This document shows positions 1 to 45,711 of a stretch of DNA of 45,711 nt, one piece after another (within the stretch, counting starts at the first letter, position 1; every line of letters starts with the position of its first letter). The translations under genes were made by a program, and so were the position numbers. The notes beneath the pieces were generated by a model. That model had not been told where the DNA came from and ran no database searches. It worked only from the letters and a program-made list of their open reading frames with translations. The stretch is from the NCBI GenBank assembly GCA_963977445.1, contig CAXBPH010000014.1:1-45711 (forward strand), read 5' to 3'. Source of the stretch: an uncultured bacterium (GTDB lineage: Bacteria; Hydrogenedentota; Hydrogenedentia; Hydrogenedentales; JAEUWI01).

Positions 1-174
1 CGCACGAACTGGAGTACCAGATCGCGCGGCACGTCCATGGTTTGTCGTTTTATCTAAAAAGGATGCATGCCTATATGATTCGCAAGAATCCATCGAGTCA
101 TCCTTATACCTCTTGCACTTGAAGTATCACATAAATCATCCCCACCAATTGCCCATGAACCTATTAAATTTCGG

Positions 175-1791
175 TCATCGACCTTTCACGGCCAATAACC
201 GCTCAGGATAATCGGTATAAATCCGGTCGACGCCCATGTCCAGGATCCAAGCCATCGTTTTTTCGTCATTCACGGTCCATGCCCCAACTTCCACGCCGCC
301 GTCTTTCATCATGGCGACGACTTCGGCGTTCAAGGCACCCACATGGGGCACGAGGGCCTCAAAGCCTCGTTCCTGCGCGGTCTTCAAATCTTCGGCAAGG
401 GGAGATTCCTTAAAGCGATCCCAGAAAACGGGGATTTCCGGGGCGAGTTCTTTTACCCGACTCATCTTTGCGAGGTCCCCGTCGTTGAAGCCAACCCAGG
501 CCTCGGCCTTCAGCTTCCGAATGAGGGCAATCGTCTCATCGACGATGGCCATCTTCGGCTGAATCGAAAGTCGGGTACCGTGTTGCATCTGGATGCGCGT
601 GAGTACCTGTTCCAAGGTCGGCATGGTTGCCGGGGGACACAGTTCCCGGGGGAGCCCTTTTTCCCGTCGCAATCCCGTGGCCACATCCAGGGCCTGCAGT
701 TGGGACAAGGTACTATCCGCCACCGTGAGGATGGCATCGGCAAAGCGCTCGGTCGTGGCGTCGTGGGAGACGACGATGACATCGTCTGCCGTCTTGAAGA
801 TATCGATTTCTACCCAGTCCGCGCCCAAGGCAATCGCCGAATCGATAGCGGCCATGGTGTTCTCGGGATAGTTACCCGAATCACCACGGTGGGCCGTTAC
901 CCCATTGGTGAGAAATTCCACCCCCGGAGGGTCCATCTTCAGGCAAGTTCGGAAGACCTTTGGTTCGTCCGTGGCATACCAGGAGATGCCCAGGTCGACC
1001 AATTTCTGAAGGGATTCGCAGGTGATCGTGAAGGGTAGTACTTCCAGGTCAATAGCTGCCGCCGTCGTCACGGCGATAGCCTCTTCCAAGCGCGCTTGAG
1101 ACAGGGCAAAAGGCCATTCCGGATCATCGACCGGATTCAAATGCAGTTGCACCTGATCTAACGCGGCAAAATTATTCGCTGCGGCCACTTGGAATTTTTC
1201 CCAGATAGCATCGGCATCGCCGCCTATCCAAAGCATGGTGCGTAAGGAAGGGATAGCTGCTTTCAATTGCTGACAGGATTCAACCTTGTTGTGACAGAAA
1301 ATGAGCTGGCCCGCTACGCCATATTCTTCGATTAGACGGGCCAACACGTCCAGGTCAACCCCCTTCAGATCGAGGTAAGCCTGATAGTCCTTGTGGCGAC
1401 GAAGTACGTCAAAAACCTGTTTCAACGTAGGTACCCGCTCGCCTGCAAATCGCGGGTCAAACCAGGCACCAACATCGTAACGCTGTACGTCTTCCAGGGG
1501 CAGCTCGGTGATGGAGGTATTGGCCTGCGCCGTGGCGTTGCTCGTTCGCTTCAGGGTGTCGTCGTGGAGGCAGACGATCGTGCCGTCCTGGGTCGTCTGT
1601 ATATCAATTTCCGGGATGGCACCCAGGCGCCAGGCGTAGTAGAAAGCGGCGAGTGTATTCTCCGGTACTTCGTGGAGGCCGCCCCGATGGGCCTGAAAAT
1701 TTACGGTGGGGGCAGCGTCCGCACCAAAGACGGACGGTGCCGCCAAGGTGGACAATACCAGAGACACAAGCAGTGCGCTTGGAAAACACAT
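175..1791 (-). CDS. Secreted glycerophosphodiester phosphodiesterase with two tandem GDPD domains
   Basis: Two copies of the AHRG...PENT...E(I)D...HD motif set (AHRGGLHEVPENTLAAF / AHRGDSGNYPENTMAAI) and a C-terminal WTVN...IYTDYP. Hydrophobic signal peptide follows the ATG at 1791 (ORF track opens at 1821). Confidence 0.9.
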   Translation of the reverse strand: MCFPSALLVSLVLSTLAAPSVFGADAAPTVNFQAHRGGLHEVPENTLAAFYYAWRLGAIPEIDIQTTQDGTIVCLHDDTLKRTSNATAQANTSITELPLEDVQRYDVGAWFDPRFAGERVPTLKQVFDVLRRHKDYQAYLDLKGVDLDVLARLIEEYGVAGQLIFCHNKVESCQQLKAAIPSLRTMLWIGGDADAIWEKFQVAAANNFAALDQVQLHLNPVDDPEWPFALSQARLEEAIAVTTAAAIDLEVLPFTITCESLQKLVDLGISWYATDEPKVFRTCLKMDPPGVEFLTNGVTAHRGDSGNYPENTMAAIDSAIALGADWVEIDIFKTADDVIVVSHDATTERFADAILTVADSTLSQLQALDVATGLRREKGLPRELCPPATMPTLEQVLTRIQMQHGTRLSIQPKMAIVDETIALIRKLKAEAWVGFNDGDLAKMSRVKELAPEIPVFWDRFKESPLAEDLKTAQERGFEALVPHVGALNAEVVAMMKDGGVEVGAWTVNDEKTMAWILDMGVDRIYTDYPERLLAVKGR

Positions 1792-1891
1792 AGGGGTACT
1801 CCGTAGGAATGTGAAGAACAAATCGTCCTTAGCATACGGAATAGGTCCTGCCTATTTCACAAACAACGACATGCAATAACTCCAGGGAATG

Positions 1892-1923
1892 AAAAAAGGC
1901 TTTGGGGTTTGAACCCAAAGCCT
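1892..1923 (-). terminator. Intrinsic terminator downstream of rnk
   Basis: AGGCTTTGGG/CCCAAAGCCT stem with an A6 run on + (U-tract on -). Confidence 0.8.
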
Positions 1924-1961
1924 CTGCCGCAGCCCCATTGATGATTTGCCCAGCGCCTCGC

Positions 1962-2381
1962 CTACAGGTGCGTGTCGCCCGCCGCTTCGGGCTGGTAGGG
2001 AAGAGACTTCACCTGGAAGGACGTCAATCCCTTCGGGAGACGGACTTCAAAGGTGTCGCCCACCCGGTGACCCAACATGGCGGTGCCCAAGGGGGCAAGG
2101 ACGGAGATGCGGTATTGTTCCGGGTTGCCTTCTTCCGGATAGACCAGGATGCAATTCATGGGACGTCCCGTGGACAAGTTTTCCAGCTCGACCTTGGAGC
2201 GCATCGTGATGAGATCAGACGGTGTCTGGCTCGGATCTTCTACGACCGAGGCACGTTCCAACTCCTCACTCAATTCTTGAATATGTGGACGTTCACGGTG
2301 TCCTGGTTTTTCGTTAAGATCTTCCAGGCAGGACAGGAGTCGTTCCTTGTCTTTTACCGTAGTCCAAATCTGTTTTGCCAT
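1962..2381 (-). CDS. rnk: Rnk, regulator of nucleoside diphosphate kinase (GreA/GreB family)
   Basis: Short N-terminal helical hairpin, ITMRSKV, LVYP, ISVLAPLGTAMLG and the C-terminal YQPEAAGD hallmark. RBS GAGGT upstream. Confidence 0.92.
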   Translation of the reverse strand: MAKQIWTTVKDKERLLSCLEDLNEKPGHRERPHIQELSEELERASVVEDPSQTPSDLITMRSKVELENLSTGRPMNCILVYPEEGNPEQYRISVLAPLGTAMLGHRVGDTFEVRLPKGLTSFQVKSLPYQPEAAGDTHL

Positions 2382-2422
2382 TTTAATTACCTCGCGTAGT
2401 GCCTGTCTGGCACCTATTTTTT

Positions 2423-3463
2423 CTAAATGTGATAGTCGCCGGCGCTTTCCGGTTGGTAAAGCATTTCCTCAACTTGATACGTGCTCGTGCCCCGCTTCGC
2501 GCAGACTTCAAAGAGGTCCCCCAGTCGCCGGCCGAAAAGGCCCAGCCCCAGGGGATCCAAAATACAAACATTCGATTCATGGGCGTGGAGATCCCGTGGG
2601 AATACGAGGACCACCACTTGTTCTGTCCCGTCGTATACATCCCGCAGGCGCACCCGGGCATTCATGGTAACCACGTCGCCAGGAACATCCCGCGGGGCGG
2701 CCACCCGGGCTTCCGTCAACACCCGGTCCAGCGTGTCCGCGCTATCCTGCCATTCTTTTCGACCAAATACCCGGACAACCGATATCAACTCTTTCAGTCG
2801 GTCCAGGTCATACTGATTGACGCAGGTGGCCCGTTGATCCGCCAGCAGCAAGCCGGCCCCCTCATCGGCGACGGCTGCGCCGACTTTCAGGGAGCGAAAG
2901 AGCATGTCACGCATTTCCCGCGCCGACTTTGCCAGAGAATCCGCCTGGATACTGCCGGACCAATAGCCAACAAAAGCCGAAATCAATCCGTCCAGGTAGA
3001 CCACCATCTTTATCGATGAGTCGTCTTTGTGGCCCAGCTGCGTTCGGGAGCGATCAAAAAGATGCTCTACAAAATCCTCATATTTTTTATGAAGCTTGTT
3101 GACCCGCGGTCCCAATTGGGATGGTTGGGGCTCAATACCCAGATAACTCGGAAAGCAGAAGGGCTGAAAAAACAGCCGATCGTGATTGTGGTTATACAAA
3201 CGGAGGCGGATAACATCAAGAACAGCCTCTTCCGGATTTGTTCCCTTTACAAAGGTATGAAGGCGATCCAAAACGGCCTCACCAATGCGTTCCGCCACCT
3301 GGGCATAGAGGTCTTCTTTGCCTTGAAAGGTGTTGTATAAGGTGCCGACCGATACGCCCGCTTCCCGGGCCACGGCCTCCATCGTCGTTTGACCGAAGCC
3401 TTTGGCGTGGAACAGATGCTCGGCGGCATCCAATATCTCATTAATACGTTTACGTTGGGTCAT
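2423..3463 (-). CDS. TetR-family regulator fused to a complete C-terminal Rnk (Gre-family) domain
   Basis: TetR HTH ILDAAEHLFHAKGF..TTMEAVAREAGVSVGTLY..F.GKEDL, a helical ligand domain, then VVTMNARV...LVFP...ILDPLGLGLFG...YQPESAGD. The start may be 3463 or 3532. Confidence 0.9.
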   Translation of the reverse strand: MTQRKRINEILDAAEHLFHAKGFGQTTMEAVAREAGVSVGTLYNTFQGKEDLYAQVAERIGEAVLDRLHTFVKGTNPEEAVLDVIRLRLYNHNHDRLFFQPFCFPSYLGIEPQPSQLGPRVNKLHKKYEDFVEHLFDRSRTQLGHKDDSSIKMVVYLDGLISAFVGYWSGSIQADSLAKSAREMRDMLFRSLKVGAAVADEGAGLLLADQRATCVNQYDLDRLKELISVVRVFGRKEWQDSADTLDRVLTEARVAAPRDVPGDVVTMNARVRLRDVYDGTEQVVVLVFPRDLHAHESNVCILDPLGLGLFGRRLGDLFEVCAKRGTSTYQVEEMLYQPESAGDYHI

Positions 3464-3516
3464 CGTGGTGTGTGCCGTGCCGGTCACCCGAACGCCGCAC
3501 CGCGCCACATAGCAAA

Positions 3517-3550
3517 ATGAGTTGGCGTTCATAAAGTGAATGTGTCTTCA
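3517..3550. promoter_or_regulatory. Two tandem palindromic operator-like boxes (TGA[AG]-N6-TTCA)
   Basis: TGAATGTGTCTTCA (3537-3550) and ATGAGTTGGCGTTCAT (3517-3532), 19 bp apart and covering the predicted transcription start. Confidence 0.6.
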
Positions 3551-3578
3551 TTCTAGCCCGAAATGGAGCAATTGTCAA
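3550..3578 (-). promoter_or_regulatory. sigma70-type promoter for the TetR-Rnk/rnk operon
   Basis: TTGACA-17 nt-TAGAAT on the minus strand. Confidence 0.8.
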
Positions 3579-3750
3579 GTCAGTCGGGGGCGTTGAGGAG
3601 CAGCGGACCGGCCCCCGGCCAACGGCGTGGATTCCCGGTCCGCGCTTACGTAGAATAACGGGTCTGACCAATAACCCCTATCGCAGCAACGACGCCCCCC
3701 CGGAGTGACTGGGGGAGTCGGGCGTCCACGCGCAATGAAAGGTATTTTTC

Positions 3751-5670
3751 ATGCAACGACTTTCTCTGGTGGCCCTGGCTGGACTCTTTGCCAGCACCGC
3801 CTTCACCCTGCCCCTGTCGGAAGACTCAAAATTGACCCGGTTGCCCTTCAACAACCCCGGTCTCGTGGTTGATTTGGGCGTGGGCCTCTGGGCGTCGCCC
3901 ATGCCGGTGGATTACGATGGCGACGGGGACTACGACCTGCTCTGTGCCACCGCCGATAAGCCCTACAACGGCATTTATTTCTTCGAGAATGCCACGGGGA
4001 ACGTGGACTGGCCCGTGTTCAAACCCGCCGTGCGCCTCTCCGATGTAAAGCATAACGCCATGATCTCCTACGAAGGGGATCAGTGGTTTGTCACCGAGCC
4101 AGGCAAAATCTTTCCCAACTTCACCACAACCTTCTTCACCGAAGGGGTGGATATACCCTACGAGCCGACCTTCAAAGCCACCCGGGCCAAGCAATGGAAA
4201 TTCGTCGACTATGATGGTGACGGCGTGCGCGACCTCATCGTCGGAGCCAGTGACTGGACCGACTACGGCTGGGACAATGCCTTCAACGAACAGGGTGTAT
4301 GGACCAACGACGTTATTCATGGCCACATATATGTCATGCGCAATACGGGCACCAACGAAGCCCCCGTCTATGCCGAAGCCCTGCAGATAAAGGCGGGCGA
4401 CGGGCCGTTGGATGTTTATGGCTGCCCTTCCCCGAATTTTGTCGACATCGATAAAGACGGCGACCTCGATATTATCGCCGGTGAATTTCTAGACCGTCTG
4501 TCCTACTTCGAAAACGAAGGCACCCGTACGGAGCCCAAATACACAGCGCGCCGCTTCATTCAGCACAACGGCGAAACCCTGCACCTCGACCTCCAGATGT
4601 TGCAGGTCGTGGTTTTCGACTGGAACCGCGATGGCAACCCCGATATCTTTGTCGGTAAAGAAGATGGCCGCGTCGTGCTCATGCTGGGTACGGGTAAATT
4701 CAGCGACGGCGTTCCCGGATTTACGCCACCCCGTTACCTGCAGCAGGAAGCCGACTCGGTAAAGGTCGGTGCCCTTACCACCCCCGACAGCATTGACTGG
4801 GATGGCGATGGCGACGAAGACATCATCGCTGGTGACACGGCAGGCTACATCAGTTTTGTGGAAAACCTTGGTGGCGGTGCGACCCCAAGCTGGGCCAAGC
4901 CGGTCTACCTCACCGCCAACGGCGCACCCATCCGTATTCTCGCTGGACCCAACGGTTCCATCCAGGGACCCGCCGAGGCCAAGTGGGGTTACACCGTCCT
5001 GAATGTCGCCGATTGGGATATGGACGGCCTGCCCGATGTGATCATCAATTCCATCTGGGGTAAGGTCGAGTGGTATAAGAATATCGGCGAAGCCGGTAAG
5101 CCTCAGCTGGCCCCGGCCCAGCCCGTCGACGTGGCCTGGACGGGTGACACCCCCAAGCCCGCCTGGTTCTGGTGGAGCCCCGAAGGCAAAGAACTCGTCA
5201 CCCAGTGGCGGACCAGCCCGGTTGTTCAGGATCTCAATGGCGATGGCCTCAACGACCTCATCATGCTCGACCAGGAAGGCTATTTGTCCTTCTTCGAGCG
5301 CAGTAAAGACGGCGACACCCTGGTGCTCAATCCGCCCAAGCGCATCTTTATGAACGAAAAGGGAGAGGCCCTTCAGCTGAACGATAAAATCGGCGGTGGC
5401 AGTGGTCGGCGTAAATTTGTCCTCTATGATTGGGATCAGGACGGCAAACTCGACCTGCTCATCAACAGCAAGAACATCGACTTCATGCGCAATATCGCCG
5501 AGAAGCCCGGCGAATACAAGTTTAAGAACGAAGGCCTTGTTGACCCCCATATGCTTGCAGGCCACACGACGTGCCCCGCGATCGTCGATTGGGATGGCAA
5601 TGGCGTTGGTGACTTGCTCATCGGTGCAGAAGATGGATTCTTTTATCACCTGACCAACCCCAATCAATAG
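3751..5670 (+). CDS. Secreted FG-GAP/VCBS repeat beta-propeller protein
   Basis: Signal peptide plus about 9 DxDGDGxxD Ca-binding repeats (DYDGDGDYD, DWDGDGDED, DLNGDGLND and others). RBS GAAAGG. Confidence 0.85.
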   Translation: MQRLSLVALAGLFASTAFTLPLSEDSKLTRLPFNNPGLVVDLGVGLWASPMPVDYDGDGDYDLLCATADKPYNGIYFFENATGNVDWPVFKPAVRLSDVKHNAMISYEGDQWFVTEPGKIFPNFTTTFFTEGVDIPYEPTFKATRAKQWKFVDYDGDGVRDLIVGASDWTDYGWDNAFNEQGVWTNDVIHGHIYVMRNTGTNEAPVYAEALQIKAGDGPLDVYGCPSPNFVDIDKDGDLDIIAGEFLDRLSYFENEGTRTEPKYTARRFIQHNGETLHLDLQMLQVVVFDWNRDGNPDIFVGKEDGRVVLMLGTGKFSDGVPGFTPPRYLQQEADSVKVGALTTPDSIDWDGDGDEDIIAGDTAGYISFVENLGGGATPSWAKPVYLTANGAPIRILAGPNGSIQGPAEAKWGYTVLNVADWDMDGLPDVIINSIWGKVEWYKNIGEAGKPQLAPAQPVDVAWTGDTPKPAWFWWSPEGKELVTQWRTSPVVQDLNGDGLNDLIMLDQEGYLSFFERSKDGDTLVLNPPKRIFMNEKGEALQLNDKIGGGSGRRKFVLYDWDQDGKLDLLINSKNIDFMRNIAEKPGEYKFKNEGLVDPHMLAGHTTCPAIVDWDGNGVGDLLIGAEDGFFYHLTNPNQ

Positions 5671-5719
5671 GGAGGGTCTTTCGGGATCAGGACGACGAAT
5701 CTGATTACGGAAATAAATC

Positions 5720-5764
5720 GAGCCGCTCTGACCTATCGAAAGATGGCCGGAGCGGCTCTTTTTG
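5720..5764 (+). terminator. Intrinsic terminator
   Basis: GAGCCGCTC...ATC-GAAA-GAT...GAGCGGCTC followed by TTTTTT. Confidence 0.8.
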
Positions 5765-5813
5765 GTATGAACTGCGTAAACCGTTGCCAAGACGTGTTTA
5801 TATCACATCGAAG

Positions 5814-5843
5814 TGGCAACGCCAGACGGGTATTTGCTACACT
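5814..5843 (+). promoter_or_regulatory. Likely tRNA promoter (extended -10)
   Basis: TGGCAA-18 nt-TACACT with TGn extension, 15 nt upstream of the tRNA. Confidence 0.45.
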
Positions 5844-5858
5844 TCCCGTTCCCAGCGC

Positions 5859-5950
<92 letters not shown>

Positions 5951-6004
5951 CAATTCCTTCCCGCCCCGGCCTTACGGCCACGTTATTTCCACCGGACTGA
6001 TTGC

Positions 6005-7126
6005 CTATGGCCGACGTATTTCCGGGGGGATGGCAAGATACCGCTCGACCCGCTCCAGGATAACCACATCAGGCTTCTCCTGCTCGATTAATTCCACATC
6101 GAAATAGCGGCTCGGACCACACACGAGCCGTCCACAGTGGGCTGCCAGGAGTGGGGCCATCCGGTTGCCAAAGGAATCCCGTAGCAAGAGTACGCGCAAT
6201 GTTTTGCCGGGGGTTTCATAGGCGATATAGGCCTCGTGCGCGCCGATGCCGGTATTATCCCGATCCACCGACGCAATCGCTGTCGTGGACTTAGTCCGGG
6301 TCAACACGGGTTGCTGGCTCTCCCCAACGCCACCAACGCACGCGAGCACGGCGAGGTCGCCCGATGTTATCGTTTTTTCCGTCAAGGTGAAGTCGGGCCA
6401 ATCCAGCGGGGGGCCACAGTCCACCAGGGTGTTCAGTTTCTCCACGAGTGCCCGGTAGGCGATGTAGGCACCCACGTCATTCCAATGGGTATCCAGGTGA
6501 TGATAGAGGGTGTGCTCTGGTTTCGCTGCCAGGAGCGCCGGACGGAGGTCCACCGCATCCACATGGGGAAGCTGAGCCACCAGACCATACAATTGGTCCA
6601 GGGGGGAGACTTCCCATAGGGGTTTTGCGGCGGCGGGCAGATACTCGGGGTAGATCGTGGACTTGTTCGGGGCCACCACAAACAGGAAGGGGATTTTCTG
6701 GAGGGACAGCCACTGTCCCCGCAATTCCAGTAACTGGGCCCATTCGGCCAGTTCTTCCTCGCTGTAGGGCATCTTGCGCTGATAGTCGGAGGCAAAATCG
6801 TCCATCAGATAGATCCAGCCCGCCGATCCCAGTGCGGCCTTCGGCGTCGCCGACAGTCCCAACAGATCCCGGCGTAGTCGGTGGTGGGCGTCAACCAGCG
6901 TGTCCCGAAAGGCAAAGTTGTCCGAGAAATAGTGTTCATACTGTTCCGGAAACCCTCCGACGTCCGTCCACGATTTCGGAAGGTCTGGCCGCGTCGATCG
7001 TCGTCGATTCTCTTCGTTCTTTTCGTGATTGCCGGGCCCCACCAGGGGTAGACCTAGCCCCACCAGCACCACGACGATGAAGGCGATGTGGGGGAGTTGT
7101 CGGATAGATTGTAGGAGACGGTGCAT
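6005..7126 (-). CDS. AlgJ/AlgX-like SGNH O-acetyltransferase
   Basis: N-terminal TM, F.D.F.FRD, GWIYL, APNKSTIYPEYLP, catalytic DTHW and RDSF motifs. Confidence 0.85.
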   Translation of the reverse strand: MHRLLQSIRQLPHIAFIVVVLVGLGLPLVGPGNHEKNEENRRRSTRPDLPKSWTDVGGFPEQYEHYFSDNFAFRDTLVDAHHRLRRDLLGLSATPKAALGSAGWIYLMDDFASDYQRKMPYSEEELAEWAQLLELRGQWLSLQKIPFLFVVAPNKSTIYPEYLPAAAKPLWEVSPLDQLYGLVAQLPHVDAVDLRPALLAAKPEHTLYHHLDTHWNDVGAYIAYRALVEKLNTLVDCGPPLDWPDFTLTEKTITSGDLAVLACVGGVGESQQPVLTRTKSTTAIASVDRDNTGIGAHEAYIAYETPGKTLRVLLLRDSFGNRMAPLLAAHCGRLVCGPSRYFDVELIEQEKPDVVILERVERYLAIPPEIRRP

Positions 7127-7131
7127 AGGCC

Positions 7132-8547
7132 TTAAAACCTGAAGTAGATGAAGGGGTTATAGGTCTGGGCCGAAAGGACGATGGCACAGAGCGCAAGGAG
7201 TGCCACCGTGATGACCAATTCCAGACCGCGACTGGCAACGCCCAATCCCTTTACAGCGCGGAGCCTGCGCCAGGCGGTGGTGCCCAGGGGTGTGGCGCAA
7301 AGGAAGGCCGCCGCCAATCCCAACAGGACCTCACGGTTTACATAGTAGGCGAGGGGGTGTGCCCAGGTATCGGCCACCGAAAATCCCGCCATGGCACGCA
7401 GCATATGACCCGCCTGCGCCAGATTCTCCGAACGGAACAGAACCCAGCCGACCATAATCACCACCAGAGCATAGGCGTGTTGTACCGGACGGGGGAGGGA
7501 CCACTTCATCCACCGTGCACCATAGCGCTCGGCCAAGAGAAAGAAGCCATGGAACAGACCCCACAGGGCGAAATTCCATTGGGCACCATGCCACAGGCCG
7601 CACAAGAGAAACACCACGATGAGGTTGAAGGCGGTCCGTCGCTGGTTGCCCCCCAGGGGGATGTAGAGATAGTCACGAAACCACGTGGACAGGGAAATAT
7701 GCCACCGACGCCAGAATTCGCGGATGGATCGGGAGATATAGGGGTAGTTGAAGTTTTCCGGAAAGGTGAAGCCAAACATGCGCCCCAGTCCAATGGCCAT
7801 ATCGGAGTACCCGGAAAAATCGAAGTAGAGCTGGAAGGTATAAAGCAATACCCCGAGCCACGCCAGGGCCATGGAGACATTTTCCGGACCCAGCCCATAA
7901 ATTTGATCCACGGGCACCGCCAGGGTGTTGGCGATGAGCACTTTCTTTGCCAGGCCGATGGTAAACCGCTGGATCCCCGACACCACGCCCGCTGCGGTGC
8001 GCACCCGCTCGGTGAGCTGTACGGCAATATCCCGGTACCGCACGATGGGGCCCGCAATGAGTTGGGGGAAGAAGGCGATATAGAGGGCGACGTTGAGTGG
8101 GTCGCGCTGGGCCTTGGCGTCATCCCGATAGACATCGACCAGATAGGAAATCGCCTGGAAGGTATAAAACGAGATGCCGATGGGCAAATGGATTGGCCCG
8201 AGGGTACGCCAGACATCGCCCCAATAGGGGCTCACACTGTTGTAGATGTCGAGGCCAAACGTGGCGTATTTGAAGAAGAGCAGGGGGGCGAGATTCAGCA
8301 GGACCCCAAGGGACAAGACAACAAATCGGAGGCGCGGCCCCGTCGTGCGCCCCAGGAGAAGGCCCCCACCGTAGTTGGCCCCAATCGAAGCCACCATGAG
8401 GAGGACGAAGGCCGTCTCGCCCCAGGCGTAGAAAAAAAGGCTGGCGACGAGGAGCAGGTGATTCTGAAAACGCCTGGGCAGCAGAAAACTCGTGATCAGC
8501 GTGATCGGCAGAAAGAAGAACAGGAAAATTGTCGCACTGAATACCAT
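7132..8547 (-). CDS. algI: MBOAT family O-acyltransferase (AlgI/DltB/PatA-like)
   Basis: PIGISFYTFQ, FFPQLIAGPI, YFDFSGYSDMAIG, FWRRWHISLS, GLWHGA and C-terminal YNPFIYFRF. Confidence 0.92.
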   Translation of the reverse strand: MVFSATIFLFFFLPITLITSFLLPRRFQNHLLLVASLFFYAWGETAFVLLMVASIGANYGGGLLLGRTTGPRLRFVVLSLGVLLNLAPLLFFKYATFGLDIYNSVSPYWGDVWRTLGPIHLPIGISFYTFQAISYLVDVYRDDAKAQRDPLNVALYIAFFPQLIAGPIVRYRDIAVQLTERVRTAAGVVSGIQRFTIGLAKKVLIANTLAVPVDQIYGLGPENVSMALAWLGVLLYTFQLYFDFSGYSDMAIGLGRMFGFTFPENFNYPYISRSIREFWRRWHISLSTWFRDYLYIPLGGNQRRTAFNLIVVFLLCGLWHGAQWNFALWGLFHGFFLLAERYGARWMKWSLPRPVQHAYALVVIMVGWVLFRSENLAQAGHMLRAMAGFSVADTWAHPLAYYVNREVLLGLAAAFLCATPLGTTAWRRLRAVKGLGVASRGLELVITVALLALCAIVLSAQTYNPFIYFRF

Positions 8548-8607
8548 GAATGTCCAATATTACGTCCCGTTCTCACAGGCAGGGACGGACCGAAGGGGTG
8601 TAGAAAC

Positions 8608-8635
8608 GCCGAATCGGCTGCAAAGCCGATTCGGC
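8608..8635. other. Perfect 12-bp hairpin in the algI leader
   Basis: GCCGAATCGGCT-GCAA-AGCCGATTCGGC. Confidence 0.7.
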
Positions 8636-8643
8636 AATTTGTG

Positions 8644-8672
8644 ATGATACACGCTGGATCGGGGGACTTCAA
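8644..8672 (-). promoter_or_regulatory. Putative sigma70 promoter for algI-algJ
   Basis: TTGAAG-17 nt-TATCAT on the minus strand. Confidence 0.55.
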
Positions 8673-8730
8673 GACCCAGGCCGTCTGGTCGCCCGGAGAA
8701 CGGGCGGCATCTACGACACAACCGCAGGGA

Positions 8731-11700
8731 CTACGCTTCCCCCTCCAGTCGGAAGAAATGCATCGCCGTTTTGCCCGAAGCCTGTTCCCGGATTTTTATC
8801 GTCCACATACCGAGGGTGTCATTGGGGGCGAGGTCCAACGTAAGCGCCAGGGTGCCACCAGCAGCGCCATAGTAACCGCTCTGTTCGCTGGCACGGCCAT
8901 CGGGATCGAGGATGGTCACCTCCACGGGAATGACCCCATCTACCGGGGCACCGGTATCATCCATCACCGTCGCCGTGAAGGACAGCGCGCCCCCCGGATT
9001 CGCTGTTTCCCCCCCGGAAAGGGTCAGGCCGGCGATGGGGCGTTCCGTTACCATCAGCAAGGCGCCGCCCCCGGGTTCGAGGAGCAAATCCATCTCCATA
9101 CGTTCCGCTACGCTACGGACCGGTACTTCCTGGTGATTCATCAAGTCATAGACATGACCCGACCGTGCCATCGAAAAGGTCGCGGAAGCGGGCAGGCCCT
9201 TTTCCATGACGAGACCATACTGTCCCACATAGTCGCCATATTCCCGCGTATCGTTGATGGCGAAAACATAATCGGTCGTGCCCGCACGGCGGCGATAGGG
9301 CAGGACCTCCTGATTCGACGAGGTAACGGCGGGCGTGTATCGCTCGTTCAACGCATTACGCAACGTGGCTGCCCGGGCCATGAGGGCCGCCTTGTCCGCC
9401 GCGCTAGCCTTGGTGCGCTCATAGCTTTCCAGCAGAATATCGGCCGTAATCGCCGGGCAGAGCCGTTCATCGCCAATCACCACACCGCCCCGTCCCTGGA
9501 AAGCCAGGATGGCCGCCACCAGGCTTTCCGGCAGCACGTCGCAGTCGGTCAGGACGAGTACCTTGAATCCGTCCAGCCCACGCTGTTGTATCGTTTCTTC
9601 ATAGACAATTTCCGCCTGTAGCTGGGCATACTGGAGCACGTGGTAGGCATCGCCCGCCCAGGAGCCGCCCCAGCCATAGGTGCCCCGATTGGCGAATATC
9701 TGGGACGTAAAACTCTCCAGGAAGGCCACATCGCTCGTTACCGCAGGCACCTGGAGCAAGGTGGGTCCCAGGGGCTGGACCACATCATGAACCAGTCCCT
9801 TCAACACGTTGCGGGTTTCGGGATGGGTGTAGCGATAGGCCGATCCGCCCTCTGTGGGAACGAGGGATTGCCAGCCGTGATACATGATGCCCTTAATAGG
9901 CCGGGACATCTTGGTCCAGAAGGCTTCTTTCAGATGCATGGGCGCAATGGTGATATAGGCGGCATCGGGGTCATAGTCTTCCCAGGCCGATTGGACGCCC
10001 TCGGGCGTTTCCGTTGTGGCCTCTTTGACCGGGGCCGTCTGGGAGCGATACCAGATAATCTGGGTCATCTTCATCACGTCCTGCGCGGCGTTTCCTCCGG
10101 CCATGGCAAAGAGCTCATCGGTCGTGAGGCCAATGCGGATGGGGTCCGGATAGCTATAGGTCCAGTGGGAAATGAAATCCACCGAGCCGCCGCTCCCCCA
10201 GATCGAGGGCACCCGCACCGCCGGGTCGAAGAAGGTCCAGAAGTCATCCCGGCCGGTCGACTTGAGGCCCTCGTTCACTGCCGAATGAACGGGATTCCAC
10301 CCATCACCGTCCCGCCAGAACCACCGATAGAATTGCAGTAATTCGTGGTCATCGGGCACCACACGATTGGCGGGAAAGTCCGGAATCTTGGTCCAGGAGA
10401 CACCATTCTTTATCTCAACCGACTCGGGGTACTCCCGGCCCGATGCCGCGCGATAGGCGGCCCGATCATGTTCGTGGAAGCAGACCTGGGAGCTGTCCCG
10501 CACTTCGGTGTTGATGAGGGCGGCCGCAAAGGCAGGAAAGTCACCGTAACTCTGGGCCACCGAGGCGCCTACGTTTTTCGAGAAGTCCAACACCCCCGGC
10601 GTGAGGCAACAGGGATTGACCCGTGCGTAGGGCGTGCCATCCGCGTCCACCCGGCGGAGTTCCTCTTTCTTATCCATCCAATGGCCGTTGCCGAGGGTGA
10701 TGACGATACCCAAATCGTCGGCCAACGCCTGGTCGAGCATTTTGTAACTTTCCTCGAGTGTCGCCTCCGTAACGGCGGGGACTGGGGCGCCAGCCTCCCA
10801 GATAGCGTCATAGTCGGTGCGAAGACCCAGGCAATGGGTAAATCCAATATCTTTCAGGGCCGGGGTGTTCTTGGTGACTTCGTCCACACCACCCACACCC
10901 CACATGACCACAGGCATCTGGTGGGGCAACTTGCGGGGCATAATGCGTACCGGGAAGTGCTCCCGGTTGCTGTAGGCGTCCTCCCCCGTGCCCAGGGTAT
11001 AGCTGACGGCCACGTCATAGATATCGGCCCGCAGGCGCGTATCCAGCGCCAGGGAGAGGTCGAAGGTGCCCCCTGCGGCCAAGGTGGGCAGGCTCACCGT
11101 TTCGGGGGCCATGCCCGGCACCTGAATGGTCGCCGTCACCTCTGCGAGATCAACGAGGCGCACATTGCGGAGCTGAAAGGTCAGGGAGGCTCCCGATTCC
11201 ATTCGCTGATAGACCGACCGCCGATGGGTGGCCTCAATGGTGATGGGGCGAAATTCACACAGACCGTTGGTGATGCGGATTTCGTCGAAGTCGCCGGGGA
11301 ATCCACTGTAATTGCTGCCCACCCGATCACCGAGGGAAATCAGTTGCGTGCCGGGAGCGATACGCCCGCGCCCTGCCTTGGTTGCCCCGCCCAGGGAACG
11401 GCCATTCTGGAGGAACTCCGTCGTGCCCGCGCCGTCGTAGGTGACGGCGAGGTGGTACCACACACCCGGGTCAAAGGGGGCACTATCGGTGGACCACCAG
11501 ATATCGGAGTCGTCCCCAAAGCCCAGGGTCAGGCGCATACGACGGTGTCCCTGACCATCGGGCGGATCCAGTACCCACTGGTAGTCCGTGTGGGCCACAT
11601 ACTTCTTGTCCATTAAGTAGGCCATACCGTAGTCGGCCAATTCCGTGCTCGGGCGGACCCACAGTTCCAGTGTGAAGGCACCGGCCGGACTCAGCGCAGG

Positions 11701-12006
11701 CGTGTTGGGGATATGAACCGCGTGCCGCACATCCTCCACCGGATATCCGCGAAAGGAGGTCATGCCCGCGCCGAAGCGCCCTTCGGGATTGCGTTGGGCC
11801 CCGGCGAGGGTGCCATCGTGTCCCTTCCCGGAAGCATCGATGACCTTATCGCCTGTTTCCTCAAAATTCCAGAAGGCGATGACCGATGGACCCTGTGCCT
11901 CTTCCCCCGTGTAGGGCGATTGCCAGGAGGCGACGTGTGGAGCCGCCGTTGCGATGGGAGCCCAGGTGATCAAGAGAAATGCTGTAAATCGAAGCAAGTT
12001 GCGCAA
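8731..12006 (-). CDS. Secreted multidomain protein: LamG/ConA, Ig-like, GH42-like barrel and trimerization domain, C-terminal macroglobulin-like domain
   Basis: Signal peptide; LamG motifs (FTLELWVRP, WYHLAVTYDG, FPGDFDEIRI); FKVLVLTDCDVL..GGVVI trimerization-like segment; VEVTILDPDG...GMWTIKI MG-like end. TTG start with GAGGT RBS. Confidence 0.7.
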   Translation of the reverse strand: MRNLLRFTAFLLITWAPIATAAPHVASWQSPYTGEEAQGPSVIAFWNFEETGDKVIDASGKGHDGTLAGAQRNPEGRFGAGMTSFRGYPVEDVRHAVHIPNTPALSPAGAFTLELWVRPSTELADYGMAYLMDKKYVAHTDYQWVLDPPDGQGHRRMRLTLGFGDDSDIWWSTDSAPFDPGVWYHLAVTYDGAGTTEFLQNGRSLGGATKAGRGRIAPGTQLISLGDRVGSNYSGFPGDFDEIRITNGLCEFRPITIEATHRRSVYQRMESGASLTFQLRNVRLVDLAEVTATIQVPGMAPETVSLPTLAAGGTFDLSLALDTRLRADIYDVAVSYTLGTGEDAYSNREHFPVRIMPRKLPHQMPVVMWGVGGVDEVTKNTPALKDIGFTHCLGLRTDYDAIWEAGAPVPAVTEATLEESYKMLDQALADDLGIVITLGNGHWMDKKEELRRVDADGTPYARVNPCCLTPGVLDFSKNVGASVAQSYGDFPAFAAALINTEVRDSSQVCFHEHDRAAYRAASGREYPESVEIKNGVSWTKIPDFPANRVVPDDHELLQFYRWFWRDGDGWNPVHSAVNEGLKSTGRDDFWTFFDPAVRVPSIWGSGGSVDFISHWTYSYPDPIRIGLTTDELFAMAGGNAAQDVMKMTQIIWYRSQTAPVKEATTETPEGVQSAWEDYDPDAAYITIAPMHLKEAFWTKMSRPIKGIMYHGWQSLVPTEGGSAYRYTHPETRNVLKGLVHDVVQPLGPTLLQVPAVTSDVAFLESFTSQIFANRGTYGWGGSWAGDAYHVLQYAQLQAEIVYEETIQQRGLDGFKVLVLTDCDVLPESLVAAILAFQGRGGVVIGDERLCPAITADILLESYERTKASAADKAALMARAATLRNALNERYTPAVTSSNQEVLPYRRRAGTTDYVFAINDTREYGDYVGQYGLVMEKGLPASATFSMARSGHVYDLMNHQEVPVRSVAERMEMDLLLEPGGGALLMVTERPIAGLTLSGGETANPGGALSFTATVMDDTGAPVDGVIPVEVTILDPDGRASEQSGYYGAAGGTLALTLDLAPNDTLGMWTIKIREQASGKTAMHFFRLEGEA

Positions 12007-12096
12007 GAGTGGACCTCGTGGTGTTTAAGGGAGTAGATTGAACGCTCCATTAAAGCAAAGGGGGCGCGCCGAGGCAAGTACGCGCCGCCTGAATCC

Positions 12097-13284
12097 TTAG
12101 ACCGCTTCCCCGGCGGCCGCGGCCGATGCCCAGGCCCATTGGAAATTATAGCCGCCGAGCCAACCCGTCACATCCACCACTTCGCCAATGAAATAGAGAC
12201 CGGGAACCTTCTTTACTTCCATCGTCTTTGGGGAGAGGGCTTTGGTGTCCACGCCGCCCCGGGTGACTTCTGCTTTGGCGAAGCCCTCCGTGCCGCTGAT
12301 GGGCAGGTCCCAGCGCTGAAGCAATTCGGCCATGGCGCGAATCTTCTTGTCGGTAAATTCGCCCAGAGGCTTATCCCAGTCGTGAAACTCACACAGACAC
12401 TTGGCAAAGCGCGCCGAGAGCCGGGTGCGCAGGAAGGCGCTGGCTGCCAGGGCGGGCGTATTGCGCTTGGTCTGGAGCAGTAGCTCGTCTAGCTTCGCTT
12501 CGGGAAACATATTCAGACGCAGGGCCTGGCCGGCTTCCCAGTAGGAAGAAATCTGCAGGATGGCCGGGCCACTCAGGCCACGGTGGGTGAACAGCACGGC
12601 CTCTTCAAAACGTTGCTTGCCGACAGAGGCGATGGCATCGAAAGACACCCCCGACAAGGCCATGAGGCCCTCGTGTTCGGCGGCATCGAGGGTCAGGGGC
12701 ACGAGTGCCGGTGTACATGGCACGATGGGGAGTCCAAATTGCTCGGCCAGACGATAGCCAAAATCGGTGGCACCCAATTTGGGGATGGAAAGGCCCCCCG
12801 TCGCCACCACCAGGGATGGTGCCGTAAAGTCACCCAGGATCGTTTTGACGATAAAGGTGTCCGGCTTTTCTACCGATTCCACCGTGCACCCCGTGTGGAG
12901 ATCCACCCCGGCTTCCCGACAATCGTTCACGAGTCCATTGATAATATCCTGTGCCGAACGGTCGCAAAAAAGCTGGCCCAACTTTTTCTCGTGGTAGGGG
13001 ATGTTGTGTCGCTCTACCCAGGCGATAAAATCTTTCGGCGTATAGCGGGCCAGGGCCGAATAGCAAAAGCGCGGATTATTCGACAGGTAACGGGTGGCGT
13101 CGGTGTGGATGTTCGTAAAATTACACCGGCCGCCGCCAGAGATACTGATTTTCTTGCCGACTTTGTCGTTGTGCTCCAACAGGGCGACCCGCTGGCCCCG
13201 TTCGGCGGCCTTCAAGGCGCACATGAGCCCCGCCGCACCGGCACCAAGAACAACGACATCATAAGCATTTTGAGAGTCAGACAT
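12097..13284 (-). CDS. yhiN: HI0933/YhiN (BaiN-like) NAD(P)/FAD flavoprotein
   Basis: GAGAAG, GKKISISGGGRCNFTN, ATGGLSIP, FTHRGLSGPA, VTRGGV, GGYNFQWAWAS. Start taken at ATG 13284. Confidence 0.92.
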   Translation of the reverse strand: MSDSQNAYDVVVLGAGAAGLMCALKAAERGQRVALLEHNDKVGKKISISGGGRCNFTNIHTDATRYLSNNPRFCYSALARYTPKDFIAWVERHNIPYHEKKLGQLFCDRSAQDIINGLVNDCREAGVDLHTGCTVESVEKPDTFIVKTILGDFTAPSLVVATGGLSIPKLGATDFGYRLAEQFGLPIVPCTPALVPLTLDAAEHEGLMALSGVSFDAIASVGKQRFEEAVLFTHRGLSGPAILQISSYWEAGQALRLNMFPEAKLDELLLQTKRNTPALAASAFLRTRLSARFAKCLCEFHDWDKPLGEFTDKKIRAMAELLQRWDLPISGTEGFAKAEVTRGGVDTKALSPKTMEVKKVPGLYFIGEVVDVTGWLGGYNFQWAWASAAAAGEAV

Positions 13285-13414
13285 AATAGAAACCGCACGA
13301 AAATTGAAGTGAATGGGGAGCAAAGACAGGCAGAAGAATCCCTGCCTAAAGCGCGCCTACTGTAGCGAGCCGACGTGGCTCAGGTCAAGGAGGGGGCCGT
13401 TTTGTTCACGCGCC

Positions 13415-13472
13415 AAATAGGCCGGGCGAGCCTGTGGGATGGATCTCCCGGCCCGCCCGGCCCGCTATTTTT
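13415..13472 (-). terminator. Likely terminator after the giant TPR gene
   Basis: GC-rich stem GGCCGGGCGGGCC/GGCTCGCCCGGCC followed by TATTT on -; T-rich flank on + too. Confidence 0.6.
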
Positions 13473-13483
13473 GGTGTTGTGTC

Positions 13484-16400
13484 TTATTCGACGACGACGA
13501 CTTCGCTTACCTTGGGCAAGTCGGGGATCTTCCAGGTCAGGCCCGCACCGTTTTCCAGCACGGCCAATGAGAACTCCCAGTCACCCCGGCGATTGGCGCA
13601 TTTCACCAGCACGTGATTGATGCCTTCCTTCAACGCCACCTCGACGATATCCTGGTCAATCAGGATGGAACGTCCAAAGGGATTCGTCAACACCTCGGTG
13701 CCATTGACCCACACGCGGGACCAGTCGTCACTGCCGTGGGCCAGTTTGACGGTGCGGGCATCGGGACTCACCACTGTGGTGAGACCATAGGCGGATTGGT
13801 TCTGGCTGTCCTCCATCTCCAGCACCGCATCGAGCACCACGGCGGGATAAATCTGTCCGGCATTGGCGGGCCTCCAAGCGGCAAGCACACTGCCGTCGGG
13901 CGCTTCGCTTCCCATATAGGCGGACAGCCCATCTGGAAGGGCCTCGCCCATCGTTTCCCATGTCGGGCAGATTGTTGCCGGGCTGACCAGCCACTGGTCG
14001 ACCCGATGTGTCCAGAGATTGCCTTCATATTGTTCCAGCGCGGAAACCTTCAGGCCCTCCAGGTCGAGTGCATCGGTGTTAAGCCCTACCCGTGCGGCAA
14101 GGTCCTGTCGAAAGGCGAGCAAATCCGAGACCCGCCCATTGGCAGGTTCGGCCTTGATCGCCCCAATCAGGCGTTCTTCCGTTGCTGCGAAATCAATGGC
14201 TTCCCCATTTTCCAACAAGGCCTCCCGAGCCTCGCGCACCAAATCTTTGCGGGCGGGAAGCATGGCAATAAACGCGTCGACCGCACGATCGGCGTTCCCC
14301 GCCTCTATATATAGGGGAATCGCTCGGGCCGCCGCTTCGTCTGCGGTGTTCGAAGAGAAGAGCACCCAGTTTTGCAGGCGCTCCAGGGCACCAAGTGCGG
14401 ACTCATTTCGCCCGTTCTCCACCAGAATTTCCTGGATCTTGAGTAAGGAGCGCGCACTGAGATTGGGCTCTTCGACGAGGCTTGTCAGGTCATCGAGACC
14501 GTCGCCGTTACTGGACCGATAAAAATTACGTAGCGCGGTGAGATACGTTTTTTCTCCCGTGTCTGCCCGGTCCAGCAGTTGGTCAAATACCGTATTGCCG
14601 GTCATCGTATCCGACGTCCCGGCCGCGATGCGTACGATGAGTTCAATGTTATTCCACAATCCGGGGAACCGTTCCTGTTGGCTCCAGAACGTTTCTCCGG
14701 CCTCCGTGGGCGCATCAAACTCCATCAGGCGTTCGAGTACCCATTCCACTTCAAAGGCGCGGTTTACCGCGATGTCACGGGTGCGCAACAGCAATTCCCG
14801 GGCCTGCTCCGATTTGCCCGCGTCCTTCAGTAAACCGACCAACATGCGAATCGAATTGGGGTTGCTCACGGGTGCGTTGACCAGTCCATCCAGGATAAGG
14901 GTCGCATCCGTTTTTCGACCGGCGTCCGTTAAATTCAACGCGACGCGACTTAGTGTGCCGGCCAGCACCGGATTACTTTCTGCGCTCGGTAACAGGGATT
15001 GCCACTGGTCATTCTCTTGCAGAAAATCGGCATACCTGTGAATAAAGTCATCTTGATAATTCTCCGAGAGCGTGCCGTAACCTGTTTCCATAGCCTCTAC
15101 GACAACGTCGGGTGTGCCGGTTGCCACCAGGATCCGGGCCCTTGCGATGAGCATCTGAACGCCGTATTGTTCGTCGTCGCCGACTTTACCCCATATCTCC
15201 GACGCCTCGTCGAATGCCTGTTGCTCGACAAGGACATCGATCAATTCGGCAGCACGGCGATTGTTGTTTTGCTCACTCTCATCTTCCCGCCAGAGCACCA
15301 TGGCTGCATCGATATTTCCCAGTCCGGCTTGGGCGATAGCCAGCGTCTTCTTTACATCGCTTTGGCGGCCCTGCTGTCCGTCTGCCTTCATATAGATTTC
15401 GCAGTCCAGCGCCGCCTTTTCATAGGCCTTTGCCCGGAGGTACATATAGGCGCGATTGAGGCGGTGATGGGGCTTCATGTTTTCCGGAGACAATCCATCC
15501 AGGATCTTGATGGCTTCTTCGAAATTGTTAAGTTGCATCGCTCCGTAGGTGGCGGTCTGGGCGGCTTGAAAAGCCTGGTCCGGGTCTAGCGGTACCGCCG
15601 CATCCGAATTGGGAATGAATTCGCCTTGCAGGCCTGGCGGAATCGCCTGGAGCGCCTGCATGAACGCCATCTGAATAAACTGATTGTCTTTGACGGGTAT
15701 CAGGAATTCCATGGCCCGTCGCATGTGGCCCATCTCTCCTTCCAGCTCGGCGGCGAAAAGCCGTTGCTCAATGCTCAGGCCCTCCGCGCTTCGAAGCTCC
15801 TCCAGGAGTTGCTGCGCGGGTAGCATGGCGCAATTGTAGTCGCTGAAATGGGATAAGGTCCGCCCCAGATTGCTGCTCTGCCCATAGTATTGTTGGGGAA
15901 AGTCCATGCGTGTGTGCCGTAGATGGCTCCATGCCGTTTCGGCCCGGCCTGTGGCCAACAGCATGCGCACCATATCATCCACTTCGTGATGCACATAGAT
16001 GTCGGGGGATTCCCGTTTCACCAGCGTGTCGTAGAGGGCACACGATTCCTCATAAAATCCCCACCGGGAATGAAAATACATGCTGGCAAGGAGTGCATCG
16101 TCCGTCCGTATTGTCGCGGCGTAATCCTGCATAATGCCTCGGGCCCCCGGAATGTCTCCGGCCTCCGCGATACTCGTCGCAAAATCAGCGCGGATTCGGT
16201 CATGTTCTTTCATGTCCGCTGTTCCCAATACGCGGTTCATCAATTCATAGACGGCCTTCAGTCCACCGGCTTCATTGCGGGCGTTGGCGGCCTGCTGAAT
16301 CGTATTGGCGTCGGGATTTTTTTTCGCCGTGTCGAGGGCCTCCAAAAGGCTCGCTTGAAGGGTCTCGTGATCGCCCAGGTCCCGTAAGATATCCTGATAG

Positions 16401-19400
16401 CGGTTGCGGGCCTGCTGAACGAAATGTTGCTCGTCTTCCGGCACGTTTTCGGTGTTCATCACCTTCTTGAATATGGGAAGGGCTCGCTCCTGCTCCTTCG
16501 CCTGCAGCAGTATTTCGCCATACCGGCTTTGCACGCCGATGTTATCGGGAAAACGGACGGCAAGAGGCTCGATGCGTTTCAAATACTTTTTCGGTGATTG
16601 ATAATAATTGTCCGTATACCGTTCTATCCAGTACTTCAGCATGGGCGAGTCCTTCGCAAGCAGGACTTCGTCTATCAGTGTCGCAAAGTTTCCCGACGTA
16701 TTGTTTTCCTCAATTATGCTATTTCCGATGGAACGTTTGGCCCAGTCGTTGTCGGGGAGTGCATCCAATACATCCCGGAGGTAGGCCTCAGCCATGTCGA
16801 AGGCCTTGGCAGTGATCATGGAATCGATGGCCTCCCGGTGGGCATGAGACTGGCCCTGTTGCTCCACATGGCGCTTCCACATGGGCACCGCTTTTTCTAT
16901 GTCACCTTTTTTGGTATAGATGTCCGCAATGCGCCGAAAATCGATACGTCCGCGGAGTTGCCCCTCTTTTTCCGCGTAGGTCACCGCCTTGTCGTAATCC
17001 TCCTGGGCCACGGCATTGTCTGTGAGTAGCCGATAGGCATCCCCTTGATTATTCAGTTTGGCACAGACGAGCAACGCGGCTTCGGCCGCTTCGAAATCAC
17101 CTTCCTCTTTCGCAATGAGGCCCTTTAAAAGCGACGCGGCATATTGCTGCGTATCCGAGTCGAAGTCGCCCTCCGTCAGCGCTTTCAGCTCGTCCAGCCG
17201 CTCCAATTCGGAGAAGCGACGGATAAACTGGGAAATACTACCGCCGTCCATCATGCCGTATTGCCGCATAGTGCCCGAGGGGAGCATGATGGTCTTGTAA
17301 ATCTCCAAGGCCTCATCACGCTTGTTTGCCTGCCAGAGATAGTCGGCCCGTTGGCGATTCAGCCAGACATTTTCCGGCTCTTTCTGGAATGCTTTTTCCA
17401 TCATCTCCGCCGCGCGGATGAAATCGCTACTTTGAGCGAAAGTCTGGGCCAGTTGCTGGAGGTCCTGGGATGTTTGGGCCTCAACCATCAGCGTATCCTG
17501 CAGGTCGGCTAACTTTTCGGTACGACCCAGTTCGCGGTAGAGACGTTGTAATTCGTTCGCCAATTCCCGGCGATTCACCCGGCGGCTGTCCACCAATTCT
17601 TCCAGGATAGCAACCGAACTGTTTTTCATATTGGCCGCTTCGAGGGCACCGGCATAGCGTAGTTTGGTGCCCATATCATTGGGCCGTTGTTCCACAAGTA
17701 TTTTTAATTGTTCCAGCGCCTTTTCTGCGCGCTTGTCCTGCCCATAGGCTCCCGCCAGGGCGAGGCGCAGGCTGACAGAGGTGGGCTGCTTGGCTACTTT
17801 CTCTTCGAGTTCGGTCAGCAATTCATCTTCACGATTGCCTTGCCTGTAGATGTTCCAGACCTGGTTGAGTTCATTCAAGCCCATACTGCTCAGGCTCGGT
17901 GACTGGGCGGTGTAGTTTCCGCCCCGCCGCCGCTGGGAGGTTGTCGTGGCAGAAGTGGAGCGTTGCCAGACCTCACGGGCCAGGTCGATAGCTTTATCAT
18001 GCTCCTCCTGGTTGCTGTAGAGTTGGGCCAGTTGGAGCAGGTTTCCCGAACTGCGGGCATGGCGCACTTCGTCTTCCAGCAAGGGTATGGCGATCTCCTC
18101 CTGCTTCGCCCGACGAAGTTCGCTTACGATTACGGCGAGTTGATAGGGGTTCTGACTACTTCGCGTGGCAGGATAGAGTGCGACGACAGCTTTCCAGTCG
18201 TCTTCGAGCACAGCAAGATTCAGCAGGGCCTGGTCGATGGTCGACTGGCCGGCGCCAGAAATAATGGCCCGCGCCCCATAGATCGCTTTCATTTTTATAT
18301 AGTCTTTAACCGCATAGAGGGCGAAGAGCTGGAGCTCCTGTAAGGCTGGGTCATCCGGTTTTTCCCCGAGGATGGATTCGACCAATTCCAGGGCTTCCTG
18401 GCTGCGGTCTTTCATTTGTCGATAGGCCACGGCGAGCACCAGACTTTCCCAGGCCTGATAGCGGCTAACGTCGTCTTCCGCCGTGGCGTAGGTCCTGGCC
18501 CGCTCCAGGAGTTTTTCCATGAGGGGTTCGATTTCCGATTCCTCCAAGGTCATCTGGAGAATCTGCTGGAAGGCGTTGGTCGTATCATACTGAACAAGTT
18601 GCCCGGAAAACCCAGGAAAGTTTCCGAAATTGTTGTTTGAGCTGAACTGCCGTCGGTTCATGGGCGGTACAAACTGGAGCGCTGCATTCGTGCGCCCAGG
18701 TGCCATGAAGGTCTGGCTGAGCTTGGGTTCCGCCAGGATGGTCTCAAAGTACATATCCCGGGCGGTTTCCATATCGCCTTGGTCCTTGTAGAGCTGTGCC
18801 AGATTCTGGCGATAGTTCCGGGCGCGGGTGGGCTCTAAGGCGATGGCTTTTTGAAAGAGGCCGGCAACCCGTTCGATTGTCGCCGTTCCCCGGAGGGCAT
18901 GGGCAATTTGCACATAGGTCTGGGCCTCGTCGGGTTTGGATTCAGTGAGCGCGGTGATCAGTGTTTCCGCTTCATCCATGTGGTTATTTTGCACCAGCAG
19001 GGGCAATAACTGAAGGCGGGCACGGTAGGCTTGATCGGTATCCTCTCGCGCGATGATTTCCCGGGCCATGGCGATGGCCTCATCGGGTTTGTTATTGCTT
19101 CGGTGGATTTGAAATATGCGCCAGAGGAGCGCGGTATCGTCGGGGTGAATCGCCCGTAGTGCCGCTAAGGTCTCGAGCGCCTCGTCAAATTTACCACCGC
19201 TTTCACAAATCTGGAGGTAGTCATAGCGTGCATCAATGTTATTGGGGTCGGCCACGGTTGCTTCATGAAATTCTGCGACCAGCTCGTCAAGGGTGTTCAA
19301 CTGCTGGGCAATACTCACCATGGACGAAAGCACCATGGGTCGAAACTCCGTGAAGCCCTGGCTACCGCTGACGACTCGACCGGGGTAGAATCCGGCCATC

Positions 19401-22400
19401 CCATAGGGATTGCCGAATCCGTGACGACCAAATCCACCGTGGCGAAATCCACCTTGACTAAATCCCGGGTTCCAGCCGGTTATGTTAAATTGCCCAACCA
19501 CCGGACTTGTCGATGTGGTTGGATTGGCCTGGGTCGGGTCTTCGACCGGTTTTTCACCGATTTCCAGAATGAGTTGCAATTGTTCCAGGGCCTCATCCGG
19601 GGAGCCTATGCTGGCCAACTGCTGGGCATAGGAAAATCTCATTTGGTAGTTATAGGGGTCGATGGCCAGGGCCTTCTCTATGTATTCCTGGGCTTCTTCG
19701 ACAAACCCATATTGCCCCATGCCACGTGCGACGATTAATTGGGCGTCGGCATCGTCTTTGTTCTCTTTTGAAATGCGTTGCCACGTTTCGTTGGCCCCAT
19801 CCATGTCACCCACACGGGCGTGGGCCTCGGCAAGGCGGCTCAGCTCATACACCGTGGGCGCGCCATTGATCTCCAGCAGGGCCGTATACACCTCCACCAC
19901 CTTGGGGTAGTCTCCCGTGTCAAAGGCTTCGCTGAGCACGAGCCGGAGCGCCCCCTCCGTGTCATCTACGGCATCCCGGGCGCTTTCAAAGGTCTTCATG
20001 ACCTCTGCCCGTTCGCCCCGTGCGCGGAAGACGGTGGCCAACTCTTCATAGAGCGCAAGATTTCCGGGATTGGCCCGTACCCGTTCCTGGAATTCTTCGG
20101 TGATGATATCGCCCTTTTCCAACCGCACATAGACACCTGCAAGTCGACCGATGGCATCGATACGGGTCCGTGCGTCCTGGGCGACTTCCAGCATGGTGCG
20201 GTAAATCTCCTGGGCTTCCCCCACGCGCTCAGCCTGGAGCAGGGCGTCCCCGAAATCACGGTAGTAGCTGGGTTCGTCATCCCGGAGCTGAATCGCATTG
20301 CGATATTGCTGGATGCCCTCATCGAAATGCTCTTTGTGCTGCATGTAAATCTTCGCAAGCTCGATGCGAAGCTCGGCACTCGTGGGCGAGGTTTCCACCA
20401 GTTTTTCTGCGGTGGCAATGGCCGCATCCCGCTGGTTCGACGAATTGTAGAGTTTAAGCAAGTCGCGGAGATAGCCCGCCGCCCGGGTCTTGTCCACGTC
20501 GAGAAGTTCTTCGTAGGCGGCAATGGCGGCCGGTATCTGGCGATTCTTGATATAGGCTTCGGCGAGATTGCGACGATGGGATGGCACCTCCGGCTCAATC
20601 TTCACACAGGCTTCATAGTGTTGCACCGCACCCGGGTGATCGCCCGATCGGGCACAGAGGCGGGCCAGCTTCAACCGAGGACCTACGTCCTGGGGACTGG
20701 TGACGATGTCCCGCTCCCAACCGGCCCGCATTTCGTCGATGGTGCCCAGGGTGATATAGGCATCCAACAGCCCCTGTTCTCCCTGACTCTTGAAGTATTC
20801 GTTGTCGTCCTGTTCCGCCAGCGTCTGGAACAGGGGCAGTGCTTCCTCCGTTTTTTCTTCCCCCACATAAACGCGGGCCAGGGCGAGGGCGTGCTCGTAT
20901 TGCTCGGGCGCCTGCGCCACGGCCCGTACCAGGAGTGCTTTGGACTCGGCGGGGAAATCATGACTCTTTAAGATAGCTGCGATTTCGGCGAGATCACCGG
21001 CGCTGGTTTCGGGGGGGGCTGTTGTGGCCACCCAATCGGCGAGGGCACCGGCTTCGTCGCCCATGTCATAGCGCAACCCGGCACGGCGGAGCAGCCAGTT
21101 TCGGTCCGGGCGCAGGGCAATGGCCGCTTCATAGGCTTCCAGGGCTTCGGGGTAAAATTCTTCGGTCTCCAGCCAGTCCGCGAGCAAGGCCCAGGCGTCG
21201 CTGTCTCCCTCATCGGCGACGAGCCGCCGCCACGTGGTCCGGGCCATCTCCGCATCGCCTTTTTCGAGGTAGGTGTTGCCGAGGCGGCGCAGGTAATCGG
21301 GCTCGGCGGGATAATCGGTTACCAGCTTTTCCTGGAGGGCGATTCGGTCGTCAAAGCGCTCCTGCTCCTGGTAGAGTTCCAGCAGCATCTCGACGGCGTC
21401 CAGCCGGTCTGGCGCGCGCTCCAGCAGGGCCTTCAACACCGCTTCCCCTTCTTCCTTGCGGTCCTGTCGGAGTTCCGTGCGGGCCAGGAGGGCGTGAAAG
21501 GTCAGATCGCCCGGGTGTTGCTCAATACGGGCCTGTAAATAGGTCGTCAGGCCCGCGAGATCGCCCCGATCCTCATAAACTGACACCAGCTTGTTTTGCA
21601 GGTCAGCAAAGAGCCAATTGCCCGGTGCGGCCAGTTCCAGGGCCATTTCCAGGACGGCAAGGGCGTCGTCATAGGCCTCCAGCGCCAGATGGGCCATGCC
21701 AATAGCCCGGAGGGAACGACACCGGCGGTAGGGGTCATCTTCCGACAGGGAAACGATCGTCTGGTAGACCTCGATAGCCTGGGCCCACATGCGATTGTCT
21801 TCGTAGATCTCGGCGAGTTCGGTCTGGGCGAAAATATCGTCGGGTGTGGTGTCCACGAGCCGTTTCCACGTAGCGATGGCTTCCTCGCGCTTGCCGGCCC
21901 GCAAATAGACGCTCCCGAGGATGCGGCAGAGGCGTCCACGCAGTTCCGGGTCGTTTACCTGATCCACCGCGCCCGACAACACCCCGATGGCCGCCTCGTC
22001 CCGCCCGGCTTCGTAGTAGCGTTGCCCCAGAAAGACGTCGAGCTCTAGATCATCCGATTGGAGGGCCCGTGCCCCTTCCAGGGCCTCAATAGCGTCTTCG
22101 GTCTTCAGCTGCCGACTGAAAATACGCCCCTGCACGATGAGTTGGGGCCGGGTGGGAGGCGTTCCCTCTGGTGGCGTGAGACGGGTCAGCCACGCATCTA
22201 CCCCCTCGCCCAGGAGGTACCCTTCGTAAACCTGGTCGAAAGCCTTCTCCTGAAAGGGGTTACGTTCCAGAATTTGTTCGTATCGGGATCGGATTTCACG
22301 GGCCGAATCGTCCAGCAAAGAAGCCTTCAGCCCCGCTTCCTGGCCGTAAGCCGTTGCCGCCACAATAAAAACACCGATCCAGCATGCCCAAAAATTTCGT

Positions 22401-22405
22401 AACAT
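13484..22405 (-). CDS. Giant (2973 aa) secreted TPR alpha-solenoid protein with a C-terminal PA14/galactose-binding-like beta-sandwich
   Basis: Sec signal (MLRNFW...ATAYG), dozens of TPR-like LA..Y...G..A...Y..A....P units, and C-terminal GSDDWSRVWVNG...LKEGINHVLVK. RBS GAGGAG. Confidence 0.85.
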   Translation of the reverse strand: MLRNFWACWIGVFIVAATAYGQEAGLKASLLDDSAREIRSRYEQILERNPFQEKAFDQVYEGYLLGEGVDAWLTRLTPPEGTPPTRPQLIVQGRIFSRQLKTEDAIEALEGARALQSDDLELDVFLGQRYYEAGRDEAAIGVLSGAVDQVNDPELRGRLCRILGSVYLRAGKREEAIATWKRLVDTTPDDIFAQTELAEIYEDNRMWAQAIEVYQTIVSLSEDDPYRRCRSLRAIGMAHLALEAYDDALAVLEMALELAAPGNWLFADLQNKLVSVYEDRGDLAGLTTYLQARIEQHPGDLTFHALLARTELRQDRKEEGEAVLKALLERAPDRLDAVEMLLELYQEQERFDDRIALQEKLVTDYPAEPDYLRRLGNTYLEKGDAEMARTTWRRLVADEGDSDAWALLADWLETEEFYPEALEAYEAAIALRPDRNWLLRRAGLRYDMGDEAGALADWVATTAPPETSAGDLAEIAAILKSHDFPAESKALLVRAVAQAPEQYEHALALARVYVGEEKTEEALPLFQTLAEQDDNEYFKSQGEQGLLDAYITLGTIDEMRAGWERDIVTSPQDVGPRLKLARLCARSGDHPGAVQHYEACVKIEPEVPSHRRNLAEAYIKNRQIPAAIAAYEELLDVDKTRAAGYLRDLLKLYNSSNQRDAAIATAEKLVETSPTSAELRIELAKIYMQHKEHFDEGIQQYRNAIQLRDDEPSYYRDFGDALLQAERVGEAQEIYRTMLEVAQDARTRIDAIGRLAGVYVRLEKGDIITEEFQERVRANPGNLALYEELATVFRARGERAEVMKTFESARDAVDDTEGALRLVLSEAFDTGDYPKVVEVYTALLEINGAPTVYELSRLAEAHARVGDMDGANETWQRISKENKDDADAQLIVARGMGQYGFVEEAQEYIEKALAIDPYNYQMRFSYAQQLASIGSPDEALEQLQLILEIGEKPVEDPTQANPTTSTSPVVGQFNITGWNPGFSQGGFRHGGFGRHGFGNPYGMAGFYPGRVVSGSQGFTEFRPMVLSSMVSIAQQLNTLDELVAEFHEATVADPNNIDARYDYLQICESGGKFDEALETLAALRAIHPDDTALLWRIFQIHRSNNKPDEAIAMAREIIAREDTDQAYRARLQLLPLLVQNNHMDEAETLITALTESKPDEAQTYVQIAHALRGTATIERVAGLFQKAIALEPTRARNYRQNLAQLYKDQGDMETARDMYFETILAEPKLSQTFMAPGRTNAALQFVPPMNRRQFSSNNNFGNFPGFSGQLVQYDTTNAFQQILQMTLEESEIEPLMEKLLERARTYATAEDDVSRYQAWESLVLAVAYRQMKDRSQEALELVESILGEKPDDPALQELQLFALYAVKDYIKMKAIYGARAIISGAGQSTIDQALLNLAVLEDDWKAVVALYPATRSSQNPYQLAVIVSELRRAKQEEIAIPLLEDEVRHARSSGNLLQLAQLYSNQEEHDKAIDLAREVWQRSTSATTTSQRRRGGNYTAQSPSLSSMGLNELNQVWNIYRQGNREDELLTELEEKVAKQPTSVSLRLALAGAYGQDKRAEKALEQLKILVEQRPNDMGTKLRYAGALEAANMKNSSVAILEELVDSRRVNRRELANELQRLYRELGRTEKLADLQDTLMVEAQTSQDLQQLAQTFAQSSDFIRAAEMMEKAFQKEPENVWLNRQRADYLWQANKRDEALEIYKTIMLPSGTMRQYGMMDGGSISQFIRRFSELERLDELKALTEGDFDSDTQQYAASLLKGLIAKEEGDFEAAEAALLVCAKLNNQGDAYRLLTDNAVAQEDYDKAVTYAEKEGQLRGRIDFRRIADIYTKKGDIEKAVPMWKRHVEQQGQSHAHREAIDSMITAKAFDMAEAYLRDVLDALPDNDWAKRSIGNSIIEENNTSGNFATLIDEVLLAKDSPMLKYWIERYTDNYYQSPKKYLKRIEPLAVRFPDNIGVQSRYGEILLQAKEQERALPIFKKVMNTENVPEDEQHFVQQARNRYQDILRDLGDHETLQASLLEALDTAKKNPDANTIQQAANARNEAGGLKAVYELMNRVLGTADMKEHDRIRADFATSIAEAGDIPGARGIMQDYAATIRTDDALLASMYFHSRWGFYEESCALYDTLVKRESPDIYVHHEVDDMVRMLLATGRAETAWSHLRHTRMDFPQQYYGQSSNLGRTLSHFSDYNCAMLPAQQLLEELRSAEGLSIEQRLFAAELEGEMGHMRRAMEFLIPVKDNQFIQMAFMQALQAIPPGLQGEFIPNSDAAVPLDPDQAFQAAQTATYGAMQLNNFEEAIKILDGLSPENMKPHHRLNRAYMYLRAKAYEKAALDCEIYMKADGQQGRQSDVKKTLAIAQAGLGNIDAAMVLWREDESEQNNNRRAAELIDVLVEQQAFDEASEIWGKVGDDEQYGVQMLIARARILVATGTPDVVVEAMETGYGTLSENYQDDFIHRYADFLQENDQWQSLLPSAESNPVLAGTLSRVALNLTDAGRKTDATLILDGLVNAPVSNPNSIRMLVGLLKDAGKSEQARELLLRTRDIAVNRAFEVEWVLERLMEFDAPTEAGETFWSQQERFPGLWNNIELIVRIAAGTSDTMTGNTVFDQLLDRADTGEKTYLTALRNFYRSSNGDGLDDLTSLVEEPNLSARSLLKIQEILVENGRNESALGALERLQNWVLFSSNTADEAAARAIPLYIEAGNADRAVDAFIAMLPARKDLVREAREALLENGEAIDFAATEERLIGAIKAEPANGRVSDLLAFRQDLAARVGLNTDALDLEGLKVSALEQYEGNLWTHRVDQWLVSPATICPTWETMGEALPDGLSAYMGSEAPDGSVLAAWRPANAGQIYPAVVLDAVLEMEDSQNQSAYGLTTVVSPDARTVKLAHGSDDWSRVWVNGTEVLTNPFGRSILIDQDIVEVALKEGINHVLVKCANRRGDWEFSLAVLENGAGLTWKIPDLPKVSEVVVVE
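19416..19465. repeat. 15-bp-period degenerate repeat encoding four GF-led pentapeptides
   Basis: AATCC at 19416, 19431, 19446 and 19461; protein GFSQG GFRHG GFGRH GFGNP. Confidence 0.65.
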
Positions 22406-22446
22406 CCGCAGCTCTCCTCAACGTATAGCTATAGTTCTCTTTACTA

Positions 22447-22472
22447 TATACGATGAAGTGACCGAAATGTTC
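22447..22472 (-). promoter_or_regulatory. Putative ECF-sigma promoter for the giant TPR gene
   Basis: GAAC-16 nt-CGTATA on the minus strand, about 40 nt upstream of the ATG. Confidence 0.45.
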
Positions 22473-22506
22473 GACGTATTTGAGGCGTAAAAGGGGGCTG
22501 AGTCGT

Positions 22507-25500
22507 TTATTGCGGCATCTCAGGACGGGAAATTTCCAGCAATCCCAGACCGGTGAACCGTGCCGAGTCCGTTCCATAGTCGGCAGAAAGGACGAGCCGT
22601 AGCGCCTCGACACCGTCTTCGGCCTCGATAAAACCCGCTCCGGAGACGGGATCGCCCGTTGCTTCGCGCTGGAGCAGGGGCAGATTGTGGACGTCCATCG
22701 CCGCTTCGCCCAGTGTTTGCAACTGTATGCCCGCGCCACCTGGACCCGGTTCTATCGCGCCGGTCCACAGATAGCCCGTTGCACCCTCGGTGGGGGTGGG
22801 CACGCTATAGAGCCAATTGAGTCCCTGGATGCGAAGCCCGGACACCCCCGAGGCGTCGGCAATACAATCGCTGTTGTATCCGTCACGGAGCCCAAACCAA
22901 TCGTGGAGCACATCGACCCAGCCGGGCATGGGGCCCACGAGGGAGAGTTTCGACAAAAGGTCCGGGGCGACAATTCGGTTGCTGGACCATTGAAGCTGGA
23001 GGAGGGCGTTGGTGCCTTCGATGCGGTAGAGAGCATCTTGGGCCGAAATATTTTCCATCGACACGCCGCGTATCTCGCCCGTCCCCTCGGCCTCTGATTG
23101 CCACAACAGGCAGACGGGAGCGGGGCCATCGTGGCTCGTGCCGTGGTTACGCCATTGAAAGGCCTCCGGGCCATTGTTGTCCGACGGGGCCACGTGGGTC
23201 ATTCCGACGAGGGCGTCGTTCAATCGGGTGCGGAGCGCTGCCGCACCGCCATCGAGCGTTGTTTGGAGGGCAACCGCGTGGGCGAGGGCCACGGGATAGA
23301 AGGTGCTCTCTTGGGGAGTTTGGAGAAAGGCCTCGATAGCCTCCGGGACGGCATCGCCCGCAACAAGCGCAAGGCCGAAGTAATAGGGTGCGGCGCTGTG
23401 TCCCTTGTCCGTGGCCTGCTGTAGCGGCGCAATGGCCTCGGGGGCACGTTCCAAGGACAGCAAGGCGCGACCAAGGAGATAGGCACCATCCGTATTTTCT
23501 GTATCTAGTGTCTTCAGGCCCGTTGCCACGTCCAGCAAGCCCTTCCAGTCGGCCCGGCCTTCCAAGGCATAACCCAGCGCTGTGTCTTCCGACACCGACC
23601 GGGATTCTGTGGGCACGGGGCCGAAATCGAGGGCCCGTGACCAGAGTCCACCGCGGGCGTAGGTTTCCTGTAAGAGGGCGTGGTATTCGGCGAAGTCGGG
23701 CGCCGTCAGGTCCGCATAGCCTCGGGCCAGCTCAAATTGTGCGAGGGCAGCGGGCAAATCACCGGCCTCGGCATAGAGTTTTCCCCGGAGTAGTCGTGCC
23801 GGTGCAAAATAGTAGACCGCACCCGAATCTATTTTTCGGGGTTCTCGGGGTTGCTCGTCGATGCCCACGGAAAGGCTCAAATCCTGGAGCGCTTCTTCTT
23901 CCCGATTCAGCTGGAGAAGGATTTCGGCAGACAGGGCGTAGGGCAAGGGGTCTTCCTTGCGGACTTCCGCCGCCCGCTGGGCGAAGCGCAGGGCTTTCTC
24001 CGGCTCGCCTGCCTTCAGAGCGCGATCTATGTTTTGCACATAGTGGTTGGAGTGGGACGTTTCCAATCGCACGCTCGCTGCCATGAAAAGGACGAAGGCG
24101 AGGGTGCCCGATGTTACCAATACGAGGGGAAGTACCCGGTAAGTTCGTGTGCCACCCAGTGCAATCGCAGCAACAAAGGACAAGGCCATGAAGAGCCAGA
24201 AGGACTGGGACATGACGGGCCACTGGAAAAAATTCTCGAAGGTGCTGTGGAAGAGGTAGCCCGTCAGGCCTGCCGCGAGGCCTGCAAAGAGTGCCAGGTC
24301 TTCACGCTCATGGGGTTGGCTCCGATAGACGCGCCAGACCCGCTCCACCCACACCATCATGACCAGAAGAAAACCACCGAGGCCAATGAGTCCCGTTTTT
24401 ACGAAAATCTGGAGGTAGGCGCTGTGTACCGTGGCTTCTTCGGGCGATTCGGGTCGGGGAACGGCCACATACTCTTTGGCTTCCAGGATGGTATCGATAT
24501 CGTAGTAGCAACCCCAGCCGAGCCCGAGTAAGGGGTGGGCATCGGCGATATGGGAGGCCGCCGCATAATACTGGGCCCGTTCCATCAGGGAGACGTCTTG
24601 GGTAGGATCCGCCAGCGTGACCAGGCGCGATAGAAACGTGGGTCCCGCAGCAACGACCAGGAGAAGGATGGCGACGCCCGTGCCGACGAGGATTTTCTTG
24701 TTTGGTCGAATCCAGAGGAAGAGGAAGGCGACGGAAAGGAGGGCGCCGACCCAGGCCCCCCGCGTTTTTGTGAAAACCATGGCAACCAGGCAGAGGGCGA
24801 GACAGACAAAGAGTAAGGCCTGGGTAGAACGCTTCTTCGCGATGAGTGCAAGGCCGATGGTCGGACCCATGGCGAGCACCATCAGGCCGCCCAAGGGGGT
24901 GGCACCATAAAACGAGCCACTGCGCACGCTGTGGTAGAGGGCCAAATCGGCCGCTATTTCGGTTCTCGACATGCCAATGGGATAGTAATGTTGGATGATC
25001 CCGTGGATGGCCACCAGCGTCGCACCGAATACATAGGCGGTAGCCAGTTGGACTACCTGGTCCCGGTTGGGGGAACGCTGGAGTACCAGCCAGAACAGCG
25101 CGATGAATTCGGCGAACTGGCGGAAGTCCTGGAGCGCATTGACGATCCCGTTGTGGCGGAAGATTCCGGTGGCCATGGCCACCGTCAGGGTCAGGGCGAA
25201 GACAATCAGCGACTTCCAGGGGATTCCGGGGGTGAAACCCGGTCGATTCAGGAGTAGCTGTCCTGCTTCTTTGGCGACCAGCAGGAGTATCAGGACCTCG
25301 GGGAGGTTCAGGGTTACCCCAACGACTTCCGCCTGCACAATACCGAAGGGCGTGATGGCAAAGGCAACGTAGCAAAGCGCCCAATGGCTGTTAATCACCA
25401 CCAGGCCCAGGCCGAGAGTCAGCAGGGGGAGGGCGATAGCTACTGAATTCGAGAGCAGGCCCAGTTGGAAAAAGGCGACGGCAGACAGAACCGCAACCAA

Positions 25501-25584
25501 CAGGACAATAGCGAGCGCGACGACAGGGGTGCCCTTCGCCTTGGTGGGAATATCCGTTGCAGTTGGATTCGTTGACCAGCCCAT
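22507..25584 (-). CDS. O-antigen ligase/O-oligosaccharyltransferase-like (Wzy_C) membrane protein fused to TPRs and a C-terminal beta-rich domain
   Basis: About 12-13 TMs, FTKTRGAW, HPLLGLGWG, VHSAYLQIFVKTGLIG, then TPR helices. Start at ATG 25584 or GTG 25593. Confidence 0.82.
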   Translation of the reverse strand: MGWSTNPTATDIPTKAKGTPVVALAIVLLVAVLSAVAFFQLGLLSNSVAIALPLLTLGLGLVVINSHWALCYVAFAITPFGIVQAEVVGVTLNLPEVLILLLVAKEAGQLLLNRPGFTPGIPWKSLIVFALTLTVAMATGIFRHNGIVNALQDFRQFAEFIALFWLVLQRSPNRDQVVQLATAYVFGATLVAIHGIIQHYYPIGMSRTEIAADLALYHSVRSGSFYGATPLGGLMVLAMGPTIGLALIAKKRSTQALLFVCLALCLVAMVFTKTRGAWVGALLSVAFLFLWIRPNKKILVGTGVAILLLVVAAGPTFLSRLVTLADPTQDVSLMERAQYYAAASHIADAHPLLGLGWGCYYDIDTILEAKEYVAVPRPESPEEATVHSAYLQIFVKTGLIGLGGFLLVMMVWVERVWRVYRSQPHEREDLALFAGLAAGLTGYLFHSTFENFFQWPVMSQSFWLFMALSFVAAIALGGTRTYRVLPLVLVTSGTLAFVLFMAASVRLETSHSNHYVQNIDRALKAGEPEKALRFAQRAAEVRKEDPLPYALSAEILLQLNREEEALQDLSLSVGIDEQPREPRKIDSGAVYYFAPARLLRGKLYAEAGDLPAALAQFELARGYADLTAPDFAEYHALLQETYARGGLWSRALDFGPVPTESRSVSEDTALGYALEGRADWKGLLDVATGLKTLDTENTDGAYLLGRALLSLERAPEAIAPLQQATDKGHSAAPYYFGLALVAGDAVPEAIEAFLQTPQESTFYPVALAHAVALQTTLDGGAAALRTRLNDALVGMTHVAPSDNNGPEAFQWRNHGTSHDGPAPVCLLWQSEAEGTGEIRGVSMENISAQDALYRIEGTNALLQLQWSSNRIVAPDLLSKLSLVGPMPGWVDVLHDWFGLRDGYNSDCIADASGVSGLRIQGLNWLYSVPTPTEGATGYLWTGAIEPGPGGAGIQLQTLGEAAMDVHNLPLLQREATGDPVSGAGFIEAEDGVEALRLVLSADYGTDSARFTGLGLLEISRPEMPQ

Positions 25585-25704
25585 GGAGTACACGCCTAGA
25601 GGGGGTTGCGCTCAAAGATAAGTATGCGGAAGCCCGCATGAACATCGAATGTGCCATGCCCACAAGGGGGGCACAGAATTAACCCATCCAAAAATCCAAT
25701 CGCC

Positions 25705-26964
25705 TTAAACCGTACCCGCCCCCAACACCTTCACCTCAAAACCGGCATTACGCCAGGCATCGTGGTCCAGCTGGTTGCGGGTATCAAACAGAATCTTCGT
25801 GCGAACCTGCTCGGCCACAACGGTGGGATCCAAAGCCTTGTACTCATCGTGATCGGTGAGGAGTACCAGACAATCCGCACCCTGCAGGGTGCCGTCGAGG
25901 TCTACCGTGCCGACCGTGCTGTCTTTCGCATAGGGGTCATGGGCAGCCACATTTTTTCCTGCGGCACGAAGGAGGCCGACCACCGTGACGGAGGGGCTTT
26001 CCCGCATGTCGTCGACGTTACCTTTATAGGCCAGGCCGAGGGTCGCAATCTTGGGCTCGGTGAGTTTCCCGACCAGCGCATTGACGCTTTCCACCACGTG
26101 GGCGGGCATGGAGTCGTTACGTTTTCGTGCGGCGTGCATGACCGCGGTGTCTTCGGGGAATTTCTCAATCAGAAACCAGGGGTCCACCGAGATGCAATGA
26201 CCACCCACGCCGGGGCCTGCCGTATGGAGGTTTACCCGGGGATGGCGATTGGCCAAACGGGCCACGTCGCTGAATTGGATACCCAGCTTTTCACAGAGGA
26301 CGGCCGCTTCGTTGGCCAGGGCAATGTTTACGTCGCGGAAGGTGTTTTCAATGACTTTGACCATTTCGGCCGTCGTCACGTCGGTGAGGAAAATGCCACC
26401 TTCGACAAATTTGCTGTAAATAGCCTCTGCTTCTTTGGCGCAATCCGGACCGAAGCCGCCGATGACGCGGTCATTTTCGATCAGCTCTTTGAGGATGCGT
26501 CCCGGCAACACCCGCTCGGGACAATGGGCCAGATAGATATCCGTGCCGACCGCGAATCCTGCGGCTTCCAGAATGGGGCAAATCAAATCGCGACAGGTGC
26601 CGGGAGGTGAGGTGGATTCCAGAATGACCAGATCCCCTTGCTTCAAAAAGGGGACAATCATTTCCGTCGCTTGCTGCACGTAGGCCATATCGGCCTTCTT
26701 GTCTTCGTCCATTGGGGTTGGGACGGACAGAAAGAAGACATCCGACGCTTCCGGGGAGAGGGAGGCGCGCAGATTGCCGGAGCCGGTCGCGGCCTTCACC
26801 ATGGTGTGGAGGCCGGGCTCTTCGATGTGAATATTGCCTTCGTTGACCGTATCAACCACACTCGCCTTTGTATCGACACCGAGCACCTGGAAACCGTTAG
26901 AAGCCAATACGCTGGCCGTAGGGAGGCCGATATAGCCCAGCCCCATCACACAAACTTTTTTCAT
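25705..26964 (-). CDS. wecC: UDP-N-acetyl-D-mannosamine dehydrogenase
   Basis: GLGYIGLPTA, EEPGL, ESTSPPGT, HCPERVLPG, GPGVGGHCI, GLAYKGNVDDMRESP; coupled to wecB. Confidence 0.92.
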   Translation of the reverse strand: MKKVCVMGLGYIGLPTASVLASNGFQVLGVDTKASVVDTVNEGNIHIEEPGLHTMVKAATGSGNLRASLSPEASDVFFLSVPTPMDEDKKADMAYVQQATEMIVPFLKQGDLVILESTSPPGTCRDLICPILEAAGFAVGTDIYLAHCPERVLPGRILKELIENDRVIGGFGPDCAKEAEAIYSKFVEGGIFLTDVTTAEMVKVIENTFRDVNIALANEAAVLCEKLGIQFSDVARLANRHPRVNLHTAGPGVGGHCISVDPWFLIEKFPEDTAVMHAARKRNDSMPAHVVESVNALVGKLTEPKIATLGLAYKGNVDDMRESPSVTVVGLLRAAGKNVAAHDPYAKDSTVGTVDLDGTLQGADCLVLLTDHDEYKALDPTVVAEQVRTKILFDTRNQLDHDAWRNAGFEVKVLGAGTV

Positions 26965-28082
26965 GATTGGTCCTTCTTCAAAGTCAACAGGTGGTCTGCA
27001 ATACGTTTACTGGCCAGGCCATCGCCATAGGGGTTCACGGCGTTTGCCATGGCACCAAAGGCCGACGGGTCATCAAGGAGTCGCTGGACGTTTTCCACAA
27101 TGCCTTCGTAGGTGTTACCCACGAGCATGGCGGTGCCGGCGTCTACCGCTTCGGGACGTTCGGTCATTTCCCGCATCACCAAGACAGGCTTGCCCAGCGA
27201 TGGGGCCTCTTCCTGTATGCCGCCGGAATCGGTCAATACGATGGTGGCCTTTTTCAACAGGTGTACAAAGGGGAGATAGTCCAGGGGGGCAATCAGGTGG
27301 ACCCGATCCTGCCCACGAAGAATCTTGTCCACGGACCGCAATACGTTGGGATTGGGATGTACCGGATAGACGATTTCCACGTCTTCATTCCGGGCCGCAA
27401 GATCGCGAATCGCGGTGCACATCTGGTCAAAGCGATCACCAAAGCTTTCGCGGCGGTGGGCCGTAACCAGGATGAGCCGTCGCTCGGTGCCGACGGACTG
27501 GAGCAAGGGGTCGCTGAATTCAAAAGGACGTTTCGTCACTTCCAACAGGGCGTCAATAACCGTGTTGCCCGTAATGTGGATGCCCGCCTCGGCAATGTTT
27601 TCCTTGAGCAGGTTATCCCGTGAGCCTTCTGTGGGGGCGTAGTGATAGTCGCACAGGGCATCGCCCAACACCCGATTCATTTCTTCCGGGAAGGGGCGAT
27701 ACTTGTCATAGGTGCGGAGCCCCGCTTCCACATGGCCCACGCGCACATTCTTGTAATAACACGCCAGGGCGGAGGCAAAGGTCGTCGTGGTGTCGCCATG
27801 GACGAGGACCACGTCGGGCTGGAAGTCGTCCAACACACCGGCCATGCCATTCAGCACATTCGTCGTGATGTCGAAGATGGTCTGGTTGGGTTTCATCAGG
27901 TTGAGATCATATTCCACCGAAAGGGAGAACACCTCGATCACCTGGTCCAGCAACTCACGGTGTTGTGCCGTGAGGCAAACCGCGACCTCAAAGTCGTCTG
28001 TACGACTGCGCAACTCGTTGACGATTGGCGCCATCTTAATTGCTTCCGGGCGCGTGCCCATAACCACGAGAATCTTCATCAT
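26961..28082 (-). CDS. wecB: UDP-N-acetylglucosamine 2-epimerase (non-hydrolysing)
   Basis: GTRPEAIKMAP, HGDTTT, HVEAGLRT, PFPEEMNR, HRRESFG, TDSGGIQEEAP. Confidence 0.96.
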   Translation of the reverse strand: MMKILVVMGTRPEAIKMAPIVNELRSRTDDFEVAVCLTAQHRELLDQVIEVFSLSVEYDLNLMKPNQTIFDITTNVLNGMAGVLDDFQPDVVLVHGDTTTTFASALACYYKNVRVGHVEAGLRTYDKYRPFPEEMNRVLGDALCDYHYAPTEGSRDNLLKENIAEAGIHITGNTVIDALLEVTKRPFEFSDPLLQSVGTERRLILVTAHRRESFGDRFDQMCTAIRDLAARNEDVEIVYPVHPNPNVLRSVDKILRGQDRVHLIAPLDYLPFVHLLKKATIVLTDSGGIQEEAPSLGKPVLVMREMTERPEAVDAGTAMLVGNTYEGIVENVQRLLDDPSAFGAMANAVNPYGDGLASKRIADHLLTLKKDQS

Positions 28083-29323
28083 TTACCTTTGCTTGCCGTA
28101 AGCATGTCTTTAATAATGGCGAGATAATTCGACGCCAGTTTGTCCCGATCAAAATTCGTAACGATATATTCGTGACCCGATTGGCCCAGTTTTTCGGCCA
28201 GCTCCGGGTGGTCGGCCAGCTCTTTCACGGCAGCGACCAGGGCGGATGCGTCTTCGGGCTCCATAAAGAGGCCCATGCCCGCTTCGCGAACGATCTCCGC
28301 TGCGTTTCCTTCCACACCCATAATGAGGGGCCGTGCCATGCCGCCCGCCTCAAAAATCTTCGACGGCATTACCGAGGTAAAGAGGTCGGTTTTCTTGAGA
28401 TGAACGAGGCAGGCATCCGTTATGGACAGAAAGTCTGGCATTATACCCTTATCCTGGCGGCCAGTAAAAATGACGTTGTCCAGACCCAGTTTCTCGGCTT
28501 CCGTTGCGAGTGCGGCCCGGGTCGCGCCGTCGCCCACGAGCAGAAAGACAATATCCTCTCGCCCTTCATTCCGCAAGGCCGTTGCTGCCCGCAGCACCAC
28601 ATCGAGGGCGCAGGCCATGCCAATGGTGCCGATGTAGGAGCAGACAAACTTGTCTTTCAAGCCATAGCGCTCAATGAGCTCACTCGATTTGTCTCGCGGG
28701 GAAAACAAATCCCGGTCAACACCGTTCATGACGATGGAAACTTTGTCTTCAGGGACATGCTTTGCCAGCAGTCGCTTCCGATAGCCGTCGCCCACCGTAA
28801 CAATGTGGTGGGCGGCCCCATACATGCGGAGCTCCAGCCATTCCAGCAGGCGCACGGCGGGTCCGCCCTGCATGGCCCCCACGGCCTGGATGGATTCGGG
28901 CCAGATATCGCGTATTTCCAACAACAGAGGCGTGCGACGGAAGAAGCTGACCAGCACCCCGGCCCAGCCACAAAAAAACTGGGGTGAGGTGGCGATAATC
29001 ACATCCGCACGGCGGCTGAAAAGGCCCACCACGGTCGCGCTTATCATATAGGTCACAAAATTGAGAATGCGGAGCAGGGTTCCCTTGTTGGCGGCGATAT
29101 AGGTCCAGATACGGATAACCTCGATGCCATCAACCACTTCTCGCTGGGGGCCAAATGGATTGCTATACCCTTCGTAGACCACGCCATCGGGAACGCTCGG
29201 GGCACCGGTAATCACCGTGACCTCATGGCCCTCACGGACCCAGCGTTTACAGTTTTCGTGGGTTCGCGACGCTGGAGCGTTGCCTTCGGGGGGAAAATAG
29301 TGTGAGAGAAAGAGAATCCGCAT
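28079..29323 (-). CDS. GT4 glycosyltransferase, WbuB-like
   Basis: YFPPEGNAPA, ATSPQFF, EIRDIWPES, PSKIFE. Confidence 0.9.
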   Translation of the reverse strand: MRILFLSHYFPPEGNAPASRTHENCKRWVREGHEVTVITGAPSVPDGVVYEGYSNPFGPQREVVDGIEVIRIWTYIAANKGTLLRILNFVTYMISATVVGLFSRRADVIIATSPQFFCGWAGVLVSFFRRTPLLLEIRDIWPESIQAVGAMQGGPAVRLLEWLELRMYGAAHHIVTVGDGYRKRLLAKHVPEDKVSIVMNGVDRDLFSPRDKSSELIERYGLKDKFVCSYIGTIGMACALDVVLRAATALRNEGREDIVFLLVGDGATRAALATEAEKLGLDNVIFTGRQDKGIMPDFLSITDACLVHLKKTDLFTSVMPSKIFEAGGMARPLIMGVEGNAAEIVREAGMGLFMEPEDASALVAAVKELADHPELAEKLGQSGHEYIVTNFDRDKLASNYLAIIKDMLTASKGK

Positions 29324-29413
29324 GGTGCCTTCAGTCCGAGAGAACTACTGTAATCATAAAAATAGGGTCGGGGGAGGTGGAAAAGCATCATTTCCAGGTC
29401 GTGGACCTTCCCC

Positions 29414-31066
29414 TTAGTCCGGGATGACGCTATACGTCACTTCGGATTCCTTCCCTTCCATCGTAAACGCCAGGGTGGCGTTTTCTTCCTTGCGACCAAA
29501 TTGCGGACAATACCAGGTCGTTTCCACCGTTAGTGTCCCCGAGCCGACAAAAACGACACGAAAGGTGCCCGCAGCATAGGTAATCGTGGCTTCGCGGGGA
29601 CCGGTCAATTTTACACGACATAGGGGGTGTAAATGTACCCTGGTCACCGATTTGACGGGTTGGCTGGCCGAAATACGGTCCCGGACGGTCAATCCTTGCC
29701 CTTCCTGCCAACGGAACTCGCGGTGGTGGGTGGGTTTTCCGGGCAGACGGTGGTAGCCATCGTGCCACCCCGTGAGTTGAAAACCTTCGGGAGCGGGGGT
29801 CCACATCACCTCATGGGGTTTGCCGCGTCGGGCGACTCGAAAGGCCCCCCAGAACTCGCATTGGTCCTGGTCTTCGATGCTTACCGTGTTGTGGGCCGCC
29901 GTGGAACGACAATAGGCCCGCATGGCCCCCGGCACATAGTCATAGACGCCGCTGTCGACCACGACACGATGGCCGGCAAGAGAAAGCTCATAGGAAAAGA
30001 TGTCGCCATGGGCGTGGCCGGGAATGTAGTCGGGCCCAACGTCCCCGGCATCACAAATGAGATAGGTACCCTCAGCGGTGCGTCCGCCGAAGTAGCCCCC
30101 ATCGGGTAAGGCCCAGGGCCCAACGCTGTGTTCAACTTCCGGGGGCAATAGGTCCTTCGGAGGGCTATAAATCCCAAAAGCGCTATCATTCAGCAGGGCA
30201 ATATCCCCATCGGGATGGCAAAGCATGGCCAGGGCCCGGGTCACCCTGTCAGCCAACGGATCCAACACCGAAGCAATCGCTCCATGGTCCGTCGCCAGCA
30301 ACAATTGAAACAGGTACACCATGCGGCTGTGATACATGGGGGAGCGCTCAAAGTGCATCCCATCGCCCGGAATCTGTTCGGGGAGTTCGTCTCTAAGTAC
30401 GTTCAGCCCCGTTTCCAGCCAACCCTGGGCGACTGCACCTGAAAAGCAGCTGCCGGTGAAGGCAAGTGCCGCGCCGTTTTCGAATAGATGATTGCCGAGC
30501 AGGTGGGTTTCCAAATGAGACTGGAGCCAGCCCGCCTGCAGGTAAATGCTTCGCCAGAGGGCCTGATGAAACGCCTCATCCGTCTCCGTTTCCTGCCGGT
30601 AGCGCCCAAAGAATACTGCCGTTAGATTCATCAGGCGGAGGGACGTGGGGTAGGGTTCCCAACCCACCTGCTTGCGATCCAGGGGGTGGCGTTCGATCCA
30701 GTCGAGGGTGATTGTGCGGGCATCGTCAAAATCGAGCGCCCACAGCCACTCAAAATAATGGAGGTTGTATTGCCAGAGCTTGGGCAGCGCAGGCACGCGC
30801 CAGTCGGCGGGGGGCCAGCCAATGGATGCTTCCTCGCCCACGAACGTGAGTTGACCCACGCTCAGGTCGGCGGCGGTGTTTTCCTGCGCCCCGGGTGCAA
30901 GGAATTTGGGCGCCGAGGGCCAGCGACATTCGGCGCGCTCGGGTACGGCCTGCTGGAAAAACGGCGTGGGGCGTTCTACAAAGGGACGGAGCCGATTGCG
31001 CAATTGTCCCACGATTTGCCGTGTCTGCAAGTGGCGTATGGTACGGAGTGTTCGAATGACCGACAT
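29414..31066 (-). CDS. Heparinase II/III family (lyase-like) protein
   Basis: LWQYNLHYF, WEPYPTSLR, GNHLFEN, DGMHFERSPMYH, GHAHGD, RSTAAHNT. Start taken at ATG 31066. Confidence 0.88.
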   Translation of the reverse strand: MSVIRTLRTIRHLQTRQIVGQLRNRLRPFVERPTPFFQQAVPERAECRWPSAPKFLAPGAQENTAADLSVGQLTFVGEEASIGWPPADWRVPALPKLWQYNLHYFEWLWALDFDDARTITLDWIERHPLDRKQVGWEPYPTSLRLMNLTAVFFGRYRQETETDEAFHQALWRSIYLQAGWLQSHLETHLLGNHLFENGAALAFTGSCFSGAVAQGWLETGLNVLRDELPEQIPGDGMHFERSPMYHSRMVYLFQLLLATDHGAIASVLDPLADRVTRALAMLCHPDGDIALLNDSAFGIYSPPKDLLPPEVEHSVGPWALPDGGYFGGRTAEGTYLICDAGDVGPDYIPGHAHGDIFSYELSLAGHRVVVDSGVYDYVPGAMRAYCRSTAAHNTVSIEDQDQCEFWGAFRVARRGKPHEVMWTPAPEGFQLTGWHDGYHRLPGKPTHHREFRWQEGQGLTVRDRISASQPVKSVTRVHLHPLCRVKLTGPREATITYAAGTFRVVFVGSGTLTVETTWYCPQFGRKEENATLAFTMEGKESEVTYSVIPD

Positions 31067-31109
31067 AATGCTCAATGATAGCAGCGCACGCGCTGTCCCT
31101 GGGGTAGGT

Positions 31110-32351
31110 TTAGCCCTTATCCTGCGAAGTGTGTTCCTGGACCCGTCGAACAACGGCGTCGAGTTCTGCTTGGGTTGACTCTTTGAAGTGTTCCGCGCTG
31201 AAGGCCTGAGCGACGGTCGCCCGTGCCTGGTCGGCGATGCGCTGGGCTTCCTCCGGGTGTTCCATCAATGCGATGATGCGCGCCGCCATTTCTTCGGGCG
31301 ATTCGGCCACCACAAAGTGTTCCCCATCTTTTCCGGGGATGCCCTCGATGCCCATCTGGGTCGAAACCAACGCTTTTCCCGCAAATATGGCCACCACGCT
31401 TTTGAGCTGAATGCCCGAGCCGATTTTCTGGGGATTGATGAAAATCTGGCCCGCTTGCAGCACATCGTGGTCGCTGTCCACAAAGCCCAGTCCTTCAATA
31501 CCCAACGCGGCGTCCGCGTAGTTCTCCGTACCCCGGCCACCCAGCACCAGACGGGCCTGGGGCACCTTCGTGCGGATTGTCGGCCAGGCATGCTCAATAA
31601 AATCCCGGAGGCCCCGGCCCTTGCGCAAATCGGCGGAACCCACATGGACCACCGTGCAGGCGTCGCCCGGCGGCACGGTCGCATAGGGCTCGCTCTCCAG
31701 ACTCAGGCCCACGATACCGTCGGCCTTGATGTCCAGCAGTTCCCGATAGTCCCGATCATCATCCGCCGAAATGGCCCAGAAAATATCCGCACCGGTGCAC
31801 ACCTTAATTTCAAATTTACGAATCTTCGCCAGCTCCAGACGCCAGGCCATTCGACTCAGTAGGGAGCCCTGCTGATCCAGTCCGGCGAACCCCTTCACAA
31901 GGACATTGTGGCTGCGAACCACCTGCACCAGCCCGGGGAATGCCTTCCGCACATCGGGCACCAGACAGCTCGCTGGGAGGTCATCATAAATCAAGACGAC
32001 GGAACGGCCCTGCGCCTCACAGTCCGCGAGGATGCGGGTGATTTCACGGAGAAAGCTCTCCGATGCCGCACGAAAGCGCACCGTAATGGCTGGGTCCGCC
32101 GAAAAAATACTCTTGAGAAAGCGCAACCACAAGGGGCCGCGCACATAGGGGATACGTACCCAGCTGATTTGTGATTCATCCCATTCCGAACCGCCCTCAA
32201 AGGCTTCATCGGCCGGACCAAAAAAGTGGACATGCTGAAAGCGGTCCGCATAAAGATGAAGGGCCGAGCGGGCGGCGATTTCCGCCCCCGTGCTGCTCTT
32301 GGGCCACGTGCCCGAGACGAATATGGCCTCGATGTTATTGTCGTTGGTCAC
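31110..32351 (-). CDS. GT4 glycosyltransferase
   Basis: RSHNV, WP.IR.KVP, GFVDS, INPQKIGSGIQLKSV...VSTQMGIEG. Confidence 0.85.
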   Translation of the reverse strand: MTNDNNIEAIFVSGTWPKSSTGAEIAARSALHLYADRFQHVHFFGPADEAFEGGSEWDESQISWVRIPYVRGPLWLRFLKSIFSADPAITVRFRAASESFLREITRILADCEAQGRSVVLIYDDLPASCLVPDVRKAFPGLVQVVRSHNVLVKGFAGLDQQGSLLSRMAWRLELAKIRKFEIKVCTGADIFWAISADDDRDYRELLDIKADGIVGLSLESEPYATVPPGDACTVVHVGSADLRKGRGLRDFIEHAWPTIRTKVPQARLVLGGRGTENYADAALGIEGLGFVDSDHDVLQAGQIFINPQKIGSGIQLKSVVAIFAGKALVSTQMGIEGIPGKDGEHFVVAESPEEMAARIIALMEHPEEAQRIADQARATVAQAFSAEHFKESTQAELDAVVRRVQEHTSQDKG

Positions 32352-32426
32352 TGACTATAATTCCTTCGTCGAATCGACGTGTCTACTTGAAAAAGTGTCG
32401 TGGCTGGAAAGCAATGCTTCCCCATT

Positions 32427-33722
32427 TCACGTCGGCGTCATTTCCGAAGTGGACGCAACCGGCCCATCCTTGGCCTCACCAAGCGCCTCGCTCTCTTCAT
32501 CCAGCGGCGTTGGGCTACTCGGGCTGGTTGCCACCGCGTATACCGCGAGCCCCAGGGCCAGATAGGTGACGGGGAAGAAAACGGAGGAGAAGGTGGCGAA
32601 GCTGTACATTTCCACGATTAACAAGACGAGCGCTGTTTTTCCGAGACTCCCCTGTGACTTGTGGGTAAGTCCGAGTTTCAGGAAGATAACGAAGAATGGG
32701 GCCATGAATAGGATGGTGCCGAGGAGCCCACGTTCGATCAGGAGCAGTTCCCACGCACTGGCAACTACATTGTCGGGGGCGACAATTTTAACGGAGGCCA
32801 GACCGTGGCCCAGAAGAGGCGCCTCCATAAAAAGCCGAAGATTGTCACCCATATCCGCGAAACGTCCTCGCTGCAGCAGTCGTTCGCTTCCGCCGGATGC
32901 AATGGTTTCGGCACGGTTTGCAAGGGTCTCCAGGCTCTGAGGAATAAAATAGGCGACCGCGACGAGTGCCAACGAGCCCACTACGACAAACATTGCAGCA
33001 CGCCGGAGATCACGCTTTAAGAGGGTGATCACGCCGACAAGGAAGACGCCGCCCACGACACCGCCCATCGATTGGGAGACCAGAATTCCGGTAATGCCAA
33101 GGCCCACCAGGAGCGTGCGAAGACGCCCACGTTCACAGGCATATCCCACGGCGAAAACCCAGAGCATGAACCGTCCAAGATCAGAGGGCTCGGCGAAAAA
33201 AGAAGAAACACGGGTAAAGATGCCGGCACCGAGCGCTACATTCGATATGCCCCGCTGAAAACCTTCATCCGCGCCGAGTTGGAGATTGGTAATGGGCAAA
33301 TAGGCAAAGGGCAGGTTGTGAGAACGGGCGAAAAACTGGTAGGCACCATAAATCAAGACGAGTGCGGCCAACCAGAACAAGAGTTTTCGAAATCGCGGAA
33401 AGACTTCTTCCCATTGCAGTGTACGCATGCTTATAAATACACCGATGACGAGGAGGTACTGGATCAGGTGGGTAAGGGGTTTCTCCACCTCGCCATACAA
33501 GAAAAAAGAAACGAGCCAGGCAATCAGACCGGAGAGGAGCAGGGAGAGGGTCGAAAAGGTGAGTAGCCGGGGCGACTTCAGCCCATGAAGACACATCAGC
33601 AGAGAAGTCAGCAGCATGATGGTGATCGAAAAGCGACCCACATTAAACAGGGCGAAGGAATAGGTAACCCATCCGAGGAGGAGCAACGCCGGCATTCGCA
33701 TCTGATTTCGATGATTCGTCAT
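32427..33722 (-). CDS. Putative Wzy polysaccharide polymerase
   Basis: About 10-11 TMs, RVSSFFAEPS, PLLGHGL, LLIERGLLG; lies inside the GT cluster. Confidence 0.75.
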   Translation of the reverse strand: MTNHRNQMRMPALLLLGWVTYSFALFNVGRFSITIMLLTSLLMCLHGLKSPRLLTFSTLSLLLSGLIAWLVSFFLYGEVEKPLTHLIQYLLVIGVFISMRTLQWEEVFPRFRKLLFWLAALVLIYGAYQFFARSHNLPFAYLPITNLQLGADEGFQRGISNVALGAGIFTRVSSFFAEPSDLGRFMLWVFAVGYACERGRLRTLLVGLGITGILVSQSMGGVVGGVFLVGVITLLKRDLRRAAMFVVVGSLALVAVAYFIPQSLETLANRAETIASGGSERLLQRGRFADMGDNLRLFMEAPLLGHGLASVKIVAPDNVVASAWELLLIERGLLGTILFMAPFFVIFLKLGLTHKSQGSLGKTALVLLIVEMYSFATFSSVFFPVTYLALGLAVYAVATSPSSPTPLDEESEALGEAKDGPVASTSEMTPT

Positions 33723-33863
33723 AAGTATCCGTATTTCTTGCGCCTGTCGGTCTTCCGAAGCAGGCAGTTTTCACCGAAGTGTGTGTCGCCTCCGCGACCG
33801 CCAGAAGCTTTCGATGGGCTGTCCGACAAGTCTACCGGTCTGGCCCGCCGAGTTCCAGCCGGG

Positions 33864-34220
33864 TCACTCCTTGGGAGTATTGAGTTTCAGCGTGCGGAAG
33901 GCGAAGAAAAACTCGATGGGGCAGGCCCACGCACGGGTAAGCAGGATACTGATGGCCGAGGCCAGGGCAAGGCCGATCAATACCATTATATTCAACATGT
34001 AGATACCAAGCGAAAGGTGAAGGATCGCTTCCGCAAAGGTCATATATCCCTGGTACTTAACCCGCCCGAGGGCGCGCAAAAGTGTGCCGATTACGGCGCA
34101 CCAGATTCGTATCAATACATAGATCCCGAGCAAAATCAACAGGGGTTTGTTCGTCTCCACTTTGCCATGGGTCCAAAGGTCAATAATTGGTTTGCCCAGG
34201 AATACGAACCCGACAATACC
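33864..34220 (-). pseudogene. 3' remnant of a Wzx/MATE-like polysaccharide flippase
   Basis: Frame reads GIVGFVFLGKPIIDLWTHGKV...LLRALGRVK..G..TFAEAILHLSLG...GLALASAIS. This matches the last ~4 TMs of a flippase. There is no credible start or RBS, and an in-frame stop lies about 40 nt upstream. Confidence 0.7.
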
Positions 34221-34224
34221 GCGT

Positions 34225-34945
34225 CTTTTTTTAGGGTAAGTATGTGGATGGCTTTCTTAAGCGGAATCATGTGGGCTCGTTTTCCGGCGTGTCAATCAAG
34301 ATGCCCGAGTCATCGCGAAGTCCCTCAATTTGCTTCCGGCCCACCACATCGTAGCTGTGATTTTCGCAGACCGCTGCGATACCGCCGTCGTCACAACCCA
34401 CCGCCACGGTTCGGGCAGCCATGGCTTCGATGAGCACGCGGCCGAATTTCTCATTAATTCCCCCCCGGGTGCCCGACGGGAGCACCCGCACACGTCTTAA
34501 AGATGTATTGTTGGCACCAGTGGTAGAGAGAGTGGCGAATATTCAGGCGGCCATACATTTCTTTGTAGATCCGGACTTCGTTGAGGGAGGTCCAGAAACA
34601 ATAGGGAATCTTTCGCTTCGCGCAGGCCCGTGCAATTTGTACCGTCACCAGGGAATTGGACTCTTCGAGGGCATAGACATAGTCTGGTTTGATGCGGTCC
34701 AAGGCACGGTCCAGCCCGAGATAGAAATGGAGATGTTGACGCCCTGCCCGACCAAAAGGGGCCTTCAACGGATGCACCGGTACCCGCTCGGGGTCCAGGG
34801 CTTCAGCCTTTACCAGGCCCGCCTGTTCATACACTTCCGGGTAGACAATTTCTATCTGATTATCCGGAAACTGGGTCGCGGCGGCCACCCACAGTTCCTG
34901 GTACGCTTTGACGACGATATGATGACCTATGATTAGAAGTTTCAT
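34225..34945 (-). pseudogene. GT4 glycosyltransferase with internal deletion and frameshift
   Basis: A 155-aa GT4 N-domain jumps directly, in another frame, to VLPSGT...EKFGRVLIEAMAA. The central ~120-130 codons are missing and the tail is degenerate. Confidence 0.8.
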
Positions 34946-35007
34946 AGGGCGGGTATCCTTTAGGAGCTTGATTGACGACGTTTCACGAAACAGGCCGAGG
35001 CCCCGTA

Positions 35008-36048
35008 TTAATGCGGTGTGGACGCGACGTTTCGTTGACTAAATGTGGAGATGGCGTCCTGGTATTGGGCATCCAGATGTCTGCCCATGGCTTCCACGCT
35101 GAAGGACTCTTTCATACGCTTCGACGCATCCCGTGGTTCCCGCAACGCAACGACAATCTTGTCCCGTATATCGGAAACCGAATTGGGGTCCACATAGTAG
35201 GCCAGGTCTTCAAAGTAGTCCCGTGGCCCACCTGCTGTCGTGACGACAACGGTGGTTCCCAACAGTGCCGCTTCCGTGGCAGCAAGCCCCAGGCCTTCCA
35301 TCAACGATGGCAAGACAAAGACGGCTGCGTGTTGCAGGAGATAGGTCTTCTCGCCAGCGCTGAGGCGGCCAACCAACGTGACGTTCGGTGTGGAATTGGC
35401 CAGTGCCTTTACCCGATTGCCCACTACGCCTTCAGAAATCATGCCCCCAATGAGCAGGGGGGTGTCGAGCCCCGAAACGGCCTCAATCAAGCGAAGTACG
35501 TTTTTTCTTGGATTGCCGCCGTCACCCAGAAACAGGATATAGGGGGTGTCCGAATAGGTGTTGAACCGTTCGGAACAGGGTGCTGCGCTATCATCTACGA
35601 TTGGGCAGGGGGTGACTGCGCTGGACGAGGTGACCCCCAATCCTTCGGTGAGACAACGCTGCTCCTCACTGGACATGAGGCAGACTTTATCCGCCATTTG
35701 GCACATTGCTGCACAGCGACCGATATGGGAATAAAATACGGGAAGTTTATGATCCAGCCAGACGTTGAGGCGTAGGGAAAAGTTACTATGTAGATTGTCA
35801 ATGATCGGGGATACCACAAGGGGGAGAGAATGGTGCAGGATTTCCGCAACCGAATAGCTATTCCCGTTTGCCATGAAGGCGTGGCACACGTCATAGGAGC
35901 CCAGATCGGGCGCATCCCACGGCGATAGGTAATCAACTGTGTGACCCATCGCCACCAAGGACATTTCGTGAAGTCGCATCAGGCGAAGGACACCGCCAAA
36001 ATCACCCATTAATCCCACATTCGGCGGGGCAAAATAAAGTATACGCAT
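35008..36048 (-). CDS. GT4 glycosyltransferase
   Basis: PRKNVLRLI, FVLPSLMEGLGLAATEA, GGPRDYF. Confidence 0.88.
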   Translation of the reverse strand: MRILYFAPPNVGLMGDFGGVLRLMRLHEMSLVAMGHTVDYLSPWDAPDLGSYDVCHAFMANGNSYSVAEILHHSLPLVVSPIIDNLHSNFSLRLNVWLDHKLPVFYSHIGRCAAMCQMADKVCLMSSEEQRCLTEGLGVTSSSAVTPCPIVDDSAAPCSERFNTYSDTPYILFLGDGGNPRKNVLRLIEAVSGLDTPLLIGGMISEGVVGNRVKALANSTPNVTLVGRLSAGEKTYLLQHAAVFVLPSLMEGLGLAATEAALLGTTVVVTTAGGPRDYFEDLAYYVDPNSVSDIRDKIVVALREPRDASKRMKESFSVEAMGRHLDAQYQDAISTFSQRNVASTPH

Positions 36049-36646
36049 CAGGAGATATTCTCTCTATCAGATCTGATCAAGAGTTCGGACGTAGAGTCGA
36101 CGCAGACAACACGGGTATTTTCATGAAACGCACGCAAGTAGGGCCTACAGCCTCTTTGGCACGCCAGGTCAAACATTACTCCATCTCTATTGGTCGGTCA
36201 CAAGGCATCTACATGGGGGGTGCTTTTGGACAAGGCTATGGAGCGTCAACATTCAATTAGTTGCTGTTTCCCTTGGAAACAGAAGCGTCCTTCACGTCGA
36301 TCAGTTTTTCGTAATCCAATCCGATGCGCTGGAAAACTAATACGCCTTGATTACTGGCTCAGTACCTGGTGATGAGAATCAGTTTCGCAAAAAAAGCAAT
36401 GAGTCACTGCCCCTGTTTGCGACGCATAATAAGTATGGGGCTTCCGTTGTTATTTCCTGAAACACGGACCACGATACCACCCATTTGGGCGGCGTCCATA
36501 CAATACCTTCGGAATTGGCATCAAGAAAGTTCGGCAAAAAACTTGCGTCAAGATCGGGAAATACCCATAGCGTCGAAGCGTTTGTCCGATTCTGAAATTG
36601 CATACGCAAACCGGTATTCGGCCTCTAAGGGATTGTCGGGCAAGAA

Positions 36647-37471
36647 TTACTCGCCCAAGTCTACAACCCATCCGAGATTTACTTGTTTACCATAGCGCCC
36701 GACCATTCGACCATCGTCGTCATTCCAATAGAGAATCATCTGAATTTCATAGGGTATGTCGCGGGACTGGGGGCATGCACGGGTAATCAGCAGATAGGAT
36801 TTTCCTGCGATAGTCAACGCCTCAGATTTCCAGCTGGATGTGGGCGGATTGGGGCCAAAACCCCACGCAGCAAACCCGGCTTTCTGGCTGCTTTCCGGAA
36901 GTTGCTCTACGTGACTGGCATCGGCTTTACCCATGACGCTGATCAAATAGTCTTTGGTGAATTCAGACTTTACCTCGAACAACAGGGAAAGGGTGTGAAG
37001 ATAGCCTTTTTTTCCGGTACGCGTGAAGTCGAAAGCTACGACATCGAGTTCATCACACATGGTCAGAGGGCTGTTCGCGGCGGTGAGGAGTTCCGTCCAC
37101 TTGGTGTCGATCGCGGCGCGTTCTTCGTCGGAAAGCGTACGTTCCCCGTCCTTCGATTCCTGGACAATTCCGTATACGTCGATGAGATTTTCTGCTGAGG
37201 CCAGTAGTTCAGCGACGGGCTTCACCGTTTTTTCCTCTGGGGCAGGGGCCGGTTCCGGTGCTTTTGCAACTGCCGGTGCTTTTTCTACGGCCTTTTCCAC
37301 AGGCATTTCAGCAGCCTTCGGTGCGGGCTGAGTGACAGCGACTTCCTTTTGAGCGGGTTCCGTTGTGGAATTCTTGCCGCTCCCGCAGCCTGCACACAGC
37401 AATACGGCTCCAGAAACTACACTCAGGAGCATACTAAGAGTCCGTCGATTCTGATAGTTGGGTTTTGTCAT
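36647..37471 (-). CDS. Putative lipoprotein with a P/A/E/K-rich linker and a C-terminal beta domain
   Basis: Basic N-terminus, hydrophobic core, LCAG-C lipobox-like motif and a low-complexity linker. RBS GGAAGG. Confidence 0.78.
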   Translation of the reverse strand: MTKPNYQNRRTLSMLLSVVSGAVLLCAGCGSGKNSTTEPAQKEVAVTQPAPKAAEMPVEKAVEKAPAVAKAPEPAPAPEEKTVKPVAELLASAENLIDVYGIVQESKDGERTLSDEERAAIDTKWTELLTAANSPLTMCDELDVVAFDFTRTGKKGYLHTLSLLFEVKSEFTKDYLISVMGKADASHVEQLPESSQKAGFAAWGFGPNPPTSSWKSEALTIAGKSYLLITRACPQSRDIPYEIQMILYWNDDDGRMVGRYGKQVNLGWVVDLGE

Positions 37472-37696
37472 GGTACTTTTTTACCTTCCAAGATCGCATT
37501 GGTTGTAGTATTCATACAAATATTGATCGGTACAGAGGTGCCGAAACGAGCAATACGAAAATACAGCTCCCTATCATACAGGAATGTCCTGTAATACCGC
37601 CAACGGGCGCAGGCCATCCATCCACACACATTCCCCGATAACAAATAATGCATATTTAGAGGAAAAAGTTCCCTATCCGACACGAAGTCAATGGAA

Positions 37697-39025
37697 CTAC
37701 GCTTTCCACACTTTTCCGCTGGTGTCACCCGCAGCCAGTTCGCCCAACGCGTTTCGGGTATCGACGATAAGCGGGGCATGTTCCAGAATCAGCTCGTAGT
37801 CAAAGGCACTATGGGCCGTCACAATCAACACACAATCCTTCTCTTTCAGGAATGCGGGTGTAAGGGGCTGACTCTTCAGGTCGGGGATATGGGGCCAACT
37901 TCTCATTTTTGGCAACACGGAAATATGGGGGTCGCTGTAGGAAACAATGGCCCCTTTTTCCATCAGACGTTCGATAAGTTCGAAAGCAGGGCTCTCCCGT
38001 GGGTCGTCGACATCTTTCTTGTAGGCCGCCCCCAGGATACATATATGACTTCCATGGACGGGCTTTTTCTGGCTGTTCAGTGCGTCCACAACCCGTGCAA
38101 CGACGTAGTTGGGCATGTCCCGGTTGATTTCACCCGCCAATTCTATAAACCGCGTGGAGAGATTGGCCCGCCGGGCTACCCAGCTGAGATAAAACGGGTC
38201 AATGGGGATACAATGACCACCCAGGCCCGGGCCGGGATAAAATGCCTGAAAACCGAAAGGTTTGGTCTTTGCGGCGTCAATAACTTCCCAAACGTCAATG
38301 CCTAGACGATCAAAAATGACCTTGAGTTCGTTGGCCATGGCAATGTTTACAGCACGGTAAGTGTTCTCTACAATCTTAGCCGCCTCGGCGACTTCACACG
38401 AAGAGACGGGGATAATACTTACGATTGCCTGGCTGTATAGGGCGACGGCCAACGCGGTCGAAGCTTCATCGAGACCACCAACTAATTTTGGGATGCCATC
38501 GGCCGTGTAATTGGGGTTGCCGGGATCTTCCCGCTCTGGGCTGTATGCCAAGAAGAAGTCCGTGCCCGCCCGAAGTCCGCTTTTCTCCAGAATGGGCAGC
38601 ATCACTTCTCGGGTTGTTCCCGGGTAGGTGGTGCTCTCCAGAACGACCAATTGCCCGGGCCGTAATCGCGCGGAAATTGCCTCACAGGTCGACTCGACAT
38701 AAGACAGGTCCGGTTCGCGACTTTCGCCTAGCGGAGTAGGCACACAGACCAGCAAGGCGTCAACTTCGGAAAGCCGGTCCATCTCTGCAGTGGCAGAAAA
38801 TTTGCCCGCAGCGGTCCATTCCTGGAGCCATGCGGAGGGAATGTGCTTTATATAGCTTTCCCCGGCATTGAGTAGCGCGACTTTCTTGATGTCGGTGTCA
38901 AAGCCGACCACGCGAAATCCGGCGTTTATATACGCACGAATCAGGGGGAGCCCCACGTAACCCAGCCCGATAACACCCACAGGCGCTTCTTGAGATTGAA
39001 TCCTGGAAAGCAACTGATCGTGCAT
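37697..39025 (-). CDS. NDP-sugar dehydrogenase (WbpA-like, probable UDP-GlcNAc 6-dehydrogenase)
   Basis: GLGYVGLPL, CVPTPL...EPDLS, ESTTYPGTT, SPEREDPGN, GPGLGGHCIPIDPFYL, YKKDVDDPRESP. Start taken at ATG 39025. Confidence 0.9.
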   Translation of the reverse strand: MHDQLLSRIQSQEAPVGVIGLGYVGLPLIRAYINAGFRVVGFDTDIKKVALLNAGESYIKHIPSAWLQEWTAAGKFSATAEMDRLSEVDALLVCVPTPLGESREPDLSYVESTCEAISARLRPGQLVVLESTTYPGTTREVMLPILEKSGLRAGTDFFLAYSPEREDPGNPNYTADGIPKLVGGLDEASTALAVALYSQAIVSIIPVSSCEVAEAAKIVENTYRAVNIAMANELKVIFDRLGIDVWEVIDAAKTKPFGFQAFYPGPGLGGHCIPIDPFYLSWVARRANLSTRFIELAGEINRDMPNYVVARVVDALNSQKKPVHGSHICILGAAYKKDVDDPRESPAFELIERLMEKGAIVSYSDPHISVLPKMRSWPHIPDLKSQPLTPAFLKEKDCVLIVTAHSAFDYELILEHAPLIVDTRNALGELAAGDTSGKVWKA

Positions 39026-39134
39026 AGTATTCCATTTCTCGTCAAAAGCCTGTTTTTTCATCCTGCTGACGATGGGTCGTTCAGCGGCCTGCTCAATGTT
39101 ATGTGCGCCAAGTCTGCCGGGGTCGACGAAAGGG

Positions 39135-40988
39135 CTAACGTGCTTTTCCCGGCTCCTCCAGGAGTTTGGCGGCACACGCGATAAACGCGCATAACAGCAT
39201 GGCACCCGCCATTGCGGTCAACACAAACTTACTGCGAGACGGGGCAACCTTAATGGGGTTGGCCTGTGCGTTATAGAGTATCGCGGTGCCTGTTCTGGTC
39301 GCATTCTCGGTAGAAACCTCAAGTAGTGCGACTTCCTCGGCTTTCGAGGCCAGTGCCGTGCGAACATTCAGGGTTTTCTCCGTTTCCCGCGTCAGAGAGT
39401 CGATGTTGAGTGTAAATTCTGAAATGCTTTTTTCCAGTGACTGGGCATCGGTCATCAATGTGTTCCGGAGCTCTTCGCGCATTGTCCGTTCTGCCTGGCT
39501 ACGCAAATTCTTGAGACGAAGTTCCTCGACGAGTTTGGACTCTTCCAGGTAGTCATCGCGCAGCAATGCGATAGCGTTTTTGGTGGCTTCCAGCGCTACT
39601 TCACGCCTATCGAGCTCTTCCGTGATGGTATCAATCTCGCTCTCGAGCTCTTCGGCGAGAGTCATGACCAACACTTCACTTTGCTCAAGCTGCTTTGCAC
39701 TCCCCCGCAACGTCTCGGATTTCGAGCTAAGTTCAACAATGGCTTCCCGTGTTGACTGGTAGAGGGGGTTCAGCACCTCCGTCTTCAAGGGAGTCAACCC
39801 TTTACCTTCCAGGCTACTTCCATTCAAGTGAAGGTCCCAAAGTGCGTCATCGGTAATCGCCTTGTTGAGCGTTATGGTCTCAGGAATGTCATCCAACTGC
39901 CCGGTCAGGGCACTGAGCGCCGTCTCCACCGAAGGGAGTTCATCATCCACCTTGGCCTTTTCCGCCAGAATGCGTTCCATATCTATCTGGCTGTGGGCAA
40001 ATCGCTTTTCCTTGCCCAGAAGGTTCTGGTCCCGCCGAAACATGCGGAGTGCTTCTGTCTGACGCACTTTCTGTTGGGAAAGGTCCAGCACCTTGAGGGC
40101 CTGCGCAGAGAGCCCCTCTTGGGAAAATGGATAGGGCTCATTCTTAAGCAAGGCGTCTTCCGCTACGGTGCCGATCCACTCATCGTTTACCTTCTGTTCG
40201 AGAATGCGCTTTTCCCCTTCTTCAATCGCGACCTTATTCACCGCCGATTCGATTTCGATATCGAAAATGGCTCCTTCGAGTTCCGTGATTTTTTCTGTCA
40301 GCGTTTTTAGGCGGGCTTGTTTCAAGGCAAGACTGGCTTCGAGCTCTACACTGGCAAGCGTTTTTTCCAGTTTGACCAGAGAATCGTTCGAATTGGTGTA
40401 CATATCTCCGATAAAGGTACCAAGAGCCTTCACGCCGTTGCTGTAGATTTCGCTGCTCTTTGCTTCCACCAGCGCGGCCCACTCGTTGGCAACAACTTCC
40501 GCCTGCTCTGGAGACTCAGCCTGGGCCGTAAGCACGATAATCGGCAGGAGCTCAATGGAACTCCCGGACGTGCGGGACTGTTGTTTTTTCAATTCTGTCC
40601 GAAGATTTCGCTGAAAGCCTCTAAAAAGGGTCTGCTTGCCACCCTCTTCTGGCATTTCCAATTGACCTTTTTCAAGGAGTTTCTCAAACAGGGACCAAGT
40701 GATTTCGGTCGACTCTGTGAGGGTTTGGAGCGTTTCAACGGAGAGCGTGGGGGAGTCGGTCGTCTGGGTCTCCCCAATTGCGGGATCGATTGCCCGTTGT
40801 GGCTCACGAATTATCAGTGCTGCGGACGATTCGTAAATGTTCGGGCGGGTCAGACTATAGGCGGCGCTCAATACGCCGGCAAGGAATGTGACGCCAAGGA
40901 TGACCCACTTCCAGCGGTACAGCTCTCTGAGAATCTCACCAAGATCCAATTCACCGTTGTTGCCCTGTCCATCACGTGCACTTGTCAT
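39135..40988 (-). CDS. Wzz/GumC-like polysaccharide co-polymerase with a long coiled coil and no kinase domain
   Basis: ELDLGEILRELYRWKWVIL TM1, YESSA, about 500-aa coiled-coil region, P.KVAPSR plus TM2. RBS GGAG before ATG 40988. Confidence 0.85.
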   Translation of the reverse strand: MTSARDGQGNNGELDLGEILRELYRWKWVILGVTFLAGVLSAAYSLTRPNIYESSAALIIREPQRAIDPAIGETQTTDSPTLSVETLQTLTESTEITWSLFEKLLEKGQLEMPEEGGKQTLFRGFQRNLRTELKKQQSRTSGSSIELLPIIVLTAQAESPEQAEVVANEWAALVEAKSSEIYSNGVKALGTFIGDMYTNSNDSLVKLEKTLASVELEASLALKQARLKTLTEKITELEGAIFDIEIESAVNKVAIEEGEKRILEQKVNDEWIGTVAEDALLKNEPYPFSQEGLSAQALKVLDLSQQKVRQTEALRMFRRDQNLLGKEKRFAHSQIDMERILAEKAKVDDELPSVETALSALTGQLDDIPETITLNKAITDDALWDLHLNGSSLEGKGLTPLKTEVLNPLYQSTREAIVELSSKSETLRGSAKQLEQSEVLVMTLAEELESEIDTITEELDRREVALEATKNAIALLRDDYLEESKLVEELRLKNLRSQAERTMREELRNTLMTDAQSLEKSISEFTLNIDSLTRETEKTLNVRTALASKAEEVALLEVSTENATRTGTAILYNAQANPIKVAPSRSKFVLTAMAGAMLLCAFIACAAKLLEEPGKAR

Positions 40989-41145
40989 TAAACGCTCCAA
41001 ATATATAGGCGAATAGCGGGGAACAAGCCGGTACAATCGGCTTGTGATCCCCTGTCTTCGGGTAGTACTTCACACCTGAGGTGCCTGAGAAATACAGCAG
41101 GTGGGGCGCACACGGCACCCCTCCAAATAAGGCTATTTATCAGGT

Positions 41146-41160
41146 CGTGATTCTATCACG
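41146..41160 (-). promoter_or_regulatory. Extended -10 promoter of the glycan operon embedded in a palindrome
   Basis: CGTGAT-TCT-ATCACG; the minus strand reads TGaTAGAAT. Confidence 0.5.
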
Positions 41161-41195
41161 CCCGCTTCAGGCACTTCCAAGTCAAGCATTTGCCA

Positions 41196-41225
41196 TTGAT
41201 CAGACTCCTGCGTTGAGGCTATAAT
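41196..41225 (+). promoter_or_regulatory. Putative sigma70 promoter for wecA-eda
   Basis: TTGATC-18 nt-TATAAT. Confidence 0.55.
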
Positions 41226-41297
41226 TATTGACACGTAGAAGTGTATAAATGAACGGTCCTGCATGCCCGAAATATATGTCGGCGGAAAGGTGCACTG

Positions 41298-42890
41298 TTG
41301 ACCCTGGTACAGTTATTAACCTTAGTTGCCAGCCTGTTTTTGGGCAACTTGATAGTCTCCCTCCTCTTGGTGCCCCTCGTCATGCGCTTTGCCCGACGGG
41401 TCGGCGCGGTCGATCGTGGTGGCTATCGCAAGGTCTTTGAGGGGGCCATGCCCCTCTTGGGGGGGCTCGGTGTTGCCCTTCCCCTGCTCGTTATTGGCGT
41501 GTTTACCAGCATTGCGGGCCACTATATTGTCCTGAATTTTGCGTATTTCCATACCGAATATCCCGGGTATTTCAGCACACTCATGACCATCGCCCAGTTT
41601 CGTTCCGACGGAATCGTCTTAATTCTGGGTTCCCTGGCCATTCTCGCCCTGGGTCTGGTGGACGATACCCGGGGGATGCGGGCCCGCTGGAAGCTCCTGG
41701 GGCAGGTCGTTGTCGCCTCCTTTGTCTGCGTTTCGGGCCACGGTCTCACCGATGTGGATATCCCCCTCGTCGGCACCCTCAATCTGGGCGTCTTTTTCGG
41801 CGGCATGCTGACCGTCCTCTGGATTGTGGGCATGATCAACGCCTTCAACCTTATCGATGGGGTCGATGGACTCGCTTCGGGCATCGCCCTGGTCGGGGTA
41901 CTTGCCCTGGTCATATTGAGCATTATTCAGGGCAACCTTTTTGTGACCTTTGTTGGCGCGGCCCTCGCCGGCACCCTTCTGGGCTTTCTCTGCTTTAATT
42001 TCCCCCCGGCACGTATCTTCCTCGGGGACACGGGCAGCATGTTTATCGGCTATTTTCTCGCTACCATGTCGCTCATGGGGTCGCCGAAATACGAAACTGC
42101 CGTGATTCTGCTCACCCCCATGCTCGCCCTGAGCTTTCCCATTTTTGAGACCTTTATTTCCATTATTCGGCGCTACCTCCGGGGTGTACCGATATTCGCG
42201 GGCGATAATCACCACACCCACCACCGCCTCCTGGGTAAGGGCTATTCCCAGCCTCAGGTCGTATTGACCCTCTATGGAGTGGCCCTGAGTCTCGCGACAG
42301 CGGCCGTTCTTTCGGCGCTGATTCCCCTCAACTCCCCCTGGAGTGGTATTCCCTACGCCCTCTATGCCGGTACCCTTGTTTATATCGCGTGGTTGGCGGG
42401 CTATCTGCGCCCCACCACATTTCGTGCCCTTTTTGAACGACGACAGAAAAACCGCCTCTTTCACGCGCTGGCCAATTACGCCAAGCAATGCCTCGACAGC
42501 CATGCACGCAGCGTAGAGCGCCGTTTACTCCTCGAGCTGTGTCGCCATGAACTGGGCCTGCGCTACATCGATGTGGTACTGGAAGGGGGCATCAATCTTA
42601 TGGCGTCGGAGGGGGGAATTCGCCCGGCAGAGCTGGCGGCAAATTCCGAAAAGCTCCGTGTGAAGTCTACGGATGAGCAAGACGTGTTTGTATACTACGC
42701 CTTCATCGAAGAGCCCTCCGACAACCATCGTGCGGACGTCATTGCCTGTCTCGCGGGGATTTTCGATCAGACCGTGATTGACCACCGTGCCAACCGGGCA
42801 GCCCTCGGGCTTGGCGAAGCCGAGCGGGTCCATGGCGGAAGCCACGGTGGAGAAATTCTCCCCAACACCGAGCCCCACTCCTCCTCCTGA
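41298..42890 (+). CDS. wecA: Undecaprenyl-phosphate GlcNAc-1-phosphate transferase (WecA/TagO/MraY family) with C-terminal extension
   Basis: PLLGG, GLVDD, NAFNLIDGVDGLA, FLGDTGS, HTHHRL. Confidence 0.9.
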   Translation: MTLVQLLTLVASLFLGNLIVSLLLVPLVMRFARRVGAVDRGGYRKVFEGAMPLLGGLGVALPLLVIGVFTSIAGHYIVLNFAYFHTEYPGYFSTLMTIAQFRSDGIVLILGSLAILALGLVDDTRGMRARWKLLGQVVVASFVCVSGHGLTDVDIPLVGTLNLGVFFGGMLTVLWIVGMINAFNLIDGVDGLASGIALVGVLALVILSIIQGNLFVTFVGAALAGTLLGFLCFNFPPARIFLGDTGSMFIGYFLATMSLMGSPKYETAVILLTPMLALSFPIFETFISIIRRYLRGVPIFAGDNHHTHHRLLGKGYSQPQVVLTLYGVALSLATAAVLSALIPLNSPWSGIPYALYAGTLVYIAWLAGYLRPTTFRALFERRQKNRLFHALANYAKQCLDSHARSVERRLLLELCRHELGLRYIDVVLEGGINLMASEGGIRPAELAANSEKLRVKSTDEQDVFVYYAFIEEPSDNHRADVIACLAGIFDQTVIDHRANRAALGLGEAERVHGGSHGGEILPNTEPHSSS

Positions 42891-42947
42891 AGCGCTTGCC
42901 CCTCTTCGGTGATGCCTTCTGTCCCTGCCACTACGCGGAGAACCAAT

Positions 42948-43598
42948 ATGTCTGAAACAAGCGTACTCGACCGCATCACGCCCTACGGTGTGGTTCCTGT
43001 AATCGCCATCGAGACCCTGGAGGCTGCCCTGCCCCTGGCCGATGCCCTGCTTGAAGGGGGATTGCCCATTGCGGAAATTACCTTTCGCACCAAAGTGGCC
43101 CCCGAGGTGATTGCCTTACTCCACGAGAAACGTCCGGAACTGATTCTGGGTGCCGGCACGGTGCTGACCCTGGAGAATCTGGAAGCTGCCGCCGCGTGCG
43201 GTGCCCAATTTGCCCTGGCACCCGGGACCAATCCCCAAATCGTCACCCGGGCGGCCGCGCTGAACCTGCCCTTCATCCCCGGTGTCGCCACACCTTCCGA
43301 CATCGAAGGGGCCATGGCACTGGGATGTACCGTATTGAAGTTTTTCCCCGCCGGAGCCCTGGGTGGGCCCGCCATGTTGAGTGCGCTCTCCGGCCCCTAC
43401 GCCCACACCGGTGTTCGCTTTGTGCCCACCGGTGGCGTCAGCCTGGAGAATCTCGACACCTACCTGTCACTCGCGGTCGTCGCGGCGGCGGGTGGTACCT
43501 GGATTGCCCGCAAGGAAGATTTGGCGAATGGTGATTGGACCGGAATTACCCAGCGCTGCCGTGCCGTTGGGGAATTGGTGAAGAAAATCAGAGGCTGA
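42948..43598 (+). CDS. eda: KDPG/KHG aldolase
   Basis: EITFRT, GAGTV, PGVATPSD, LKFFPA, PTGGV. GGAG RBS before ATG 42948. Confidence 0.95.
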   Translation: MSETSVLDRITPYGVVPVIAIETLEAALPLADALLEGGLPIAEITFRTKVAPEVIALLHEKRPELILGAGTVLTLENLEAAAACGAQFALAPGTNPQIVTRAAALNLPFIPGVATPSDIEGAMALGCTVLKFFPAGALGGPAMLSALSGPYAHTGVRFVPTGGVSLENLDTYLSLAVVAAAGGTWIARKEDLANGDWTGITQRCRAVGELVKKIRG

Positions 43599-43626
43599 TT
43601 GCAGCACACGGCTTGTTAACGCCCCC

Positions 43627-43675
43627 AAAAAAAATCAGGCACAACGGCCTAACTGTAGCCGTTGTGCCTGTTTCT
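43627..43675. terminator. Bidirectional intrinsic terminator between eda and the lyase gene
   Basis: A8 run, perfect 13-bp stem CAGGCACAACGGC/GCCGTTGTGCCTG, then TTTCT. Confidence 0.85.
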
Positions 43676-43679
43676 ACTT

Positions 43680-45711
43680 TTACCGATTGGCGGTCTTCCA
43701 CTGCTGTTGCCATCTCGGGAAGTCCCGGTCCAACAACTTTTTCGCCCAGACACCATACCACGCATACCCAGTCCGCCGTTCGAGGTCTACCTCCGCAAGG
43801 CTATCCACCTGGGTGCCATCGCGCCGGCAAAACAGTGGCCGCTGATCGTTGATGCCATAGAAGCGTGCCCAGAGTGTCGGTGCCGTTGGGTCTTCCACCA
43901 CGATGCGGTCGGCCGTGGCCGTGTGGTTTTCGAAGCGCACGGGGGTGATGGCCACGCTATCGAGGCGGAGCCCGGAGACTTCGACTTCCTTGAGCCACGC
44001 CACACCCGCATTGATCGCTTCCGTGACCTGCGCGTCGGGGTTGGGCAGGGACATCAGAAAATGCAATACGTCGGTGCTCTCCCGGGAGGCGATGGAAGCG
44101 AGCTCGTATTTTCTGGCATCTACCGGCGCAAACGTCTCGTGGTCATGCTGCTGGCACCAGGCCGTCTTTTTGCCGTCCACAACGATTTGGCAGGCCAGGG
44201 TGCATTCGATGCCTTTCTGAAGGGCATCGCTACTGGCCGTCCGTCGTGATTCATCCAGCCAGGAAAAATGATTGGTGCCTTGCTGAATATCCAGTAGCAG
44301 TTCCATCACGCCCGTCATGACATCGTCGTTGAAGGTGATAGCGTCTACATCCGCACCGCGCCAGCCACCCGTAGGTCGTTGCTCCTGCAAGATGAAATCA
44401 AGGCCCTTCTCTGCGCCTTCCCGGAATCGTGGAGCCTTACACTGGTCGTAGACTTTGGCGAGGTAGTCAACCTGCGAGTAGGTGCTGTGGTTGTCCAGCG
44501 TACTGCGCAGCAGGGAATCGCCCCGGAGTTCCCGGACGGTCGCTTCATCGATATCGGCCAGCCAATCGAGATCTTTGGGCCAGCCTCCGTCTTTATTCTG
44601 ATAGCGGAGGATGTTATCTCCGATTTCGACGATTTGTGTCGGCGCGAAGCGACGGTCCTTGCGGTCGCGACCATATTTCTTTGCCCAGTGGGAGATGCTG
44701 TCTTGAAACTTGGAAGCATTGATCGCCTTGTAGCTGGTCGTCGTGTTCTCCACCGGTATGGAAACGGTCGTTTGATAGTTGGAATAGTTATACAGGGGAT
44801 TCTTCTCGGTGACAAAAGGCACGGATGGGAGGGGGCTGTCGGCTTGGGTATAGACCCACATTTCCAGCGGATCCCAGACCACAATTTCTTCTCGGCCGTC
44901 ACCTGTGATATCGAGGACCGCATTACACATGTCCGGGTGGCCGTCTGCAGGAAACTTCAGCACCCGACGGCCCCAGCCATCGAAAAGACCGCCATCGTCC
45001 ACATTGGCGGATAATATCCAGAATTCGCCGGGCTGGCCGGTCCAATTGATGGGCAGGCACATGCTGCCGTGCTGTGCCGGTTCAAACTCGTGAATGATAT
45101 CGCCCGTAGCGTCGTAGTAGTGGACGATGCCCTGGTTGCCCCAGAAATTGATTGAGATGGATTCCAGGCCCGGTAAATCAGGACGGAAATCAGCCACCGC
45201 CGGATTTTGTACGTGACCCAGGAAATGATGCTTCAGGATTTTTCCATCCATGTCGGCGAAGAACATGCCCTCATCGCTGGAGGCACTCAGCAGCATGGGG
45301 GGCTTGCCCGCCTCGAAGGGAACAATGGCCACCCCGTCCGCATGGTCTTCAATGGTGTCTTCATTGGTAAACAAGACCGTGCCGTCGTCATCAAACAGGG
45401 TATAGCCTGCCATGAGTTCGTCTTTGCCGTCGCCGTCCACATCATAGGCATAGGGATAATGGCCGGTGTTGCACTGGGCCTGCCAGAGAATTTCGAGTTT
45501 GTTGTTCAGGGCCCACAGGCTTTGATAACGATCTTTGATGATGATATCCGAGTCCCATCCTTTGCCCTGAAGGTCGCAGAAATAGAGACTGTCGCCCAGA
45601 ATGCGGGGAAAGGTGTCATAGGGCGGCTCGGTGTTTGGCGGCATGGCCGGCGTCGGTGCCGAAAACAGGGTTTCGCCCGTTGCGCCATCGGCCACGAAAA
45701 TAGTCATGTCT
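43680..45711 (-). CDS. 5'-truncated fusion: rhamnogalacturonan-lyase(PL11)-like propeller plus PL10 (PelA) pectate lyase
   Basis: GHYPYAYDVDGDGKDEL..G...DHAD, then GGWPK, TLDN..T, ITFNDDVM, WCQQHD..P..AR.YE, LWARFY, ERRTGYAWY. The ORF runs off the window. Confidence 0.85.
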   Translation of the reverse strand, partial: DMTIFVADGATGETLFSAPTPAMPPNTEPPYDTFPRILGDSLYFCDLQGKGWDSDIIIKDRYQSLWALNNKLEILWQAQCNTGHYPYAYDVDGDGKDELMAGYTLFDDDGTVLFTNEDTIEDHADGVAIVPFEAGKPPMLLSASSDEGMFFADMDGKILKHHFLGHVQNPAVADFRPDLPGLESISINFWGNQGIVHYYDATGDIIHEFEPAQHGSMCLPINWTGQPGEFWILSANVDDGGLFDGWGRRVLKFPADGHPDMCNAVLDITGDGREEIVVWDPLEMWVYTQADSPLPSVPFVTEKNPLYNYSNYQTTVSIPVENTTTSYKAINASKFQDSISHWAKKYGRDRKDRRFAPTQIVEIGDNILRYQNKDGGWPKDLDWLADIDEATVRELRGDSLLRSTLDNHSTYSQVDYLAKVYDQCKAPRFREGAEKGLDFILQEQRPTGGWRGADVDAITFNDDVMTGVMELLLDIQQGTNHFSWLDESRRTASSDALQKGIECTLACQIVVDGKKTAWCQQHDHETFAPVDARKYELASIASRESTDVLHFLMSLPNPDAQVTEAINAGVAWLKEVEVSGLRLDSVAITPVRFENHTATADRIVVEDPTAPTLWARFYGINDQRPLFCRRDGTQVDSLAEVDLERRTGYAWYGVWAKKLLDRDFPRWQQQWKTANR

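Follow-up and report, generated by a model that had tools for sequence, protein, structure and literature searches.

Background

The secondary-channel factors of bacterial RNA polymerase, among them GreA/B, DksA, TraR, Gfh1 and Rnk, are usually viewed as free, global modulators. Which factor occupies the channel, and how cells decide, is presented as an open question in a review of these proteins (PMC4598747). The same review describes Rnk, whose structure dates from 2008, as a protein still without known function, which binds polymerase tightly with no known activity or phenotype and for which it names no regulator; for the Escherichia coli protein in particular it records neither a known effect on transcription nor a phenotype upon deletion (PMC4598747).

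In an uncultured bacterium of the phylum Hydrogenedentota, one gene joins a TetR-type repressor to an Rnk domain and is followed by a separate rnk gene, which raises the question of what a sequence-specific repressor does with a secondary-channel factor of its own. The window analysed here is a stretch of 45,711 nucleotides, and all features described below lie on its minus strand. A first, sequence-only reading had proposed an autoregulated operon with its own promoter and terminator, in which the fusion might tether an anti-Gre domain to specific operators.

Results and discussion

A repressor and an Rnk protein in one reading frame

The longest open reading frame of the fusion (2423..3532) is uninterrupted and encodes 369 aa. 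Since close homologues are mostly 345-346 aa long, translation likely starts at ATG 3463, which gives a gene at 2423..3463 encoding 346 aa (MTQRKR...) plus a stop codon, as assigned from the ORF, Pfam, NCBIfam and the homologue alignment. The in-frame ATG at 3532 is probably unused, because it abuts the second of the operators described below and the extension is not conserved. This single frame encodes a complete FadR-like TetR protein and a full-length Rnk, connected by a disordered linker of about 14 aa, an architecture on which Pfam, NCBIfam, a PDB sequence search, AF2 and Foldseek agree.

The helix-turn-helix (3299..3436) was located by Pfam and alignment: TetR_N (PF00440) matches aa 33-78 of the 369-aa frame over profile positions 1-46 of 47, with 62.5 bits against a cut-off of 24, and the recognition helix (S38 V39 G40 .. 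Y43 N44) is nearly invariant among homologues. It is followed by an all-helical, FadR-like ligand and dimerisation domain (2876..3298), recognised by AF2, Foldseek and phmmer. The AF2 model places 10 helices within residues 2-197 at high confidence, and Foldseek aligned 185-205 columns of this part to many solved TetR proteins, so that the helix-turn-helix profile and the helical regulatory domain of the TetR/AcrR family are both present. The best fold matches were structures of Bacillus FadR, an acyl-CoA-responsive repressor of the TetR family (PDB 3WHB, 5GP9, 5GPA and 5GPC; TM 0.69-0.75), compared with a TM of about 0.65 for DarR. The phmmer alignment to FadR chains extends past the helix-turn-helix to residue ~136, and the G..Y pair of the recognition helix corresponds to the DNA-contacting G42/Y45 of Bacillus halodurans FadR as described in PMC5397183. 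The NCBIfam FadR model NF053878, however, gives only 45.9 bits against a cut-off of 200, and the protein is thus FadR-like but not an orthologue; it also differs from FadR in carrying a C-terminal Rnk domain and in belonging to an operon without fatty-acid degradation genes. By analogy with FadR, its ligand is possibly an acyl-CoA.

The linker, residues 197-210 (2834..2875), has a pLDDT below 50 in the AF2 model. Among 51 homologues the variable stretch that contains it, between reference residues 189 and 211, measures 16-30 residues (median 21), with no sequence conservation and many A, G, E, P and S residues.

The Rnk domain (2426..2833) consists of a short coiled coil and a Gre-type C-terminal domain, assigned by its match to PDB 3bmb and by NCBIfam. 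It ends in LYQPESAGDYHI, with the tail YQPESAGDYHI. The GreA_GreB C-terminal domain (PF01272) was found at aa 284-356 of the 369-aa frame (40.8 bits, cut-off 26.9), and the NCBIfam Rnk model PRK05753 matches aa 235-368 over model positions 6-136 of 137, with 84.7 bits, a score that remains below the equivalog cut-off of 109 bits of NF004396. Rnk_N (PF14760) had no Pfam match at E <= 0.01 in the fused copy of the window; it is annotated in many homologues (precomputed domain column). The AF2 model has two short helices (217-233 and 236-251), which superpose on 3bmb with Foldseek. E. coli Rnk (PDB 3BMB) aligns with the fused domain over chain residues 9-134 of 136 (E 5.5e-18; TM 0.82), and the Rnk homologue of Nitrosomonas europaea (PDB 2PN0) gives a TM of 0.85; E. 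coli Rnk and the fused domain share the two-helix short coiled coil, the Gre-type C-terminal domain and a YQPEAAGDY-type tail. Known Rnk proteins are free, of ~136 aa and without a DNA-binding part, whereas here one copy is joined to a sequence-specific repressor.

The long Gre coiled coil (PF03449) had no Pfam match in either the fusion or the stand-alone Rnk. Gfh1 of Thermus and Rv3788 of Mycobacterium likewise have a Gre fold, and are described as occupying the secondary channel and competing with Gre factors (PMC4598747); in contrast to the fusion, they are free, global factors with long coiled coils, whose acidic tips reach the active site and inhibit catalysis. Gfh1 chains were among the Foldseek matches, with a low TM of about 0.45. 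A Gre-family domain at the C-terminus of a longer protein is also found in the NCBIfam models PRK06330 (718 positions, 'transcript cleavage factor/unknown domain fusion protein') and PRK14720 (906 positions), which match the free Rnk weakly; unlike the fusion, these proteins, known here through the models, have no recognised DNA-binding regulator in their fused part, and their Gre part is of the cleavage type.

Conservation and distribution of the fusion

Fusion matches formed 79 clusters at 90% identity, with 34-100% identity to the window's protein and nearly all full-length; the Pfam architecture check proposed at the outset found both Pfam marks in 76 of them. Both halves were covered in one stretch in 28 of 150 listed 50%-identity representatives, down to 25% identity. 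Full-length fusions occur in 33/135 genomes of Hydrogenedentota and in 4/401 sampled genomes of a second phylum, apparently Planctomycetota. Both halves align end to end with their homologues and are under purifying selection across the two phyla. The uninterrupted TetR and Rnk frame described by the sequence-only reading is thus confirmed by its Pfam and NCBIfam architecture and by its conservation in two phyla.

That the fusion might be unique to this assembly had been considered from the start. An artefact of assembly or annotation, through a lost stop codon, a frameshift or a chimeric contig, could be suspected in a genome available as a fragmented draft of 464 contigs, and nothing further speaks for it. 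This reading, to which we attach a negligible likelihood, is refuted by conservation, as the same uninterrupted architecture recurs in 79 clusters from many sources, in 33 genomes of one phylum and 4 of another, with both halves aligning end to end. Sequence data across the linker, a check that had been suggested, lend weak support: in each of two public DNA runs, which may be related to the source sample, a short contig spans 2834-2875 without gaps, the identity being 95-99%. The public runs listed were two DNA runs, with small shares, and no RNA run.

A free Rnk follows the fusion in 14/15 Hydrogenedentota loci having downstream DNA, locus L018 being the exception, and in 4/4 loci of the second phylum. 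It is the only conserved neighbour: the Pfam content of 46 neighbouring ORFs at 7 loci revealed no other shared gene, and FG-GAP and GDPD neighbours, common only to genus-level relatives, were rejected as parts of the module. The unfused arrangement, a TetR gene followed by rnk, was absent beside TetR-only relatives (31-32% identity) in two Hydrogenedentota genomes and at four loci from other phyla. A search for longer proteins, with the fused Rnk domain as query, returned TetR fusions in 25 of 25 cases, and a search of the ESM Atlas returned generic TetR clusters only, at 0.88, below the lead level of 0.9. Literature searches found no description of the TetR-Rnk architecture, which agrees with the initial impression that it had not been characterised. 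Rnk fusions with GNAT, with a zinc ribbon and with a second Rnk were also found, so that the domain appears to be a reusable module.

The stand-alone rnk gene and the origin of the fused domain

The fusion stop codon (2423-2425) and the ATG of the stand-alone rnk gene (2381) are separated by a spacer of 41 bp (2382..2422, from the ORF coordinates), as had been noted. The spacer contains GAGG at 2390-2393, 8 nt ahead of the rnk ATG, and a scan of its minus strand found no terminator-like site; the two genes are probably co-transcribed. The rnk gene (1962..2381; 139 aa), identified by Pfam, NCBIfam and the tree, has both Pfam domains of Rnk, Rnk_N with 25.8 bits (cut-off 23.7) and GreA_GreB with 73.3 bits (cut-off 26.9), and reaches 99 bits against the NCBIfam equivalog cut-off of 109. 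Beyond it, a consensus scan detected an intrinsic-terminator-like site (1885..1925) with a hairpin at 1925-1895, composed of a 12-bp stem and a 7-nt loop, followed by the T run UUUUUUCAUU.

The two Rnk copies share 34% identity over 112 aa, and both keep the motifs DV[VI]TM, LV[FY]P, PLG..L.G...GD and YQPE.AGD. In the tree, all fused Rnk domains group in a single clade (support 100/100), which suggests that the fusion arose once. The window's free copy clusters with unlinked Rnks, 7 of 9 of which come from genomes without a detected full-length fusion; it is the ordinary Rnk of Hydrogenedentota. Elsewhere in the genome, potential competitors for the channel are one GreA and two DksA/TraR-type proteins; the sole PF03449 match of the genome lies on contig C132.

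A long stem branch, with 0.9 changes per site, leads to the fused clade, in which the tip of the coiled coil carries clade-specific invariant residues (R.FG; R231, F233, G234), as does helix 1. Such features could mean that the fused Rnk no longer binds polymerase and instead lets the repressor sense a protein through a new partner, be it free Rnk, the TetR core of its own chain in cis or some other protein; the apparent reuse of Rnk beside GNAT, a zinc ribbon or a second Rnk also speaks for this. Two points weigh against it. The fused domain retains all signature motifs of the Gre-type C-terminal domain and the YQPE.AGD tail, and the AF2 model of the whole fusion combines a low pTM (0.54) with a mean pLDDT of 86.7, which suggests that the Rnk domain has no fixed packing against the TetR core. 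We regard a change of partner as quite improbable. A complex prediction of the fused Rnk (residues 205-346) with a beta' fragment at the rim helices (241 aa) scored 0.00 and counts neither way.

A conserved promoter with two embedded predicted operators

Ahead of the fusion gene, a consensus scan found a -35 hexamer TTGACA (3573..3578) and, supported also by the promoter alignment, a -10 hexamer TAGAAT (3550..3555), separated by 17 nt and matching the consensus at 11 of 12 positions. The promoter and terminator claimed for the operon are thus present as consensus matches only, in a region where the scan counted 2 promoter-like and 5 terminator-like sites, shuffled sequence giving expectations of 1.2 and 2.4, respectively.

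Alignment of orthologous promoters revealed two predicted operators of the type TGAAT-N4-ATTCA. Operator 1, TGAAGACACATTCA (3537..3550), has 1 mismatch, and its first base is the last T of the -10 hexamer; operator 2, TGAACGCCAACTCA (3518..3531), has 2 mismatches and starts 19 bp past operator 1. If transcription starts 7 nt past the -10 box, they span about -7 to +7 and about +13 to +26, respectively. They were found solely by this comparison: a generic inverted-repeat search of 3440-3760 missed them and returned only an unrelated 9-nt pair at 3603-3643.

All 17 aligned Hydrogenedentota promoters share one design, TTGACn-17-TAnAA|TGAAT-N4-ATTCA followed by a second such palindrome, with TTGACn at the -35 position, the -10 box overlapping operator 1 and a spacing of 18-19 bp between the operators in every one of them; invariant columns of the DNA alignment concentrate at the promoter and operator positions. 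In the second phylum just one full operator is retained, and a variant of it occupies the same place of the promoter in all 4 loci. The overlap with the -10 box recurs in L074/L075 of that phylum, and L084/L085 carry a TGAG..CTCA variant at this place; a perfect TGAATATAGATTCA is found at the corresponding place where protein identity is only 35%. The operator footprint overlapping -10/+1 is therefore conserved and gives strong comparative support to the autoregulation that the sequence-only reading had put forward.

The motif is tied to the TetR half, since unfused TetR relatives carry the same palindrome 25-120 nt ahead of their own start (4/4 loci); these relatives adjoin efflux genes, like ordinary TetR regulators. 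FadR itself recognises TGAAT/ATTCA-type half-sites and binds its own promoter as two dimers, according to PMC5397183, its operator consisting of overlapping 16-bp repeats, whereas the two 14-bp palindromes of the fusion promoter stand apart from each other. From these comparisons we infer that the fusion protein binds the operators.

In the 7.1-Mb genome the operator pair occurs exactly once, at the operon's own promoter, so that autorepression is well supported by sequence and the operon alone appears to make up the regulon. The assembly is 94% complete, and a second pair could therefore lie in unassembled DNA. Four single perfect palindromes elsewhere (C37, C101, C175 and C267) were rejected as regulon sites, being about the number expected by chance for 10 specified bases in 7.1 Mb, and 15 other composite -10/operator candidates, all with weak -35 and -10 boxes, were likewise treated as chance; no other composite promoter of comparable quality was found in the genome. 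At the 20 loci with unlinked Rnk genes, site pairs were absent and any single site had 2 or more mismatches. The idea of an anti-Gre domain tethered to specific operators is consequently narrowed: any tethering would be confined to one promoter, with no set of target genes.

Proposed mechanism

As a whole explanation we propose, tentatively and at somewhat less than an even chance, a self-contained two-gene operon with negative autoregulation and product-mimic feedback. Its autoregulatory core is highly probable on the promoter comparisons. The TetR half, FadR-like and presumably dimeric, would bind the two 14-bp palindromes from the last base of the -10 box to about +26 and so shut off a near-consensus, sigma-70-type promoter from which both the fusion and the ordinary rnk of the cell are expressed. 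Because this composite promoter is unique in the genome, the module would set how much Rnk-type secondary-channel factor the cell makes.

The feedback itself is a more doubtful proposition, and we consider it possible rather than likely. The fused Rnk, being full-length, with the signature residues of its family kept and on a flexible linker of 16-30 residues, would most likely still dock on the rim of the secondary channel and compete there with free Rnk from the same transcript. As long as channels are free, the fusion would be held on polymerase and the promoter would be open; with the channels occupied by free Rnk and by other factors, the fusion would be released, return to its operator and close the operon. 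The TetR pocket would provide a second input by binding a small molecule, possibly acyl-CoA. This feedback would work only on the assumption that the polymerase-bound fusion is unable to bind DNA. In ribosomal-protein operons, the regulator binds its cellular target by preference, and only when that target is saturated does it turn down its own operon. The logic proposed here is alike, with the differences that control would be transcriptional and exerted through a separate DNA-binding domain, and the analogy is offered as a hypothesis. Against the feedback, the fused Rnk may have gained a different partner, in view of its long stem and its own coiled-coil tip, and control could come entirely from the TetR regulatory domain, which is intact, leaving the fused Rnk without a role. 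The proposal is further weakened by the sub-cut-off NCBIfam scores of both Rnk copies, the missing Rnk_N match in the fused one, the locus L018 with no linked free Rnk, and the want of any known transcriptional effect or deletion phenotype for E. coli Rnk.

The position of operator 2, downstream of the start in 17/17 Hydrogenedentota promoters, allows another role for the Rnk domain, that of a tethered anti-Gre plug acting in cis. A repressor bound there would block promoter escape or elongation, and its Rnk would reach via the disordered linker of 16-30 residues into the channel of the stalled polymerase; as Rnk would keep GreA out, the stalled or backtracked complex would not be rescued, and repression would be tighter than by occlusion alone. 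The genome encodes one GreA, and the individual steps have precedents: GreA is reported to speed polymerase past repressor roadblocks (PMC11014978; review PMC10310618), Gre factors to help clearance from some promoters and Rnk to displace Gre factors from polymerase in vitro (both PMC4598747). Operator 1, however, already lies over -10/+1, so simple occlusion would be enough, a single full operator is kept in the second phylum, and the plug leaves unexplained why the fusion is restricted to positions ahead of rnk genes. We consider it unlikely.

The regulatory domain, complete, well conserved and FadR-like, and the efflux genes beside the unfused relatives with the same operator would also fit a plain ligand-gated operon. 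Here the TetR half would regulate alone and be freed from DNA by a ligand, perhaps acyl-CoA; the fused Rnk would be no more than an additional copy of Rnk, produced at a constant ratio and with neither feedback nor tethering, and off the DNA it would act globally on polymerase, possibly as a two-headed dimer. For such a purpose the fusion would be unnecessary, as the shared operon already gives co-expression; yet the fused state is retained across two phyla with purifying selection in both halves, and the linked free copy is retained too. This arrangement also seems improbable to us. The autoregulated operon with product-mimic feedback is thus kept as the working model, its autorepression standing on far firmer ground than its feedback.

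Conclusions

TetR-Rnk together with free Rnk is a real, conserved and unstudied gene module, and the rigid promoter and operator design common to 17 Hydrogenedentota promoters is new here. Should the fused domain be inert, what remains is a TetR variant particular to one lineage. With considerable doubt, the fusion may represent the first natural sequence-specific repressor carrying its own secondary-channel factor, as a homeostat of channel occupancy or a plug of blocked polymerase. For synthetic biology, the module offers a compact 14-bp operator and a strong promoter of fixed geometry, conserved across two phyla. With an Rnk domain covalently attached to an autoregulating repressor, and a free Rnk beside it, it is a natural handle on the role of Rnk, and its defined promoter and operators and probable ligand class could make that role testable. 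If the fusion does act as such a homeostat or plug, secondary-channel factors would act locally, under dedicated control, and Rnk would gain a defined regulatory circuit.

Organization of the gene pair

An uninterrupted open reading frame (ORF) of 369 amino acids (aa) lies on the minus strand at 2423..3532. Because close homologues are mostly 345-346 aa long and start at the residue matching the ATG at 3463, the fusion gene was taken as 2423-3463 (minus strand), encoding 346 aa. Along the 369-aa ORF, Pfam places TetR_N at aa 33-78 (62.5 bits) and a Gre-type C-terminal domain at aa 284-356 (40.8 bits), and the NCBIfam Rnk model aligns with aa 235-368 over its positions 6-136 of 137 at 84.7 bits, below its cut-off of 109 bits. 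The protein ends in ...LYQPESAGDYHI. A gap of 41 bp, with GAGG 8 nt 5' of the next ATG, separates it from a free rnk gene (1962-2381, minus strand; 139 aa; Pfam Rnk_N and GreA_GreB), the product of which shares 34% identity with the fused Rnk. The sequence-only reading of a single TetR-Rnk ORF with a second Rnk 41 bp on was thus accurate as to ORFs, Pfam and NCBIfam domains. Its assignment of a separate promoter and terminator to the pair also agrees with our predictions, namely a near-consensus promoter, TTGACA-17-TAGAAT, at 3578-3550 and a terminator-like 12-bp hairpin with a U run at 1925-1885, 5' and 3' of the pair, respectively, both on the minus strand.

Upstream of the -35 box, the divergent intergenic region holds a perfect 9-nt inverted repeat (GCGGACCGG at 3603-3611 and CCGGTCCGC at 3635-3643, 23 nt between the arms), the sequence of which is partly conserved in loci L004 and L005. 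The sole tRNA detected by ARAGORN across the 45.7-kb window, a tRNA-Ser (anticodon CGA) at 5859-5949 on the plus strand, was also the sole Rfam match at gathering score.

Fold and domain anatomy

In the AF2 model of the fusion, built from a 51-sequence alignment (mean pLDDT 86.7, pTM 0.54), residues 2-197 fold into a TetR body of ten helices, residues 197-210 are a linker stretch with pLDDT < 50, and residues 211-346 make up a confident Rnk body that combines a pair of short helices with a beta-rich domain. The model's top Foldseek matches were E. coli Rnk (3bmb, TM 0.82) and a Nitrosomonas homologue (2pn0, TM 0.85), followed by TetR proteins, first the acyl-CoA-binding FadR and the nucleotide-binding DarR; by sequence, 3bmb matched residues 216-344 (E 5.5e-18). 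Conservation is found in both domains, with 20 invariant columns in the homologue alignment. The variable stretch that includes the linker (reference residues 189 to 211) measures 16-30 residues (median 21) across the 51 homologues, and is rich in A, G, E, P and S without being conserved in sequence. By sequence and fold the first half belongs to the TetR family, and the second has the fold, C-terminal domain and tail of Rnk, with a score under the curated orthologue cut-off. Both are known folds, and neither is a Gre cleavage factor, because there is no long coiled coil.

Among the matches listed, the TetR fusion is the sole Rnk-joined protein with a DNA-binding partner; no recognised DNA-binding regulator is joined to Rnk in the GNAT, zinc-ribbon, PntA or tandem-Rnk proteins listed. 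These multi-domain proteins, database proteins P0081-P0085, P0142, P0161, P0179, P0190 and P0235, include Rnk with a GNAT acetyltransferase (303-305 aa), tandem Rnk-Rnk proteins (277-294 aa), and Rnk placed C-terminally to a zinc ribbon (215 aa) or to a PntA N-terminal domain (P0235, 249 aa; possibly a gene-calling artefact). Full-text literature searches, with subscription journals and InterPro outside their scope, yielded no description of the TetR-Rnk architecture, no paper naming the two Pfam accessions together, and nothing relevant, among the papers listed, on Rnk or Gre-factor domain architectures or on Hydrogenedentes TetR.

Distribution and gene neighbourhood

A word-indexed search gave 79 clusters at 90% identity that match the fusion, at 34-100% identity and nearly all at full length, and 76 of them bear both Pfam marks. 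In an exhaustive search of 1.84 billion representatives, both halves were matched in one stretch by 28 among the best 150, down to 25% identity. The full-length fusion is present in 33 of the 135 genomes of the window's phylum (two copies in 2 of them), in six of 15 families, and in 4 of 401 sampled genomes of a second phylum. Named sources are mostly Hydrogenedentota (older name Hydrogenedentes), and a more distant branch in the second phylum, at 35% identity, comes from metagenome-assembled genomes (MAGs) titled Planctomycetota or Phycisphaerae. All genomes compared are uncultured MAGs, the window's own (G000) being 94% complete. Short contigs from two public DNA runs span the linker DNA without gaps, which weakly supports the continuity of the junction. 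An assembly artefact was rejected on the strength of the 79 clusters and the genome counts in both phyla; as the earlier reading required, the fusion is not confined to one assembly.

A free Rnk lies 3' of the fusion on the same strand in 14 of the 15 Hydrogenedentota loci with downstream DNA, L018 being the sole exception; three of the 14 have two free Rnks, and one Hydrogenedentota locus has a tandem pair of fusions with one Rnk. The second phylum has Rnk 3' of the fusion in 4/4 loci. The module is the fusion plus the free Rnk. It is flanked in the window by a divergent FG-GAP/VCBS-repeat gene (3751-5670, plus strand; 639 aa) and a gene with two glycerophosphodiester-phosphodiesterase domains (175-1821, minus strand; 548 aa), both found beside it only in genus-level relatives (L004-L008), and Pfam revealed no further common neighbour in 46 ORFs of seven more distant loci.

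In three distant loci (L014:215-1411; L015:5537-8500; L018:5241-8126) the module is directly adjoined by pntA/pntB, which encode NAD(P) transhydrogenase, and together with the PntA-Rnk protein P0235 this makes an Rnk-pnt gene link possible. MAG records L010, L014 and L015, labelled 'uncultured Nitrospiraceae bacterium', carry the module; at least one of them, L015 (genome G082), was assigned to the order of the window's genome, and the label given by the submitter therefore seems mistaken.

Phylogeny of the Rnk copies

A maximum-likelihood tree was built from every Rnk row found, 55 domains in total, of which 17 are fused, 18 are free and linked and 20 are free and unlinked. The fused ones group in a single clade (support 100/100) on a stem of 0.9 changes per site, which suggests that the fusion arose once. 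Also within this clade is a de-fused, truncated copy (L073:3805-4149, 115 aa, 66% identity to the fused domain) of genome G061, which belongs to a sister genus. In this copy the first helix of the coiled coil is missing, and the 3.8 kb upstream of it contain no TetR part; it probably represents the remnant of a lost fusion. The window's free Rnk groups with 9 unlinked Rnks, 7 of them from genomes without a detected full-length fusion, inside a 19-member clade (support 100/98), and by this placement is the phylum's ordinary Rnk. A second linked type (8 rows) ends in YQPE[AS]A[QR]HWTL in place of YQPEAAGDYHL; its branch is very long, at 1.41 changes per site, and it was found only beside fusions (8/8), just 3' of them (L009-L014, L016 and L017; e.g. 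L012:5181-5609). Fused and ordinary Rnks have core motifs in common, and an invariant coiled-coil tip, R.FG, is particular to the fused clade. That the fused domain has acquired a new partner is considered improbable.

Promoter and operators

In an alignment of the DNA upstream of fusion orthologues, invariant columns concentrate in the -35 and -10 boxes and in a pair of short palindromes. Each of the 17 Hydrogenedentota promoters, from the window and 16 loci, has TTGACn, a 17-nt spacer and TAnAA followed directly by TGAAT-N4-ATTCA (operator 1), whose first base doubles as the final T of the -10 box; in all 17 a second TGAAT-N4-ATTCA begins 18-19 bp past operator 1. In the window these sites lie at 3550-3537 and 3531-3518 (minus strand). 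The design recurs in the second phylum: the promoters of L074 and L075 read TTGACG...TAGAC followed directly by TGAATATAGATTCA, a single perfect site, and in L084 and L085 a TGAG..CTCA variant occupies the corresponding position.

A scan of G000 (7.1 Mb; up to 3 mismatches, 17-21 bp spacing) found exactly one operator pair, at the fusion promoter, and no -10/operator composite of comparable quality at its other promoters. No pair was found in the 20 loci with unlinked Rnk genes, where every site has at least 2 mismatches; in fusion loci, sites with at most 1 mismatch are mostly at fusion promoters. The operon had been read as apparently autoregulated, and the promoter-embedded palindromes and the uniqueness of the pair support this. 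That the fusion acts as repressor of this promoter is a conclusion we hold with good confidence; its predicted binding would cover about -7 to +26 relative to the predicted start. This promoter-embedded operator is new here.

The same palindrome lies 25-120 nt 5' of the gene start in four TetR relatives that are not fused (L090-L093, in MAGs of Lentisphaerales, Pirellulales, Sedimentisphaerales and Spirochaetota), so the motif belongs to the TetR half and the operator type is older and wider than the fusion; two of the four adjoin efflux genes (outer-membrane or membrane-fusion components). Two dimers of Bacillus halodurans FadR bind an operator that includes TGAAT/ATTCA, and FadR resembles the fusion in this half-site and in the G..Y pair of the recognition helix (PMC5397183). 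An acyl-CoA-type ligand of the TetR half is a weak lead from this likeness. That the operon is simply ligand-gated, with no coupling role for its fused Rnk, seems unlikely to us.

Proposed mechanism

Since the operator is unique in the genome and lies at the fusion's own promoter, the only evident target of the DNA-binding half is the operon that encodes it, the output of which is Rnk-type proteins. According to PMC4598747, E. coli Rnk has a short coiled coil that cannot reach the active site, and no known function. G000 encodes one GreA and two DksA/TraR-type proteins, which are likely competitors. The main rival explanation places a tethered anti-Gre plug at the downstream operator, where the fused Rnk would block GreA at a stalled polymerase; it draws on evidence that GreA aids polymerase past repressor roadblocks (PMC11014978; PMC10310618), and we consider it as doubtful as the plain ligand-gated operon. 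Above all, an explanation must account for the occurrence of the fusion only ahead of rnk. This is best explained, tentatively, by a product-mimic feedback, in which the fused Rnk would compete with free Rnk for polymerase, and the operon would be repressed only by those fusion molecules that polymerase does not hold.
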